64,000 nt of DNA from Scyliorhinus canicula (taxonomy: Eukaryota), in the NCBI RefSeq assembly GCF_902713615.1, contig NC_052147.1:166946410-167010409 (forward strand). Reading direction: 5' to 3'. The translations under genes and the position numbers were made by a program. Of the stretch, positions 1 to 64,000 are shown piece by piece; the stretch's first letter is position 1; each line of letters begins with the position of its first letter. The notes below the pieces were generated by a model that saw nothing but the letters and a program-made list of their open reading frames with translations, was not told the origin of the DNA and searched no databases.

Positions 1-35
1 CTATCGGATCTTTCAGGCGCATGAGAGATTTCTAG
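1..35 (+). CDS. CRYG: 3' end of exon 3 of an upstream gamma-crystallin paralogue (partial; gene begins before the window)
   Basis: Reads (T)[13 protein letters not shown], the same C-terminus as the complete paralogues; AATAAA at 85-90. Confidence 0.9.
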   Translation, partial: IGSFRRMRDF

Positions 36-292
36 ATTGTTTTTGACACATATGATTACTCTTTGTTGAAATATTCTTGAAAATAATAAAACTTCCTGTA
101 AATCACAGTCATGGTTTTCATTTATTTTTGGATTGTTGTGGAGATCAATGGAAATCTTACGGAAATCTCAGTGTTCTCATATTCTCCATTTTACATCTGT
201 AATCTCAGCTCATGAATAAACTTCATCTCCAATATGTAGATCTAGGAATGAACTTTGTCCATATCATTGATGATTTAATATATTGACTCTGT

Positions 293-540
293 AGCACAGT
301 GGTAGCACTAGGGACCCGGGTTCAATTCCCGGCTTGGGGCACTGTCTGTATGGAATCTGCAATTTCTCCCTGTGTCTGCGGGGTTTCCTCCGGGTGCTCC
401 AGTTTCCTCCCAAAAGTCCCAAAAGGCATGTTATTAGGTGAATTGGATATTCTGAGTTCTCCCTCAGTGTTCCCGAACAGGTGCTATAGAGTGGCGACTA
501 GGCGATTTTCACAGTAACTTCATTGCAGTGTTAATGTGTG
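293..540 (+). mobile_element. tRNA-derived V-type SINE, variant with GGCGACTAGG...CACAGTAACTTCATTGCAG tail
   Basis: B-box GGTTCAATTCC and V-SINE core GGTTTCCTCCGGGTGCTCC. Tail is shared with the copy at 54345-54557. Confidence 0.8.
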
Positions 541-699
541 TCTATTTGTGACATCCAGCTTTAATGTGTTGGAGAACCTTTGTTGATATTACCCAGGATC
601 TAATTTATAGTTACTTTTGTAGAAATACTTTTGTTAAAGACAAATCGTGTTTATCTATGTTGATTGAGCTTTTTTGACAAAATATCAGACTGGATAGAT

Positions 700-1990
700 G
701 AGTTTTATGTTATTTTATCTGGACTACATGTATTTCCAAAGGGCGATTGAAAAGCTGTCACATATTAGGCATGCGAGCAAGATTGAAGCTAATGAAAGCA
801 GAGGAAAAGTAGCAACATCCTCACAAAGTTGGCTCAGTGACAGGAAATATGGAGTAGGAGTGAACTACTACGGGCTACCTTATAGTGGGTGGCGCACATG
901 GGTATCATGACCTCTGCTTTTCTTGATACATAGTGAGGAACTCAACTTAGTTGTACAGGGTGTAATTTCAGAATCTGCTGCTGACAGAAAACTGGGAAGT
1001 ATTTTAAAATGTGAGGAAGATAAGATAGACGTTAAGAACATAAAGGCAGGCTGGTGGAATGTGTAGACACAGGACCGATGAAATTCAGTTCAGAGAACAA
1101 TGGAGTGATTCATTTTGTTGGGTAGAATAAGCAGAGTAAATATAAATAGTCCAGTTCTAAAAGGGTACTCATACTGATATGTACACATATGCACAAACCG
1201 TTGAATATGACAGCACAGATTAAGCAAGTGGTTAAAAAGGCACAGGGGACCCTGAGCTTTCTTAAATGAGCAATGGAGAATAAAGGTAAGGGGCAGGATT
1301 CTGCGGCCTGCCACACCCATTTTTAGGTGTGGAGCACACTCGCCGGCAGTGGGATTCTCCCTCCAACAACCGGCCAATGGGGTTTCCCATTGTGGGCACC
1401 CTTACGCCGTTGGGAAACCCGCGGGAGTGAGTGCGCTGCCAGCGAAATGGAGGTTCCCACCGACGTAGAATCCAGCCCCGGCTTTATAAAGCACTGATTG
1501 GGTCTGGACTGAATTTGGGCTTCCAATTCTTGGTAGGGCACTTTAGAAAGGATGTAAAAGTTTTAGCAATGGTGCAGAAAAGATACAGGAGAATGGTTCC
1601 AAGCATGAGGGACTTCAGTTAGATGAATAGATTAGAGAAGCTGGGATTGTTCTCCTGAGAGAAGAGAAGGTTCAGAGATGATTTGATAGATGTTTTTAAA
1701 GTCCTGAGGGATCCAGACAAATTATATTGACACTGTTCCCTTTGGTGGATGAGTTGAGAAACAGAGGACACTAATTTAACCTGATTGGCGAAAAGAAATA
1801 AACATGAGGAAAAGCATTTTTAAACAGAGAGTGGTTCACATGTGGTGTGCATGACCTGACAGTGTGCTGGTGGGTTTCAAAAGGGAACTGTATAAGATCC
1901 TGAAGAGAATGAATTTTCCGGGCTATACATAATGAGAGGGCGCGTGGCAACTAATCATCATGATAGCCAAAAGTCCTCCTTCATCGCTGA
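700..1990 (+). mobile_element. Highly degenerate CR1-like LINE ORF2 3' part, interrupted by a MITE at 1291-1478
   Basis: Remnants of YLD..FQ, HFRKDVKVL..VQKR..RM and LEKLGLFS with stops and frameshifts. Confidence 0.7.
1291..1478. mobile_element. Short Harbinger-type MITE
   Basis: Terminal inverted repeats GGGCAGGATTCT...AGAATCCAGCCC match the GGGCG(G/C)GATTCTCC TIR family seen elsewhere in the window. Confidence 0.7.
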
Positions 1991-3104
1991 AACCATTTTA
2001 GAGTTCTCTGAATTAAACTTGGAGTTTTCTGTATCAGTTCAGGTGACGAGGAAAACTGGAATAATAATGAGACTCTAAAGTAACATATAGCCACTTATTT
2101 AGTGCTGTATCGTTCTCTTTGCAGTAACCCAGGAGACATGAAGATGAAGGTTTAAATTGATTTATTCTAAACTCAAAAGTAAAGTAGCCCCCACGGCGCA
2201 CAACACACGTGCCCCAGCCTGGAACTGACAGAACACCCGGTCCGGATCTGGGACGGCATTGAAAGGTCTCGGTAATGAGTCCCCGCTGGATGGGCCTCCA
2301 CCTGCTCACAGGGATCTCATACACCACAAGCCCTTCTGCGGAGATCGATGAGTGATTTCCCCGTGGTCCTCATGAGGGTTATCGCACTCTCCCACAACTC
2401 CAGAAACGAGTGTAAGCTGAATGAACTTTTTAGCTGAATGCTCTTTCCTCAGGGCATTTAATGGAGAACAGCTAGAGATGAAACCCACTCCTGAGCAAGG
2501 AGTTAAAAGAACATGAAAAGTTTTGGATCACTGAGTTTTTCACAATTGCGAAGGACAACTTGCGTTTTCCCAATGATTTATTGGAAAAAGGAGGAGACTA
2601 TGTGGCAATGCGATTGGAGGGGATATCCTCCTCCAATAATGCTCTTGCAGGCTTGAGGGAACAGGTGGCACTTGTCTGACCCTCATTTACATGTGTTTTT
2701 ATGTTTTCAAGAACAATGTCATGGTATTGATATAACTAAATTGTACCATGGATTCTAACACAACAGAATCTGATCAATTGACCACGTAATGTGTGTACTG
2801 CTGCTGAACATGATGTAACATTAAAAAATTTAGCTATGGAATCTCACTTCCTGCATCCTTCATGAATTCCTTATCAACTGCACAAAGCCAATTATACCCC
2901 CGAGGGTTTATTTTTTCATTCTGCAATTTACTGTATGATTTGTTGTTCTTTAACTGTCGGCACTGTTCTAATCTGGTTTAGTAAAATCTGAGTTGAGGAG
3001 AAATATGAAACATCGGAGGTCCTGTGAATTATTTTTTCAGTGAGTTTATGTGCAGTCATCATGCCTGATAAACATTTAATTATCAAAGTGGGTTTTGCAC
3101 TGTA

Positions 3105-3431
3105 CGTACAAAGAAAAAAGAAAAGTACAGCGCAAGAACAGGCCCTTCGGCCCTCCAAACCTGTGCCGACCATGCTGCCCATCTAAACTAAAATTTTCTA
3201 CACTTCCTGGGTCTGTATCCCTCTATACCCATCCCATTCATGTATTTGTCAAGATGCCCCTTAAATGTCACTATCGTCCCTGCTTCCACCACCTCCTCCG
3301 GCAGCATGTTCCAGGCACCCACTACCCTCTGTGTAAAAATACTTGCCTCATACAACTCCTCTAAACCTTGCCCCTCGCACCTTAAATCTATGCCCCCTAG
3401 TAATTGACCCCTCTACCCTGGGGAAAAGCCT
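3105..3431 (-). mobile_element. 3' end of a CR1-like LINE
   Basis: Minus strand encodes ...[13 protein letters not shown]... followed by the GGCCGAAGGGCC 3' stem-loop and tail. Confidence 0.75.
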
Positions 3432-6400
3432 GTGTGGTAGTGTGCCTCTTTAAGGGGGACCGTTCCCGGAGGGCCATGTGACCCGGACGACCGATTGGGT
3501 TGGAGCATGCAAACCCTGGGGCCTGAGTGCGGATTTCTTACTTAGTTAGAAGCTTGGAGTCATGGAACATGGGAGCCTTTTATCTCACTCTCTGAATATA
3601 GTTACTACTTTAGTAAACCATTTTTCGTTAATCAACTTGGTGGTTACTGTCTGTCAGGATATTACATTTGGTGACGAGGATGAACCGGAGTGCCTTCCAA
3701 CTGCTACAGAAATAGGGAGAGCAGAACAAGTGTGAAAGCCTTTGCTTTGAAGCAAACTTGTTCAGCATCTGTGAGTGTCACAATGTCCCTTTTTGGCAAA
3801 CTAGACCCATTCGATCGTAACATGGAGCAATGGGTCTATATGTCGAAGACCTTCACTATTTTATTAAAGGCCAATTAAATCAGCAGGGAAGTAGTGGGTC
3901 ATCGTATTAGTGGCCCGCAGGGCACCCACATATAACCTAGAATCATAGAATTTACAGTGCAGAAGGAGGCCATTCGGCCCATCGAGTCTGCACAGGCTCT
4001 TGGAAAGAGCACCCTACCCAAGCCCACACCACCCTATCCCCATAACCCAGTAACCCCACCCAACACTAAGGGCAATTTTGGACACAAAGGGAGATTTAGC
4101 ACGGCCAATCTACCTAACCTGCACATCTTTGGACTGTGGGAGGAAACTGGAGCACCCGGAGGAAACCCACGCACACACAGGGAGAACGCACAGACAGTGA
4201 CCCAGCCGGGAATCGAACCTGGGACCCTGGAGCTGTGAAGCAATTGTGCTAACCGCTATGTTACTGTGCTGCCCTAAATTAGGAAGTTAGGATTTCTGAC
4301 TTTCTGATTAGGAAACTGACTTTGCCAGATGCCCCGACTCCAAAACTGGCTGTGGACAGTGCAGCGATGGAGTTGCAAAGCGTGGAAGCAGGCAACGTCC
4401 ACCAGCTTTGGTGGAGAGCTGCTGGCAGTCCTGCTGCTAAAGATGGAAAGCACGGAAAGTACCTCGGAGCAAAAGACAGTAGAGATATAGGGCATGAGAT
4501 ATAGGGCATTATTCAGCAGATTCAAGTTAAAGTCCTGTGAGCGGTGCATTTAGTGGGGTGTTTCAAAGCAGCTGCAGTTCCAAGAAACACTCTGCTATCC
4601 AACACCACTTTGCCAATTTTGCTGTTGAGGTTTTCTGCCCACTGAGGCTGCACTTCGAGAGATTTCTTGCTGGGAGGCTAATCTAACCAGCAGGAAAGAC
4701 TTCTCGCAGATTGGGATACCATTTTGTCTGTCAGCCATGATCTTTTCCCTTCACCCTCCCCCTCCGCTTTCAGTCCAAACCCACTCTATTGACTCCCCTA
4801 ACCTTGGGGATGTCCTTGGGAACCCTCCCTCACCCCCTCCACTTTCCACTTGGCAAGGTCTCTCCCGGGCATGACCCCTGGCAGTGACAACCTGGAACCT
4901 GGGAACCATGGCACTGTGAGCCTGGGACCTTGGTAGTGCCCTTGACACACTGGTAGTGCCACTTGGGCACTCTGGTGGCACTGGGCTGGGTGGCACTGTC
5001 AGGGTGTCAGGTTGGCAGTGTCAAGATGCCAGGGTACCAGACGGAGTGCCAGGGTGCCACCCTGTCCTGCTCTGACCACCCGGGCCTCTCCAATGGTCGG
5101 GGAGACTACCCCAGGTGCCGTTATGACATGGACCAGTGCTAAACGACACCCTGGCAAAGTCTCCTCGGCCGTGAGTCCTGGACACCATGTGAATCCAACG
5201 TGCAGGTATTTAAATGAGCCATTAGACTCATTTAAATATTCAGATTTTGATCTTGCCCAGCGATGGCGAGATCCAGATTGTGCTGAGTGGAGCGAGGCGA
5301 GTGACTCGCGCAAGGGTTTGCACCTGATGAGGAGCCTGATGTGGGGCGCAACAGGGTCACTGAATTGCACCCATTTGGTCCACAGACTAAGAACAAGAAG
5401 AATGCTATTGGTGTGGGGGAGATCATCCCCAGGAGAGTTAGAAATTCAGCAAAGCTACATATTATGCCTGCAATAGAAGGGGGCACATAATGAGGAAATG
5501 TAAGACGCGGCAGATCCCACAAGGGGCTATCAAAAAAAAGCTCCCACTCCAGTGCACAGTATTGATGCTAACCTTGAAAACGGATCTGAAATATACAGTT
5601 TAAGCCAGAGACTTTAATTAGTGAACTTGCTGTGAAGAAAGTGTGCTAAAGAAGCACTATCTGAACAAAGACTTATCCTTTGACCTGCATCCTCATTATT
5701 TTTATCCCTTTCCAACCCTCTGTGTTTGTCTGTCTTTTGTGTGTTGCTAGCGGGTAGGACAGTTAAAGTGGGCAGTAGGTATTAGCATGTTATTAATTCC
5801 ATTCCATTTACTGTATCTTTCATGGTAGCCGTTGTTATAAATAAACAGTTATTGTGTTTATAGATACAAACCTGGTGACTGTGATTATTGGGCAGCCAAG
5901 AACCAAAGAATTCAGGTATTTTCAGAGGAATTATTGGCTAATTCACTTGTGTTGTGACTGTGGAGCACGTGGGCGGGAATTGACCGCGCTCTAGTTCAAT
6001 ACGTAATAATATCAACATGGAGAATCTGGTCAAATAATGTGACCAATGTCAAATGCAGCAGAACTTGCCATCCACAGCCCTAATGCACCCTTGGGAGTGG
6101 CCAGGTCGACCTTGGGTGCAACTACACGTTGATTCCATGAGCCCATTTATGAGCTCCCTGTACTTGTGCATTGTAGATGCTCCTTCCAAATGGCTGGACA
6201 TACACAAAATGAAGTCAACAACCTCAGCAGCGATGGTAGAAAAAATGAGTTAGACATTCACTACCCATGGGTTTGCCCGAGGTGCTGGTCTCAGATAATG
6301 GGGTTACTTTTATTTGTGAAGAATTCCTAAGTTTTATGAGAATCAAGGACATTTTACATATTTGAATGGTTCCCCACACCGCCCTGCTTCAAATGGACTG

Positions 6401-6740
6401 GCTAAGAGAGCCGACCAAACATTCAAAGCTTCCATGAAGAAACAGTCATCAGCCCCTCTACAACTCACACTGACTATTTCCTGCTCACCTATCGAGGCTA
6501 AATAGAACACACACATGAAGCCTCCCGGCTCAAAGAAAACTGAGAGAACATTTGAGATGGACAATTGAAGCATTTTGGGACTGGTCAAAATTGGATTATA
6601 GGAATGGTCATGGCCAAAGCAGGTCCAATGTTGAAGAGAACCACACACAGAACCAGTGGGACAGGCTAGCCCCAGGAGGTTTGTCAGTGTGCCTGAAATC
6701 AAGGAGCATCAGTACCAGAGGGGCTGCCAACACTTAAACA
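3432..6740 (+). mobile_element. Fragmented Gypsy-like LTR retrotransposon (LTR remnant, PBS, gag start, integrase remnant), with later insertions
   Basis: LTR-like 3432-3666 followed by TGGTGACGAGG; gag start MSLFGKLDPFD at 3783; integrase motifs HPWEWPGRPWVQLHVD, VLVSDNG and PASNGLA at 6080-6420. Confidence 0.6.
3939..4274 (-). mobile_element. HE1-like tRNA-derived V-SINE, full length
   Basis: GGGCAGCAC head, GGTTCGATTCC B-box, V core, GGCCGAATGGCC tail stem-loop, TTCTATGAT tail. Confidence 0.9.
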
Positions 6741-8845
6741 CTAAAGAGCAGCCTTCACCACTGGGTATCCTCTCGTGACCAAAGGATAAGTGTATGGATG
6801 AGTGGAGGTACACTCAGTAATGTTCCCAGCTGAGGTCTGGGGTCTAGCGGCGCCATAGGTGGCTGGGGTGAGTGTGCAGAGCGAGGTTTGCCAGCAAAAT
6901 TGGCTTGCTGGATGACACTCTGAGAGTAGGTGGGACACGTAAGGGTGGGGAAGGCTTGGGGGATTTGAAGGTCCCAGGGTGGAAGCCCTAACCGATTGTC
7001 AGTCTCTCCTTCTCCAATTCTTTCCAGATATGACAATGTCTTCTGGTGCAGATCCCACGGAGGCCTCCCTCGCGTTGCTTGCAGCAAATGCCAGGGACAG
7101 CAACAAGGCCCCCATGTGCAGGGGGCTGCCGCACAGTCGGAAGGTCCGGTCACCCATCAGGTTAAAGAGGGACCCAGAAGTGAAGGCCAGCAATAGCTCA
7201 AGGTGTACAGGCATCGTTGGTCATTCAATGAGCTGACGGACACCATGTGCCACAGAATATTGTGTCTCAGCAAAGAGAGAGTTCAGCACCTGTGCTACGT
7301 CCTCGCGGACATGGCACTCTGTGGAGGGGGAGGAAACCCGCTCCCCGAGGCTGTGAAGGTCACTGCAGCCCTCCCTGAATGTTTAAGCCACCGGGTCGCT
7401 CCAAGGGTTCGGGCCACAACCTGTGTGGCATATCACAGTCTACAGCCCACAGGTGCATCCAGGAGGTGACGAGAGCTCTGTATGGCCGGGTATTCAACTA
7501 TATCAACTTCCACATGGACTAGACCCACCAAGATGACCAGGCTGCATGATTTGGTGCCATGACCGGAATGCTCCAGGTCCAGGAGAATGATCGATGGCAT
7601 GCATGCCGCCCAGGTATTCAGGTAGTGCTATATGGTGAGAGGAAATGGTACCGCTCCCTGAATGTTCAGATCATGTGTGACCACTAGCTCTTTGTGTGCC
7701 CACTACCTGGGGGAACGTGCATGACAGCTACATCCTGGGGCACTGGAAGATCCTCGGTGTCCTCGAGGACCACTCCAGGGTAACAAGCTGGCACAGCAGC
7801 AGAGCGACATGCTGGAGGAGGAGGTGAAAGAGAAGGATGAGGAGGAGGAGGGATGTGCCTCCTCTTCTGAGGAGGAGTTGAAGCGGTCCAGGAGGGGCTG
7901 GAGGACGAGCCAGATGAGGAGCCGGAGAATGGTGGCCAGGTGGTGGCAATGGTCCAACATGCGAGGAGGATCAGGGAGACTCTCATCTTCTCCAGCTGAA
8001 GTGAGCTCCAGAGGCCTTTGAATCATCTGCCAGTCCTGGCAGCTCCCCATTGTCTACACCATGGTGTTGCACCCTCAGCGATGCTCCTCAGTGACTGAGC
8101 CATGCTCTGCAGTGTCTCCGCAATGTCCACCTGTATCTGGGACATGTCCCTTAGTAACTGGGACATGATGTCGAGGCCATCAGCCACTGATCCATGCCTT
8201 GGACACCACCACTCAAGATGCAGACGTCGTGCACCAGGTGTTCAACTGCGGTCACCACCCGAGCAGTGTTGGCCTCAGTGTCATGCCTTGTCGGCACCAT
8301 CTCCTACGTCTGCTTTTGGGACTCCTCCAATATTCCTGGCAGTCGCTGGAGTGTCGCTGACACACCATCCTGAATGTCACGGCTGTGTCCTATCATCTGC
8401 ATCAACTCTGGGAGAATCCTGTCCAACTCGACATCTGGCTGGGACCCAGCTGAGCAGCAAGCCCAGTACTCTTGGGTTCTTTGCCTGTGAGCGAAAATGG
8501 CTACTCCTCTCCTCAACTTCCCGCAGCAGCCCTTCCACCAGGTTCACGTTTCTAAATAGGAGCACTAATCGGCGCCGGCGTGACCACTTGGTGGCGGGTC
8601 GGCTGGATCACAGGAGGCTGTTGGATATGGGGTGGCTCCCATTAATTATGTGGAAATAGAGCTTAAGTGGTGATTTTTGGCTTCTTGCCACGCTACGACA
8701 GGATCTCGATTTCGCCTACATGAGCAGGCCGGTTGAATCGCTAACGGTTTGGTGCCTGGCGCGATTCATGTTTTTCACCTCTCTTGTTATTCACTAGCCT
8801 CGTCGCATTATTGCACAAAGGCAATGAGGCCACTGAATTGCACTC
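6740..8845 (+). mobile_element. Decayed PIF/Harbinger element (HARBI1-like transposase remnant ~7190-8010)
   Basis: YRHRWSFNELTDTMCHRILCLSKERVQHLC...LPEAVKVTAAL, IDG.H and SLNVQIMCDH motifs with frameshifts; similar to the remnant at 54600-56490. Confidence 0.7.
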
Positions 8846-9250
8846 TTTCTAGCAAGTCATTTAATTAGTTTATCTATGAATTTCGTGCAATACAGGTACT
8901 GTCCCAGTCCTAGCTTAAACTATTGTCCAATTGTTTTCAAAACCCAAAACTTTAAGACTCAACAAAAAATTGCCTACCAATGCCTCTGAACTCAGTTCTC
9001 ACTGCCTCTTGCTATCTCTATCAGACCAATCCTTGTTCTCTAAGAGTAGACCTACTAATCTCCCGCACTGCATCGAATTTCCTCACTCAAATTTCCAGAG
9101 TTAAGAAAGTATTCTGTTGAGTTGAACTTCATGCTACTTATTTTATTTGATTCCTGGATTAATAAGTGATAATTTTGACAGAATGAAAAGTTGCAGCCAC
9201 TTAAAACTTGGAAACAAAAGAAAAATGCTCACCAGCCTATCGGAGGTGAA

Positions 9251-10041
9251 GGGCCCGATTCAACGGCCTTGTCATGCGTGATTTTGTTAAATCTCGCAGG
9301 TCGTTGCAATCTGGATCTCACCCATATCCAGATCTGCATATTTAAATGTGTTTATGGGCTTCTCATGGTGCCCAGGGCCTAACGGCCACTCCTGGGAGAG
9401 TGCATCAGGGTGCCATTTAGTACTGGTTTCCACAAAGGTGGACCAGTCATAATGGCACGGGGGGTGGGAGAGGGGGTGTTGGGGGGGGGGATGGGCGGGG
9501 GGTGCAATCTCCCAGGCCATTAGAAACCCCGGGGTGATTAGGGCAGGGCAGAGTGGCACCCTGGCACTTCCCTCTGGCACCTGGGCACCTTGGCACTGCC
9601 AGCCTGGTACACTGGTAGTGGCACTCTGAAAGAGGGAAAGGAAGATTGGGTCAATCTTCCAAAATGGCAGCTCGATTTGCATGGAACCTTTCCTGCTGGG
9701 CTCACCTGCAGGAAATTACTCAAGTGCGGCCTCAGTGGAGAGAAACTCCTCGAGGCAAAAAGAAAATGGCAAAGTGCCTTTGAATAACAGGGGGTTGGAG
9801 TCTCCGCTGTCGCGGATTCTCCATTGCCCCAGCAGCGCAACCCACACCCGGGGATTTCCCAATGGCATGGGGCTGCCCATGATGGGAAATCCCATTAGCC
9901 AGCTGGTAGGGCGGAGAATCCCGCTACTGGCGGGACAGAGAATCCCACCCAAGGTCTTTCTTGGCACTGCAAACACTGAGAAACACACTGCTAAACATGC
10001 CCAAAACTGGACATAGATTTTGTTTTTGTTAAATTACACCC
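9251..10041. mobile_element. Non-autonomous Harbinger-type element with a smaller MITE nested at ~9790-9950
   Basis: GGGCCCGATTCAAC...GTTAAATTACACCC termini; interior resembles 4600-5370 in reverse orientation. Confidence 0.55.
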
Positions 10042-10133
10042 AATAGAATTGATTGAAAAATGGTAGCCCCCTCCCCTCCGCATAGAATTTCCACTTGTAC
10101 CACATAGCCGACTATTCACTCAACAATTAAAAT

Positions 10134-10325
10134 CTTACAACACCAGGTTAAAGTCCAACAGGTTTGTTTCAAACACGAGCTTTCGGAGCACGGCTCCTTC
10201 TTCAGGTGAAGAAGGAGCCGTGCTCCGAAAGCTCGTGTTTGAAACAAACCTGTTGGACTTTAACCTGGTGTTGTAAGACTTCTTACTGTGCTCACCCCAG
10301 TCCAACGCCGGCATCTCCACATCAT
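10134..10325. mobile_element. Penelope-like pseudo-LTR insertion with inverted end, forming a 146-bp palindrome
   Basis: 12-bp TSD AACAATTAAAAT (10122-10133 and 10326-10337); perfect inverted arms 10133-10204 and 10207-10278; hammerhead core; a Penelope GIY-YIG remnant lies nearby at 18526-19410. Confidence 0.8.
10174..10208 (-). ncRNA. Minimal hammerhead ribozyme motif (Penelope type)
   Basis: Minus strand reads CAC-CUGAAGA-A-GGAGC-CGU-GCUCC-GAAA-GCUC-GUG: CUGANGA and GAAA core boxes, 5-bp stem II, palindromic AGCU in place of stem III, CUC cleavage triplet and CAC/GUG stem I. Confidence 0.7.
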
Positions 10326-10593
10326 AACAATTAAAATGACACAGGAGCTTTGGAGTACAATATGAAATTGAGTGACACTGACACCTACACATCAGCCTAT
10401 TATATGGAATGCTGGAATTGTTCTGGATATACGTATCTGCATTTTGGCCAGTTGTGGAGTCTGCTGCAATCTTTACATAGAAATGTTGGAAACATATCTG
10501 ACAGAATATGTATTGATACCTGTTTGGGAATTTCAGTGCAAGTACAGTATCCGGAACACAATGAATGAATACCAATTCACTTTTGCGTTATTC

Positions 10594-10839
10594 ACACAAC
10601 AATTAAAATGACATTGAGGCAAAAGACATTCACTGATACACAGGTGCTTTAAAATGGTTTTCTTTTCAATGAGTGTATGTGACGTGTGTTTTGCTGCCTT
10701 TGTGCTGAGTTCAAACTATTGCAATCATTAAAATAACAAAAGTACAGTCCAGGGAGGCAATTCTGTCCAACATATAAATACCAATCTGTGTGAAGTGGTG
10801 AAACATAGTCAGTTACTCAGCTAAACCACTGAGCTCAAA
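10594..10839 (+). promoter_or_regulatory. Proximal promoter and 5'UTR of crystallin copy A
   Basis: TATAAA at 10773-10778; CTTTGT (Sox-like) overlapping TGCTGA (Maf half-site) at ~10698-10708; AATAACAAA at ~10732. About 96% identical and ungapped against the copy B promoter. Confidence 0.75.
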
Positions 10840-12277
10840 ATGGGGAAGGCAAGGATAAATCAGTTCATGTATTGCATTGGAATTCTTATTACTGTGTTTG
10901 GAAAATTATTAATGAACAAATCTGTGACTTTTTCCACAGATTACCTTTTACGAGGACAGGAACTTCCAGGGTCGGCACTATGAGTGCAGCAGTGACTGTG
11001 CTGACCTGTCCCCTTACTTCAGCCGCTGTAACTCCGTCCGTGTTGAGAGTGACTGGTGGGTGATGTATGAGAAACCCAATTACATGGGATACCAGTATGT
11101 TCTGAGCAGGGGAGAATATCCTGACTACCAGCGCTGGATGGGATTCAATGACAACATCAGGTCATGTCGCTCCTACCCATACGTAAGTTGCTTTTGATTT
11201 TTATTTTGTATCCAAACTAAGACTTAGAAAATGATCAGTGTGCTCAACATTTGACTTTGTGCATATCAGCTCTGAAGAGCCATCAGCTGTTTTGACAGGT
11301 TTGATTGTAACTTTGGCCAGTGGTTGTTAACAGGTCGTGAATTGCCTGCCTATCAAACATCCAGCCTGACATGTTTTTCTGTCACCATTTAATTCTGTTA
11401 GCATCAGCCTTTGTAATTTTGTAACTGCTGTGGTTCCTAACTCAACTCTGGTTAAGTCTGAGTGTCACGTTGACAGCTTGTTGCAAAACGTAAGAATATC
11501 TGGGATATAATTGGATGTATTTATTTGTAATTAATCAGATTTTTAGAATTGAAAGTTAAATTGGCACGATGACAATGTAAAGCAATAAATTCATCTACAG
11601 AGAGACCAGACATGATTGGAAATATGGTGACAGACATGTGCGTACTCACTCCATTCACCTTATTGTAAATGTTTAATACTTTCTAGGAAAGAGAAAGCTG
11701 TTCCCACACAGAGAAACAGAGAAATAATCTGATCACAATAGGAAACAGAAATATATGCAGATTATTACTGATATTGATAAAACTCTGTCTGTGTGAACCA
11801 ATTAAACTTCGATAGGAGCTGTTGCGTGTAACAAGTCTAAAAGATAATCAACCTATTAAATCAATGGTCATAATTATCTCAGCTTTGCTCTCATTGCTGA
11901 TGTCATCATCTGGGCTCCATTATATTCCTTCCTTCACAATGTTTCTCTTTTTCTACGTATAGCAAATGTATATTAATAGTTTAATTTTATTTCTCTTACA
12001 GTACCGAGGTGGAAACTACAGAATGAAGATTTACGAGAGGCCTGACTTTGGAGGACAGATGATGGAATTTATGGATGACTGCCCATCTGTCTACGATCGT
12101 TTCCGTTACCGTGACATCCACTCCTGCCATGTGATGGACGGTTACTGGAACTTCTATGAACATCCCAACTACAGAGGCCGACAGTACTTCATGAGACCCG
12201 GTGAATACAAGAGATACAGTGACTGGGGCGGCTACAACTCAACTATCGGATCTTTCAGACGCATGAGGGATTTCTAA
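10840..12277 (+). CDS. CRYG: Gamma-crystallin (shark gamma-S1/GS-1-like), copy A; join(10840..10848,10940..11182,12002..12277), 175 aa
   Basis: Classic 3-exon gamma-crystallin layout: MGK | [20 protein letters not shown]...SCRSYPY | [23 protein letters not shown]...GSFRRMRDF*. Greek-key motifs, phase-0 introns (intron 1 GC-AG, intron 2 GT-AG), TATA at 10773, AATAAA at 12326. Confidence 0.96.
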
Positions 12278-13830
12278 TCTGTTACGGTTAAATGTGACCT
12301 TCTTTTCTGAAAAACTTGTCAACATAATAAAATACATTCTATTACATTGCCACTTTGTTTAAATCACTTATTTTTGGATGCTTGTTTAAATTGTCCAAAC
12401 AAAGTGCTCTATCTGATGTTCACATCCAGAATATTTTATAAGTTATGAGGTTATCATTAAAGTGAGAAAATACAGAAGCAGAAAAATTGTGGGCAAGATC
12501 CTGTCAAAAATGTGAGGGCAGGTCAATCCTGCCATCCCTGTTGAGGTTGCTGAAGTTTGTATTTATGGGAACCACAGGCTCCTTCTCCCAGTTTGATTAT
12601 TGTCCGATACGGAATGCCACTAGTGAGTCTGTAGGCTGGAAAACCGTGAACTTGTAAAAGATGTGGATCACACTCCCAGCACTTTCCCGTTCTGAAGTTT
12701 CTTGCGCACAGGAGTGGTGAAGGGGGGACAATACCAGAGGAGAGAAAACCATTAAGAATGTCCCACAAAATGGAAGCCAAAAAGGGAACTTTGTCATTAA
12801 ATTTAGTCATACAAGGCTCAGGGGATCATCAGATGATGCTCAAAACAAAATGAACTTGAACTGGGCATGGGGGCACAGGAGAAAATCTAGAGAAAAAATG
12901 CAATAACAAGGCTAGTGCTCAGGAGATCTTCAGAGGATGTGGCTGGGTGGGTAGTCTACTGGAAGTATTACAGAGGCAGGCGTACAGAGAATAGTCCAAG
13001 AGATTGTGATTCATTCAATCAAACACACATTGGGAACTATATCCCATGACAGAAATATCTTAAGTGGTTTTACTTGAAGAAATCTATTTCAGTTATTAGC
13101 TGATGACTAATTCATATATTACAAAGAGTGAAGAGATTGCAAAAGTTTCTTTATAAATGAAAAATTCCTTCCTTCCTTCCTTTTTTCTTTTCTCTACTTT
13201 CCAATCTGCCATCTACCGCCATCCCTCAATTGATGAATAAGTACTTCTTCACCTTGAACAGTATTTAGAAGAGACATTGAGAATTGAAATGGCAAAGAAT
13301 GCACTTTGGGTGGGAGTCTTCAAACCGTAGTAGCACCAGAGCAAGCTGACTGAGTGCTGACGAACATATCTCCAGTCTAAACTTGTGGCAGATGGTGAAA
13401 GAACTGACGTGAGGGTGAAACCACCTTGGCATCATCCTCACCGGCTTACCCATTCTAAGTGTATCTGTTCATGATAATATTCGTAAGTGTGGTCTCCGCA
13501 CAGTCTTTGTGGAGATTGGGTCACATCTTCACATTGTGAATGCCCTCCATCATGTTGTGTGGCACGTAACTGTGCTTTTGGGATGGGCTCAGAATCAGCT
13601 CAAGATAGGCACTTGTGTGAGGTACTGTGGGCCATCAGCAGCAGGAGAAATGTATTTCACCACATATTCATACATGGAAACATACATAGAAAATAGAAGC
13701 AGGAGGAGGCCATTTTGCCCTTCCAGCTTGCTCCGACATTTATTATGACCCTGAATGATCACCAAGTTCAATACCCTAAGCCCACCTTCCCCCATATCCC
13801 TTGATCCTTTTAGCCCCAAGAGCTATATCT

Positions 13831-14057
13831 TTTTTTTTAAATTAGAGTACCCACTTCATTTTTTTTTCCAATTAAGGGGCAATTTAGTGTGTTCAATCCA
13901 CCTACCTTGCACATCTTTGGGTTGTGGGGGTGAAACCCACGCAAACACGGGGAGGATGTGCAAACCCCACATGGACAGTGACCCAGAGCCGGGATCGAAC
14001 CTGGGACCTCGGCGCCATGAGGCAACAGAGCTAACCCACTGCGTCACCATGCTGCCC
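13831..14057 (-). mobile_element. Short V-SINE subfamily with A-rich tail
   Basis: tRNA head and shortened core; 15-bp TSD CCAAGAGCTATATCT (13816-13830 and 14058-14072); inserted into a LINE 3' end. Confidence 0.9.
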
Positions 14058-14094
14058 CCAAGAGCTATATCTAATTCCGTCTTGACCTTACACA

Positions 14095-15750
14095 ATCGGT
14101 GAAAACGCCGGAGCATTTAATCACGGCATTATCTGGCCCCTAGCTGCACAGGGGCCAGCACAGCACTGGAGCGCTTCATGCAGCTCCAGCTGCCAATATA
14201 GGTGCGTGAACGGCCGGAGCGAGTTCGCGCATGCGTGCCACGGCTGGCATGAGTTCGCGCATGCACGTGGGTTGCCGTCTCCGGAGGAACATAGGCCTCC
14301 ATCGGGATAAGCCCGCCTGCTCAGCCAGAGTCTGCGGCGGCATGCCCAGTCCGGCAGGTCCTCAAATATCAGGCACTGTTGGTACACGCTAGGCCTCAGG
14401 CCTCCTTTGCAATTCCTCCTTCTGTTGGTCGGTCGTTTCTCCATCCTGGGCGGCGGCCTCCTGAAATGAAAAAAATGAAAATCTCTTATTGTCACAAGGA
14501 GGCTTCATAATGAAGTTACTGTGAAAAAGCCCTAGTCGCCACGTTCCGGCGCCTGCTCAGGGAGGCTGGTAGGGGAATTATGCTGCTGCCCTGCCTTGGT
14601 CTGCTTTCAAAGCCAGCGATTTAGCCGTGTGCTAAATCAGCCCTGCATTCCTCTGAGGCCGTCTCCGTTGCTGCACGCTCTGCTGCTGCATGCTCCGCTT
14701 TTGCTGCTTCCTCCTCCTCCAGCAGCGCAGCTCGTATCGCTGCAGGGCATCCTCCAGGGCTCCAGCGACTGGGAAGAAGGCCACCATTGATGGCTGAATT
14801 TCAATATCCATTGTCTGCATGGGGTGAAATGTTGACGTGTTAGCATGGTGCATACCCTCGTATCCAAACGTGTCCAATGGGCTACAAGGTGCCCCCGGGT
14901 GGCATTGCAGACTCTGCCCCTAGATGTCCCTTCCCCCATCTCCAAACCCCTGGCCCCTTCGGAGCCCGGCACCGTGGGGACTTTGCCCTGGCGCTCGTCC
15001 CTGCTGCCAGCAGTACCGTAGTCTGGCGCTGCGCTTGCCTGTGGTACGTTCTGCGGCCCCGGGCAGGGGCCGCTGTAGGGAGTACAGTGGCCATTGCTCT
15101 GGGGGGCCGCCTAATGCCCTGCCACCAGGTGGTGGCCGGTTGGGTGGGGGTGGTGGTGGTGGTATGGTGGAGGATGGGTTGTGGGCACGGTGGGCTGGAG
15201 GGTAGCAACTGGGAGGTGGGATCACCCATGCAGTGATACCCCACCATAGGGATGGTCAGTGGGATGCACAGCAAGGCTGCCTTGCAGGCTGCGGCAATAG
15301 AGGCCCATGGCTGGACACATTCCCAGTCCCGTGGGGGGTCACCCCGGCCACATGCTTCGTTCCCCCATCAACCTCCCCCCCCCCCCCCCCCCCCCCCCCA
15401 CACCCCCGCACAGACAGGGCCGCCCCCCACACCACAGCCGCTCTCTGTCCTACTTCAGCCACAACACTGGCTTCATGAGTTTTAAAAGCACAAGTCAACC
15501 CCACTGTCAGGAATTAGGCCCATCAGAGACGGAGAATTGCGGAGGCCCCGGAGGATGCCGAGTCGAGCCCGCTAGTGATATCTAAACGGTGTTTACTGTA
15601 TGTGTGTTCTGGAACGCATTAACACCGCTGTCGAGGCGACGGAGAAGGCGATTTGGCATGAAATCAGAACCGCTGCGATTTCAGCGTTGGAACCAATAGT
15701 TCTCCAAATCGCGTTTCCGATTTTGGTGTTGGCCGACAGAAAATCCCGCC
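14095..15750 (-). mobile_element. Harbinger element left end plus transposase N-terminal remnant
   Basis: TIR-like GAAAATCCCGCC at ~15739-15750; reverse-complement similarity to 43567-44389 and 54114-54900; minus-strand FEDLPDWACRRRLWLSR. Confidence 0.7.
14462..14643 (-). mobile_element. Short (~185 bp) tRNA-derived SINE lacking the V core
   Basis: GGGCTG(G)TTTAGCAC head and GGCGACTAGGG...CACAGTAACTTCAT...TTGTGACAATAAG tail. Other copies at 16434-16625, 29085-29265, 37485-37680 and 43185-43352. Confidence 0.8.
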
Positions 15751-15924
15751 GAATGTTTTCGCCTCAACTAATTTTTGTGGTAGTGAATTCCACAGATTCA
15801 CCACTCTCTGGTTGTAGAAATTTCTCCTCACCTCAGTCGTAAAAGGTCGTATCCTCCAACCGTGATCTCTGGTTCTGGACTACCCCACCATCGGGAACAT
15901 TCTTTCCGCATCTACCCTCTCTAA

Positions 15925-16272
15925 GGGCAGCACGGTAGCATTGTGGTTAGCACAATTGCTTCACAGCTCCAGGGTCCCATGTTCGATTCCCGGTTTGGGT
16001 CACTGTCTGTGCAGAGTCTGCACATCCTCCCCGTGTGTGCGTGGGTTTCCTCTGGGTGCTCCGGTTTCCTCCCACAGTCCAAAGATGTGCAGGTTAGGTG
16101 GATTGGCCATGCTAAATTGCCCTTAGTGTCCAAAATTGCCCTTAGTATTGGGTGGGATTACTGGGTTATGGGGATAGGGTGGAGGTGTGGACCTTGGGTA
16201 GGGTGCTCTTTCCAAGACCGGTGCAGACTTGATGGGCCGAATGGCCTCCTTCTGCACTGTAAATTCTATGAT
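15925..16272 (+). mobile_element. HE1-like V-SINE, full length
   Basis: Same structure as 3939-4274. Confidence 0.9.
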
Positions 16273-16433
16273 CTAATCCTGTTAGAATTTTAGAAGTTTC
16301 TATGAGATCTCTTTTCACTATTACAAACTCCAGTGAATATGTTCCTGACTCTACCAATTCCATCGTGCTGAGGCATCAACTTGGGCTCAGCGAAGCATGA
16401 CGGACAGCATATCAGGATCAGCAATTTGTGCAT

Positions 16434-16625
16434 GAAATGAAATGAAATGAAGTGAAAATCGCTTATTGTCACAAGTAGGCTTCAAATGAAGTTCCTGCGA
16501 AAAGCCCCCAGTCGCCACATTCCGGCGCCTGTTCGGGGAGGCTGGCATGGGAATTGAACCATGCTACTGGCCTGCCTTGGTCTGCTTTAAAAGCCTGCTC
16601 TTTAGCCCTGTGCTAAACCAGTCCC
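16434..16625 (-). mobile_element. Short tRNA-derived SINE with (TTTCA)n tail
   Basis: Near-identical to 14462-14643 and 29085-29265. Confidence 0.8.
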
Positions 16626-17227
16626 TGGCTTCATTATCTGAGGAGTCTCGAATGGTGCTGAACAAATGGTGCTGGCAGTCATCCGCAATCATCCCCACTT
16701 CTGACCCTATGATGGAAGGGAGGTCAATGATGAATCAGTTGAAGATGGTTGACTCTGGGACATTATCCAGGGGAACTACTGCACTGATGCCCTGGAACTG
16801 AGAGGATTAACCTCCAACCACCACAACCATATTCATTTGTGCGTACGGAGTATAGTGCTACGTCGCTAGTGAAGATATTTTGAAAGAACAACTCAATCCA
16901 TAAGAGGGTCATTCAGGAGTCTGGTAACAGCGGGAAAGAAGCTGTTTCTGAATCTATTGGTGAATGATATTGTGACTGCAGTGTTGAGGGGTGTTGTTTC
17001 TTACAGTGCATACTCAGCAATGTTGTTAGGGTGTTGTTTGTTACAGTCCAGACTCAGTTTCATATTTTAACAAGTTCAGTTTACCTGAAGCCACATAGAA
17101 AAGAGATGCCAACCTGAGAAAGTACAAAATGGTACCACAAACATGTTAAGCAGCATAAGCAGCATGTCATAGACAGCACTAAGCAATCACAGAGACAGCA
17201 CATCAAATCAAAACACTGCAGTCCTGC

Positions 17228-17460
17228 TGTGGTGAATGTATTACTGCTACCATTCACCATTGTATTGCCTAACATTGTATTGTATTATGTTGATGCCCTT
17301 ATAGGTCCGCCTGTAGCTCCGCCCCCTCGGGAGAGGTATATAGATCTGCAGCCTGTAAGCGGCACTCAGTACAGAGCAGCCGCAGGCAGGCACAGATCTA
17401 GCGTATTAAAACCACTGTTCACTTCTACTCAGCATCTAGTGTGAATTGATGGTCGCATCA
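17228..17460 (+). mobile_element. Solo LTR (233 bp)
   Basis: TG...CA termini, 5-bp TSD CCTGC on both sides, internal TATA-like and ATTAAA. The start TGTGGTGAATGTA matches the LTR at 27105 (minus strand). Confidence 0.85.
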
Positions 17461-17979
17461 CCTGCTAAATCTAGTTGTCAGTCGTGTCACATAATTAAAC
17501 AACAGGAGGAGAAGGGTGTACAATTATCGCTATTCTGAATGATAGTGGCGCAAAATGAAGTGTTTGTAACAAACTTCAGTGTGAAATGCCAAGTGAATGA
17601 TTCATGTCAGCCTCCCCAAAATCACAAATTAAATCTACTCACATAATATCAAGAAACAGCTGAGCACAATGAGCACAAAGACTACAGGCCCTGGTTGACT
17701 TGTGCTTCTGAACTACTCGTATCTCTAGCCTTGCTTTTCGTTGAAACCTACAAAGTGGAATTGACCCAACATTGTGGAAAATTGTCTATGTATGTTCTGT
17801 CCATAAGAAAGCAGGTCAAATCCAATCTGGCCAATTACCGCTCCGTCAGTTTACTCTCAATCATCAGTAAAGTAATAAAAGGTGTCATAGACTGCACTAT
17901 CAAATTGTACTTACTCAGCAATAACCTGTTAACTGATGCTCGGTATGCATGCCACATGGCTACAGAATTAGACTAGAAG

Positions 17980-18520
17980 ACTATAAGACATTGGAGCAGA
18001 AGTAGGCCACTCAGCCCATCGAGTCTGCTCCGCCATTCAATGAGATCATGGCTGATCTGATATAATCCTGAGCTCCACTTTCCCGCTTTACCCCCTGATA
18101 GGTTTCTCATCCCCATTCTCCTGCCTTCTCCCCGTAATCCCTGATCTCTTTATGAATCAAGAACCTAACTTATAGACCTGTCTGAAAGACAATCAGTGAC
18201 TTGGGTCACAGCCTTCTGCCGCAATGAGTTCCACAGATTCACCACCCTCTGGCTGAAGAAATTCCTCCTCATTTCAGTTATAAAGGATAACTTCAATCTG
18301 AGGCTGTGTCCTCGGGCTTTAGTCTTTCCTACCAGTGGAAACATCCTCTCCATGTCCACTCTATCTAGGCCTCTCAGTATTCGTAAGTTTCAATGAAATC
18401 CCTCTGCACTACGAGTATGGACCAGAGTCCTCAGTCGTTCCTCATATGAAAAGCTCTTAATTTCTGGATCATGCTTGGGAACCTCCTTTGGACTCCCTTC
18501 AAGGCCAGCACATCGGTGCT
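17980..18520 (-). mobile_element. 3' end of a CR1-like LINE
   Basis: Minus-strand MFPLVGKTKARGHSLRLK...RRNFFSQRVVNLWNSL plus 3' tail. Confidence 0.8.
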
Positions 18521-18525
18521 CAAAA

Positions 18526-19410
18526 TAGCTCACAATATGTGCAAACAACCGCGCAACCCCAAACAAACCTTTGTTTGCAGAAAACTATCCAGCCTTCAGA
18601 ACATCAACCACGATACTTCACAACCCTGCCATGGCAATCTCTGCAAAACGCGCCAGATTATCGACAGGGGTACAACCATTACACGTGAGAATACCACCCA
18701 CCAGTTACGCGGTACATACTCGTGCGACTCGGCCAACGTTGTCTACCTCATACGCTGCAGGAAAGGATGTCCCGAAGCGTGGTACATTGGCGAGACCATG
18801 CAGACGCTGTGACAACGGATGAACGAACATCGCACGACAATAGCCAGGCAGGAATGTTTCCTTCCGGGCAGCATGGTGGCACAGTGGTTAGCATTGCTGC
18901 CTCACGGCGCTGAGGACCCGGGTTCGAATCCCGGCCCTGGGTCATTGTCCATGTGGGGTTTGCACTTTCTCCCTGTGTTTGCGTGGGTTTCACCCCCACA
19001 ACCCAAAAAATATGCTGGATAGGTGGATTGGCCACGCTAAATTGCCCCTTAAATTGGAAAAAATAATTATCTAATCTAAATTTTTTTTTAAAAAGGAATG
19101 TTTCCTTCCTGTTGGGGAACACTTCAGCAGTCAAGGGCATTCAGCCTCTGATCTCCGAGTAAGCATTCTCCAAGGCGGCCTACAGGATGCGTGACAATGC
19201 AAAATCGCTGAGCAGAAACTTATAGCCAAGTTTTGCACACATGAGTACGGCCTCAGCCGGGATCTGGGATTCATGTCGCATTACATTCATCCGCCACCAT
19301 CTGGCCTGGGCTTGCAAAATCCTACCAACTTCCCTGCTTGTGACAATTCACACCTCTATAACCTGGGGTTACCCCTCTCTCTGAATCTGTAAAGACTTAA
19401 TTACCTGCCT
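18526..19410 (+). mobile_element. Penelope-like retroelement 3' fragment (GIY-YIG endonuclease pseudogene)
   Basis: RGTYSCDSANVVYLIRCRKGCPEAWYIGET..RMNEHR..[SINE]..VGEHFSSQGHS..AEQKLIAKF..GLSRDLG; in-frame stops. Confidence 0.85.
18866..19093 (+). mobile_element. Short V-SINE subfamily with A-rich tail, inserted in the Penelope fragment
   Basis: 16-bp TSD AGGAATGTTTCCTTCC (18850-18865 and 19094-19109). Confidence 0.9.
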
Positions 19411-19881
19411 TCTTCCCCAACGTCCCAACACCAAATGGTGCAGGACTACAGCGGCCGGCGCGGAGGAAAGTAGGCCCCCAGCCAGAGAGGCCGGCCCGCC
19501 GATTGGTGGGCCCCGATCGCGGGCCAGGCGCCTGCGAAGGCCCCCCCCTGGGATCGGAGACCGCCCCCCCTCCCCCGCACAGGCCGCCCCCGGACCCTTC
19601 AACGCTGAGGTCCCACCGGCTCAGAGGATGTTAGAACGGCGCCGGCGAGACTCGGATTGTTTTGTAATGGCCGCTTGGCCATCCAGGCCGGAGAATCAGC
19701 ACGCTGGCCAGGCCGGCGAGTCAGCGCATACCCCGACAACGCCGAGCCGACCATGGCGGCGCCGATGGCGTTGATTCTTCGCTATGCAGAGAATTGCGTC
19801 CCGGCGCCGGGGCGGAGCGGCGAGATTCACACGGCGCTGCGCCGATTCTTCGACCCAGTGGGGCGTCGGAGAATTCCGGCC
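19411..19881. mobile_element. GC-rich Harbinger MITE, one end truncated
   Basis: Ends in GGAGAATTCCGGCC; interior similar to 20037-20691 and 55478-56176. Confidence 0.7.
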
Positions 19882-20036
19882 ACAATCTTCAGTTCAGTTT
19901 GGGGATTCAGTTTAATTAAGAAACACTGACAGTATAAAGAATGTGTTGACAAGAGCTCCAAACTGTGATACATACGATTCTTCATTTTCAACTCAGTGTT
20001 GTCAGAAACCCACCTGATGGGAACACAGACGATCTG

Positions 20037-20691
20037 GGGCGTGATTCTCCCATCTGACGGCAGAGTGTTGACGCCATCGTAAAAACTGGAGAGTTTAACG
20101 ACGGCTTCATGGGACTGCTAAGTATAGCGAATCCTCTGCCCTCCAGGGGACCAGCACGGCACTGGAGCGACTCACGCCACTCCAGCTGCCGATACTGCGG
20201 GTCTGCGCATGCACGGTACCTTCCTTCTCTCTGCCAGTCCCGACGCAACATGGCGTAAGGCTGCAGGGGGCGGCGCGGAGCAAAAGAGGCCCCACCAGGA
20301 GAGGCCAGCCCACCGATCGGTAAGCCCCGATTGCGGGTCAGGCCACGGTGGAGGCCCCCCCCCCCCAACCCCCGGAGTTGAACCCCCCCCCCCTACCAGG
20401 CTGCCCCCAACAGGATGGATGCTGAGGGCCCGGCAGGTAAGGCCAGATGTGAACGGCACCGGTGGGACTCGGGCATTTTTGGGCGGCCACTCGACCCATC
20501 CCGGGCGGAGAATTGCCGGGGGCGACCGTGTCGAGCGGCCCCCGCCCGGCGCCGCGCCGACCACGCCGGCGCCAATGGCACCGGCTCTCCGTTCACCGGA
20601 GAATCGGTAGGCCGGTGTTGGGGCTTTGTCGCACAAATCGCGCCCAACCCAGCGATTCTCCGAACCGGCGGGGGCTGAGAGAATCCTGCCC
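20037..20691. mobile_element. GC-rich Harbinger MITE
   Basis: TIRs GGGCGTGATTCTC / GAGAATCCTGCCC; 3-bp TSD CTG. Confidence 0.85.
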
Positions 20692-20841
20692 CTGTTTTCT
20701 CCATATAATGTGGCAATAGATTCTGCCGGCAGCTGCCCAAATGTCTCCTCATACTTTGTCCTTTTCGACTAAAGACTGAAGGAAGCATGGGGCATTCATA
20801 GCAGCAGTCCATGGCACCTTAGTAATCTGTAGCTCCAAATT

Positions 20842-21168
20842 AGAACATAGAACATACAGTGCAGAAGGAGGCCATTCGGCCCATCAAGTCTGCACTGACC
20901 CAAATTAAGCCTTCACTTCCACCCTATCCCCGTAACCTAATAACCTCTCCTAACCGTTTTTGGACACTAAGGGCAATTTACCATGTCCAATCCACCTAAC
21001 CTGCATGTCTTTGGACTGTGGGAGGAAACCGGAGCACCCGGAGGGAACCCACGCACACACGTGGAGAACGTGCTGACTCCTCACAGACAGTGACCCAGCG
21101 GGGAATCGAACCTGGGACCCTGGCGCTGTGAAGCCACAGTGCTATCCACTTGTGCTACTGTGCTGCCC
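20842..21168 (-). mobile_element. HE1-like V-SINE
   Basis: tRNA head and V core; (GTTCTAT)n tail identical in unit to the tail of the intact CR1. Confidence 0.9.
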
Positions 21169-22644
21169 AAATTCCTGCAGTTTTCTTCCACTTAAACACA
21201 TGTGGAAAAGATATGTCCCTTCAGCCAAATTTCCAGCAATCCTTCTTCTCTGCATATCTGACCTTCTTAGAAAGTTTTCTCCTTGCCTGCACTCCCCAGC
21301 TAATCTGACAATTACAGGTTGATCTAGTGACACTACTTCAGGTGTATTAAGTCCCCTGCTCATTCAATGTCATGAGATGGAGTCTGATTTTATTTCTGAG
21401 TAACTTTCACGCTTACCTTTATATAAGAAAAAGAAATTACTGTATCTGATGTATCAAACAGTGCATCAATTTCTCTGTTGCTCTGGGGATTTTTCCCATT
21501 CTGGATCCATAGGAAATCCATAGATTAATCTGAATTTTAACACCCCATGATCTCAAAGAACCGAATGCTCCATTTGGAAGTTGATTTTTCCACTCCTTGT
21601 GGAAACCCAGTTTACTGTTCTAATCCAAAGTAAATTTAACTTCAGCTTTCCATTCTCTCCATCTCACAGTATACCTTTGATTTAAATGCAAGGGTCCTTC
21701 AAAGGGCGTGGAAATGATTTCCAGTATTTAATTTTGATTTGATTTATTATTGTCACAGGTATTAGTATACAATGAAAAGTATTGTTTCTTGCATGCTGTA
21801 CAAACAATGCATACCGTACATAGGGAAGGAAAGAGAGACTGCAGAATATAATGTTACAGTTATAGCAAGATGTCGAGAAAAGATCAACTTAACACGAGGT
21901 AGGTGCATTCAAAAGTCTGATGGCAGTAGGGAAGAACCTGTTCTTGAGTATGGATCCAGGAATGGGGTATTTCAGTTCTAAGGATAGGTGAGAAAAAAAT
22001 TAGGGTTGTTATCCTTGGAGCAAAGGAGCTTTAAGCAGAATCAATCAAGGAGTTTGAAAGAAAGTTGGGAGGGTACTTGAAGGAAATAAACCTGCAGGTT
22101 CCGGGGATCAAGTGGGGGAGTGGAGCTGAATGGATTGCTCATAGAGAGCCAGACCGACTGAATGGACAGAAAAATCTCCTCCTGTGTCCAATGTGAGTTT
22201 ATACTATGCACCAATCCAAATATAACTGAATGACTCCAAGCACTTTGTGACAATTATTATCATTTCATATTACAAAATGAATATTTCAAATATTATCAAA
22301 TATTATCATTAGCAGCAAAAAAGGACACTGATTAAAATATGGAACCCAGTATGGACTATAATCCGGTCTAATAAATGCCACGACAACACTGTGGTAATTG
22401 CACCTAATAAAGTTCATACGTTTTGGTCACAATGTGCAATATGAATACACAGACACTTATACATCAACCCATTGACGTGGGTTGTACCAGTTTAAGAGTC
22501 GATTTCAGACCTCAGTCATCAAACTGAAGTATTGGGAACATAACTGGTTGAATGTGAAATGACAACTGTTTGGGAATTTCGGTAGTTGTACGATACCCAG
22601 AATACCCAGAACACAATGGATTCCAATGAATTGTTGCCTTCTCC

Positions 22645-22890
22645 ACACAACAATTAAAATGACATTGAGGCAAAAGACATTCACTGATGCAGAGGTGCTT
22701 TAAAATGGTTTTCTTTACAATGAGTGTATGTGACATGTGTTTTGCTGCCTTTGTGCTGAGTTCAAACTATTGCAATCATTAAAATAACAAAAGTACAGTC
22801 CAGGGAGGCAATTCTGTCCAACATATAAATACCAAGCTGTGTGAAGTGGTGAAACACAGTCAGTTACTCAGCTCGAACTCTGAGCTCAAA
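22645..22890 (+). promoter_or_regulatory. Proximal promoter and 5'UTR of crystallin copy B
   Basis: TATAAA at 22824-22829; the same Sox/Maf-like motifs as copy A at a constant offset of 12051. Confidence 0.75.
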
Positions 22891-24672
22891 ATGGGAAAGG
22901 CAAGTATAAATCGGAGTTTATATATTGAATTGGAATTCTTCATTAAGTATTCCCTACTCTGAGAAATTATTGATTTACAAACCTGTTTCTTTCCACAGAT
23001 TATCTTTTACGAGGACAGGAACTTCCAGGGTCGGCACTATGAGTGCAGCAGTGACTGTGCTGACCTGTCCTCTTACTTCAGCCGCTGTAACTCCATCCGT
23101 GTTGACAGTGACTGGTGGGTGATGTATGAGAAACCCAATTACATGGGATACCAGTATGTTCTGAGCAGGGGAGAATATCCTGACTACCAGCGTTGGATGG
23201 GATTCAATGACAGCATCGGTTCATGTCGCACCTACCCATATGTAAGTCGCTTTTTTGTGATTCTCCCCAAATGGATATCAGGAAAATGATCAGTGTGCTC
23301 AACATTTGACTTTGTGCACATTAGCCCTGAAGAGTCATCAGCTGTTTTGGCAGGACTGATTTTAACTTTGGTTGGTGGTGGTTAACAGGTAGTTAATTGC
23401 GTGCTTCTCAAACATCCAGCCTGATTTACCAATCCACTGACATGTCTTTCTGACACTGCCTGAAGTTAGCATGAGCCCTTGGAAGTTTGCAGTTGTTGTT
23501 AAAGTGGACGAGTTTATCGTTAAATCAGCAGTAGTGCAAACTGGAAAGTTAGTACTGGGTGTCATGTCGACAACCTATTGCAACATGCAAGAATATTTGG
23601 GATATATTGGATACATTTATTTGTAATTAATCAGAGAACTGAAATCCACATTGATGCATTGACATTGCCGAAAATAATAAGGCCAGCTGCAGATAGACTG
23701 AGACATGATTGGCAACAATGTGGTGACAGACATATGCCTACTCACTCTATCTTATTGTAAATGTTTAATACTTTCTAGGAAAGAGAAAGTTGTTCCCACA
23801 CAGAGAAACAGAGAAACAAGCCGATCTCAATAGGAAACAGAAATATATACAGATTATTACTGATATTGATAAACCTCTGTCTGTGTGCACCAACTAATAT
23901 CAGCCCTGTGCACTCTTACACACACATCGCTGATTAACTGTTTAAAATTAGATAGGAGCTGCTTGTTGGTAACAAGTCTAAAAGATAATCAACCTCTTGA
24001 ATCGATGTTAGTAAATTACCTCAGCTTTGTTCTCATTGTTGATGTCATCATCAGGGCTCCATTAAAATCCTTCCTTTACAATGTTTCTCTTTCTCTACAT
24101 ATGCAAAATCATAGAATGTGGTGGTAGGGGTTAGCTCAGACAGGTGTGGTGGAGACTGATGCCAATGGTGTGTGTTCGATCCCTGTGATAGTCGATGAAG
24201 GGTTGGCCCCTTGCCTTGCCCCATATTTGCAGTGGGGTGGCATTCCTCAAACTATATAGTCGTTTGTCTCACTCCCTCTTTCTCTAATAGACAGATGCCC
24301 ACAGCCTCTTATGACCACTAACTCATTACCTAACAGTACATCTATCAAATCTGTATTTGTAGTTTCATCAGTAATACCATCACATTTCTATTATAGCACC
24401 AAGGAGATTCCTACAGAATGAAGATTTACGAGAGACCTGACTTTGGAGGACAGATGATGGAATTCATGGATGACTGTCCATCTGTCTACGATCGTTTCCG
24501 TTACCGTGACATCCACTCCTGCCATGTGATGGACGGTTACTGGAACTTCTATGAACATCCCAACTACAGAGGCCGACAGTACTTCATGAAACCCGGTGAA
24601 TACAGGAGATACAGCGACTGGGGTGCCTCTTGCTCAACTATTGGATCTTTCAGGCGAATGAGAAATTTCTAG
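22891..24672 (+). CDS. CRYG: Gamma-crystallin copy B; join(22891..22899,22999..23241,24397..24672), 175 aa
   Basis: MGK | [11 protein letters not shown]...SCRTYPY | [16 protein letters not shown]...GSFRRMRNF*. Intron 1 GC-AG, intron 2 GT-AG, TATA at 22824, AATAAA at 24701. Confidence 0.96.
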
Positions 24673-24782
24673 TCTGTCACTGTAAAAGATTTGTCAGCAT
24701 AATAAAATCCCTTCTATTACACTGCCATCTGATTTAATTCACTTATTTTTACTTCAGAGCGATTGTGCAAAACAGTCCCGAT

Positions 24783-25103
24783 TGTTATGTTACTGGAAAG
24801 AATGCTAGAAGTCGTCCAGTAGTTGAAGGAAGATTTATCGTGCTACACAACTTAAATGATTGCGTGAGCTCTTGCCTACAGAACTGCACTTGTAAAGGTT
24901 ACACTTCTCTATGCTCTGCAACTAGGCCTGACCACACTAGCAGCCCTGAGCTCACTTCCGTCCCTGTTCTCCTCACCGTCTCTTCAGCCAAAGTGAGGGG
25001 GAGGGCCTTCGGCGTCACTCTTATACGTCCCTGTGCTGCCCCCTGGTGGTATTTCCATTTCCCATCAGCCCCTTCTATACACACTCAAGTGAAGATCACG
25101 ACA
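24783..25103 (-). mobile_element. Probable solo LTR just downstream of crystallin copy B
   Basis: TGTTATG...CACGACA termini; imperfect 5-bp TSD CCGAT/CAGAT. Confidence 0.55.
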
Positions 25104-25340
25104 CAGATATCTGCTGGCCTCATGCAGAATATTTCACCGCAAGCATCTTGGTGATATGATTATCAGTGAAATAAGTAATTTGAGGAGCAGAAAATGTGTG
25201 AATCATGAGATACACAAATGCTGTGAAGTAGGCAATAGTGCAATCCGCTGTTGATGTTGCTGGAATTTGCACAGTTAATAAGGGCTCTTTTTACCCCACC
25301 TAAACTTCCTCCACTAAGGATTTGCAGTAGGGTGGCATTC

Positions 25341-26800
25341 CATCCAAGGATTCTATGGGAAGCAAGAGATGAAATTGCAGAGCCGTTGGCAATGATCTTT
25401 TCGTCCTCACTGTCAACAGGGGTGGTACCAGAGGATTGGAGAGTGCCGAATGTCGTGCCCCTGTTCAAAAAAGTGAATAGGGATAACCCTGGGAATTACA
25501 GGCCAGTTAGTCTTACTTCGGTGGTAGGCAAAGTAATGGAACGGGTACTGAGGGATAGGATTTCTAAGCATCTGGAAAGACACTGCTTGATTAGGGATAG
25601 TCAGCACGGATTTGTGAGGGGTAAGTCTTGCCTCACAAGTCATATTGAATTCTTTGAGGAGGTGACCAAGCACGTGGATGAAGGTAAAGCAGTGGATGTG
25701 GTGTACATGGATTTTAGTAAAGCATTTGATAAGGTTCCCCATGGTAGGCTTATGCAGAAAGTAAGGAGGCATGGGATAGTGGGAAATTTGGCCAGTTGGA
25801 TATTGAACTGGCTAACCGATAGACGTCAGAGAGTGGTGGTGGATGGCAAATATTCAGCCTGGAGCCCAGTTACCAGTGGTGTACCGCAGGGATCAGTTCT
25901 GGGTCCTCTGCTGTTTGTGATTTTCATTAATGACTTGGATGAGGGAGTTGAAGGGTGGGTCAGTAAATTTTCAGACGATACGGAGATTAGTGGAGTTGTG
26001 GATAGTGAGGAGGGCTGTTGTCAGCTGCAAAGAGACATAGATAGGATGCAGAGCTGGGCTGAGAAATGGCAGATGGAGTTTAACCCTGAAAAGTGTGAGT
26101 TTGTCCATTTTGGAAGTACAAATATGATTGCGGAATACAGGGTTAACGGTAGGGTTCTTGGCAATGTGAAGGAGCAGAGAGATCTTGGGGTCTATGTTCA
26201 TAGATCTTTGAGAGCTGCCACTCAAGTGGATAGAGCTGAGAAGAAGGCCTATGGTGTGCTCGCGTTCATTAGCAGAGGGATTGAATTTAAGAGCCGTGAG
26301 GTGATGATGCAGCTGTACAAAACCTTGGAAAGGCCACATTTGGAGTACTGTGTGCAGTTCTGGTTGCCTCATTTTCGGAAGGATGTGAAAGCTTTGGAAA
26401 ATGTGCAAAAGAGATTTACCAGGATGTTGCCTGGAATGGAGAGTAGGTCTTACGAGGAAAGGTTGAGGGTGCTAGGCCTTTTGTCATTAGAACGGAGAAG
26501 GATGAGGGGTGACTTGATAGAGGTTTATAAGATGATCTAGGGAATAAATAGATTAGACAGTCAGAGACGTTTTCCCCAGATGGAACAAACCATTACAAGG
26601 GGATATAAATTTAATGGGAATGGTAGAAGATATAGGGTGGATGTCAGAGTTAGGTTCTTTACCCAGAGAGTAGTGGGGGCATGGAATGCACTGCCTGTGG
26701 AAGTAGTTGAGTCAGAAACATTAGGGACCTTCAAGCGGCTATTGGATAGCTACATGGATTAAGGTAGAATGATGGGGTGTAGATTAATTTGTTCTTAATG
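25341..26800 (+). mobile_element. 5'-truncated CR1-like LINE (reverse transcriptase region)
   Basis: ORF 25251-26540 carries NYRPVSLTS, YMDFSKAFDKV, GVPQGSVLGP and FSDD; premature stop at 26538; closely related to ORF2 at 47505-50414. Confidence 0.92.
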
Positions 26801-26863
26801 ACCCTCTTCTAACATTACACCCTGTGTGCTTCATCCCATGTCGGTGCTTATGTAGTTACATTG

Positions 26864-27965
26864 TGATATACCATCAATTATGACACGAGAGTGAGATCAA
26901 GTGAATGAATGTTTAATACGCAAAGAACTTAGTGAGCCATAGACTTCAGTACAAACTGAGCGCCACCCACTGGACGCAACATTATATACAGCCGCGGGGA
27001 GGCAGAGCCAGGGGTAAGCCCACCAGGGTTCCAACCCAAGCCTTAAAGGCATATCACACCAAACCTTAAAGGCATATCACCTAAATGGTGAATACATTCA
27101 CCACATTCACCCCCTGTTTAAAAAATCACAAAGTCCATCGGGGGTGATGTGGGATCAAATGTTCAGTCTATCAGGAGGCCTGATCGTCCTCTTTGACCTC
27201 CTCAGCTCCGGCGATGGTACAGTGGGCACAGACGTCATCGATGATGGTATATCCGGGAGCACAGTGGTCGGAGCTTCCGTCTGGCGTGTCGAAGAAGGTG
27301 GCGGAGAAGATGATGGTTGGCGGAATTCAGACCATGGAGAAAACCCTGTATAGCGCGATCAGATTAACCATCTCCGCTATGCGGGGAAGGGGATACGCAT
27401 CAAGCTGTGTGAACCGGTGTATGGTCTGGCTGTAATCCATGACCATCCGGTTCTTTCCTCCGGACCGGACTACCACCACCTGTGCCCTCCAGGGGCTGTT
27501 GCTGGCCTCGATGACCCCCTCTCTCAAGAGTCGCTGGACTTCTGACTTGATGAAAGTTATATCCTGGGCACTGTACCGCTGGCTCCTGGTGGCGATGGGC
27601 TTGCAGTCGGGGGTGAGGTTTGCGAAGAGTGAGGGGGGGGGCAACCTTCAGAGTCGCGGGGCTACAGACCGTGAGGGGGGTAATGGTCCGCCGAACTTCA
27701 GAGTCAGGCTTCGGTGGCTACATTGAAAATCCAGACAAAGCAGCAGGGGTGTGCAGAGGTGAGGGAGGTCATAGAGTTTAAAGCGGGCGGATTCAGCGCC
27801 CTGGACCGCGAGGTCCACGATACAGTACCCCCGAATTCGGATGGAATGGGACCCAGAGGCGAGGTTTGGGAGGCAGGGTAGGTGCGCAGGGAGCAGCGCC
27901 TTACCGTTTCTGGATGCACTAAACTCTCCATGCACCCGGAGTCAAAGAGGCAGGGGGTCTCGTGC
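26864..27965 (-). mobile_element. Internally deleted Gypsy-like LTR retrotransposon: 3' LTR (26864-27105), PPT, RT N-terminus and protease remnants
   Basis: Minus-strand PPT AAACAGGGGGTGAA precedes TGTGGTGAATG; LLREGVIEASNSPWRAQVVVV..RMVMDY..LDAYPLPRI; protease motif LFDSG. Confidence 0.8.
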
Positions 27966-28540
27966 AGCTCCTGCATTTGTTTGTCATTGATTGGAAGATT
28001 CCGCAAAAGTCTCCAGTGAAAAAATAGTTTAGGTGAGGCAGTTATCTTGAAAACCACCAGCATGAGTTACTGCCCAAGTCCTTATTACACCTGTTCTTCA
28101 TGGAGAATCTGACAAATGTGAGCTACAACATCCCTGGACAAGCAAAGGTACCTACAACATTGTTTTGTACTCATCTCCATGAATGAACAGCGTCTTCCGT
28201 GCCACTGGTCTTCATTGAATTTGTTCCTCTTCAGAAGCAGCTTGGGCTTCTTAGGGTCCGACTTCGCCTTGCTGCTGAGGCCACTCCTCCTCCTGGACCT
28301 GTGCCAATCAGTGATGGACCCTTCTTCGGCTGCAGCCTGCATTCTCCAACCTTCTTTATGTCGGTCAACGAATACATTATAGAATTTTTTTTAACTTTCC
28401 CTGGACTGGTTTCCTCCACCTCCAAGCCAGGAGGCCAGTGAAAAGCCCTTGCCCTGGCTTCCATCTATACATGGCATCCTCAGACCCTCACCTGCAGGCG
28501 AAACACATCTGTTCCAATACCCTGGGCAAGTGCACAGTCA
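27966..28540 (-). mobile_element. Harbinger transposase N-terminal remnant
   Basis: RCSFMEMSTKQCCRYLCLSRDVVAHICQIL resembles the other transposase remnants. Confidence 0.55.
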
Positions 28541-29632
28541 ATTCAAGCCCCACATGCTCCAGAGTCACAACACAAGTGAATTAACTGATAAATCTTAAAA
28601 AAAGACCCCATTGACACTGTGTCCAATAATTACAGTCACCAGGTTTGTAAGTGTGAACACAATTACTATTTATTTATAACTAGAACTAATATGTAATATG
28701 CAGTGAATACAGTTAATTGAATGTATTTTAACTTCTAAGACCCTGTTGACTACCCCACACTTTTCACACACACGCAATACAGACAAACACAGAGGAGAAG
28801 GAAAAGGTTGAAAACATAATAAGGATAAAAGGCAAAAGATGAGGGTCTTTTCTTCGGATGATGAGTTCTTCAGTGCACTCTCTTCTCAGTATGACTGTGG
28901 TTTAATGTGTCTAACCTACAACCCATAATGATCTTCCTTGTAGTTAGCAATATTTTATTCACAGCTTTCCCAGGAGAGCATTAGATAGCCTGTTCTGGAG
29001 AGAGACTTATCAGATTCTGGTCATGGCTTGCACCAGCCATTTCTGAAGAGAGAGGTGGTTCTCACACTGGCCTTTTCTTGAGAATTAATGTAAATGTAAT
29101 GTAAATCGCTTATTGTCACAAGTAGGCTTCAAATGAAGTTACTGTGAAAAGCCCCTAGTCGCCACATTCTGGCGCCTGTTCGGGGAGGCTGTTACGGGAA
29201 TCGAACCGTGCTGCTGGCCTGCCTTGGTCTGCTTTCAAAGCCAGCGATTTAGCCCTGTGCTATTAACTGAATATACCTGTTGGTTAGATTCCTCCATCCA
29301 GCCTGCAGAACTAAAAGTGAAATGAAACACAAGCCTTGTGACCCTGTGAAACATTCCAAAAGGATAATATGCAATCACCATCACCTGTTACCGGGCAGAC
29401 CACTGTCCCCTCGGCCCATTCATTGGCCGCCAGCCACATCAATCAATCTGATTCATCACTGATATCAGTCTAAACAGCACGGCCTTCTGGATCTTCCTGT
29501 TTGAATTAAAGGTGCAGCCGGCTTTGCCATAAAATCACAGACCCATTAAACATCCATTGATCAAAAATGTAACGGCAGAAATAAAAGAGGAAATAAGGGA
29601 ATAAACAGGAACAAACTGGAAGGACCTTAACA
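28540..29632 (-). repeat. Interspersed LTR-like repeat, related to 5530-5965 (+)
   Basis: Shares TACAAACCTGGTGACTGT and ATTCACTTGTGTTGTGACT blocks in opposite orientation; contains a SINE at 29085-29265. Confidence 0.45.
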
Positions 29633-31085
29633 CATCCTGGATGACCACAGGTAGCTGATCTTCCCCTTCAGAAATAACTGCATTCACAGAGAGGGTCTTG
29701 ATCAGGACGAATACAGCATGTGCGAGAACCCTCCTTCAGCCAATTGTCAGCTTGCCTCAATGAGCCTAGACATTCACGATAAAAACTATAGCCCTGTAAT
29801 AATGTCATGACTTTAGGATTGCGCCATTAACTGGGAATATTGAGACTTGGTGTGAGCATGTTGCTTCTGCGCAACAACCATAGCCCTTGAATGATTTATC
29901 CTCCATCCCTTTTTACATCCCCCTGTCAGGTACAAATGGCCAATCACACCAACTCTAATGTGGTTCCAAATCTAAATAGATTCTCAGATGAATGCCCACC
30001 ATTAGTCCATGAGCAATGCTCCTTCAATGGGCATTTGATTCACAAAACCGATATTCAGCTAGGCCTTGTTCTTCATGGCTTGAGCAAATAACTAATAGGG
30101 TTCCCTTTCGCTTGACCAAAAAGTATACCTGACCTCCTCCCACTCGCATCCATATCATTTTCTTCATGCTCTTTTTTCTAACTTTGTCATTACTCAGTAA
30201 AAACAAAGATGGTGTTAACATTTATGAGTGCGGCCAGCACTTTCCACCCTTCCCTTGTCACCCATCAAGTTTCTCACATCCTCCTCCACAATCACCTCCT
30301 CCTAATTCCATTCCCTCCTGTAAACATCTCCCCCAGTTGACCTGGACCTCAGTCTGGTTTGTGGATTTTCGAGTTCTCTCCTGTTCCCTTCAATGTTGAG
30401 GTCCCTATGCACTTTGCTGATCTGATCCCTGCCCTTCTCGAGGCCACCTTCAGTGTTACTTGCAGAGATCCCCGATGTGAGATAATCTGATATCCCTCCA
30501 TTTACTGACTTACTGGATCCAAACGCCTCCCCTGAATGTGACTGTTTCCTCGGCATCTCAGTACCTTGCCTCAAACCCCCAGAACTGAATGCCTTAGTTG
30601 ACTGACCACACCCTACACACAATTCTGTGCATGCCCTTTACTGCCCATGGGGGCTTTCCCTTACACCAAACTGGGGCCAAGACATGTGGGCCATGCAGAG
30701 TCCTCTAACATGGCTCAGATAGTGTGGCCTCATGCCCCACACAGTATCTTAAGCATGCCCCCTGCACACCCTGTCTCCCTTCCCCTCTGGCCCACCCATC
30801 CCAACTTAATGCTTCCTGCATCACACACTTCCATTCTGGTCCTTTCCCTGGCTCAAGCCTTTCCTCTGTTTTGCCCCTCGCCACTAGTTCTTATGTACAG
30901 AGATTACAGGGAGTAAAAATCTAAGTCTGAATCAGCAGATAAGGCTGGAAGTTACAAAAATAATAAAAGGATGGAACTAAAGGTTGTGTATCTGTATGCA
31001 CGTAGCATTGGAAACAAAACAGATGAAATGATAGCACAAAAATAAGTAAGTAACTGTGATCTTATAGATCCATTGCGGGCAATTA

Positions 31086-32745
31086 AACATAAGAACATAA
31101 GAACTAGGAGCAGGAGTAGGTCATCTTGCCTCTCGAGCCTGCTCTGCCATTTAATGAGATCATGGCTGATCTTTTGTGGACTCAGCTCCACTTTCTGGCC
31201 CGAACACCATAACCCTTAATCCCTTTATTCTTCAAAAAACTATCTATCTCTATCTTAAAATCATTTCATGAAGGAACCTCAACTGCTTCACTGGGCAAGG
31301 AATTCCATAGATTCACAACCCTTTGGGTCAAGAAGTTCCTCCTAAACTCAGTCCTAAATCTACTTCCCCTTATTTTGAGGCTATGCCTCCCAGTTCTGCT
31401 TCCACCCGCCAGTGGAAACAATCTGCCCGCATCTATCCTATCTATTCCCTTCATAATGTTATATGTTTCTATAAGATTCCCCCTCATCATTCTAAATTCT
31501 AATGAGTACAGTCCCAGTCTCCTCAATATCTCCTCGTAATCCAACCCCTTCCGCTCTGGGATTAACCTAGTGAATCTCCTCTGCACACCCTCCAGTGCTG
31601 GTACGTCCTTTCTCAGGTAAAGAGACCAAAACTGAACACAATACTCCAGGTGTGGCCTCACTAAAACCTTATACAATTGCAGTATAACCTCCCTCGTCTT
31701 AAACTCCATCCCTCTAGCAATGAAGGACAAAATTCCATTCGCTTTCTTAATCGCCTGTTGCACCTGTAAACCAACTTTTTGCGACTCATGCACTAGCACA
31801 CCCAGGTCTCTCCGCACAGCAGCATGTTTTAATATTTTATCATTTAAATAATAATCCCTTTTGCTGTTATTCCTACCAAAATGGATAACCTCACATTTAT
31901 CAACATTGTATTCCATCTGCCAGACCCTAGCCCATTCACTTAACCTATCCAAATCCCTCTGCAGACTTCCGGTTTCCTTTCCACTCTTTGCTTTACCGCT
32001 CACCTTAGTGTCGTCTGTAAATTTTGACACATTGCCCTTGGTCCCCAACTCCAAATCATCTATATAAATTATGAACAATTGTGGGCCCAACACTGATCCC
32101 TGAGGGACACCACTCGCTCCTGATTGCCAACCAGAGAAACACCCATTAATCCCTACTCTTTGCTTTCTATTAATTAACCAATCCTCTATCCATGCTACTA
32201 CTTTACCCTTAATGCCATGCATCTTTATCTTATGCAGCAACCTTTCGTGTGGCACCTTGTCAAAGGCTTTCTGGAAATCCAGATATACCACATCCATTGG
32301 CTCCATTATCTACCGCACTGGTAATGTCCTCAAAAAATTCCACTAAATTAGTTAGGCACGACCTGCCCTTTATGAACCCATGCTGCATCTACCCTATGGG
32401 ACAATTTCCATCCAGATGCCTCGCTATTTTTTCCTTGATGATAGATTCCAGCATCTTCTCTACTAGCGAAGTTAAGCTAACTGGCTTATAATTACCTGCT
32501 TTCTGCCTCCCTCCTTTTTTAAACAGTGGTGTCACGTTAGCTAATTTCCAATCCGCCGGGACCACCCCATAGTCTAGTGAATTTTGATAAATTATCACTA
32601 GTGCATTTGCAATTTCCCTAGCCATCTCTTTTAGCACTCTGGGATGCATTCCATCAGGGCCAGGAGACCTGTCTACCTTTGGCCCCATCACTACCTCCTT
32701 AGTGATAACAATCATCTCAAGGTCCTCACCTGTCTTAGACTCATT
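31086..32745 (-). mobile_element. 5'-truncated CR1-like LINE (RT region), nested in an older + strand LINE
   Basis: ORFs 31266-32306 and 32389-32811 carry RT motifs (YLDFQKAFDKV, GVPQGSVLGP, FTDD); (TTCTTATG)n tail; near-identical to 60757-61455. Confidence 0.92.
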
Positions 32746-33531
32746 TCCATCAATTGGGACAAACTTAATGATAAAATCTGAGTGCCATGGACAAATTGGG
32801 CTGAAGGGCATGTTTTCCTGCTGTAAACATCTATGACTCTATATTACAGAGTCTTGGCTGCAGGATGACATAGATTAGGACCTGAATATTGAAGGGTATG
32901 TGACATTTAGGAAGGGCAGGTGGTTAGGAAAAGTTGGAGGAGTGGCTCTGCTAATTAATGATGGAATGAGTACATTAGAGAGGGATGATCTAAAGTCAGG
33001 AAATCAGGGTGTGGAAACAGTTTGGATAGAGATGATAAAGACAAGAAGTCAATTGTTGGAATGATGTACAGGCTCCCTGACCTTAACCATACACTGGGAC
33101 AGGGTATAAAGGCAGAAATAATGGGAGCTGCTCAGAAAGTTATAGCGATACTCAAGGGCGATTTTAATCTGTAATCTGACTGATAAAATCAAATGGGCAA
33201 AGGCAGCGGATGTGAGGAAATCATAGAATGTTTTCAGGGTAGTTTCTTAGAATGGCATGTTCCGGAACCAACCAGAGATCAGGCTGGACAAGACCAGGTA
33301 TTGAGTAACGTGATAAGATTAATTAATTAATTTATTGGGAATTAATCCTATCACATTGGGTAGCAGTGATCATAATAAGATTGAATTTTACATTCAGTTT
33401 GAGGGAGAGATGAATGAGTCCAAGGCTAGTATTTTAAACTTAAATAAGGCCAAGTATGAGGGTGTGAAGGCAAAGTTAGCTAAAGAGAATTGGCAAATTA
33501 GGGCAATAGAGATGGAATGGCAGACATTTAA

Positions 33532-33751
33532 AAAAAAAATTAGATTACCCAATTCATTTTTCCAATTAAGGGGCAATTTAGCATGGCCAATCCACCTTCT
33601 CTGCACATTTTTGGGTTGTGGGGGCGAAACCCACGCAGACACGGGGAGAATGTGCAAACTCCACACAGACAGTGACCCAGAGCCGGGATCGAACCTGGGA
33701 CCTCAGCGCCGTGAGGCAGTTGTGCTAACCACTCGGCCACCGTGTTGCCCC
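33532..33751 (-). mobile_element. Short V-SINE subfamily with A-rich tail
   Basis: TSD AATGGCAGACA(T/G)TTAA at 33516 and 33752. Confidence 0.88.
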
Positions 33752-34618
33752 AATGGCAGACAGTTAAGAGGATATTTCAGAATACACAGACTAGATACAT
33801 TCTAATGAGAAAACTATTCCAAGTGGAGGACCCGCTATCCGTTAAAAAAAATGATAGTATCAAACTTAAAGAAAAAGTACATAATTGTTCAAAGTTGGGT
33901 GGTAGGTTAGAAGATTGGATGGAATATCAAAAACAGAAAAGATCGACCAAAAGATTGTCAAGGAAGGAAAAAATAGAGTATGAGTGAAAGTTAGCTAGAA
34001 ATATAAAAATGTATAGTAAGAGTTTCTGTAGATATTTTCAACCAATTAGTGACAAACCCAATGAGAGGCGATGCAATTCTAGGCCTCGTCTTGGGGAACG
34101 AAGAAGGGCAAGTGGATAAAGTGACTGTTGGCAACCATATTGGGGACAGTGATCACAATTCAATTAGATTCAGTATTACCATGGAAAAGGACAGAGATAA
34201 AGCAGGAGTAAAAGTTTTAAACTGGGGAAGGCAATCTTTTCAGGAATGAGAAGGGACTTGGCTGAGCTGGTCTATGCAGCACTGTTAGAGGATAAATCAG
34301 TAGAAAACTAGTGGAAAGCACTATAAAACGAAACCCTGAATGTACAAAGCAGACATGTCCACTCAAAAAATAAGAGTGGTATTGCTAAATCTCGCTCTTG
34401 GGCAGTCCCTCAGCATCGAGGATGATTTGCTTCCACTCGGAGGAGGTGGGTTCTGCAGGGGCTGAATAGTCCCTGCAGGATAAGATGTGAAGAGGACATA
34501 AAGAGGCTACAAAGGGACATAGATAGGTTAAGTGACTGGGCAATGGAGTGGCAAATAGAATATAATGTGGGAAAGTGAGAAATTGCTCATTTTGACACAA
34601 AAAATTTAAAAAGAAGCA

Positions 34619-34973
34619 TGTGACATTATAGGAAATGAACAGATGACAAAGGGTTAATGTAATGATGTAGATTACCACTAGATAGAGCTAATTACAGAAG
34701 TATATAAAGCAGTGACTCACAGATCTCTGATAGAGAGCTGGAGAGGAGAGCTGGAGAGAGCAGTGATAGTGTGCACAACAGTGTTAGAATATTGAGACGC
34801 GTGTAGTTGAGTATAGATTATAGAATAGTCTAGTGTTTACTTTAGGAGTAAGAGGTCAAACTTACTTTAAGTAGTGTAAATAAATGTTAGCATTATTTAT
34901 GAACTTAGCTTTTTTATTCTTTGTGAACACTACAACATTCATCCTGAGAACAAGAATCACAAAGAACAGCACA
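34619..34973 (+). mobile_element. Probable solo LTR
   Basis: TG...CA termini interrupting LINE sequence; TATATAAA at ~34701; AATAAA at ~34879; degenerate TSD AAGCA/GAGTA. Confidence 0.55.
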
Positions 34974-36515
34974 GAGTATATTATCTTAATGCTGAGAGAT
35001 TGCAGAGTTCTGAGATGCAGGGGATCTGGACATCATAATGCGTGAATTGCAAAACGTTAGTATGTAGGTACAGCAAATAACTAGGAAAACCAATCGAATA
35101 TTGTCATTTATTGAGAGAGGAATTGAATACAAATGGAAAGTTACCCAGGGCGTTGGTGAGACCACATCTGGAGCACTGTGTACAGTATTGGTCTCCTTAT
35201 TTCAGGGAGAATATAAATCTGTTGGAAGCAATTCAGAGAAGGTTTACAAAACTAACACTTGGGTTGGGCGGTGTAAGAGAGGAACTAATGAAAATGGTTT
35301 AATTACAACAATTTACAAAGGCAAATAAGGGATCGTAGGGAGTTTTTGAACTTATATTGTGTATTATACAATATATTATAACAATAGAGGAAAATTCCAC
35401 AATGTGGCAAAAGACACAAACGGGGCTAGCTGAATGCTTACACAGTGATAAAAGCCACCTGTGAGACTCTCAATAACGTTTTACAGTCCAACAGGTTTTA
35501 GTGACTATAGAAAACTTGCTTTTCCAAGCAACCTGCGAGGCCCTGAATAGCATGTTTTTCAGTCCAACTTGATTTTTCAGAGCCAACAACCCGAACATCA
35601 AGAGAAGAGTTAAGGGAAAGAGCCATCGAAAGATATGGGCAGAAAGTACTCACTCTGCCTGGGCGAACACCTGAAACTTGTTCAACATAAAGCTTGATAG
35701 ATACACTGTTCAAATGTAAATAATGCCTCTGCCTACAAATGTAAATAATGCCTCTGTCCTAATGACCTACAATGTATACATATTACTTGATTTCTCAGTT
35801 GGCTAGATTCAGCTCCGGAGATCCTTCTCTGAGGTTGTGTCCTGCTAATGCATTGGCTAATAAATTATCGTTCTGTGCCAGGGTCTCCTGAAATTATTTT
35901 GTGTAATAATCTGCTCCAAAGCAGGCAGGTTGTCTAATGATGAAAGGTTGGACAGGCTAGGTTTATAATGGCTGGAGTGTAGAAGAGTAAGAGATGACTT
36001 GATTGATTGAAACATAAACGATCCTGTGGGTTCTGGACAGGGTGGAAGTGGAGAGGATGTTTCCTCTTGAAGGAGTACCTACAACTAAGGGCCACGGTTT
36101 GAAAATAAGGAATCACTCATTTTGGACATAGATGAGGAGAAATGATTTATTTCAGAGAGTTGCAGACTTTGGAACTCTATTTTTCCAAAGGCAGTGGAAA
36201 TAGACCCAAGAATATTTTTGAGATAGAGGTAGATAGATTCTTGATAAGCAGGTGGGTAGGCATGGATGTTGGTTGCGTATACAATCAAATCAATCATGAT
36301 CTTATTGAATGGCAGAGCAGGCTCGAGGGGTCAAGTGGCCTACTCCCGCTCCCAATTCGTATGCACCTATTTTGTACCTCTAAGCAAAATAAATCAAACA
36401 AAACAACAATGTCCAGTTTATGACAGCACAGCAGAGTTCACAGTTGAAAGTTTTTGTCTGTTCCACTTTGAGAATAGCTCTAGTCTCATACACTGTTTCT
36501 CTTTTTAATTATAGG

Positions 36516-36743
36516 ACAATCAAAATGACATGAAAGCAAAACAAGACGAACCAATCGCAATCTACTGCTCTGAATAATGGCGTATTCTATGACACATTTC
36601 AATTCTCGGTCTGTTTTTGCTGATGTGCGCTTGAGATTGTTTGAAATAACAAAGGTCTATGCAATGGTCTCTCAAACATATAAATACTGAGCACCCAGAG
36701 CAATAATGTGTCAGTCTCTTGCTTTTCCAACAGTGAGTTCAAA
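36516..36743 (+). promoter_or_regulatory. Proximal promoter and 5'UTR of crystallin copy C
   Basis: TATAAA at 36679-36684; TTTTTGCTGA (AT-flanked Maf half-site) at ~36614; AATAACAAAG (Sox-like) at ~36645; ACAATCAAAATGACAT at 36516. Confidence 0.7.
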
Positions 36744-38557
36744 ATGGGAAAGGTAAGGTTAACTCTCATATTTTTCACCTTACCAATAATTGGTTGGAAA
36801 ATACAAGTATTTCATTTCATCTTCTTTCCTCACAGGTTATCTTTTACGAGGACAGGAACTTCCAGGGTCGGCACTATGAGTGCAGCAGTGACTGTGCTGA
36901 CCTGTCCTCTTACTTCAGCCGCTGTAACTCCATCCGTGTTGAGAGTGACTGGTGGGTGGTCTATGAGAAACCCAATTACATGGGATACCAGTATGTTCTG
37001 AGCAGGGGAGAATATCCTGACTACCAGCGCTGGATGGGATTCAATGACAGCATCAGGTCATGTCGCTCCTACCCACACGTAAGTAATAAATGCACAATTC
37101 CGAAAGGTGTTGATTAACTCATCAACTGATAAATATTTTTATTGGCCTGGTGATCTATTTATTTAATAAACAAAAAGTTACAATTTTAAGTTGAAATGTA
37201 AGTTGTAAACTGCAATAGTTGGCCCACACTGTAACATTCAGGATTTTCCTCAGGACTGTTCTGACTGATCCCTGTAACTTTCCTGAAAATTGATGAAACT
37301 GCTGGATACACCTTGTCAGAGGGCAAAGGTAGATTTCCATTAATCTTCCACAGATTATAGAGACCAATCAGAACAATCTACGAGCAAGCACCCAGTGAAA
37401 TGTGTTTAACAACAGAACAAATAAGAGTGCCTGAGCACTCATAATAAATCAAGCACCGGAAATCAGACCTATTTTAAAAATATTTTTGTCATAAGTAGAC
37501 TTACATTAGCACTGCAATGAAGTTACTGTGAAAAGCCCCTAGCCGCCACATTCCAGTACCTGGTTCGGGTACACAGAGGGAGAAATCAGAATTCTCAGCT
37601 GGTACGGGATTTGAACCCGTGCTGCTGGCCTTGTTCTGCATTACAAACCAGCTTTCTAGCCCACTGAGCTGAACCAGCCCAATTTGTTCTGCCAATTGAC
37701 GCATTCACCGATAGGGTTGATGCTATTTGTTGAGTGAGTCATAAGGAAACATGGCAGAGAAGTAATCTGCAGACTTCCTTCCATTCCTCTCCCAGTTGAT
37801 GCATCCACGATCTGGGCATGGCAACTCTCTTGGCAAGTGTATTGATTTAGGTCAAGTTTCGCCATAATCTCATGGGGTATAAGAACAGACTCCAGGGGCA
37901 AAATGGCCCATTCTTGTTCTTGTGTTTTTAAATGCAAAGTCCGTCTTCAGAGGTTGGGTTCAGATTTTCATTTCCCAGGATTCTGAAGAGGAACTTCAAT
38001 CCAAATGTTTTCATTATTTTTATCAGTCCTAACCTTTATTGGCTGTTCGTTAGTACTGATAAAATTTTAAAATTTAGTTTATTGGATAGCCGATGGCCAA
38101 ACATAAAATGCTAGAAATCGACAAAAAGGCTACTTAAACTGAAGAATTTTCATCAAAATTGCTAATGGGTTTCCTGACAATGTGACTCATATAAGAAAAG
38201 ACACTTGGCAATAATTTTCTTGACTGTTGTGCAGATGCATTTATACATGCCTGCTAAATGTTTAATTCATTTCCATTACAGTACCGAGGTGGAAACTACA
38301 AGATGAGGATTTACGAGAGGCCTGACTTCGGAGGACAGATGATGGAATTCATGGATGACTGTCCATCTGTCTACGATCGTTTCCGTTACCGTGACATCCA
38401 CTCCTGCCATGTGATGGACGGTTACTGGACCTTCTATGAACATCCCAACTACAGAGGCCGACAGTACTTCATGAGACCCGGTGAATACAAGAGATACAGT
38501 GACTGGGGCGGCTACAACTCAACTATTGGATCTTTCAGACGCATGAGGGATTTCTAA
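36744..38557 (+). CDS. CRYG: Gamma-crystallin copy C; join(36744..36752,36836..37078,38282..38557), 175 aa
   Basis: MGK | [11 protein letters not shown]...SCRSYPH | [16 protein letters not shown]...GSFRRMRDF*. Both introns GT-AG, TATA at 36679, AATAAA at 38606. Confidence 0.96.
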
Positions 38558-39684
38558 TCGCTTTTTGAAACCTGGGTTTTGTCATGCTGAAATATTCTGA
38601 AACATAATAAATGTGCTTTTATCAGAACTAATTTCCTTTTGTTTTTGGAGTATGTTTCTTTGGCTCTGCCATTACAGTTATTTTAAAATCTGGCGAGGAG
38701 GGAGGACAATACACCAGTAGAAATAAATTTGAACCCTAACATTCAAAATGAAAAAACAGCAACAGATCCTTTTAAAATGTCACATATGCATTCAGACAGA
38801 TATATAAATTGGCAGGTCCCACCATATTTTATGTAAAAAATATGCTGAGTATTTCCAGAATCTTCTGCTTTTATTTCAGAATTTCTGAGGCATTTTGTCA
38901 AGATTTCATCAACATTCTAGCAGTATTTATTCCATTTATTCTTGGAGATTTTAACCAATGTTGTGCTCTTCCACCATATTGGACTCCTTTTACAGGAGTC
39001 ACCAGGAGAGAGGAAGTGCCTGTTCTTGGGCATCTTGCTACATTTGCCTCTGACTGGTCTAGGATTGAGACGAATGCATGAGGCACAACAGCTCCACCAG
39101 GTACTTGAGGGAATGCAAGGAGGGTGAAGTGATGTTTATGCTCCCAATAGGTATGGGACATCCTTCCTCTTCTGGATCTCTTTGATCAGGATCTCCAGTG
39201 TCATCTCTGGGATCCTGTATGCTCCATTCTTTGCGGCTCAGTCATACTGCAATGTGCCACCATCCGCAAAGCAGTGCACTGTGCACCTTCAGTGGAGATG
39301 AGCCAAAGGAGCCCACATTTACAACTCTATGGACATTGTTCTCAATAGGCACTTGAGTGGTAAATCTGCAGGTCTCTTGTTTCCCACGTCAATCAAGCTA
39401 AAATTTTTGCTATCAGCAATTCGACCAAAATTATGTGTCAGTTCCAGATCTTCACATTCTTATTATCTCATAATTCATTTGGGGCCTGTTTTCACTATTT
39501 GCCAAAATGACTCCCTTCGTTTCCAGATTAATTTTCTGATCATATCCTGATACACTGATGGGAAATGCACGACTTTTGATTTACTCCTACCATTACTCGT
39601 AGCTTAGTGAATATTTTCCCTGAGATATGGCCTTTGATCTATGCCCACCATTCGTGGTGTTCTCAACCTACAGATTGCCTATGA

Positions 39685-41705
39685 ATGTCTAAACAAGGAG
39701 CAAGAGTAGAACATTTGGCTCCTCGAGTCTGCTCTGCAATCTGCATCTTTAAATCTGCATCACCCCTTCCCCCGATAACCTATCGCCCTCCCTTGTTTAC
39801 CAAGCATCTATCCATATCTGCCTTAAAATATTAAAATACTCCTGCTTCCATCATACTCAGGAGAGAGTTCCAAAGACTCAAGAACCGCTGAGGGAAAATA
39901 TCTTTGTCACATCTCCTTTATAAATGGACGATACCTTATTTTTAAATGGTAACCCCTAATTTCAGATTCTCCCATAAGAGGAAACATCCTCTCGACATCC
40001 ACCCTGTCAAATTGTTCTGGATCTTATATGTTTTGATCAAGTTACTTCTTACTCTTCTAAGCGGATACAAGCCTAGCCTGGGTAACCTTTCCTCACAAGA
40101 CAATCCACCAATTCCAGGCACTAACCTGGTAAACCTTCTCTGAAGTGCTTCCAACACATTTATCCTTCCTCAAATAAGATGACCAACGCTGTAGACAGTA
40201 CTCCAAATATGATCTCACTAATGCTCTGTACAACTGAAGCATAATTTCCCTACTCCTGTATTCAATTCTGCTCATGATAGAGCATCACATTCCATTAACT
40301 TTCCTAATTACCTGTTGTACCTATATACTAGCCTTTTACAATTCATGCAGGAGGATACCCAGATCCCTCATCACCTCAGAGTTCTGCAACCTCTCACAAT
40401 TTCCGTATTAAACTTTTTTACTCTTCCAGCCAAAATGGATGATTTTATATTTTCCCATATTATACTCCTTTTGCCAGATCTTTGCCCATTCACTTAACCT
40501 ATCCATACCTTATTATCACCTCCATAAGTCATATTGACAATTTACTTTCCTACTTATCTTTGTGCCATCAGAAAATTTGGAAACAAACCTGTAAATCTCT
40601 CATCCGAGGCATTTATATCATAGATCATAGAATTTACAGTGCAGAAGGAGGCCATTTGGCCCATCGAGTCTGCACCAGCTCTTGGAAAGAGCACCCTACC
40701 CAAGGTCAACACCTCCCCCTATCCCAATAACCCAGTAACCCCACCCAACACTAAGGGCAATTTTGGACACTAAGGGCAAGTTAGCATGGCCAATCCGCCT
40801 AACCTTGCACATCTTTGGACTGTGGGAGGAAACCGGAGCACCCAGAGGAAACCCACGCACACACAGGGAGGATGTGCAGACTCTGCACAGACAGTGACCC
40901 AAGCCGGAATCGAACCTGGGACCCTGGAGCTGTGAAGCCATTGTGCTATCCACAATGCTACCGTGCTGCCCCTTAAATTGGAAACATGAGGCCCAAGCAC
41001 TGTTCTCTGTGACACACCACTCATTACATCTTGCAACCTGAAAAAAGCCCATTTATGCCTCATCTCTGCTTCCTATTAGCAAATCAACCTTCTACCCATG
41101 CCAATATCATACACTCTGCACCATGAGCTTTCATTTTCCGTAATGACCTTTGATGTGGCACTTTATTAAATGCCCTCTGGAAATCCAGGTACACCACATC
41201 AATAGGCTCCTCTTTATCTTCACCACAGGTCACTTCCTCAAAGGACTCCAATAAGTTGGTTAAACGTGATTTCCCTTTCACAAAACCACATTGACTTTGC
41301 CTGATTCCTTGATCTTATACAAGTGCCTTGCTATTGCATCTTTAATAATAGCTTCTAACATTTTCCCCACGACCAGACTTTAAACTAACTGGCCTGTAGT
41401 TTCCCATTTTCGGCCTCCCTACATTTTTGAATAATGGAGTTGCATTTGCTATCTTCCAATCTGATGGGACCTTTCTTGAATCAAGGGAGGTTTTGTATCT
41501 ACTATCATACTGGACTCTTCGTTAAAGACCCTAGGATTAAGTTCATCAGGATCCGAGCCCTTGTTAGCCTGCAGTTCCAACAATTTACTCAGTACCACTT
41601 CTCTGGTGGTTGTAATTTTCCCGAGTTTCTCTCCCCCTTCCATTCCCTGGTTTATTGCTGCTTCTGGGATGTCACTTCTATCCTCTATAGTAAAGACTGA
41701 TGCTT
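39685..41705 (-). mobile_element. Degenerate CR1-like LINE with an HE1-like SINE at ~40618-40971
   Basis: Minus-strand VVYLDFQRAFNKVPH and LQLYRALVRSYLEYC motifs with stops. Confidence 0.8.
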
Positions 41706-44700
41706 GATTTAGTTAAACGGCGTTAATGTAAACTGGGATGACTTTTATTCATTTACTCGCCTTATTCAAGGTGATTAGATAGTGAAAAAAACCATCAGGA
41801 GTTTGTTTAGTGATCCAATCAAATCAATTTGGATGTGGTGTAAGGAGAGTCTGACTGAGGCAGCAACACTAAAAACGCTCCATTAAGGCTAACAGCTGAA
41901 ATATGCTGCAGACAAATTCAATGTTGGACAACTTTGAAATGCAACAGATTTAGAAGGTCAGCAGGTTGATCCTATGATTCAAGAGAGAATTGCTTCAAAT
42001 GACCGTTGGATATCCACAGGTGTTGAGTGAAACATTTAGAAGAGGTCCTCCACATAACTGGGTGGCAAATGCACAATTGGGAAGTGACAGCAAATCTCTT
42101 TATACATGAAGACTGAGTAGCGTCATGTGATGTGGGTTACGGAAGAGGTTTCCCATTGTCTTACCTCTCGTGGGTCTGGTAGTAAGGCTCACTTTCATTT
42201 TCTGAGATCAATACACTTAACAAATCATGGGCGGCTCGGTGGCAAGGAGGACTGCAGGTTAGGTGGATTGAACATGCTAAATTGCCCCTTAGTGTCCAAA
42301 AGGTTAGGTGGGGTTACTGGGTTACCATGATAGGGTGGAGACGTGAGATTAAGGAGGGTGCTCTTTCCAAGGGCTGTTGCAGGCCTGAAGGGCCAAATGG
42401 CCTCCTTCTGCACTGTAAATTCAATGATCTCTCAACTCCATGCTGTCTCCCTCTGATCAGTTGAATATTTCAAGGTGTCACTCACCCGACCGTCATTATA
42501 GTCTCTAGCAATAATCTGCCAACAGGTCACTAGTTTATAATTCCCTAGTTTCAATTTGTCAACTTCCTTAAATAATAGAGCAATGTTCGCAACTTTCCAT
42601 TGCAAAGGAGTAATCCCCAAACAAGACGTTTGGAAGGTAATAATGGGGGCATTTGTTTACGTTCATTCCTGTGATATGGGTGTCAATGTAAAGGCCAACA
42701 TTTATTGTCTGTCCCGATTTCTTTCAAATCTGAATCGTAGTGATTAGTCATTCTTCAGTGCCATTATTTACTTCATTACTGTCACATTGCTTAATTTAAT
42801 TTGGATGATGGCCTGCTGCTGATTCAAAAATATTTTGTTGGTATGTCTGACCACCCCTTCTACTGTAAATACTGAAGCTAAATAATTTTCGGCATGTCAA
42901 TCATTTCCTTAATGTCTTTGAAATGTCACCATTATCAGTTTTTAAACGGTCACTTTGCTCCACTATCTTATTCAAAAATAATTTTGTTTTAATCTTGATA
43001 TCATTTCCAAGTTTCTTTACATTCTTACATTTTTTTGCAGCATTTCCTAACTGTTTTGATGCACGTTGCTATCTTAATATCTTTCTCAATTACCAGGATC
43101 TTTGCTTTGATTCTACGTTTGTATGCAAGTGTCTTCATTTTGATCTTGTCACCCATCTCTGTAGTTGCTCATGACTTTCTTTTAATAATAACAATCACTT
43201 ATTGTCACAAGTAGGTTTCAATGAAGTTACTGTGAAAAGCCCCTAGTCACCACATTCTGGCACCTGTTCGGGAAGGTCGGTATGGGAATTGAACCCACGC
43301 TGATGGCCTTGTTCTGCACAGCAAGCCAGCTGTTTAGCCCACTGTGCTAACCAAGCACCGAGTGACACAAACATGAAAAGGAATAGATTGCAAATTGGAA
43401 AGGTTTTTCAAAGTATGGAATAGGAATGATGGGATGAATAACTGTTATATTTGTGTTGGCTTTCTATCTTATTTATCTCAGAGAAATATAAAGATGCTTC
43501 AAGTTCTGAACCTTTACTTACAATATCTTCAAACATCTCTGAATTTACAGGATTTTTAACACACATGGGCATGATTCTCCATTGGCGGGAAGCTCCGCTT
43601 CTCCAGCAGCTCACTCAAGCCCGCGGATTCCAGACGGCGTGGGGGTAGCCATAATTGGAAACCCCATTGGCCGGCTGCCAGACCGGAGGATCTCTCTGCC
43701 GGCAGTGGCGCGCCAAAAAACAGGTCTGGCAGGACATAATGTCCCGCATATGTGGCGGGATTGGGCAGAGAATCGGTTCCGACGCCGGTATCGTGGCAGG
43801 CAAGATTTGACGCCAAATTGCAATTCTCCATTGACTCGACAGCGGCGTCGATGAGTTCCAGAATGCACGTACAGTAACCACCGTTTGCATATCAATCGCG
43901 GCCCGACCCAGTATTCTCGGAGGTCCGCACGATTCTTTGCCTCTGATAGGCCGAATTCTCGATGGCGCGATTCACTTGCGCTTTTAAAAATCATGAAACC
44001 GGTGCCGTGACTGATGAGGGAGAGAGAGGAGGTAGGCCATGGAAAGGCACGACTGCGGGTTGACGATCTGGACACTTGCCGGGCTGACTGGGGTGGGGAG
44101 CGAGCGGTGGGGGGGGGGGGGGGGGGGGGGGGTTGATGGCGAAACGGTCTGTGTGGCCAGGGCGAGCCCCCCTTGGGACCTGGGCGGTGCTCAGACATGG
44201 ACTGCTATTTTCGCAGCCTGCGAGGCAGCCATTTTGCTGCGCACCCCACTGACCACCCACCTTGCCCTCTGGGTCTGCAGAGTGACACTAGTTTTATGGG
44301 TGCCCCCACCCCACCACCCATGCACCCCAACATACTCCCCAATAGCCAACCGGCTGCCACCCACCGGTGGGGAATCGGATGGGCCACGCTGTCATAATAT
44401 ACATCTATGTATATAATGGAGTGCAGACAGGCAGTGATTGACACACAGGATGACCAGTAAGCACACAAAACACAGCAGCCAATCACCAGACAGGACACTA
44501 CCACTATAAAGCCAGAGGGCACTAGGTTTCTCGCTCTCTCTGGACCCAGCCACTGAGACAGTCAGAGTTCGTGAGCTAGTCAGTGCAAACACCTTGCGGT
44601 AGCTCGTAAGTCTGGTCAGGCTAGTACTAGGTCTCAAGTCAAGTCAGTATAGTGTCAACCCACAGTTGAACATGTATATTAGTTAAGACGGTAAATAAAA

Positions 44701-46602
44701 TCGTGTTGCATCTTATCAAGTGTTAGAGGTCTGTCTCTCGCTACACTGCATCAAGTGCAGTCCACAACGACCCAGCCTGCCCAACACATCATGGTACCAG
44801 TGAGTGATGCTGAAATTTGATGGACCTACCTTGGGTGAATCAGCGTTGACCAGCAAACAGCCATCTGGTGACATGGAAAACGTCCGCCCAGCTCCGCAGC
44901 TCAGCATCGCCGGCAACCTCAGTGCAAATTGGAAGATCTTCAAACAGAACTTCCAACTCTATCTCGAAGCCACCGACCTCGAGGCCGCATCGCACGCCAG
45001 GAAGATCGCACTATTCCTCTCCACAACCAGGGACCATGCCATCCACATCTACAACTCCGTTACATTCGCTGAAGGCAAAGACAAGACAAAATTTAAAACT
45101 GTCCTGCTGAAGTTCGACAGCCATTGCGACATTGAGGTGAATGAGAGCTTTGAACGGTACATTTTCCAGCAGAGGCTTCAGGGTAAGGATGAACCTTTTC
45201 AGCCCTTTTTGACCCATCTCCACATCCTCGCGCAGTCATGAAACTATCACTCGACAACTGATTCCATGATCCGGGATCAGATTGTTTTCGGTGTCCACTC
45301 CGATTCCCTTTGCCAGCACCTCCTGAAAGTCAAGCAGCTCACCATCGCCATCGAAACGTGCCTTGTCCACGAACATGCTAACGATCACATCAGGGTGGCA
45401 GAAACTGCAAAGCTAGCCTCCCATGAGGCGGAACGGGTGCAGGCTATCGCACAAATGCAGGGCCTAAGTATCGACGAGAGTGGTCACTTTGCTCGCTTTT
45501 CCCGGGCCCATGCGCATGCGCGCCATTACCGAGGGGACGGCGAGACAGACGACCAGACTGCGCAGATGCTTACGTCATTTGACCGCACTGCGCATGCGCG
45601 ATGGCACACAGAACGCAGTGACGTTGGCATCATGACGTGTACGAATTGTGGCTCCGCCCATTTAAAGCAGCAATGTCCGGCAAAATCATGATGGTGTCTA
45701 CAGTGTGGCAAGCTTGGCCACTACGCAGCCCTTTGCAGACCTGCTCCACTGCCCAGCAGCCAGCGATCCCAGCCACGGCGCAGAAGTGTCCGTTCAATAC
45801 AGCAGGGCATTCCAGATTCCGACCCTGACAGCCCAACAGATCCCAATGCTGAGTGCCTCAAATCCCCATACCGGGTGGGCATAATTACGAAGCATGCGCT
45901 GCCTTTCTCCAAGATAGTGAAGCACCTTCCGATCCTCAGCGTGGATCCCGACGACGAGTGGTGTGCTGTCCTCACAGTTAACAAGGCTCGCATCCGGTTC
46001 AAACTGGACACTGGCGCATTGGCGAACCTCATCTCGAAATCCGATCTCGACACCATTCACGTCAGACCAAGTATTCTTCCACTGGCCTGTCAGCTCCTTG
46101 ACTACAATGGCAATGCCATAGCTGCCAGTAGCTTGTGCCAACTCGGAGTGTCCAATAAGTCAATTAAAGCGACTCTGCGGTTTGAGATTCTAGGACATGG
46201 CAGAGCTTCCCTGCTCGGTGCTCAGGCCTCCAAACTCCTGAACCTGGTTCAGGGAGTCCACACCATGTCACCCTCACAGGCGATGGCCTCACTTGATGAA
46301 AACTTCCAGGCTCAAATTGATGACATCATAGCGTAATACCATAGCGTGTTCGATGGAATGGGCACGCTCCCATACCGATACAAAATCCTGCTCAAACTTC
46401 GTGAGTGTTTCCCACCCTACCTCCTCCTCTAACCAACCCCCCCACCCCACGGTGGTTGGGAAGCGGGAGCAGGGGCCTGTCGTGAAGGTGAGTGAGTGCC
46501 TTTAAATTTGCTTACCTTTCAGCGGGAGCAGGGTTTGAGGTAATATCAGGTAAGCTCTTCCTTTCTTTTTCTTTTTCTTGTTTTTTTTTAAATCTAGAGG
46601 TG

Positions 46603-47529
46603 ATGTCAGGGAAGGCAGTACAATGCTCCTCCTACAGAATGTTTGAGGTGAGGGACGCCGTCAGTGTCCCTGCTGATTTCATCTGTGGGAAGTGCACCCA
46701 ACTCCAGCTCCTCAAAAACCGTGTTGGGGACCTGGAGCTTGAGCTGGATGAACTTCGGATCATTCGGGAGGCAGAGGGGGTCATAGATAGGAGCTTCAGG
46801 GAAGTAGTTACACCAAAGACTGGAGATAGATGGGTAACTGTAAGAGGGACTGGGAAGAAGCAGTCAGTGCAGGGACCCCCTGCGGTCGTTCCCCTGAGTA
46901 ACAAGTATACCGTTTTGGATACTTGTGGGGGGGACGACTTACCAGGGGTAAGCCATGGGGTACGGGCCTCTGGCACGGAGTCTGTCCCTGTTGCTCAGAA
47001 GGGAAGGGGGGAAAGGAGTAGAACATTAGTAATTGGGGACTCAATAGTCAGGGGCACAGATAGGAGATTTTGTGGGAGCGAGAGAGACTCACGTTTGGTA
47101 TGTTGCCTCCCAGGTGCAAGGGTACGTGATGTCTCGGATCGTGTTTTCCGGGTCCTTAAGGGGGAGGGGGAGCAGCCCCAAGTCGTAGTCCACGTTGGCA
47201 CTAACGACATAGGTAGGAAAGGGGACAAGGATGTCAGGCAGGCCTTTAGGGAGCTAGGATGGAAGCTCAGAGCGAGAACAAACAGAGTTGTTATCTCTGG
47301 GTTGTTGCCCGTGCCACGTGATAGTGAGATGAGGAATAGGGAGAGAGAGCAATTAAACACGTGGCTACAGGGATGGTGCAGGCGGGAGGGATTCAGATTT
47401 CTGGATAACTGGGGCTCTTTCTGGGGAAGGTGGGACCTCTATAGACAGGATGGTCTACATCTGAACCTGAGGGGCACCAATATCCTGGGGGGGAGATTTG
47501 TTAGTGCTCTTTGGGGGGGTTTAAACTAA
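46603..47529 (+). CDS. CR1 ORF1p: zinc finger / leucine zipper plus SGNH (GDSL-like) esterase, 308 aa
   Basis: First ATG at 46603; CSSY..CGKC, coiled-coil LQLLKNRVGDLELEL, GDSIVR, HVGTND, DGLHL. Confidence 0.9.
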   Translation: MSGKAVQCSSYRMFEVRDAVSVPADFICGKCTQLQLLKNRVGDLELELDELRIIREAEGVIDRSFREVVTPKTGDRWVTVRGTGKKQSVQGPPAVVPLSNKYTVLDTCGGDDLPGVSHGVRASGTESVPVAQKGRGERSRTLVIGDSIVRGTDRRFCGSERDSRLVCCLPGARVRDVSDRVFRVLKGEGEQPQVVVHVGTNDIGRKGDKDVRQAFRELGWKLRARTNRVVISGLLPVPRDSEMRNREREQLNTWLQGWCRREGFRFLDNWGSFWGRWDLYRQDGLHLNLRGTNILGGRFVSALWGGLN

Positions 47530-50414
47530 TTCAGCAGGGGCATGGGAACCTGGATTGTAGTTTTGGGGTACGGGAGATTGAGAGTATAGAGGTCAGGAGC
47601 ACAGATTTGACTTCGCAGGAGGGTGCCAGTGTTCAGGTAGGTGGTTTGAAGTGTGTCTACTTCAATGCCAGGAGTATACGAAATAAGGTAGGGGAACTGG
47701 CAGCATGGGTTGGTACCTGGGACTTCGATGTTGTGGCCATTTCAGAGACATGGATAGAGCAGGGACAGGAATGGTTGTTGCAGGTTCCGGGGTTTAGGTG
47801 TTTTAGTAAGCTCAGAGAAGGGGGCAAAAGAGGGGGAGGTGTGGCGCTGCTAGTCAAGGACAGTATTACGGTGGCGGAAAGGATGCTAGATGGGGACTCT
47901 TCTTCTGAGGTAGTATGGGCTGAGGTTAGAAACAGGAAAGGAGAGGTCACCCTGTTGGGAGTTTTCTATAGGCCACCTAATAGTTCTAGGGATGTAGAGG
48001 AAAGGATGGCGAAGATGATTCTGGAAAAGAGCGAAAGTAACAGGGTAGTTGTTATGGGAGACTTTAACTTTCCAAATATTGACTGGAAAAGATATAGTTC
48101 GAGTACATTAGATGGGTCATTCTTTGTACAATGTGTGCAGGAGGGTTTCCTGACACAATATGTTGACAGGCCAACAAGAGGCGAGGCCACATTGGATTTG
48201 GTTTTGGGTAATGAACCAGGCCAGGTGTTAGATCTGGAGGTAGGTGAGCACTTTGGAAACAGTGACCACAATTCGGTGACCTTTACGTTAGTGATGGAAA
48301 GGGATAAGTATACCCCGCAGGGCAAGAGTTATAGCTGGGGGAAGGGCAATTATGATGCCATTAGACATGACTTAGGATGTGTTGGTTGGAGAAGTAGGCT
48401 GCAAGGGTTGGGCACACTGGATATGTGGAGCTTGTTCAAGGAACAGCTATTGCATGTTCTTGATAAGTACGTACCAGTCAGGCAGGGAGGAAGGGGTCGA
48501 GCGAGGGAACCGTGGTTTACCAAAGAAGTGGAATCTCTTGTTAAGAGGAAGAAGGAGGCCTATGTGAAGATGAGGCGTGAAGTTTCAGTTGGGGCGCTTG
48601 ATAGTTACAAGGAAGCGAGGAAGGATCTAAAGAGAGAGCTGAGACGAGCAAGGAGGGGACATGAGAAGTCTTTGGCAGGTAGGATCAAGGAAAACCCAAA
48701 AGCTTTCTATAGGTATGTCAGGAATAAAAGAATGACTAGGGTAAGAGTAGGGCCAGTCAAGGACAGTGGTGGGAAGTTGTGTGTGGAGGCTGAGGAGATA
48801 AGCGAGATACTAAATGAATACTTTTCGTCAGTATTCACTCAAGAAAAGGATAATATTGTGCAGGAGAATGCTGAGACCCAGGCTATTAGAATAGATGGCA
48901 TTGAGGTGTGTAGGGAAGAAGTGTTGGCAATTCTGGACAAGGTGAAAATAGATAAGTCCCCGGGGCCGGATGGGATTTATCCTAGGATTCTCTGTGAAGC
49001 CAGGGAAGAGATTGCTGAGCCTTTGGCTTTGATTTTTAGGTCATCATTGGCTACAGGAATAGTGCCAGAGGACTGGAGGATAGCAAATGTGGTCCCTTTG
49101 TTCAAGAAGGGGAGTAGAGATAACCCCGGTAACTATAGGCCGGTGAGCCTAACGTCTGTGGTGGGTAAAGTCTTGGAGAGGATTATAAAAGATACGATTT
49201 ATAATCATCTAGATAGGAATAATATGATTAGGGACAGTCAGCATGGTTTTGTGAAGGGTAGGTCATGCCTCACAAACCTTATCGAGTTCTTTGAGAAGGT
49301 GACTGAACAGGTAGATGAGGGTAGAGCAGTTGATGTGGTGTATATGGATTTCAGTAAAGCGTTTGATAAGGTTCCCCACGGTCGGCTATTGCAGAAAATA
49401 CGGAGGCTGGGGATTGAGGGTGATTTAGAGATGTGGATCAGAAATTGGCTAGTTGAAAGAAGACAGAGAGTGGTAGTTGATGGGAAATGTTCAGAATGGA
49501 GTTCAGTTACGAGTGGCGTACCACAAGGATCTGTTCTGGGGCCGTTGCTGTTTGTCATTTTTATAAATGACCTAGAGGAGGGCGCAGAAGGATGGGTGAG
49601 TAAATTTGCAGACGACACTAAAGTCGGTGGAGTTGTAGACAGTGCGGAAGGATGTTGCAGGTTACAGAGGGACATAGATAAGCTGCAGAGCTGGGCTGAG
49701 AGGTGGCAAATGGAGTTTAATGTGGAGAAGTGTGAGGTGATTCACTTTGGAAAGAATAACAGAAATGCGGAACATTTGGCTAATGGTAAAATTCTTGGTA
49801 GTGTGGATGAGCAGAGGGATCTCGGTGTCCATGTACATAGATCCCTGAAAGTTGCCACCCAGGTTGATAGGGTTGTGAAGAAGGCCTATGGTGTGTTGGC
49901 CTTTATTGGTAGAGGGATTGAGTTCCGGAGCCATGAGGTCATGTTGCAGTTGTACAAAATTCTAGTACGCCCGCATTTGGAGTATTGCGTACAGTTCTGG
50001 TCGCCTCATTATAGGAAGGACGTGGAAGCTTTGGAACGGGTGCAGAGGAGATTTACCAGGATGTTGCCTGGTATGGAGGGAAAATCTTATGAGGAAAGGC
50101 TGATGGACTTGAGGTTGTTTTCATTAGAGAGAAGAAGGTTAAGAGGTGACTTAATAGAGGCATACAAAATGATCAGAAGGTTAGATAGGGTGGACAGCGA
50201 GAGCCTTCTCCCGCGGATGGAGGTGGCTAGCACGAGGGGACATAGCCTTAAATTGAGGGGTAATAGATATAGGACAGAGGTCAGAGGTAGGTTTTTTACG
50301 CAAAGAGTGGTGAGGCCGTGGAATGCCCTACCTGCAACAGTAGTGAACTCGCCAACATTGAGGGCATTTAAAAGTTTATTGGATAAGCATATGGATGATA
50401 AGGGCATAGTGTAG
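47505..50414 (+). CDS. CR1 ORF2p: AP endonuclease plus reverse transcriptase (start undefined; frame open from 47505)
   Basis: FNARS, ISETW, FYRPP, MGDFN, LDLVL, SDH (APE); QGSVLGP and FADD (RT); no stops over 967 codons. Confidence 0.95.
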   Translation, partial: CSLGGFKLIQQGHGNLDCSFGVREIESIEVRSTDLTSQEGASVQVGGLKCVYFNARSIRNKVGELAAWVGTWDFDVVAISETWIEQGQEWLLQVPGFRCFSKLREGGKRGGGVALLVKDSITVAERMLDGDSSSEVVWAEVRNRKGEVTLLGVFYRPPNSSRDVEERMAKMILEKSESNRVVVMGDFNFPNIDWKRYSSSTLDGSFFVQCVQEGFLTQYVDRPTRGEATLDLVLGNEPGQVLDLEVGEHFGNSDHNSVTFTLVMERDKYTPQGKSYSWGKGNYDAIRHDLGCVGWRSRLQGLGTLDMWSLFKEQLLHVLDKYVPVRQGGRGRAREPWFTKEVESLVKRKKEAYVKMRREVSVGALDSYKEARKDLKRELRRARRGHEKSLAGRIKENPKAFYRYVRNKRMTRVRVGPVKDSGGKLCVEAEEISEILNEYFSSVFTQEKDNIVQENAETQAIRIDGIEVCREEVLAILDKVKIDKSPGPDGIYPRILCEAREEIAEPLALIFRSSLATGIVPEDWRIANVVPLFKKGSRDNPGNYRPVSLTSVVGKVLERIIKDTIYNHLDRNNMIRDSQHGFVKGRSCLTNLIEFFEKVTEQVDEGRAVDVVYMDFSKAFDKVPHGRLLQKIRRLGIEGDLEMWIRNWLVERRQRVVVDGKCSEWSSVTSGVPQGSVLGPLLFVIFINDLEEGAEGWVSKFADDTKVGGVVDSAEGCCRLQRDIDKLQSWAERWQMEFNVEKCEVIHFGKNNRNAEHLANGKILGSVDEQRDLGVHVHRSLKVATQVDRVVKKAYGVLAFIGRGIEFRSHEVMLQLYKILVRPHLEYCVQFWSPHYRKDVEALERVQRRFTRMLPGMEGKSYEERLMDLRLFSLERRRLRGDLIEAYKMIRRLDRVDSESLLPRMEVASTRGHSLKLRGNRYRTEVRGRFFTQRVVRPWNALPATVVNSPTLRAFKSLLDKHMDDKGIV

Positions 50415-51249
50415 GTTAGATGGCCTTTAGATTTTTTCCATGTCGGTGCAACATCGAGGGCCGAAGGGCCTGTACTGCGCTGTATCGTTCTATGTTCTAT
50501 GTTCTAAACCGAACGCCACCCCTGTAATTCACGCACCACGTCGGGTGCCAGCACCCCTCAAGGATCACCTCAAGCAGCAATTACAGGACCTCCAGGACCA
50601 GGGCATCATATCAAAGGCCACACATCCCACGGACTGGGTCACCTCCAGGGCCTGCGTCAAGAAGCCGTCAGGGGAGCTTCGGATCTGCATCGACCCCAAG
50701 GATCTAAACCGCAACATCACGCGGGAGCATTACCCAATACCTAAACGAGAAGAGTTGACCAGCGAGTTGGCTCATGCCAAATTCTTTACGAAGCTGGATG
50801 CCTCCAAGGGGTTCTGGCAAATACAGCTGGATGCATCCAGTCGCAAGCTGTGCACATTCAATACCCTGTTCGGTCGCTACTGCTACAACCGGATGCATTT
50901 TGGCATCATCTCTGCCTCAGAGGTATTTCACCGCATCATGGAACAGATGATGGATGGTATCGAGGGGGTGCGAGTGTATGTTGACGATGTCATAATATGG
51001 TCCACAACTCCCCATAACATATCGCTCGCCTCAAGGAGTATTCCACAGAATACATGAGCATGGGCTCCAGCTCAACAGGGCCAAGTGCTCGTTCGGTCAA
51101 TCAGATATCAAATTCCTTGGTTACCACATCTCGCAGCAAGGCGTGCGGTCAGATACTGACAAGGTTTCGGCGATCAACGCCATGAAGACCCCAGAGGACA
51201 AGAAGGTGGTCCTCCGCTTTCTAGGGATGGTCAACTTCCTCGGGAAGTT

Positions 51250-51595
51250 ATAGAATTTACCGTGCAGAAGGAGGCCATTCGGCCCATCGAATCTGCACCG
51301 GCTCTTGGAAAGAGCACCCTACCCGAGGTCAACACCTCCACCCTATCCCCATAACCCAACAACCCCACCCAACACTAAGGGCAATTTTGGACACTAACGG
51401 CAATTTATCATGGCCAATCCACCTAACCTGCACACATCTTTGGACTGTGGGAGGAAACCGGAGCACCCGGAGGAAACCCACGCACACACGGGGAGGATGT
51501 GCATACTGCGCACAGACAGTGACCCAAGCCGGAATCGAACCTGGGACCCTGGAGCTGTGAAGCAATTGTGCTATCCACAATGCTACCGTGCTGCC
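51250..51595 (-). mobile_element. HE1-like V-SINE inserted in the Gypsy pol
   Basis: Splits FLGK|FIPNMASHTT. Confidence 0.9.
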
Positions 51596-54344
51596 ATTCC
51601 CATGTTCATTCCCAACATGGCGTCCCACACCACAGCCCTCCGCCATCTCGTCAAAAAGTCAACGGAATTCCAGTGGCCGCCCGCTCATGAAAAAGAATGG
51701 CGTGAGCTGAGGGCAAAGCTCACCACAGCCCCGGTTTTGGCGTTCTTTGACCCCCACCAAGGAGACCAAGACATCCACTGATGTGAGCCAGTACGGTATT
51801 GGGGCGGTGCGCCTCCAACGGGATGACTCCTCGTCCTGGGCTCCAGTTGCGTGTCCCTCCAGAGCCATGACGCCCACTGAGCAACGGTACGCTCAGATTG
51901 AGAAGGAATGCCTGGGCCTCATAACGGGAATTGACAAGTTTCACGACTATGTTTATGGCCTCCCAAAATTCACGGTAGAGGCGGACCACAGGCCACTAGT
52001 CCACATTATCCAGAAGGATTTAAATGACATGACGCCTCGGTTACAGCGAATCCTTCTCAAGCTACGCCGCTGTGATTTTGAGCTTGTCTACACGCCAGGC
52101 AGAGAACTCATTGTTGCAGATGCCCTTTCCAGGTCTATTACCACTCCCTGTGAACAAACGGACTTCGTCTGCCAAATCGCGCGCAGGTACAATTGTGTGC
52201 CTCTAACCTTCCGGCCTCTGATGAGAGGGTCGTCCAAATTCATGAGGAAATGGCCAAGGATCCTCTGCTACAGCGAGTGATGCAGCACCTTACCAATGGC
52301 TGGCAGAAGGGACAATGTCCCCAGTTCTACAACGTCAAGGATGACCTGACGGAGGTGGACAGCATCCTCATGAAGCTCAACGGGATCGTAATCCCGCAGA
52401 GCATGCGAGCTATGGTGCTCGGCCAACTCCATGAGGGTCACCTGGGGGTCAAGAAATGCCGATGCAGAGTTTGGGAGGCAGTCTATTGGCCGGGCATCAG
52501 CCAGGACGTTGCCAACACAGTCCTCAACTGCCCTACATGTCAGAAATTTCAGCCAGCTCAACCCAAAGAAACTTTGCAGCAACATGAGATAGTGACCTCC
52601 CCGTGGTCCAAAGTCGGTGTTGACCTTTTCCACGCCAAGGGGCGTGACTATGTCCTCCTGGTTGACTACTTCTCCAGTTACCCAGAAGTGGTGAAACTGC
52701 CCGACCTCATGTCGAAGGCAGTGATTAAAACCTGCAAAGAAAAATTCGCCAGGCATGGGATACTGCTCACGGTGATGAGTGATAATGGGCCCTGTTTTTA
52801 CAGCCAGGAATGGTCTGATTTTGCACGTTTATACAACTTCCGTCACGTGACCTCCAGCCCTCACTACCCGCAGTCAAACGGGAAGGCTGAAAAAGGGGTC
52901 CATATCGTCAGGAGATTGCTATGCAAGGCTGCAGACTCAGGCTCCAACTTCAACCTGGCAATGCTGGCATACAGGGCAACCCTGCTGTCCACTGGGTTGT
53001 CTCCAGCGCAGATGCTCATGAATCCCACTCTGCCATGGTTCCAGCCATCCATGTTCCAGACCTTGACCACCTCACGGTCATACAAAAGATGCAGCAGTCT
53101 CGGGCCCAACAGAAATCAGCATACGACGCTCATGCCACAGAGCTCCCCAAGCTGCTCCCAACTGATTATGTTCGTGTACAGTTGCCTGATGGCGGCTGAT
53201 CAGTCACAGCTGTGGTTGTCAAGCAAGTGGCCCCAAGATCGTTCCTTGTTCGCATGGCTGATGGCTCCTTCCTACTACGCAACAGAAGGGCACTGCGCAG
53301 AGTTCCACGTCCGCCACCTGACCGTGATGCCCCGCCACACACGATGCTTCCTCCAGATGTGCCCTACCACGAGGCCACCGATCTACCAGCAATCCTGCCG
53401 ACCCCTGCGACCACCGCATTGGCGGCGGTCCTGCCTATCCAAATGCAGGCGGCCCCTGATCCACCCTTGCGGCGATCAACCAGAATTCGCCGCCCGCCAC
53501 AAAGACTAAATTTATAGACTGAACTTTTGCACAATTTTGTTACATCATCGTTTTGACCTCTGTAAATATCGTTTCACCATTTCGTCTGCCCTATATCTGC
53601 ACTAGCGACACCTTCCTATGTATATACGTTCATTTTAGCACATTCTGTATATAGTCACATACATATACACATCCACACGCACACGCCCCTTAATATTTAT
53701 TATCTAAAAAAAAGGGGGGGAGATGTCATAACATACATCTATGTATATAATGGAGTGCAGACAGGCAGTGATTGACACACAGGATGACCAGTAAGCACAG
53801 AGAACAGAGCAGCCAATCACCAGACAGGACACTACCACTATAAAGCCAGAGGGCACTAGGTTTCCCGCTCTCTCTGGACCCAGCCACTGAGACAGTTAGA
53901 GTTCGTGAGCTAGTCAGTGCAAACACCATGCGTAGCTCGTAAGTCTGGTCAGGCTAGTACTAGGTCTCCAGTCAAGTCAGCATAGTGTCAACCCACAGTT
54001 GAACATGTGCAGTAGTTAAGACGTTAAATAAAATCGTGTTGCATCTTATCAAGTGTTGGAAGTCTGTCTCTCGCTACACTGCATCAAGTGGACCCAGCCT
54101 GCCCAACACATCACACGCAGGGCAATGCCCACTGTAATCCCGACAGGGGCACCGGACAGGTGCTGTGGAGTGTACCCCTGGCAAGGGCAATGCCAGCTGA
54201 TAATACAACTGATAGCAGGAACAGGCACCTGGACCAGAGCCACCATGGTGCTGGGCCATGGGTGCGGGGATGGAGGGGGTAAAACATGTGGGGGCAGAGC
54301 CCGCAGTGCCAACTGAGGCTGTTATGTAACCCGGTGGACCTGTT

Positions 54345-54557
54345 TTAAAAAAAATAATCTTTATTGTCACAAGCAGGCTTACATTAACATTGCAATGAAG
54401 TTACTGTGAAAAGCCCCGAGTCGCCATATTCCGGCGCCTGTTCGGGTACACAGAGGGAGAATTCAGAATGTTCAATTCGCCTAACAGCACATCTTTCAGG
54501 TCTTGTGGGAGGAAACCGGAGCACCCGGAGGAAACCCACGAAGGCACAGGGAGAACG
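54345..54557 (-). mobile_element. 5'-truncated V-SINE with the alternative tail
   Basis: V core plus GGCGACTCGGGGCTTTTCACAGTAACTTCATTGC tail. Confidence 0.8.
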
Positions 54558-54599
54558 TTGGACACAGCGGTACGCACCAAGCCAACTTGTTGGCCTCTT

Positions 54600-56490
54600 A
54601 CTCCCTGCAGAAAATGGATGCTGGAATACCACCAGCAATGGCAGCCTTCCTGCTAGTTGCCGCAGCTCTGGGGGATGCCCTGCAGCTGTACGAGCTGCGC
54701 TGCCCGAAGAGGAGGAAGCTGCAGCAGTGCAGCCTGGCCCAGAGGAACAGGGGACAGCCACCCAGGATGGAGAGCCGGCCACCAACAGGCCAAGGAGGAA
54801 GAGGTGCAAAGAGTCTCCAGACGAGGCCTTGCAGGTACCCAGCGCCTGTCATTTGAGCACCTGCCAGACCAGGCATGCCGTCGAAGACTTTGGCTGAGCA
54901 GGGAGACGGTGTGACATATCTGCCAGATTGTGGTGCACCTGGCACCGTGGGGGAATGGGGAAGGACACCTGCTCCCAGTGGCTGCCAAGGTGATGGTCAC
55001 CCTGAGGTTTTATGCCACGGGGTGCTTCCAGGCACCGAGTGGGGTCCTGTCCAGATTCTCACTGAGCTTGGTGCACAGGTGCATCCACGCTGTCACAGAG
55101 GCCCAAATGCCCAGGCGACTCAATACATCCATTTCAATGTGGACCGAGCCAACTAGCCCGGGCAGCGGGGTTCGCCGTCATCGATGGGATGCCCCAGAGG
55201 GTGATTGATGGGATGCATGACCCCTAGAAGCACCTGCAGATGGCAAACCGCTTGAAACAAACCAAAATGGGTTCCGCTTGATGATCATGCAGCTGATATG
55301 TGACCATCAGATGTACATCATACACATCTGTGCCCGACGCAGTGTGCGTGACGCCTTCAACCTGCACTCTCGCCGATTCCTGACATGTTCAAGATGACCC
55401 CCTGGCTGATGACATCTATTCGGAGGCCACAGACCGACGTGGAGACAATGCTATAATGACGCCCAGGCAGCGACCAGGGGCGGGATTCTCCCCTACCCGG
55501 CGTGACGGAGGGTGCCGGCGTAGGGGAGTGGCGCCAACCACTCAGGGGTCGCGCCTCCTCCAAAGGTGGGGAATTCTCCCCACCTTTGGGGGCCAGCCCC
55601 GCGCCGGAGCAGTTTGCACCGGTAGACTGGCGCAAACACCCGGCGCAGTCGGAAGCGGGGCTGGCCGAAAGGCTTTCGGCGGTCGGCGCATGCGCCGGCA
55701 GTGACGTCAGCGGCAGCTGGCCGCTGACCTCACTGCCGGCGCATGCGCGATGCGGGGTACTCCTCCGCGTCCGCCATGGCGGAGGCCGTGGCGGCGCGGA
55801 AGGAGAAAGAGTGCCCCCACGGCACTGCCCCGCGGAGTGAGCGGGGGGCCCCGATCGCGGGCCAGGCCTCCGTGGGGGCACCCCCCCGGGTCCGATCGCC
55901 CCCCGCCCCCCCCAGGACCCCGGGGGCCCGCTCGCGCCGCTGAGTCCGCCGTTTCCGAGGTGGTGTACACCTCGGCGGCGGGAGAAGGCCTCCCAGCGGC
56001 GGGACTTCGGCCCATCCGGGCCGGAGATTTAAGGTTAGCTGTTTTCACAGGCTGCCGGCGGGATTTGCACAACGCCGGTTTTTTACCGGCGGGAGAATTA
56101 GGAGACCTGCGGGAGCGGAAATCACGCCGCTTCCCGCCAATTCTCCGACCCTGCGTGGGGTCGGAGAATCCCGCCCAGAGTCCGTGATCGAGCGGTGCTT
56201 CGGCTTGCTGAAGACGTGGTTCCGGTGCCTGGACCGCTCTGAAGGGGTCCTCCAGTAGGATACTGAGAGGGTCACCTGCATCGGGGCGGTCTGCTGTGTC
56301 CTCCGCAACATCACGCAGCAGAAGGGTGACGTGCTGTTGGAGGTGGATGAACACCACTCCGCGTCCGACGAGGAGGATGCAGGGGAAGGCAAGGGGAGAC
56401 AGGACTGGGGCCCAGGCAGGCACAGGGAGCCACACAACTTTGTCGGGGGCAACACGTAAGGGATGCTCTCATTGCCTCCAGATTCACTGA
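54600..56490 (+). pseudogene. Harbinger (HARBI1-like DDE) transposase remnant, interrupted by a MITE
   Basis: HLPDQACRRRLWLSRETV, KVMVTLRFYATG.FQ, VIDGMH, QLICDH, VIERCFGLLK.WFRCL and CCVLRNI motifs, with frameshifts. Confidence 0.82.
55478..56176. mobile_element. Young GC/CpG-rich Harbinger MITE
   Basis: Perfect 14-bp TIRs GGGCGGGATTCTCC / GGAGAATCCCGCCC, flanked by (C)AG. Confidence 0.9.
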
Positions 56491-57947
56491 CTGCAGGGGC
56501 GGAGGAAACTGGCCAGGGGCATGGACACTTCATCCCCCCACCAGCCAATTCCCCCGAACCTGTAACCCCCTATGTGATACATACCTGCCAAACGACAGGG
56601 TGTGGGGCACTGGATTGCCAGTAACACCGGGTGTGGCCCATGAAAGATGATGACAACCTGCTCTGGTATGTGCTCTGGTGCTCCACATTGTATGACAACG
56701 TCTGACCTCTGCCCATGGAAGCACTTTCCACCATCTACCTGGGTGATCCCTGCATGCGAGCCGGCCAATCCATCACACGGTCCCACCGAATCCCTGGGGT
56801 GATGGTGGCGGCAGCAGTCAGGCAGGAGGGTGGGGAGCCCAGACCACCCACAATGTCCGCCCATTCTACCCCAACCGTACACCCACACTGGCCAGCCCAC
56901 ACCAGACCACCCCTCACACCCATCTGACAGAACACCGAGGCAGGTTGCAACAGTGCTAACAGGTGTTTCATGTACTCTAATATTTACAGCTAAATGCCCT
57001 AGCTCCTATAACTAAAATGTGCCCTGCACTGGTGCTGAGTTAACTAGTGTCTAACTTTGTGGCCTTATGGGTCCTAATCATACGTCTAGGTGGATCCCAA
57101 AACGGTACCTCAGGAGTGGAGGTGGCCTGCTGTGATTACCACCCTGCGACCTGGGTCTCCGTTGATGGACATCTGGGGTGGCCGGGCCTAGATGGGCCGG
57201 GCTGCTGCTCGGGCTCCCAGATGGCATGATGCTATCCTGTTCTACCCGCTGCCCAACATATACACCACGGACAGGAGCAGGTGAGTCCGAGGTGCTGCAG
57301 TGTTCCGGCACCACCACCCCTGCGGGAGTCATCGGCATGGGCCCCATCACCTCCTCCTCCTTTGGGGTTCCCTGTGGCCCCCGGGCTACTCCATGGGACA
57401 GGGGTGTGAGCGGAGCTATCCCCTGAGGCTCCGCAGAGCTATCCCCTTTGGCCAGCGCCTGGGCAGTGCCACTGATGTTCTCAGCCATGGCCCGCTGTGA
57501 CTGGTCCATGCTCTGATGTGCCATTGCAGTTTCCGGTGGCTCTCACGTATGGCTGAATGTGAGGTGGGAACACTGTCCTGGGCTTTGGCCTGTGCCTGCA
57601 CAGAATACCCCAGGCCTTGAACATAGCTGAAACCCTCGTGCCCAATGCTTCCACTGCGGACACCACCCATGCATTATTGGCCTGGGTGGCACATATGGTT
57701 GACAACACATCCTGATCGTGCACATAGCTGGACTCCTAAAACTCTGCCTGCAGGTAATGGATGCTCGCCGACAACCCCTGACATAGACCCTGGCTCTGCT
57801 ACTGCATCTCCACAATTGATGGGACTGTCCATTCCAGAACCCGAAACCCATCTGGGTGGCAGTTAGTTCCTGGTGTCTACCCGCCCTGACTGTCTGCCCC
57901 TCAGGTGATCCTATCTCCACCTGATGTACTGGATCAGCAGGGTAGTG

Positions 57948-60498
57948 TGTAATAATATGCATAAGGCAAGTTTGCACATAAGTTATGCATGACCTCCTAC
58001 CATTAAGTGGCGTGGTAAACCCACCACGTGACCATGTGGTCTGGAAGTTGGGAGTAGGTCGTGCTGGGAGACAGACGTGTTTGCAGTAATTCCATAATAG
58101 TTGGTCAGTGTTAGTTATCATGCAGTTATTCTACAATAAATTATTATATACTAAATATCTGTAGTTCATCATTCACTTCGGCCAGTGTACAGAACATGAC
58201 ATAGTACCAGGATTGATGATTTAACAAGAACTCGAAGATTCTGCACAAAACAACCTGACCCACTGAAGATAACTTTGCAGGATAAGAAAGGAAATGAATC
58301 TTTGCAACTAACCTTGCAAGCTAATGGCATTGTGTGCTCAATGCGAGGTAAAACTTCGAAGCCTGGAATGGAAGGTATCAATGCACCTCAACAGCTTCAG
58401 TTTACCGGTAATGTAGGTGAGAATTGAAGGGTGTTTATGCAACAGTTTAAACGGTATGTTACAGCCCTTGATCCGCAGGCGCAGCCCAATGAGTGGTGCA
58501 TCGCACTGATGCTCACTGTAGCAGAGTCCCCATGCAATTGAGATCTACAATACTTTTGCATTTGAAAATGAGGCTGACAGCAAAAGCTTCGAAGAAATGC
58601 TTCAACAATTCAATCAGCATTGCTCCACTAGAAAAAACGAAACCTTCAAGCCCTCTATATTTCGTACGCGCCCTCAGAATGCATGAGAGGTATTCAAAAG
58701 CTTCCTCACTGACTTGAGAGAGAAAGTGCAGTTGTGCAATGTCAGCACACTCCACTCATCAATGATACGAGACCAGATAGTTTTCGGAATCTCCAATAAT
58801 AAAGTGCGCGAGCGGCTGCTGCGGGAAACAGACCTATAACTTAAAAGTGCAATTCAAGTGCCACACTAGTAAGCTTGTTGCAAAGCAGCTCGACACGCTG
58901 AATCTCCGTAGTTTTGGTGCAAAGGCAGAAAAGGCGACAGATGCCATTAGTGTGGTGACGCAACTGAATAAGAAACGTGCTCCCAGTGTGGGTGGCCATT
59001 TTGAGCGGCCGCACAGATACTCCATTTTGTGTCCGCGATGTGGCAAACGGCATATGCCACAGCAATGCCCAGCTTATGGCAAAATATGTGCTATCTGCAA
59101 TGGCAGAATCATTTTGCCACCCAATGTCATACAAGGAAAAGGCCTGAATAAACAAAGAGTGTCAGTGCCATTGATGAGGTGTGTCTAGAGAACACATTCT
59201 TTGTAAACGTGATCTCCAGCAAATACAAGGAGACTTAAGTCATATCAAACAGAACTATATTTGTATCAATCTGCAGCAATAGTGAATTGAAGGCAGATAA
59301 TTGTAAAGACAAATGGCCAGTGCCATTAAAGATAAATAAAGTCAAGCTTGATACTGGTGTGAGAGCCAACCTCATCAACCTGTCTGTTTTAAAATGCTGC
59401 GAATTCAGACAAAAAATAGTTCCCATAATGGTATTATTAAGGGATTATAATAGTAACGAAATCTCGTTGTTAGGAGCTTGATGTCAATGTCAAAACCAAA
59501 AGATATAAGTTGAAATTTTCTGTCGTAGCGGCAGACCACGAGTTCCTAATTAGAGTTGAGGCGTGTGAAGAGCTACAGCTTCTCCAATGAGTCGATAGTG
59601 CAGACAATGCTACGACAGGCTTTTATCCCTCGGAAGACTCCAAATTGAATGATTTTCTTGATATTTTCCAAGGTCTTGGTACGTTACCAAAATAGTACAA
59701 GACTCGATTGAAGAAAGATGCAAAGCCTGTGATTCATGTGCCGAGACATGGGCCGGTGCCATTAAGGGATAAACTCAAGTCAGAGTTAGAGAGAATGACT
59801 ACCTTGGGTATCATTAAACATATTGAAGCTCCTACCAACTGGGTTTATTTAATGGTATGTGTAAAGAAGCAATAAAGAACCTCCACAATGGATGACCTGT
59901 ATTGACGGTATCACCAAAAGAGATGAATTTAAGAAGGACCCAATGTTACAGAAGGTAAACAAATATCTTCTCGAAGGATGGCCCAGAGAATCCTACTCAT
60001 ATTCAGCAACATGAGAGTGGAGTTGAGTGAGCACAATGGAAAAATCAAACACAAACCATAAATATTAAAGAACATGAAGACAGTTCAGCAGACACTGAGA
60101 AGATCCACAAGAATAAGACGCAAGCCAGAAAGACTGAACTTGTAACAGACTGTAAAGTAAAACAAAAAATATCTGAACACGTATATAGTTATCCAAATGA
60201 TGATGAAATGTAAAAGGTAATTTAATGCTTGTAAATAATTTTCTTTTACAAAGGAAAGGGAATGGGATGGTATGCATAAGGCAAGTTTTTACATAATGTT
60301 ATGCGCGACCTCCAACCACTAGGCAGCATTGTAAACCCATCACGTGACCCTGTGATCTGGGAGTTGGAAGTAGGTCGTGTTGGGAGATAGATGTATTTGC
60401 AGTAGTTCCACAATAGTTGTTTAGTGTCAGTTGTTCATTATTTAATTTATATCTTAGTTATCTTATCATGCATTTGTTTGATAATAAATTATTTTAAA
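57948..60498 (+). mobile_element. Second, older, internally deleted Gypsy element
   Basis: LTRs 57948-58201 and 60263-~60498 (truncated), PBS TAGTACCAGGA, PPT AAAGGAAAGGGAA, gag MEGINAPQQLQFTGNV, protease KLDTG. Confidence 0.82.
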
Positions 60499-60619
60499 CG
60501 CATTTCACGCCCGGCTCCAAGGAAGCGAGTCGGGCTTCTTACCCACTTAAAGTTTGAGGATAGGTTGAGATCGTTTCGGCCCCAAGACCTCTAATCATTC
60601 GCTTTACCGGGTAAAACTG
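60499..60619 (-). pseudogene. 28S rRNA fragment (dispersed pseudogene or assembly artefact)
   Basis: Reverse complement contains GGTAAAGCGAATGATTAGAGGTCTTGGGGCCGAAACGATCTCAACCTAT..CAAACTTTAA.TGGGTAAGAAGCCCG, which is recognisable conserved eukaryotic LSU rRNA sequence. It abuts the N gap. Confidence 0.88.
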
Positions 60620-60756
60620 NNNNNNNNNNNNNNNNNNNNNNNNNNNNNNNNNNNNNNNNNNNNNNNNNNNNNNNNNNNNNNNNNNNNNNNNNNNNNNNNN
60701 NNNNNNNNNNNNNNNNNNNNNNNNNNNNNNNNNNNNNNNNNNNNNNNNNNNNNNNN
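60620..60756. other. Assembly gap (Ns)
   Basis: Run of n. Confidence 1.
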
Positions 60757-61455
60757 GCAAAAAAGTTGGTTTATAGGTGCAGCAGGTGATTAAGAAGGCA
60801 AATGGAATTTTGTCCTTCATTGCTAGAGGGATGGAGTTTAAGACTAGGGAGGTTATGCTGCAATTGTATAAGGTGTTAGTGAGGCCACACCTGGAGTATT
60901 GTGTTCAGTTTTGGTCTCCTTACCTGAGAAAGGGTGTACTGGCACGGGAGGATGTGCAGAGGAGATTCACTAGGTTAATCCCAGAGCTGAAGGGGTTGGA
61001 TTACGAGGAGAGGTTGAGTAGACTGGGACTGTACTTGTTGGAATTTAGAATGATGAGGGGGGACCTTATAGAAACATATAAAATTATGAAGGGAATAGAT
61101 AGGATAGATACTGGTAGGTTGTTTCCACTGGCGGGTGAAAGCAAAACTAGGGGGCATAGCCTCAAAATAAGGGGAAGTAGATTTAGGACTGAGTTTAGGA
61201 GGAACTTCTTCACCCAAAGGGTTGTGAATCTATGGAATTCCTTGCCCAGTGAAGCAGTTGAGTCTCCTTCATTAAAAGTTTTAAAGATAAAGATAGATAG
61301 TTTTTTGAAGAATAAAGGGATTAAGGGTTATGGTGTTCAGGCCGGAAAATGGAGCTGAGTCCACAAAAGATCAGCCATGATCTCATTGAATGGTGGAGCA
61401 GGCTCGAGGGGCCATATGGCCTACTCCTGCTCCTAGTTCTTATGTTCTTATGTTC
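60757..61455 (+). mobile_element. 3' part of a CR1-like LINE
   Basis: ORF 60777-61358 is the ORF2 C-terminus; (TTCTTATG)n tail; same subfamily as 31086-32745. Confidence 0.92.
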
Positions 61456-61979
61456 TGCAGTTCATCATTCATTTCGGCTTGTCTACAGAACCATGACATG
61501 GTGCACACCAGATGGTGTCCCATGAGTCTGTTCGCTAAAATGCCTAACCGAGGTGAGTGTCTCTGGGATGGTTGAGGGTGATGGAGACAGCTGTGTTGGA
61601 AATCAGTGTCATCCTCGGACTCCAGCTCCGGGGTGTCTTGGGTCACAAGAATATGACTCCCATCCATGCTGCTCTCCTCATCTTGCTCAGCACACAAGGG
61701 GTTCAGGTAGTGCCACTGGCTGGGGGCAGGGGACCCCATATGGACCCGTCACATCCCAAGCAGGTCCTGCAAGACACAGGACAAGATGCATGATTAGACT
61801 GCGGGCCGGGGGGGAGTGGGGGTTGTGGGGGTGAGAGTGAGGGTGTGGATGAGGGTGAGGGTTGGGGAGAAGGTGGGGGTGAGGGTGGTGTGAGGTTGAG
61901 GGTGCGGGTGAGTGTGACGGTGGTGTGGGGGTGGTGTTGCCGTGGGTTGACATATGTGGCATGGAAAATCACAACTCAG

Positions 61980-62603
61980 CGGGGTCTCATTTCCTTGCCC
62001 ATGAACGATCTCCATCCTGGTGATCGCCCTTTCCTGGGACCGTCGACCACATCCAGGGCCCTCTGCTGAGTCATGGTGAGGGGCCCAAGGTCCGGCGGTC
62101 CCCTCATCAGCTCCCGGCGGTTATGGGCGGCCTTCCCCTGGGAGGAGGGGGGAACAGAAAACGACAGTGTTAGACAGTCCAATGCATGCAGCCCAGGAGG
62201 TGGAGCTGGTAGCATCAGAGGCCAGGGCAACTGGCCATGGCGGTCGGTGTGGGTGCTGACATGTGGTGCAGGATGGGGGTTCGAGCACCCTCCGGGTGGA
62301 TGGAAGGGGGGTTAGGGCTACGGGTGTGTGGGACCGGGGTTAGTGCCAGAGGCACAGTGTTGCCTACTCACCTTGGCCACCCTGAAGTGCTGGTGCAGTT
62401 TTTTACAGCACTACTGGCCGGTCTGAATGATGTTGCTGGTGGCGATGAATACCTCTGCGCCTGTGCCCAGGCATGGTGAATGGCGGACCTGACAGCCTCC
62501 TTCCCAGGCCGGGGTACAAGGTGGGCCACCTCTTCTCCACCACATCCAGGAGGATCCCTCGCTCAACGTCCATGAAACGGGGTACCAATCTGCTCACTGC
62601 CAT
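61980..62603 (-). pseudogene. Harbinger Myb/SANT-like DNA-binding gene, first exons (62603-62372 and 62137-~61980)
   Basis: MAVSRLVPRFMDVERGILLDVVEKRWPTLYP; GTGAGT donor at 62371; CAG acceptor at 62138; GKAAHNRRE..GPPDL.PLT..QQRAL; frameshifted. Confidence 0.7.
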
Positions 62604-64000
62604 CTTGTTGGCTGGGATGGTGTGTGTGGGGAGTGAAGTGTGTATATGCGGCTGCAACTTGTCAGCCTCCTGAGTGTCAATCACGAATCCAGCACTGTTT
62701 CTCACTGGAATCGATTGTGTTCCATGTGGTGCCAGTGCTAGCCCCTTAACAATAGGCTGGGGTCTGTCGACTCGTAGAGGGCTGGCCTGGGGTGGAGTTG
62801 GGGAGGGGGGGGGCACCCATACAGCCGGTGGCACTCTGCACATCTAAGGACCACAGTTGGCTGTCCATGGGGTGAGCAGCCAGATGGCTGCCTTGCAGGC
62901 CATGCAAATGGTGGTCCGTACCCGGACACTCCAGTCATAGGGGGACACGCCGATCTCAGGGCCGTTCGCATGGTCGCTCCCTGCTACTCCCCCCCAGTCT
63001 GGGCAGACATTCCTGGCCAGCTGCCCAATTAGCAGTTCACCATTGAGCCTTTAGTAACTTGGCTTACCTTCTCTCTCCCACATCGCCCACAGCGCCTGTT
63101 CCCAATTTTAAGTAGAACAAGTGAACTGCGCTGTCGTCAATTCCGCTTGGCAGAGGCGGAGAATTGTGTGGAGAATACCACGTCAGGCCCGTTCATGATA
63201 TGCTAATGGCCATTACTGTACAATTTACATGCCCACGCTGGCACCCAGTGTGGACCGCTTTCATGCCGCATAGAGACGTCGGAGCATGGCGATTCGTTAA
63301 ATGCCCAGTGCGGATCTCAATTATCGACTGATAGAGATTCACGATTCCGGCATCGCTGGAGGGAGAATCCCGCCCGTGATCTTTTTTTGATCCTAGATCC
63401 TTTCCAGAACATTCAATGGTGGCAGCCATCTTGCTCCACCCAGAGGTTTAAACAATCACGCAAGTGTATAAGGATCAATGAACCAGTCAAGCCAATTAAA
63501 CATAAATGAAAGAAACCATTAAACGTTACAATAACCTCTCCTACAACAAATGATTGAATAATTCACTCACTTTGCCTACACTGAGCTTCAGAATGTCAGC
63601 TTTGGTGAAAGAATATGTGATTTTGTCATGTATTTGATATCAGTAGATTTGTATCTCGTGAACAGAGACATCCCGAGCCTTTTTCCTTCGCCACTGATTT
63701 TTTAAAGTAACAATTGAAGACTCCAGCTCTGCTCTCTAAGTACATGCATTTTAAATATGACTTTCGCCCCACTACTATTGGTTTTGACCCCAACTCCCAT
63801 CTGTCTTGCTATTTTTCTGTTTACTTCTGTTCCAAGGTGACTTCAGCTAACCTGAAACTTAGAACAAAATGAAAGATAGAATGGAAGGAAAAGGACAGTC
63901 TTTAAAATATGAAATAAATACCACCCCCCAACATTGCAGTTGCAATGTCATGAAATAGGTACATGCAGTGATAACATATCATGGGTGTTGGAGCACAATC

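Follow-up and report, generated by a model that had tools for sequence, protein, structure and literature searches.

How is the second protein of a CR1 LINE made when its reading frame has no start codon ahead of the endonuclease? The question is raised by a copy in a 64,000-nucleotide stretch of the Scyliorhinus canicula genome (contig NC_052147.1; hereafter the window), for which a sequence-only reading had proposed a programmed -1 ribosomal frameshift joining the two ORFs of an intact element. Since a heptamer conserved at silent positions is followed by a G-rich motif at a fixed distance, we consider it likely that CR1 ORF2, the endonuclease-reverse transcriptase, would indeed be made by a programmed -1 slip that joins both genes into an ORF1-ORF2 fusion. 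The parts of the element are as follows.

46398..50505, forward strand: CR1 LINE copy with intact ORFs and a truncated 5' UTR, delimited by sequence and by loose read ends at 46396
46394-46397 and 50506-50509: likely 4-bp target duplication AAAC flanking the copy
46603..47529, forward strand: ORF1, 308 aa from the first AUG (presumed start), ending in Gly-Leu-Asn-stop
47505..50414, forward strand: ORF2 reading frame, 969 codons from stop to stop
about 47658-48269, forward strand: APE endonuclease of ORF2 (Pfam Exo_endo_phos)
about 49110-49805, forward strand: reverse transcriptase of ORF2 (Pfam RVT_1)
50487..50505, forward strand: 3' tail of 7-nt tandem repeats without poly(A), as in vertebrate CR1, recognized from the sequence

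The copy is nested within a Gypsy-type element. Its ORF1 has a Cys-rich N-terminus followed by an SGNH/GDSL esterase (Pfam Lipase_GDSL_2, E 2.1e-14), and its ORF2 carries both an APE endonuclease, with a match to the L1 endonuclease at E 2e-7, and a reverse transcriptase. The description of the LINE as intact holds for the ORFs but not for the full length: upstream of 46396-46398 the reads of other copies carry different letters, which shows that the window copy is 5'-truncated there. The exact 35-nt junction is common to 3,806 genome copies, and it resembles the junctions in the rows labelled CR1 of a consensus table in PMC13343379. According to that paper, the canonical vertebrate CR1 likewise has an esterase ORF1 and an APE-RT ORF2, with the same junction in many species.

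The features around the junction are listed next.

47520..47526, forward strand: slippery heptamer U_UUA_AAC, the last seven ORF1 bases ahead of the stop
47517..47523, forward strand: overlapping heptamer G_GGU_UUA, found only in the window copy's subfamily and some others
47527..47529, forward strand: ORF1 stop directly 3' of the heptamer, TAA in the window copy
47526..47657, forward strand: linker that has no AUG and no -1 stop between slip site and endonuclease
47537..47546, forward strand: conserved G-GGG-NNN-GGG motif, a candidate stimulator, after a 10-nt spacer past the heptamer
47565..47574, forward strand: third and fourth G-tracts, limited to the window copy's subfamily

ORF1 ends GGG GGT TTA AAC TAA at 47515-47529, and both heptamers are phased X_XXY_YYZ in the ORF1 (zero) frame. 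ORF2 lies in the -1 frame, which opens after a TAG at 47502-47504 to give a 25-nt overlap, and its first in-frame AUG is at 47883. Four G-tracts follow (47537-40, 47544-46, 47565-68 and 47572-74), the first starting 10 nt past the heptamer. The sequence-only reading had placed all of these features correctly. The second heptamer, G_GGU_UUA, did not hold up as a general feature, being absent where ACT, TGT, GTT, GAT or GCT precedes TTA. Across 35 clusters of related copies, the ORF1 stop was TAA in 15, TAG in 15 and TGA in 1.

Conservation of UUUAAAC at silent positions across families had been set beforehand as a test of the frameshift, and the heptamer passed it. By pattern count in the S. 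canicula genome itself, T-TTA-AAC-TRR lies exactly 26 codons past the esterase DGLHL codons in about 14,200 copies, while the same spacing occurs with another first base in 174 copies and with CTN-AAY in 27; reversed-pattern controls gave 0. We then compared codons among the 35 clusters, defined at 10% distance from 134 unique loci of this genome plus bird-type elements (two of 37 clusters had no junction and were left out). The last ORF1 Leu was TTA in 34/34 clusters compared with 3/118 for four other conserved ORF1 leucines, and the last Asn was AAC in 33/35; these clusters share ancestry, and single, partly decayed copies make up 25 of the 35. Clustering at 20% distance again gave TTA in 22/22. 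The base preceding TTA was conserved at 94%, against 77% and 63% for the first two bases of the same codon, and the silent positions of the heptamer were more fixed than those of the DGLHL codons. The junction shows a zero-frame X_XXY_YYZ heptamer, conservation beyond protein needs and an ORF2 open in the -1 frame, as canonical -1 sites do.

The pattern extends to distant relatives. The slip site persists in bird-type loci, and G_UUA_AAC occurs in one distant element. Judged by eye, TTTAAAC-stop closes ORF1 in 18 of the 22 listed rows of the PMC13343379 consensus table, whose labels we interpret as crocodilians, lizard, frog, coelacanth, bowfin, chimaera, rays and sharks. Among homologous ORF1 proteins with a DGLH-type motif, 52/75 end in Leu-Asn. 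Of 150 representatives at 50% identity, 83 have a terminal Asn; the residue ahead of it is Leu in 65, Gly in 10, Lys in 3 and another in 5. Among the 95 representatives that end 20-50 aa past the motif, 33 finish in neither LN, GN nor KN. A residue with no U-ending codon (K/Q/E/M/W) stands before Leu-Asn in only 1/65, compared with 18% nearby, and the residue before Gly-Asn is Gln in 9/10. The LN, GN and KN ends fit U_UUA_AAC, G_GGA_AAC and A_AAA_AAC, the latter two predicted from protein ends; all three are listed among the shiftiest heptamers in PMC5009743. DNA for the Gly-Asn and Lys-Asn families was not found in viral contigs, the prokaryote collection or the PMC13343379 table, where the first 400 characters per cell held no GGGAAAC, AAAAAAC or GTTAAAC plus stop at an ORF1 end. 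The viral contigs contained no relatives. One weak match, L223, came from the prokaryote collection, and the supplement of PMC4316615 other than file 1 gave four matches, all in ORF2 3' ends.

We next considered the frame of ORF2. The endonuclease lies in the -1 frame in 95/114 scorable copies, 21/27 clusters and all nine scorable multi-copy clusters; the exceptions are 19 copies and six clusters, those six all single copies. The linker is stop-free in the -1 frame in 88/114 copies, compared with four in the +1 frame and two in the 0 frame, even though its length ranges from 37 to 88 codons (111 to 264 nt) and its protein sequence is poorly conserved. In shuffles 1.3 of 17 linkers were open by chance; the 17 representatives had been chosen for openness, hence 88/114 is the fair count. 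That no in-frame AUG precedes the endonuclease was borne out for the window copy's subfamily, where 35/36 open copies have no Met ahead of this domain. The AUG at 47883 falls past the residue aligned with E43 of the L1 endonuclease, so that an ORF2 started there would lack it, which counts for the frameshift. The missing AUG proves nothing alone, because L1 reinitiation is independent of AUG according to PMC5009743. An AUG that overlaps or adjoins the ORF1 stop, as in SART1, is absent from the window copy's subfamily. Five of the 20 clusters that include an open copy do have an in-frame AUG 3-4 codons past the heptamer start (UAAUG or UAG-NN-AUG), an arrangement typical of stop-start reinitiation, with UAAUG seen in one cluster. 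Among the 17 representatives, the -1 codon overlapping the stop is ATT, GTT, GTA, GGT, GAC, GCT, GAG, AAG, AAA, CTG or ATG, and because of this variation no start codon is conserved at the stop.

Downstream of the heptamer, the G motif is conserved as sequence. Its glycine codons are GGG in 16/16 and 15/15, compared with 30% in the endonuclease, and G occupies the third position in 17/17 under six different residues. Its spacing is fixed, save in one distant element where it is shifted by 3 nt. In this it resembles the short linear motif of protein-stimulated frameshifting in arteriviruses, which lies about 10 nt past the slip site. The G-quadruplex that had been suggested as stimulator fared less well, as four tracts separated by loops of at most 7 nt occur in 1/20 family representatives (4/20 with loose loops) and only the first two tracts are conserved. 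From sequence comparison, the putative four-tract quadruplex and the second heptamer are subfamily traits. A hairpin stimulator found no support either: in folds that model pairing other than pseudoknots, RNAalifold placed 0 consensus pairs on the 17 representatives, 16/17 showed no excess folding (z above -2) and the window copy had z +0.79. The stem-loop 5-9 nt downstream that classical -1 sites require was thus not seen under that fold model, and no Rfam family matched the junction. A long-range partner of the G motif had no common downstream place among the 17 representatives. The best upstream pairing, scored without covariation, was at -640 to -680 in 7/17, at a proline-coding C-rich spot.

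The proposed frameshift is thus partly supported: silent conservation and the missing AUG speak for it, while the quadruplex, the hairpin and the second heptamer lack support. We infer from the sequence that most ribosomes would halt at the ORF1 stop and release the ORF1 protein, whereas a minority would slip back one base on U_UUA_AAC, just ahead of this stop, and yield an ORF1-ORF2 fusion of about 1,270 aa. Instead of a hairpin or pseudoknot, the G motif and the neighbouring stop would jointly cause the pause, the motif being recognized by its sequence, probably through a protein that binds it. More tentatively, an ancient -1 frameshift that needs no RNA structure may be common to the esterase-type CR1 LINEs of sharks through birds and to invertebrate relatives in which the heptamer has been swapped among its three forms. 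It would be triggered by a protein on G-GGG-NNN-GGG, either a host factor that binds G-tracts or the ORF1 protein. The main LINE clade of non-mammalian vertebrates would then rely on an esterase-endonuclease-RT fusion that stays uncleaved and is incorporated into the ORF1 particle in the manner of Gag-Pol.

Compared with viral -1 sites such as coronavirus U_UUA_AAC and retroviral gag-pol, no conserved hairpin or pseudoknot was found in CR1, which has instead a short G motif 10 nt downstream. Unlike gag-pol, it belongs to a non-LTR element with an esterase ORF1, and since Pfam reports no protease domain the fusion would escape self-cleavage. Dictyostelium TRE5-A and TRE3-A, also APE-type non-LTR elements but of another clade and host, are stated in PMC5911963 to require a -1 frameshift for ORF2. 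The closest likeness for the putative G-motif binder is arterivirus nsp1beta with poly(C) binding protein, where a bound protein stimulates frameshifting in trans (PMC5009743), but that motif is C-rich and the likeness is an analogy only. Reviews treat LINE ORF2 translation as an open question, the worked cases being reinitiation (PMC3894237, PMC2881922). The main text of PMC13343379 had no matches for frameshift, overlap, start codon or translation, nor its supplement for frameshift, and a frameshift proposal for CR1 was not found in the literature searched, a set that lies outside the older CR1 papers. In most vertebrates CR1 dominates among the retrotransposon groups (PMC13343379). A true frameshift would change ORF2 annotation, with no start codon and a product that carries ORF1, would guide the construction of a working CR1 retrotransposition assay, and would provide a natural -1 site seemingly working without a folded stimulator.

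Other routes to ORF2 can be weighed against the frameshift. The best of them, although unlikely, is termination-reinitiation, in which ribosomes restart on the -1 codon overlapping the stop (AUU in the window copy, AUG in some families) to make a separate ORF2, with the conserved bases serving the restart. This is a known LINE route (PMC2881922; PMC3894237; PMC10275272), used for ORF2 of L1 and SART1 (PMC2881922), which share with CR1 a bicistronic RNA and a need for ORF2 at a low level. It accounts equally well for the open linker, agrees with the nearby AUGs in five of 20 clusters and could coexist with frameshifting in some families. Against it, CR1 differs from L1 and SART1 in having a fixed -1 phase and a slippery heptamer but no conserved start codon, and reinitiation predicts neither the U ahead of UUA nor the LN/GN/KN pattern. 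UGGGA, which we take to be the calicivirus-type motif, lies at most 85 nt upstream in only 12/37 clusters, and at most 100 nt upstream in 22/37, where it encodes Trp-Asp. Considerably less probable is a non-decoding DNA or RNA signal (a TATA-like TTTAAA for a subgenomic ORF2 RNA, splicing or packaging), with ORF2 made from a shorter or spliced RNA. Nucleotide conservation does leave the reading machine unspecified, and sense read depth climbs from 87 to 246 over 47400-47671 in one single-cell run. Yet two RNA read runs, chosen by species label, contained neither a GT..AG joint nor an accumulation of molecule starts at the junction; their evidence is weak because the reads derive from thousands of copies, many within host transcripts. 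Adapter-tailed ends at 47541 and 47704 sit on CATGGG, presumably a match to the end of the template-switch oligo, and are a template-switch artefact. A shorter RNA would not supply an in-frame AUG either, and it would leave the fixed phase unexplained.

Two further explanations are both highly improbable. The polymerase could slip in the G7 run upstream of the heptamer and add a G that joins the frames in the RNA, or the fusion could come from genomic copies that are already fused; the ORF-joining G8 does occur in 283 copies, compared with 3,806 for G7 and 109 for G6. Most families, however, have no G run, and at an RNA depth of about 215 no insertion was listed at the junction run, while the G7 run at 47487 showed 5/167. 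Nor is G8 a lineage: on a tree retaining 65 of 72 loci, the label changed 18 times compared with 20.7 in shuffles (67/500 as low), and no variant was private to at least three of the 26 G8 copies. Equally improbable is protein constraint or shared descent only, with Leu-Asn a needed esterase C-terminus and the heptamer incidental. Leu and Asn are invariant in a 44-sequence alignment, whose rows were picked for an LN ending, but the silent positions are fixed as well and relatives replace the Leu by Gly or Lys. As a sole cause, protein constraint is refuted by the silent-position test.

The CR1 element (~46398-50505) is inserted within a Gypsy-type element, and the AAAC flanking it is likely a target duplication. 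Pfam domains identify its ORF1 as an esterase and its ORF2 as an endonuclease-RT. Both ORFs are present, as expected of the intact LINE claimed in the sequence-only reading, but the 5' end is truncated; every coordinate in that reading of the ORF1/ORF2 junction was correct. The family is young and abundant. In the 4.22-Gb Scyliorhinus canicula genome, a 17-nt ORF1 anchor has 9,093 exact matches and the 35-nt junction 3,806, and over the initial 1.1 kb of ORF2 65 copies diverge by ~1.8%. Among named proteins, those of sharks and rays are the nearest ORF1 homologues. The ORF list, on which alone this reading rests, shows the CR1 copy splitting the pol region of a Gypsy-type LTR element into 44800-46397 and 50510-53500, with zinc knuckle, protease, RT and integrase-like frames carrying stops and frameshifts. 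By eye, the Gypsy RT region also appears to contain, on the minus strand at 51260-51700, a short interspersed repeat whose end is tRNA-like. Three older 5'-truncated fragments related to CR1 are also found in the window; they share 65-75% identity with the RT half, and none reaches the junction:

25342-26764, plus strand, older 5'-truncated CR1-related fragment
31299-32385, minus strand, older 5'-truncated CR1-related fragment
60792-61241, plus strand, older 5'-truncated CR1-related fragment

The CR1 junction is real and conserved, and a -1 frameshift, which accounts for it well, is quite probable. The junction combines a slip site (U_UUA_AAC, 47520-47526, directly before the ORF1 stop) in slippery phase, silent-site constraint, an open AUG-less linker and a G motif. 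Since copies decay neutrally, the family, not the copy, was the unit of the selection test, which was anchored on the esterase rather than the junction. The 180 loci with a full junction gave 134 unique sequences and 37 clusters (10% distance); leaving out two without a junction, 35 clusters remained, 25 of them single copies. The last ORF1 leucine was TTA in 34/34, versus 3/118 at four other conserved ORF1 leucines, and in 22/22 when clustering at 20% distance. The last asparagine was AAC in 33 of the 35 clusters, and the third base of the codon before TTA was 94% conserved under a variable amino acid (mean for upstream third positions, 62%). Genome-wide, T-TTA-AAC-TRR stood at the expected distance from the conserved esterase codons (DGLHL) in 14,200 places, versus 174 with another first base and 27 with CTN-AAY. 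The listed exceptions were spread over many families, the pattern expected of single mutations. These counts bear out the proposed conservation of U_UUA_AAC at silent positions, while the overlapping G_GGU_UUA, put forward as a second heptamer, is not conserved across families.

Of the 134 copies, 114 could be scored for frame and 20 could not; the endonuclease motif was in the -1 frame relative to the heptamer in 95 of the 114, in 21/27 clusters and in 9/9 scorable multi-copy clusters. The linker between slip site and endonuclease (47526-47657 in the window copy) varies from 111 to 264 nt and is poorly conserved as protein. It is stop-free in the -1 frame in 88/114 copies (the other two frames are open in 4 and 2 copies), which points to translation from the junction onward. 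As anticipated, no in-frame AUG precedes the endonuclease in 35/36 open copies of the window's subfamily. Numbering from the heptamer, the AUG at 47883 encodes residue 122 and falls after Glu76, which aligns with the catalytic residue E43 of the L1 endonuclease. The Leu and Asn tRNAs would slip in tandem by one base, yielding a fusion of 308 + 962 residues; the G motif and adjacent stop would cause the pause, and the purpose may be a low ORF2 to ORF1 ratio.

Downstream of the heptamer, GGGG (10 nt on) is 89-97% conserved per base and GGG, three bases further, 86-89%, both ungapped. The glycine codons of this motif (47537-47546) are GGG in 16/16 and 15/15 cases, versus 30% GGG in the endonuclease, and its first G is a third codon position in 17/17, under six different residues; the constraint is therefore on nucleic acid. 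A G-quadruplex, suggested earlier as stimulator, is disfavoured by four tracts occurring in just 1 to 4 of 20 representatives, by loop limit. The alternative of a weak hairpin is not supported either: downstream of the heptamer no consensus RNA structure was found, excess folding was absent in 16/17 representatives, and the junction region had no Rfam match. A linear G-rich 3' signal is unusual. Spacing between motif and slip site is comparable in nsp1beta/PCBP frameshifting. As a linear motif at such spacing, the G motif resembles protein-stimulated frameshifting by nsp1beta with PCBP (described in PMC5009743); it might instead act via inter-RNA structure or a pseudoknot.

The main rival is reinitiation at the ORF1 stop, which is treated in PMC5009743, PMC2881922, PMC3894237 and PMC10275272. 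In 5 of the 20 clusters that have an open copy, an in-frame AUG lies 3-4 codons on; four of these are bird-type loci, and the fifth, from the own genome, has UAAUG. Yet no start codon is conserved in CR1 junctions, and the slippery phase is not predicted by reinitiation. ORF2 could also be supplied by splicing or from a subgenomic RNA. Two RNA read runs contained neither a GT..AG joint nor a start pile-up, which is weak evidence because the reads come from many copies. The 5' UTR (46470-46600) contains splice-like motifs: GTGAGT, GTAAG and, immediately ahead of the ORF1 AUG, a long run of pyrimidines that ends in AG; no splice joint was found there among RNA reads covering part of the repeat stretch. 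Internal priming on a T-run likely explains a peak of antisense reads at 46584-46920.

Polymerase slippage or pre-fused genomic copies might likewise give the fusion, and runs of eight G before the heptamer do exist (283, versus 3,806 of seven and 109 of six; own genome). However, these copies form no lineage, most families lack a G run, and the RNA-read variants listed include no insertion at it. About 7% of subfamily copies (e.g. L177, L178, L224-L253) have the extra G and join ORF1 and ORF2 in frame, the longest open frame reaching 1,307 aa; they are independent slips or assembly noise. Three database proteins from indel copies (P0037, P0085, P0165) already run through the junction, from esterase to FKL to linker.

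At the level of titles and abstract beginnings, we found no proposal of CR1 frameshifting; papers from 1997-2001 on CR1 in chicken and turtle may mention the overlap. CR1 has no match in the first 300,000 of 449,034 characters of PMC5009743, nor does frameshift in the text covered of PMC13343379, nor frameshift or overlap in that of PMC2734521. The CR1 proposal resembles TRE5-A and TRE3-A, which need a -1 frameshift (PMC5911963).

Among relatives, a DGLH-type motif occurs in 75/117 ORF1 homologues, and 52 of these 75 end in Leu-Asn, mostly exactly 26 residues after its Asp; low-identity teleost homologues mostly have other C-termini. TTTAAAC is kept in bird-type metagenome loci reaching the junction, and in a distant element (L092) the site is G_UUA_AAC-stop, again followed by a -1-frame ORF2. 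Supplementary Table 2 of PMC13343379, searched over the first 400 characters per cell and so giving presence rather than frequency, held 23 motif matches, by eye ORF1 ends in 18 of the 22 listed. Its labels, as read, include alligator, crocodile, bearded dragon, frog, coelacanth, bowfin, chimaera, rays and sharks. One entry, AldAff_Crack-2, has an esterase-like end and TTTAAAC-TAG, but the G motif does not follow; the Crack label may be wrong, or the entry may be a variant.

Asn was C-terminal in 83 of the best 150 representatives (50% identity), the residue before it being Leu in 65, Gly in 10, Lys in 3 and another in 5, in a count whose profile, built from LN-ending proteins, favours LN. Residues without a U-ending codon preceded Leu-Asn in 1/65, versus 18% over the five positions upstream, the representatives not being independent. 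Gln preceded Gly-Asn in 9/10, a group whose sole named match, a weak one, is a crab protein. The LN, GN and KN ends match what U_UUA_AAC, G_GGA_AAC and A_AAA_AAC would give, as deduced from protein ends. These are three of the four shiftiest heptamers listed in the part of PMC5009743 covered. Further ORF1 ends (FFH, FFR, GFC and internal KN; P0178, P0221, P0224, P0208, P0214, P0259) might contain U-rich or A-rich slip sites.
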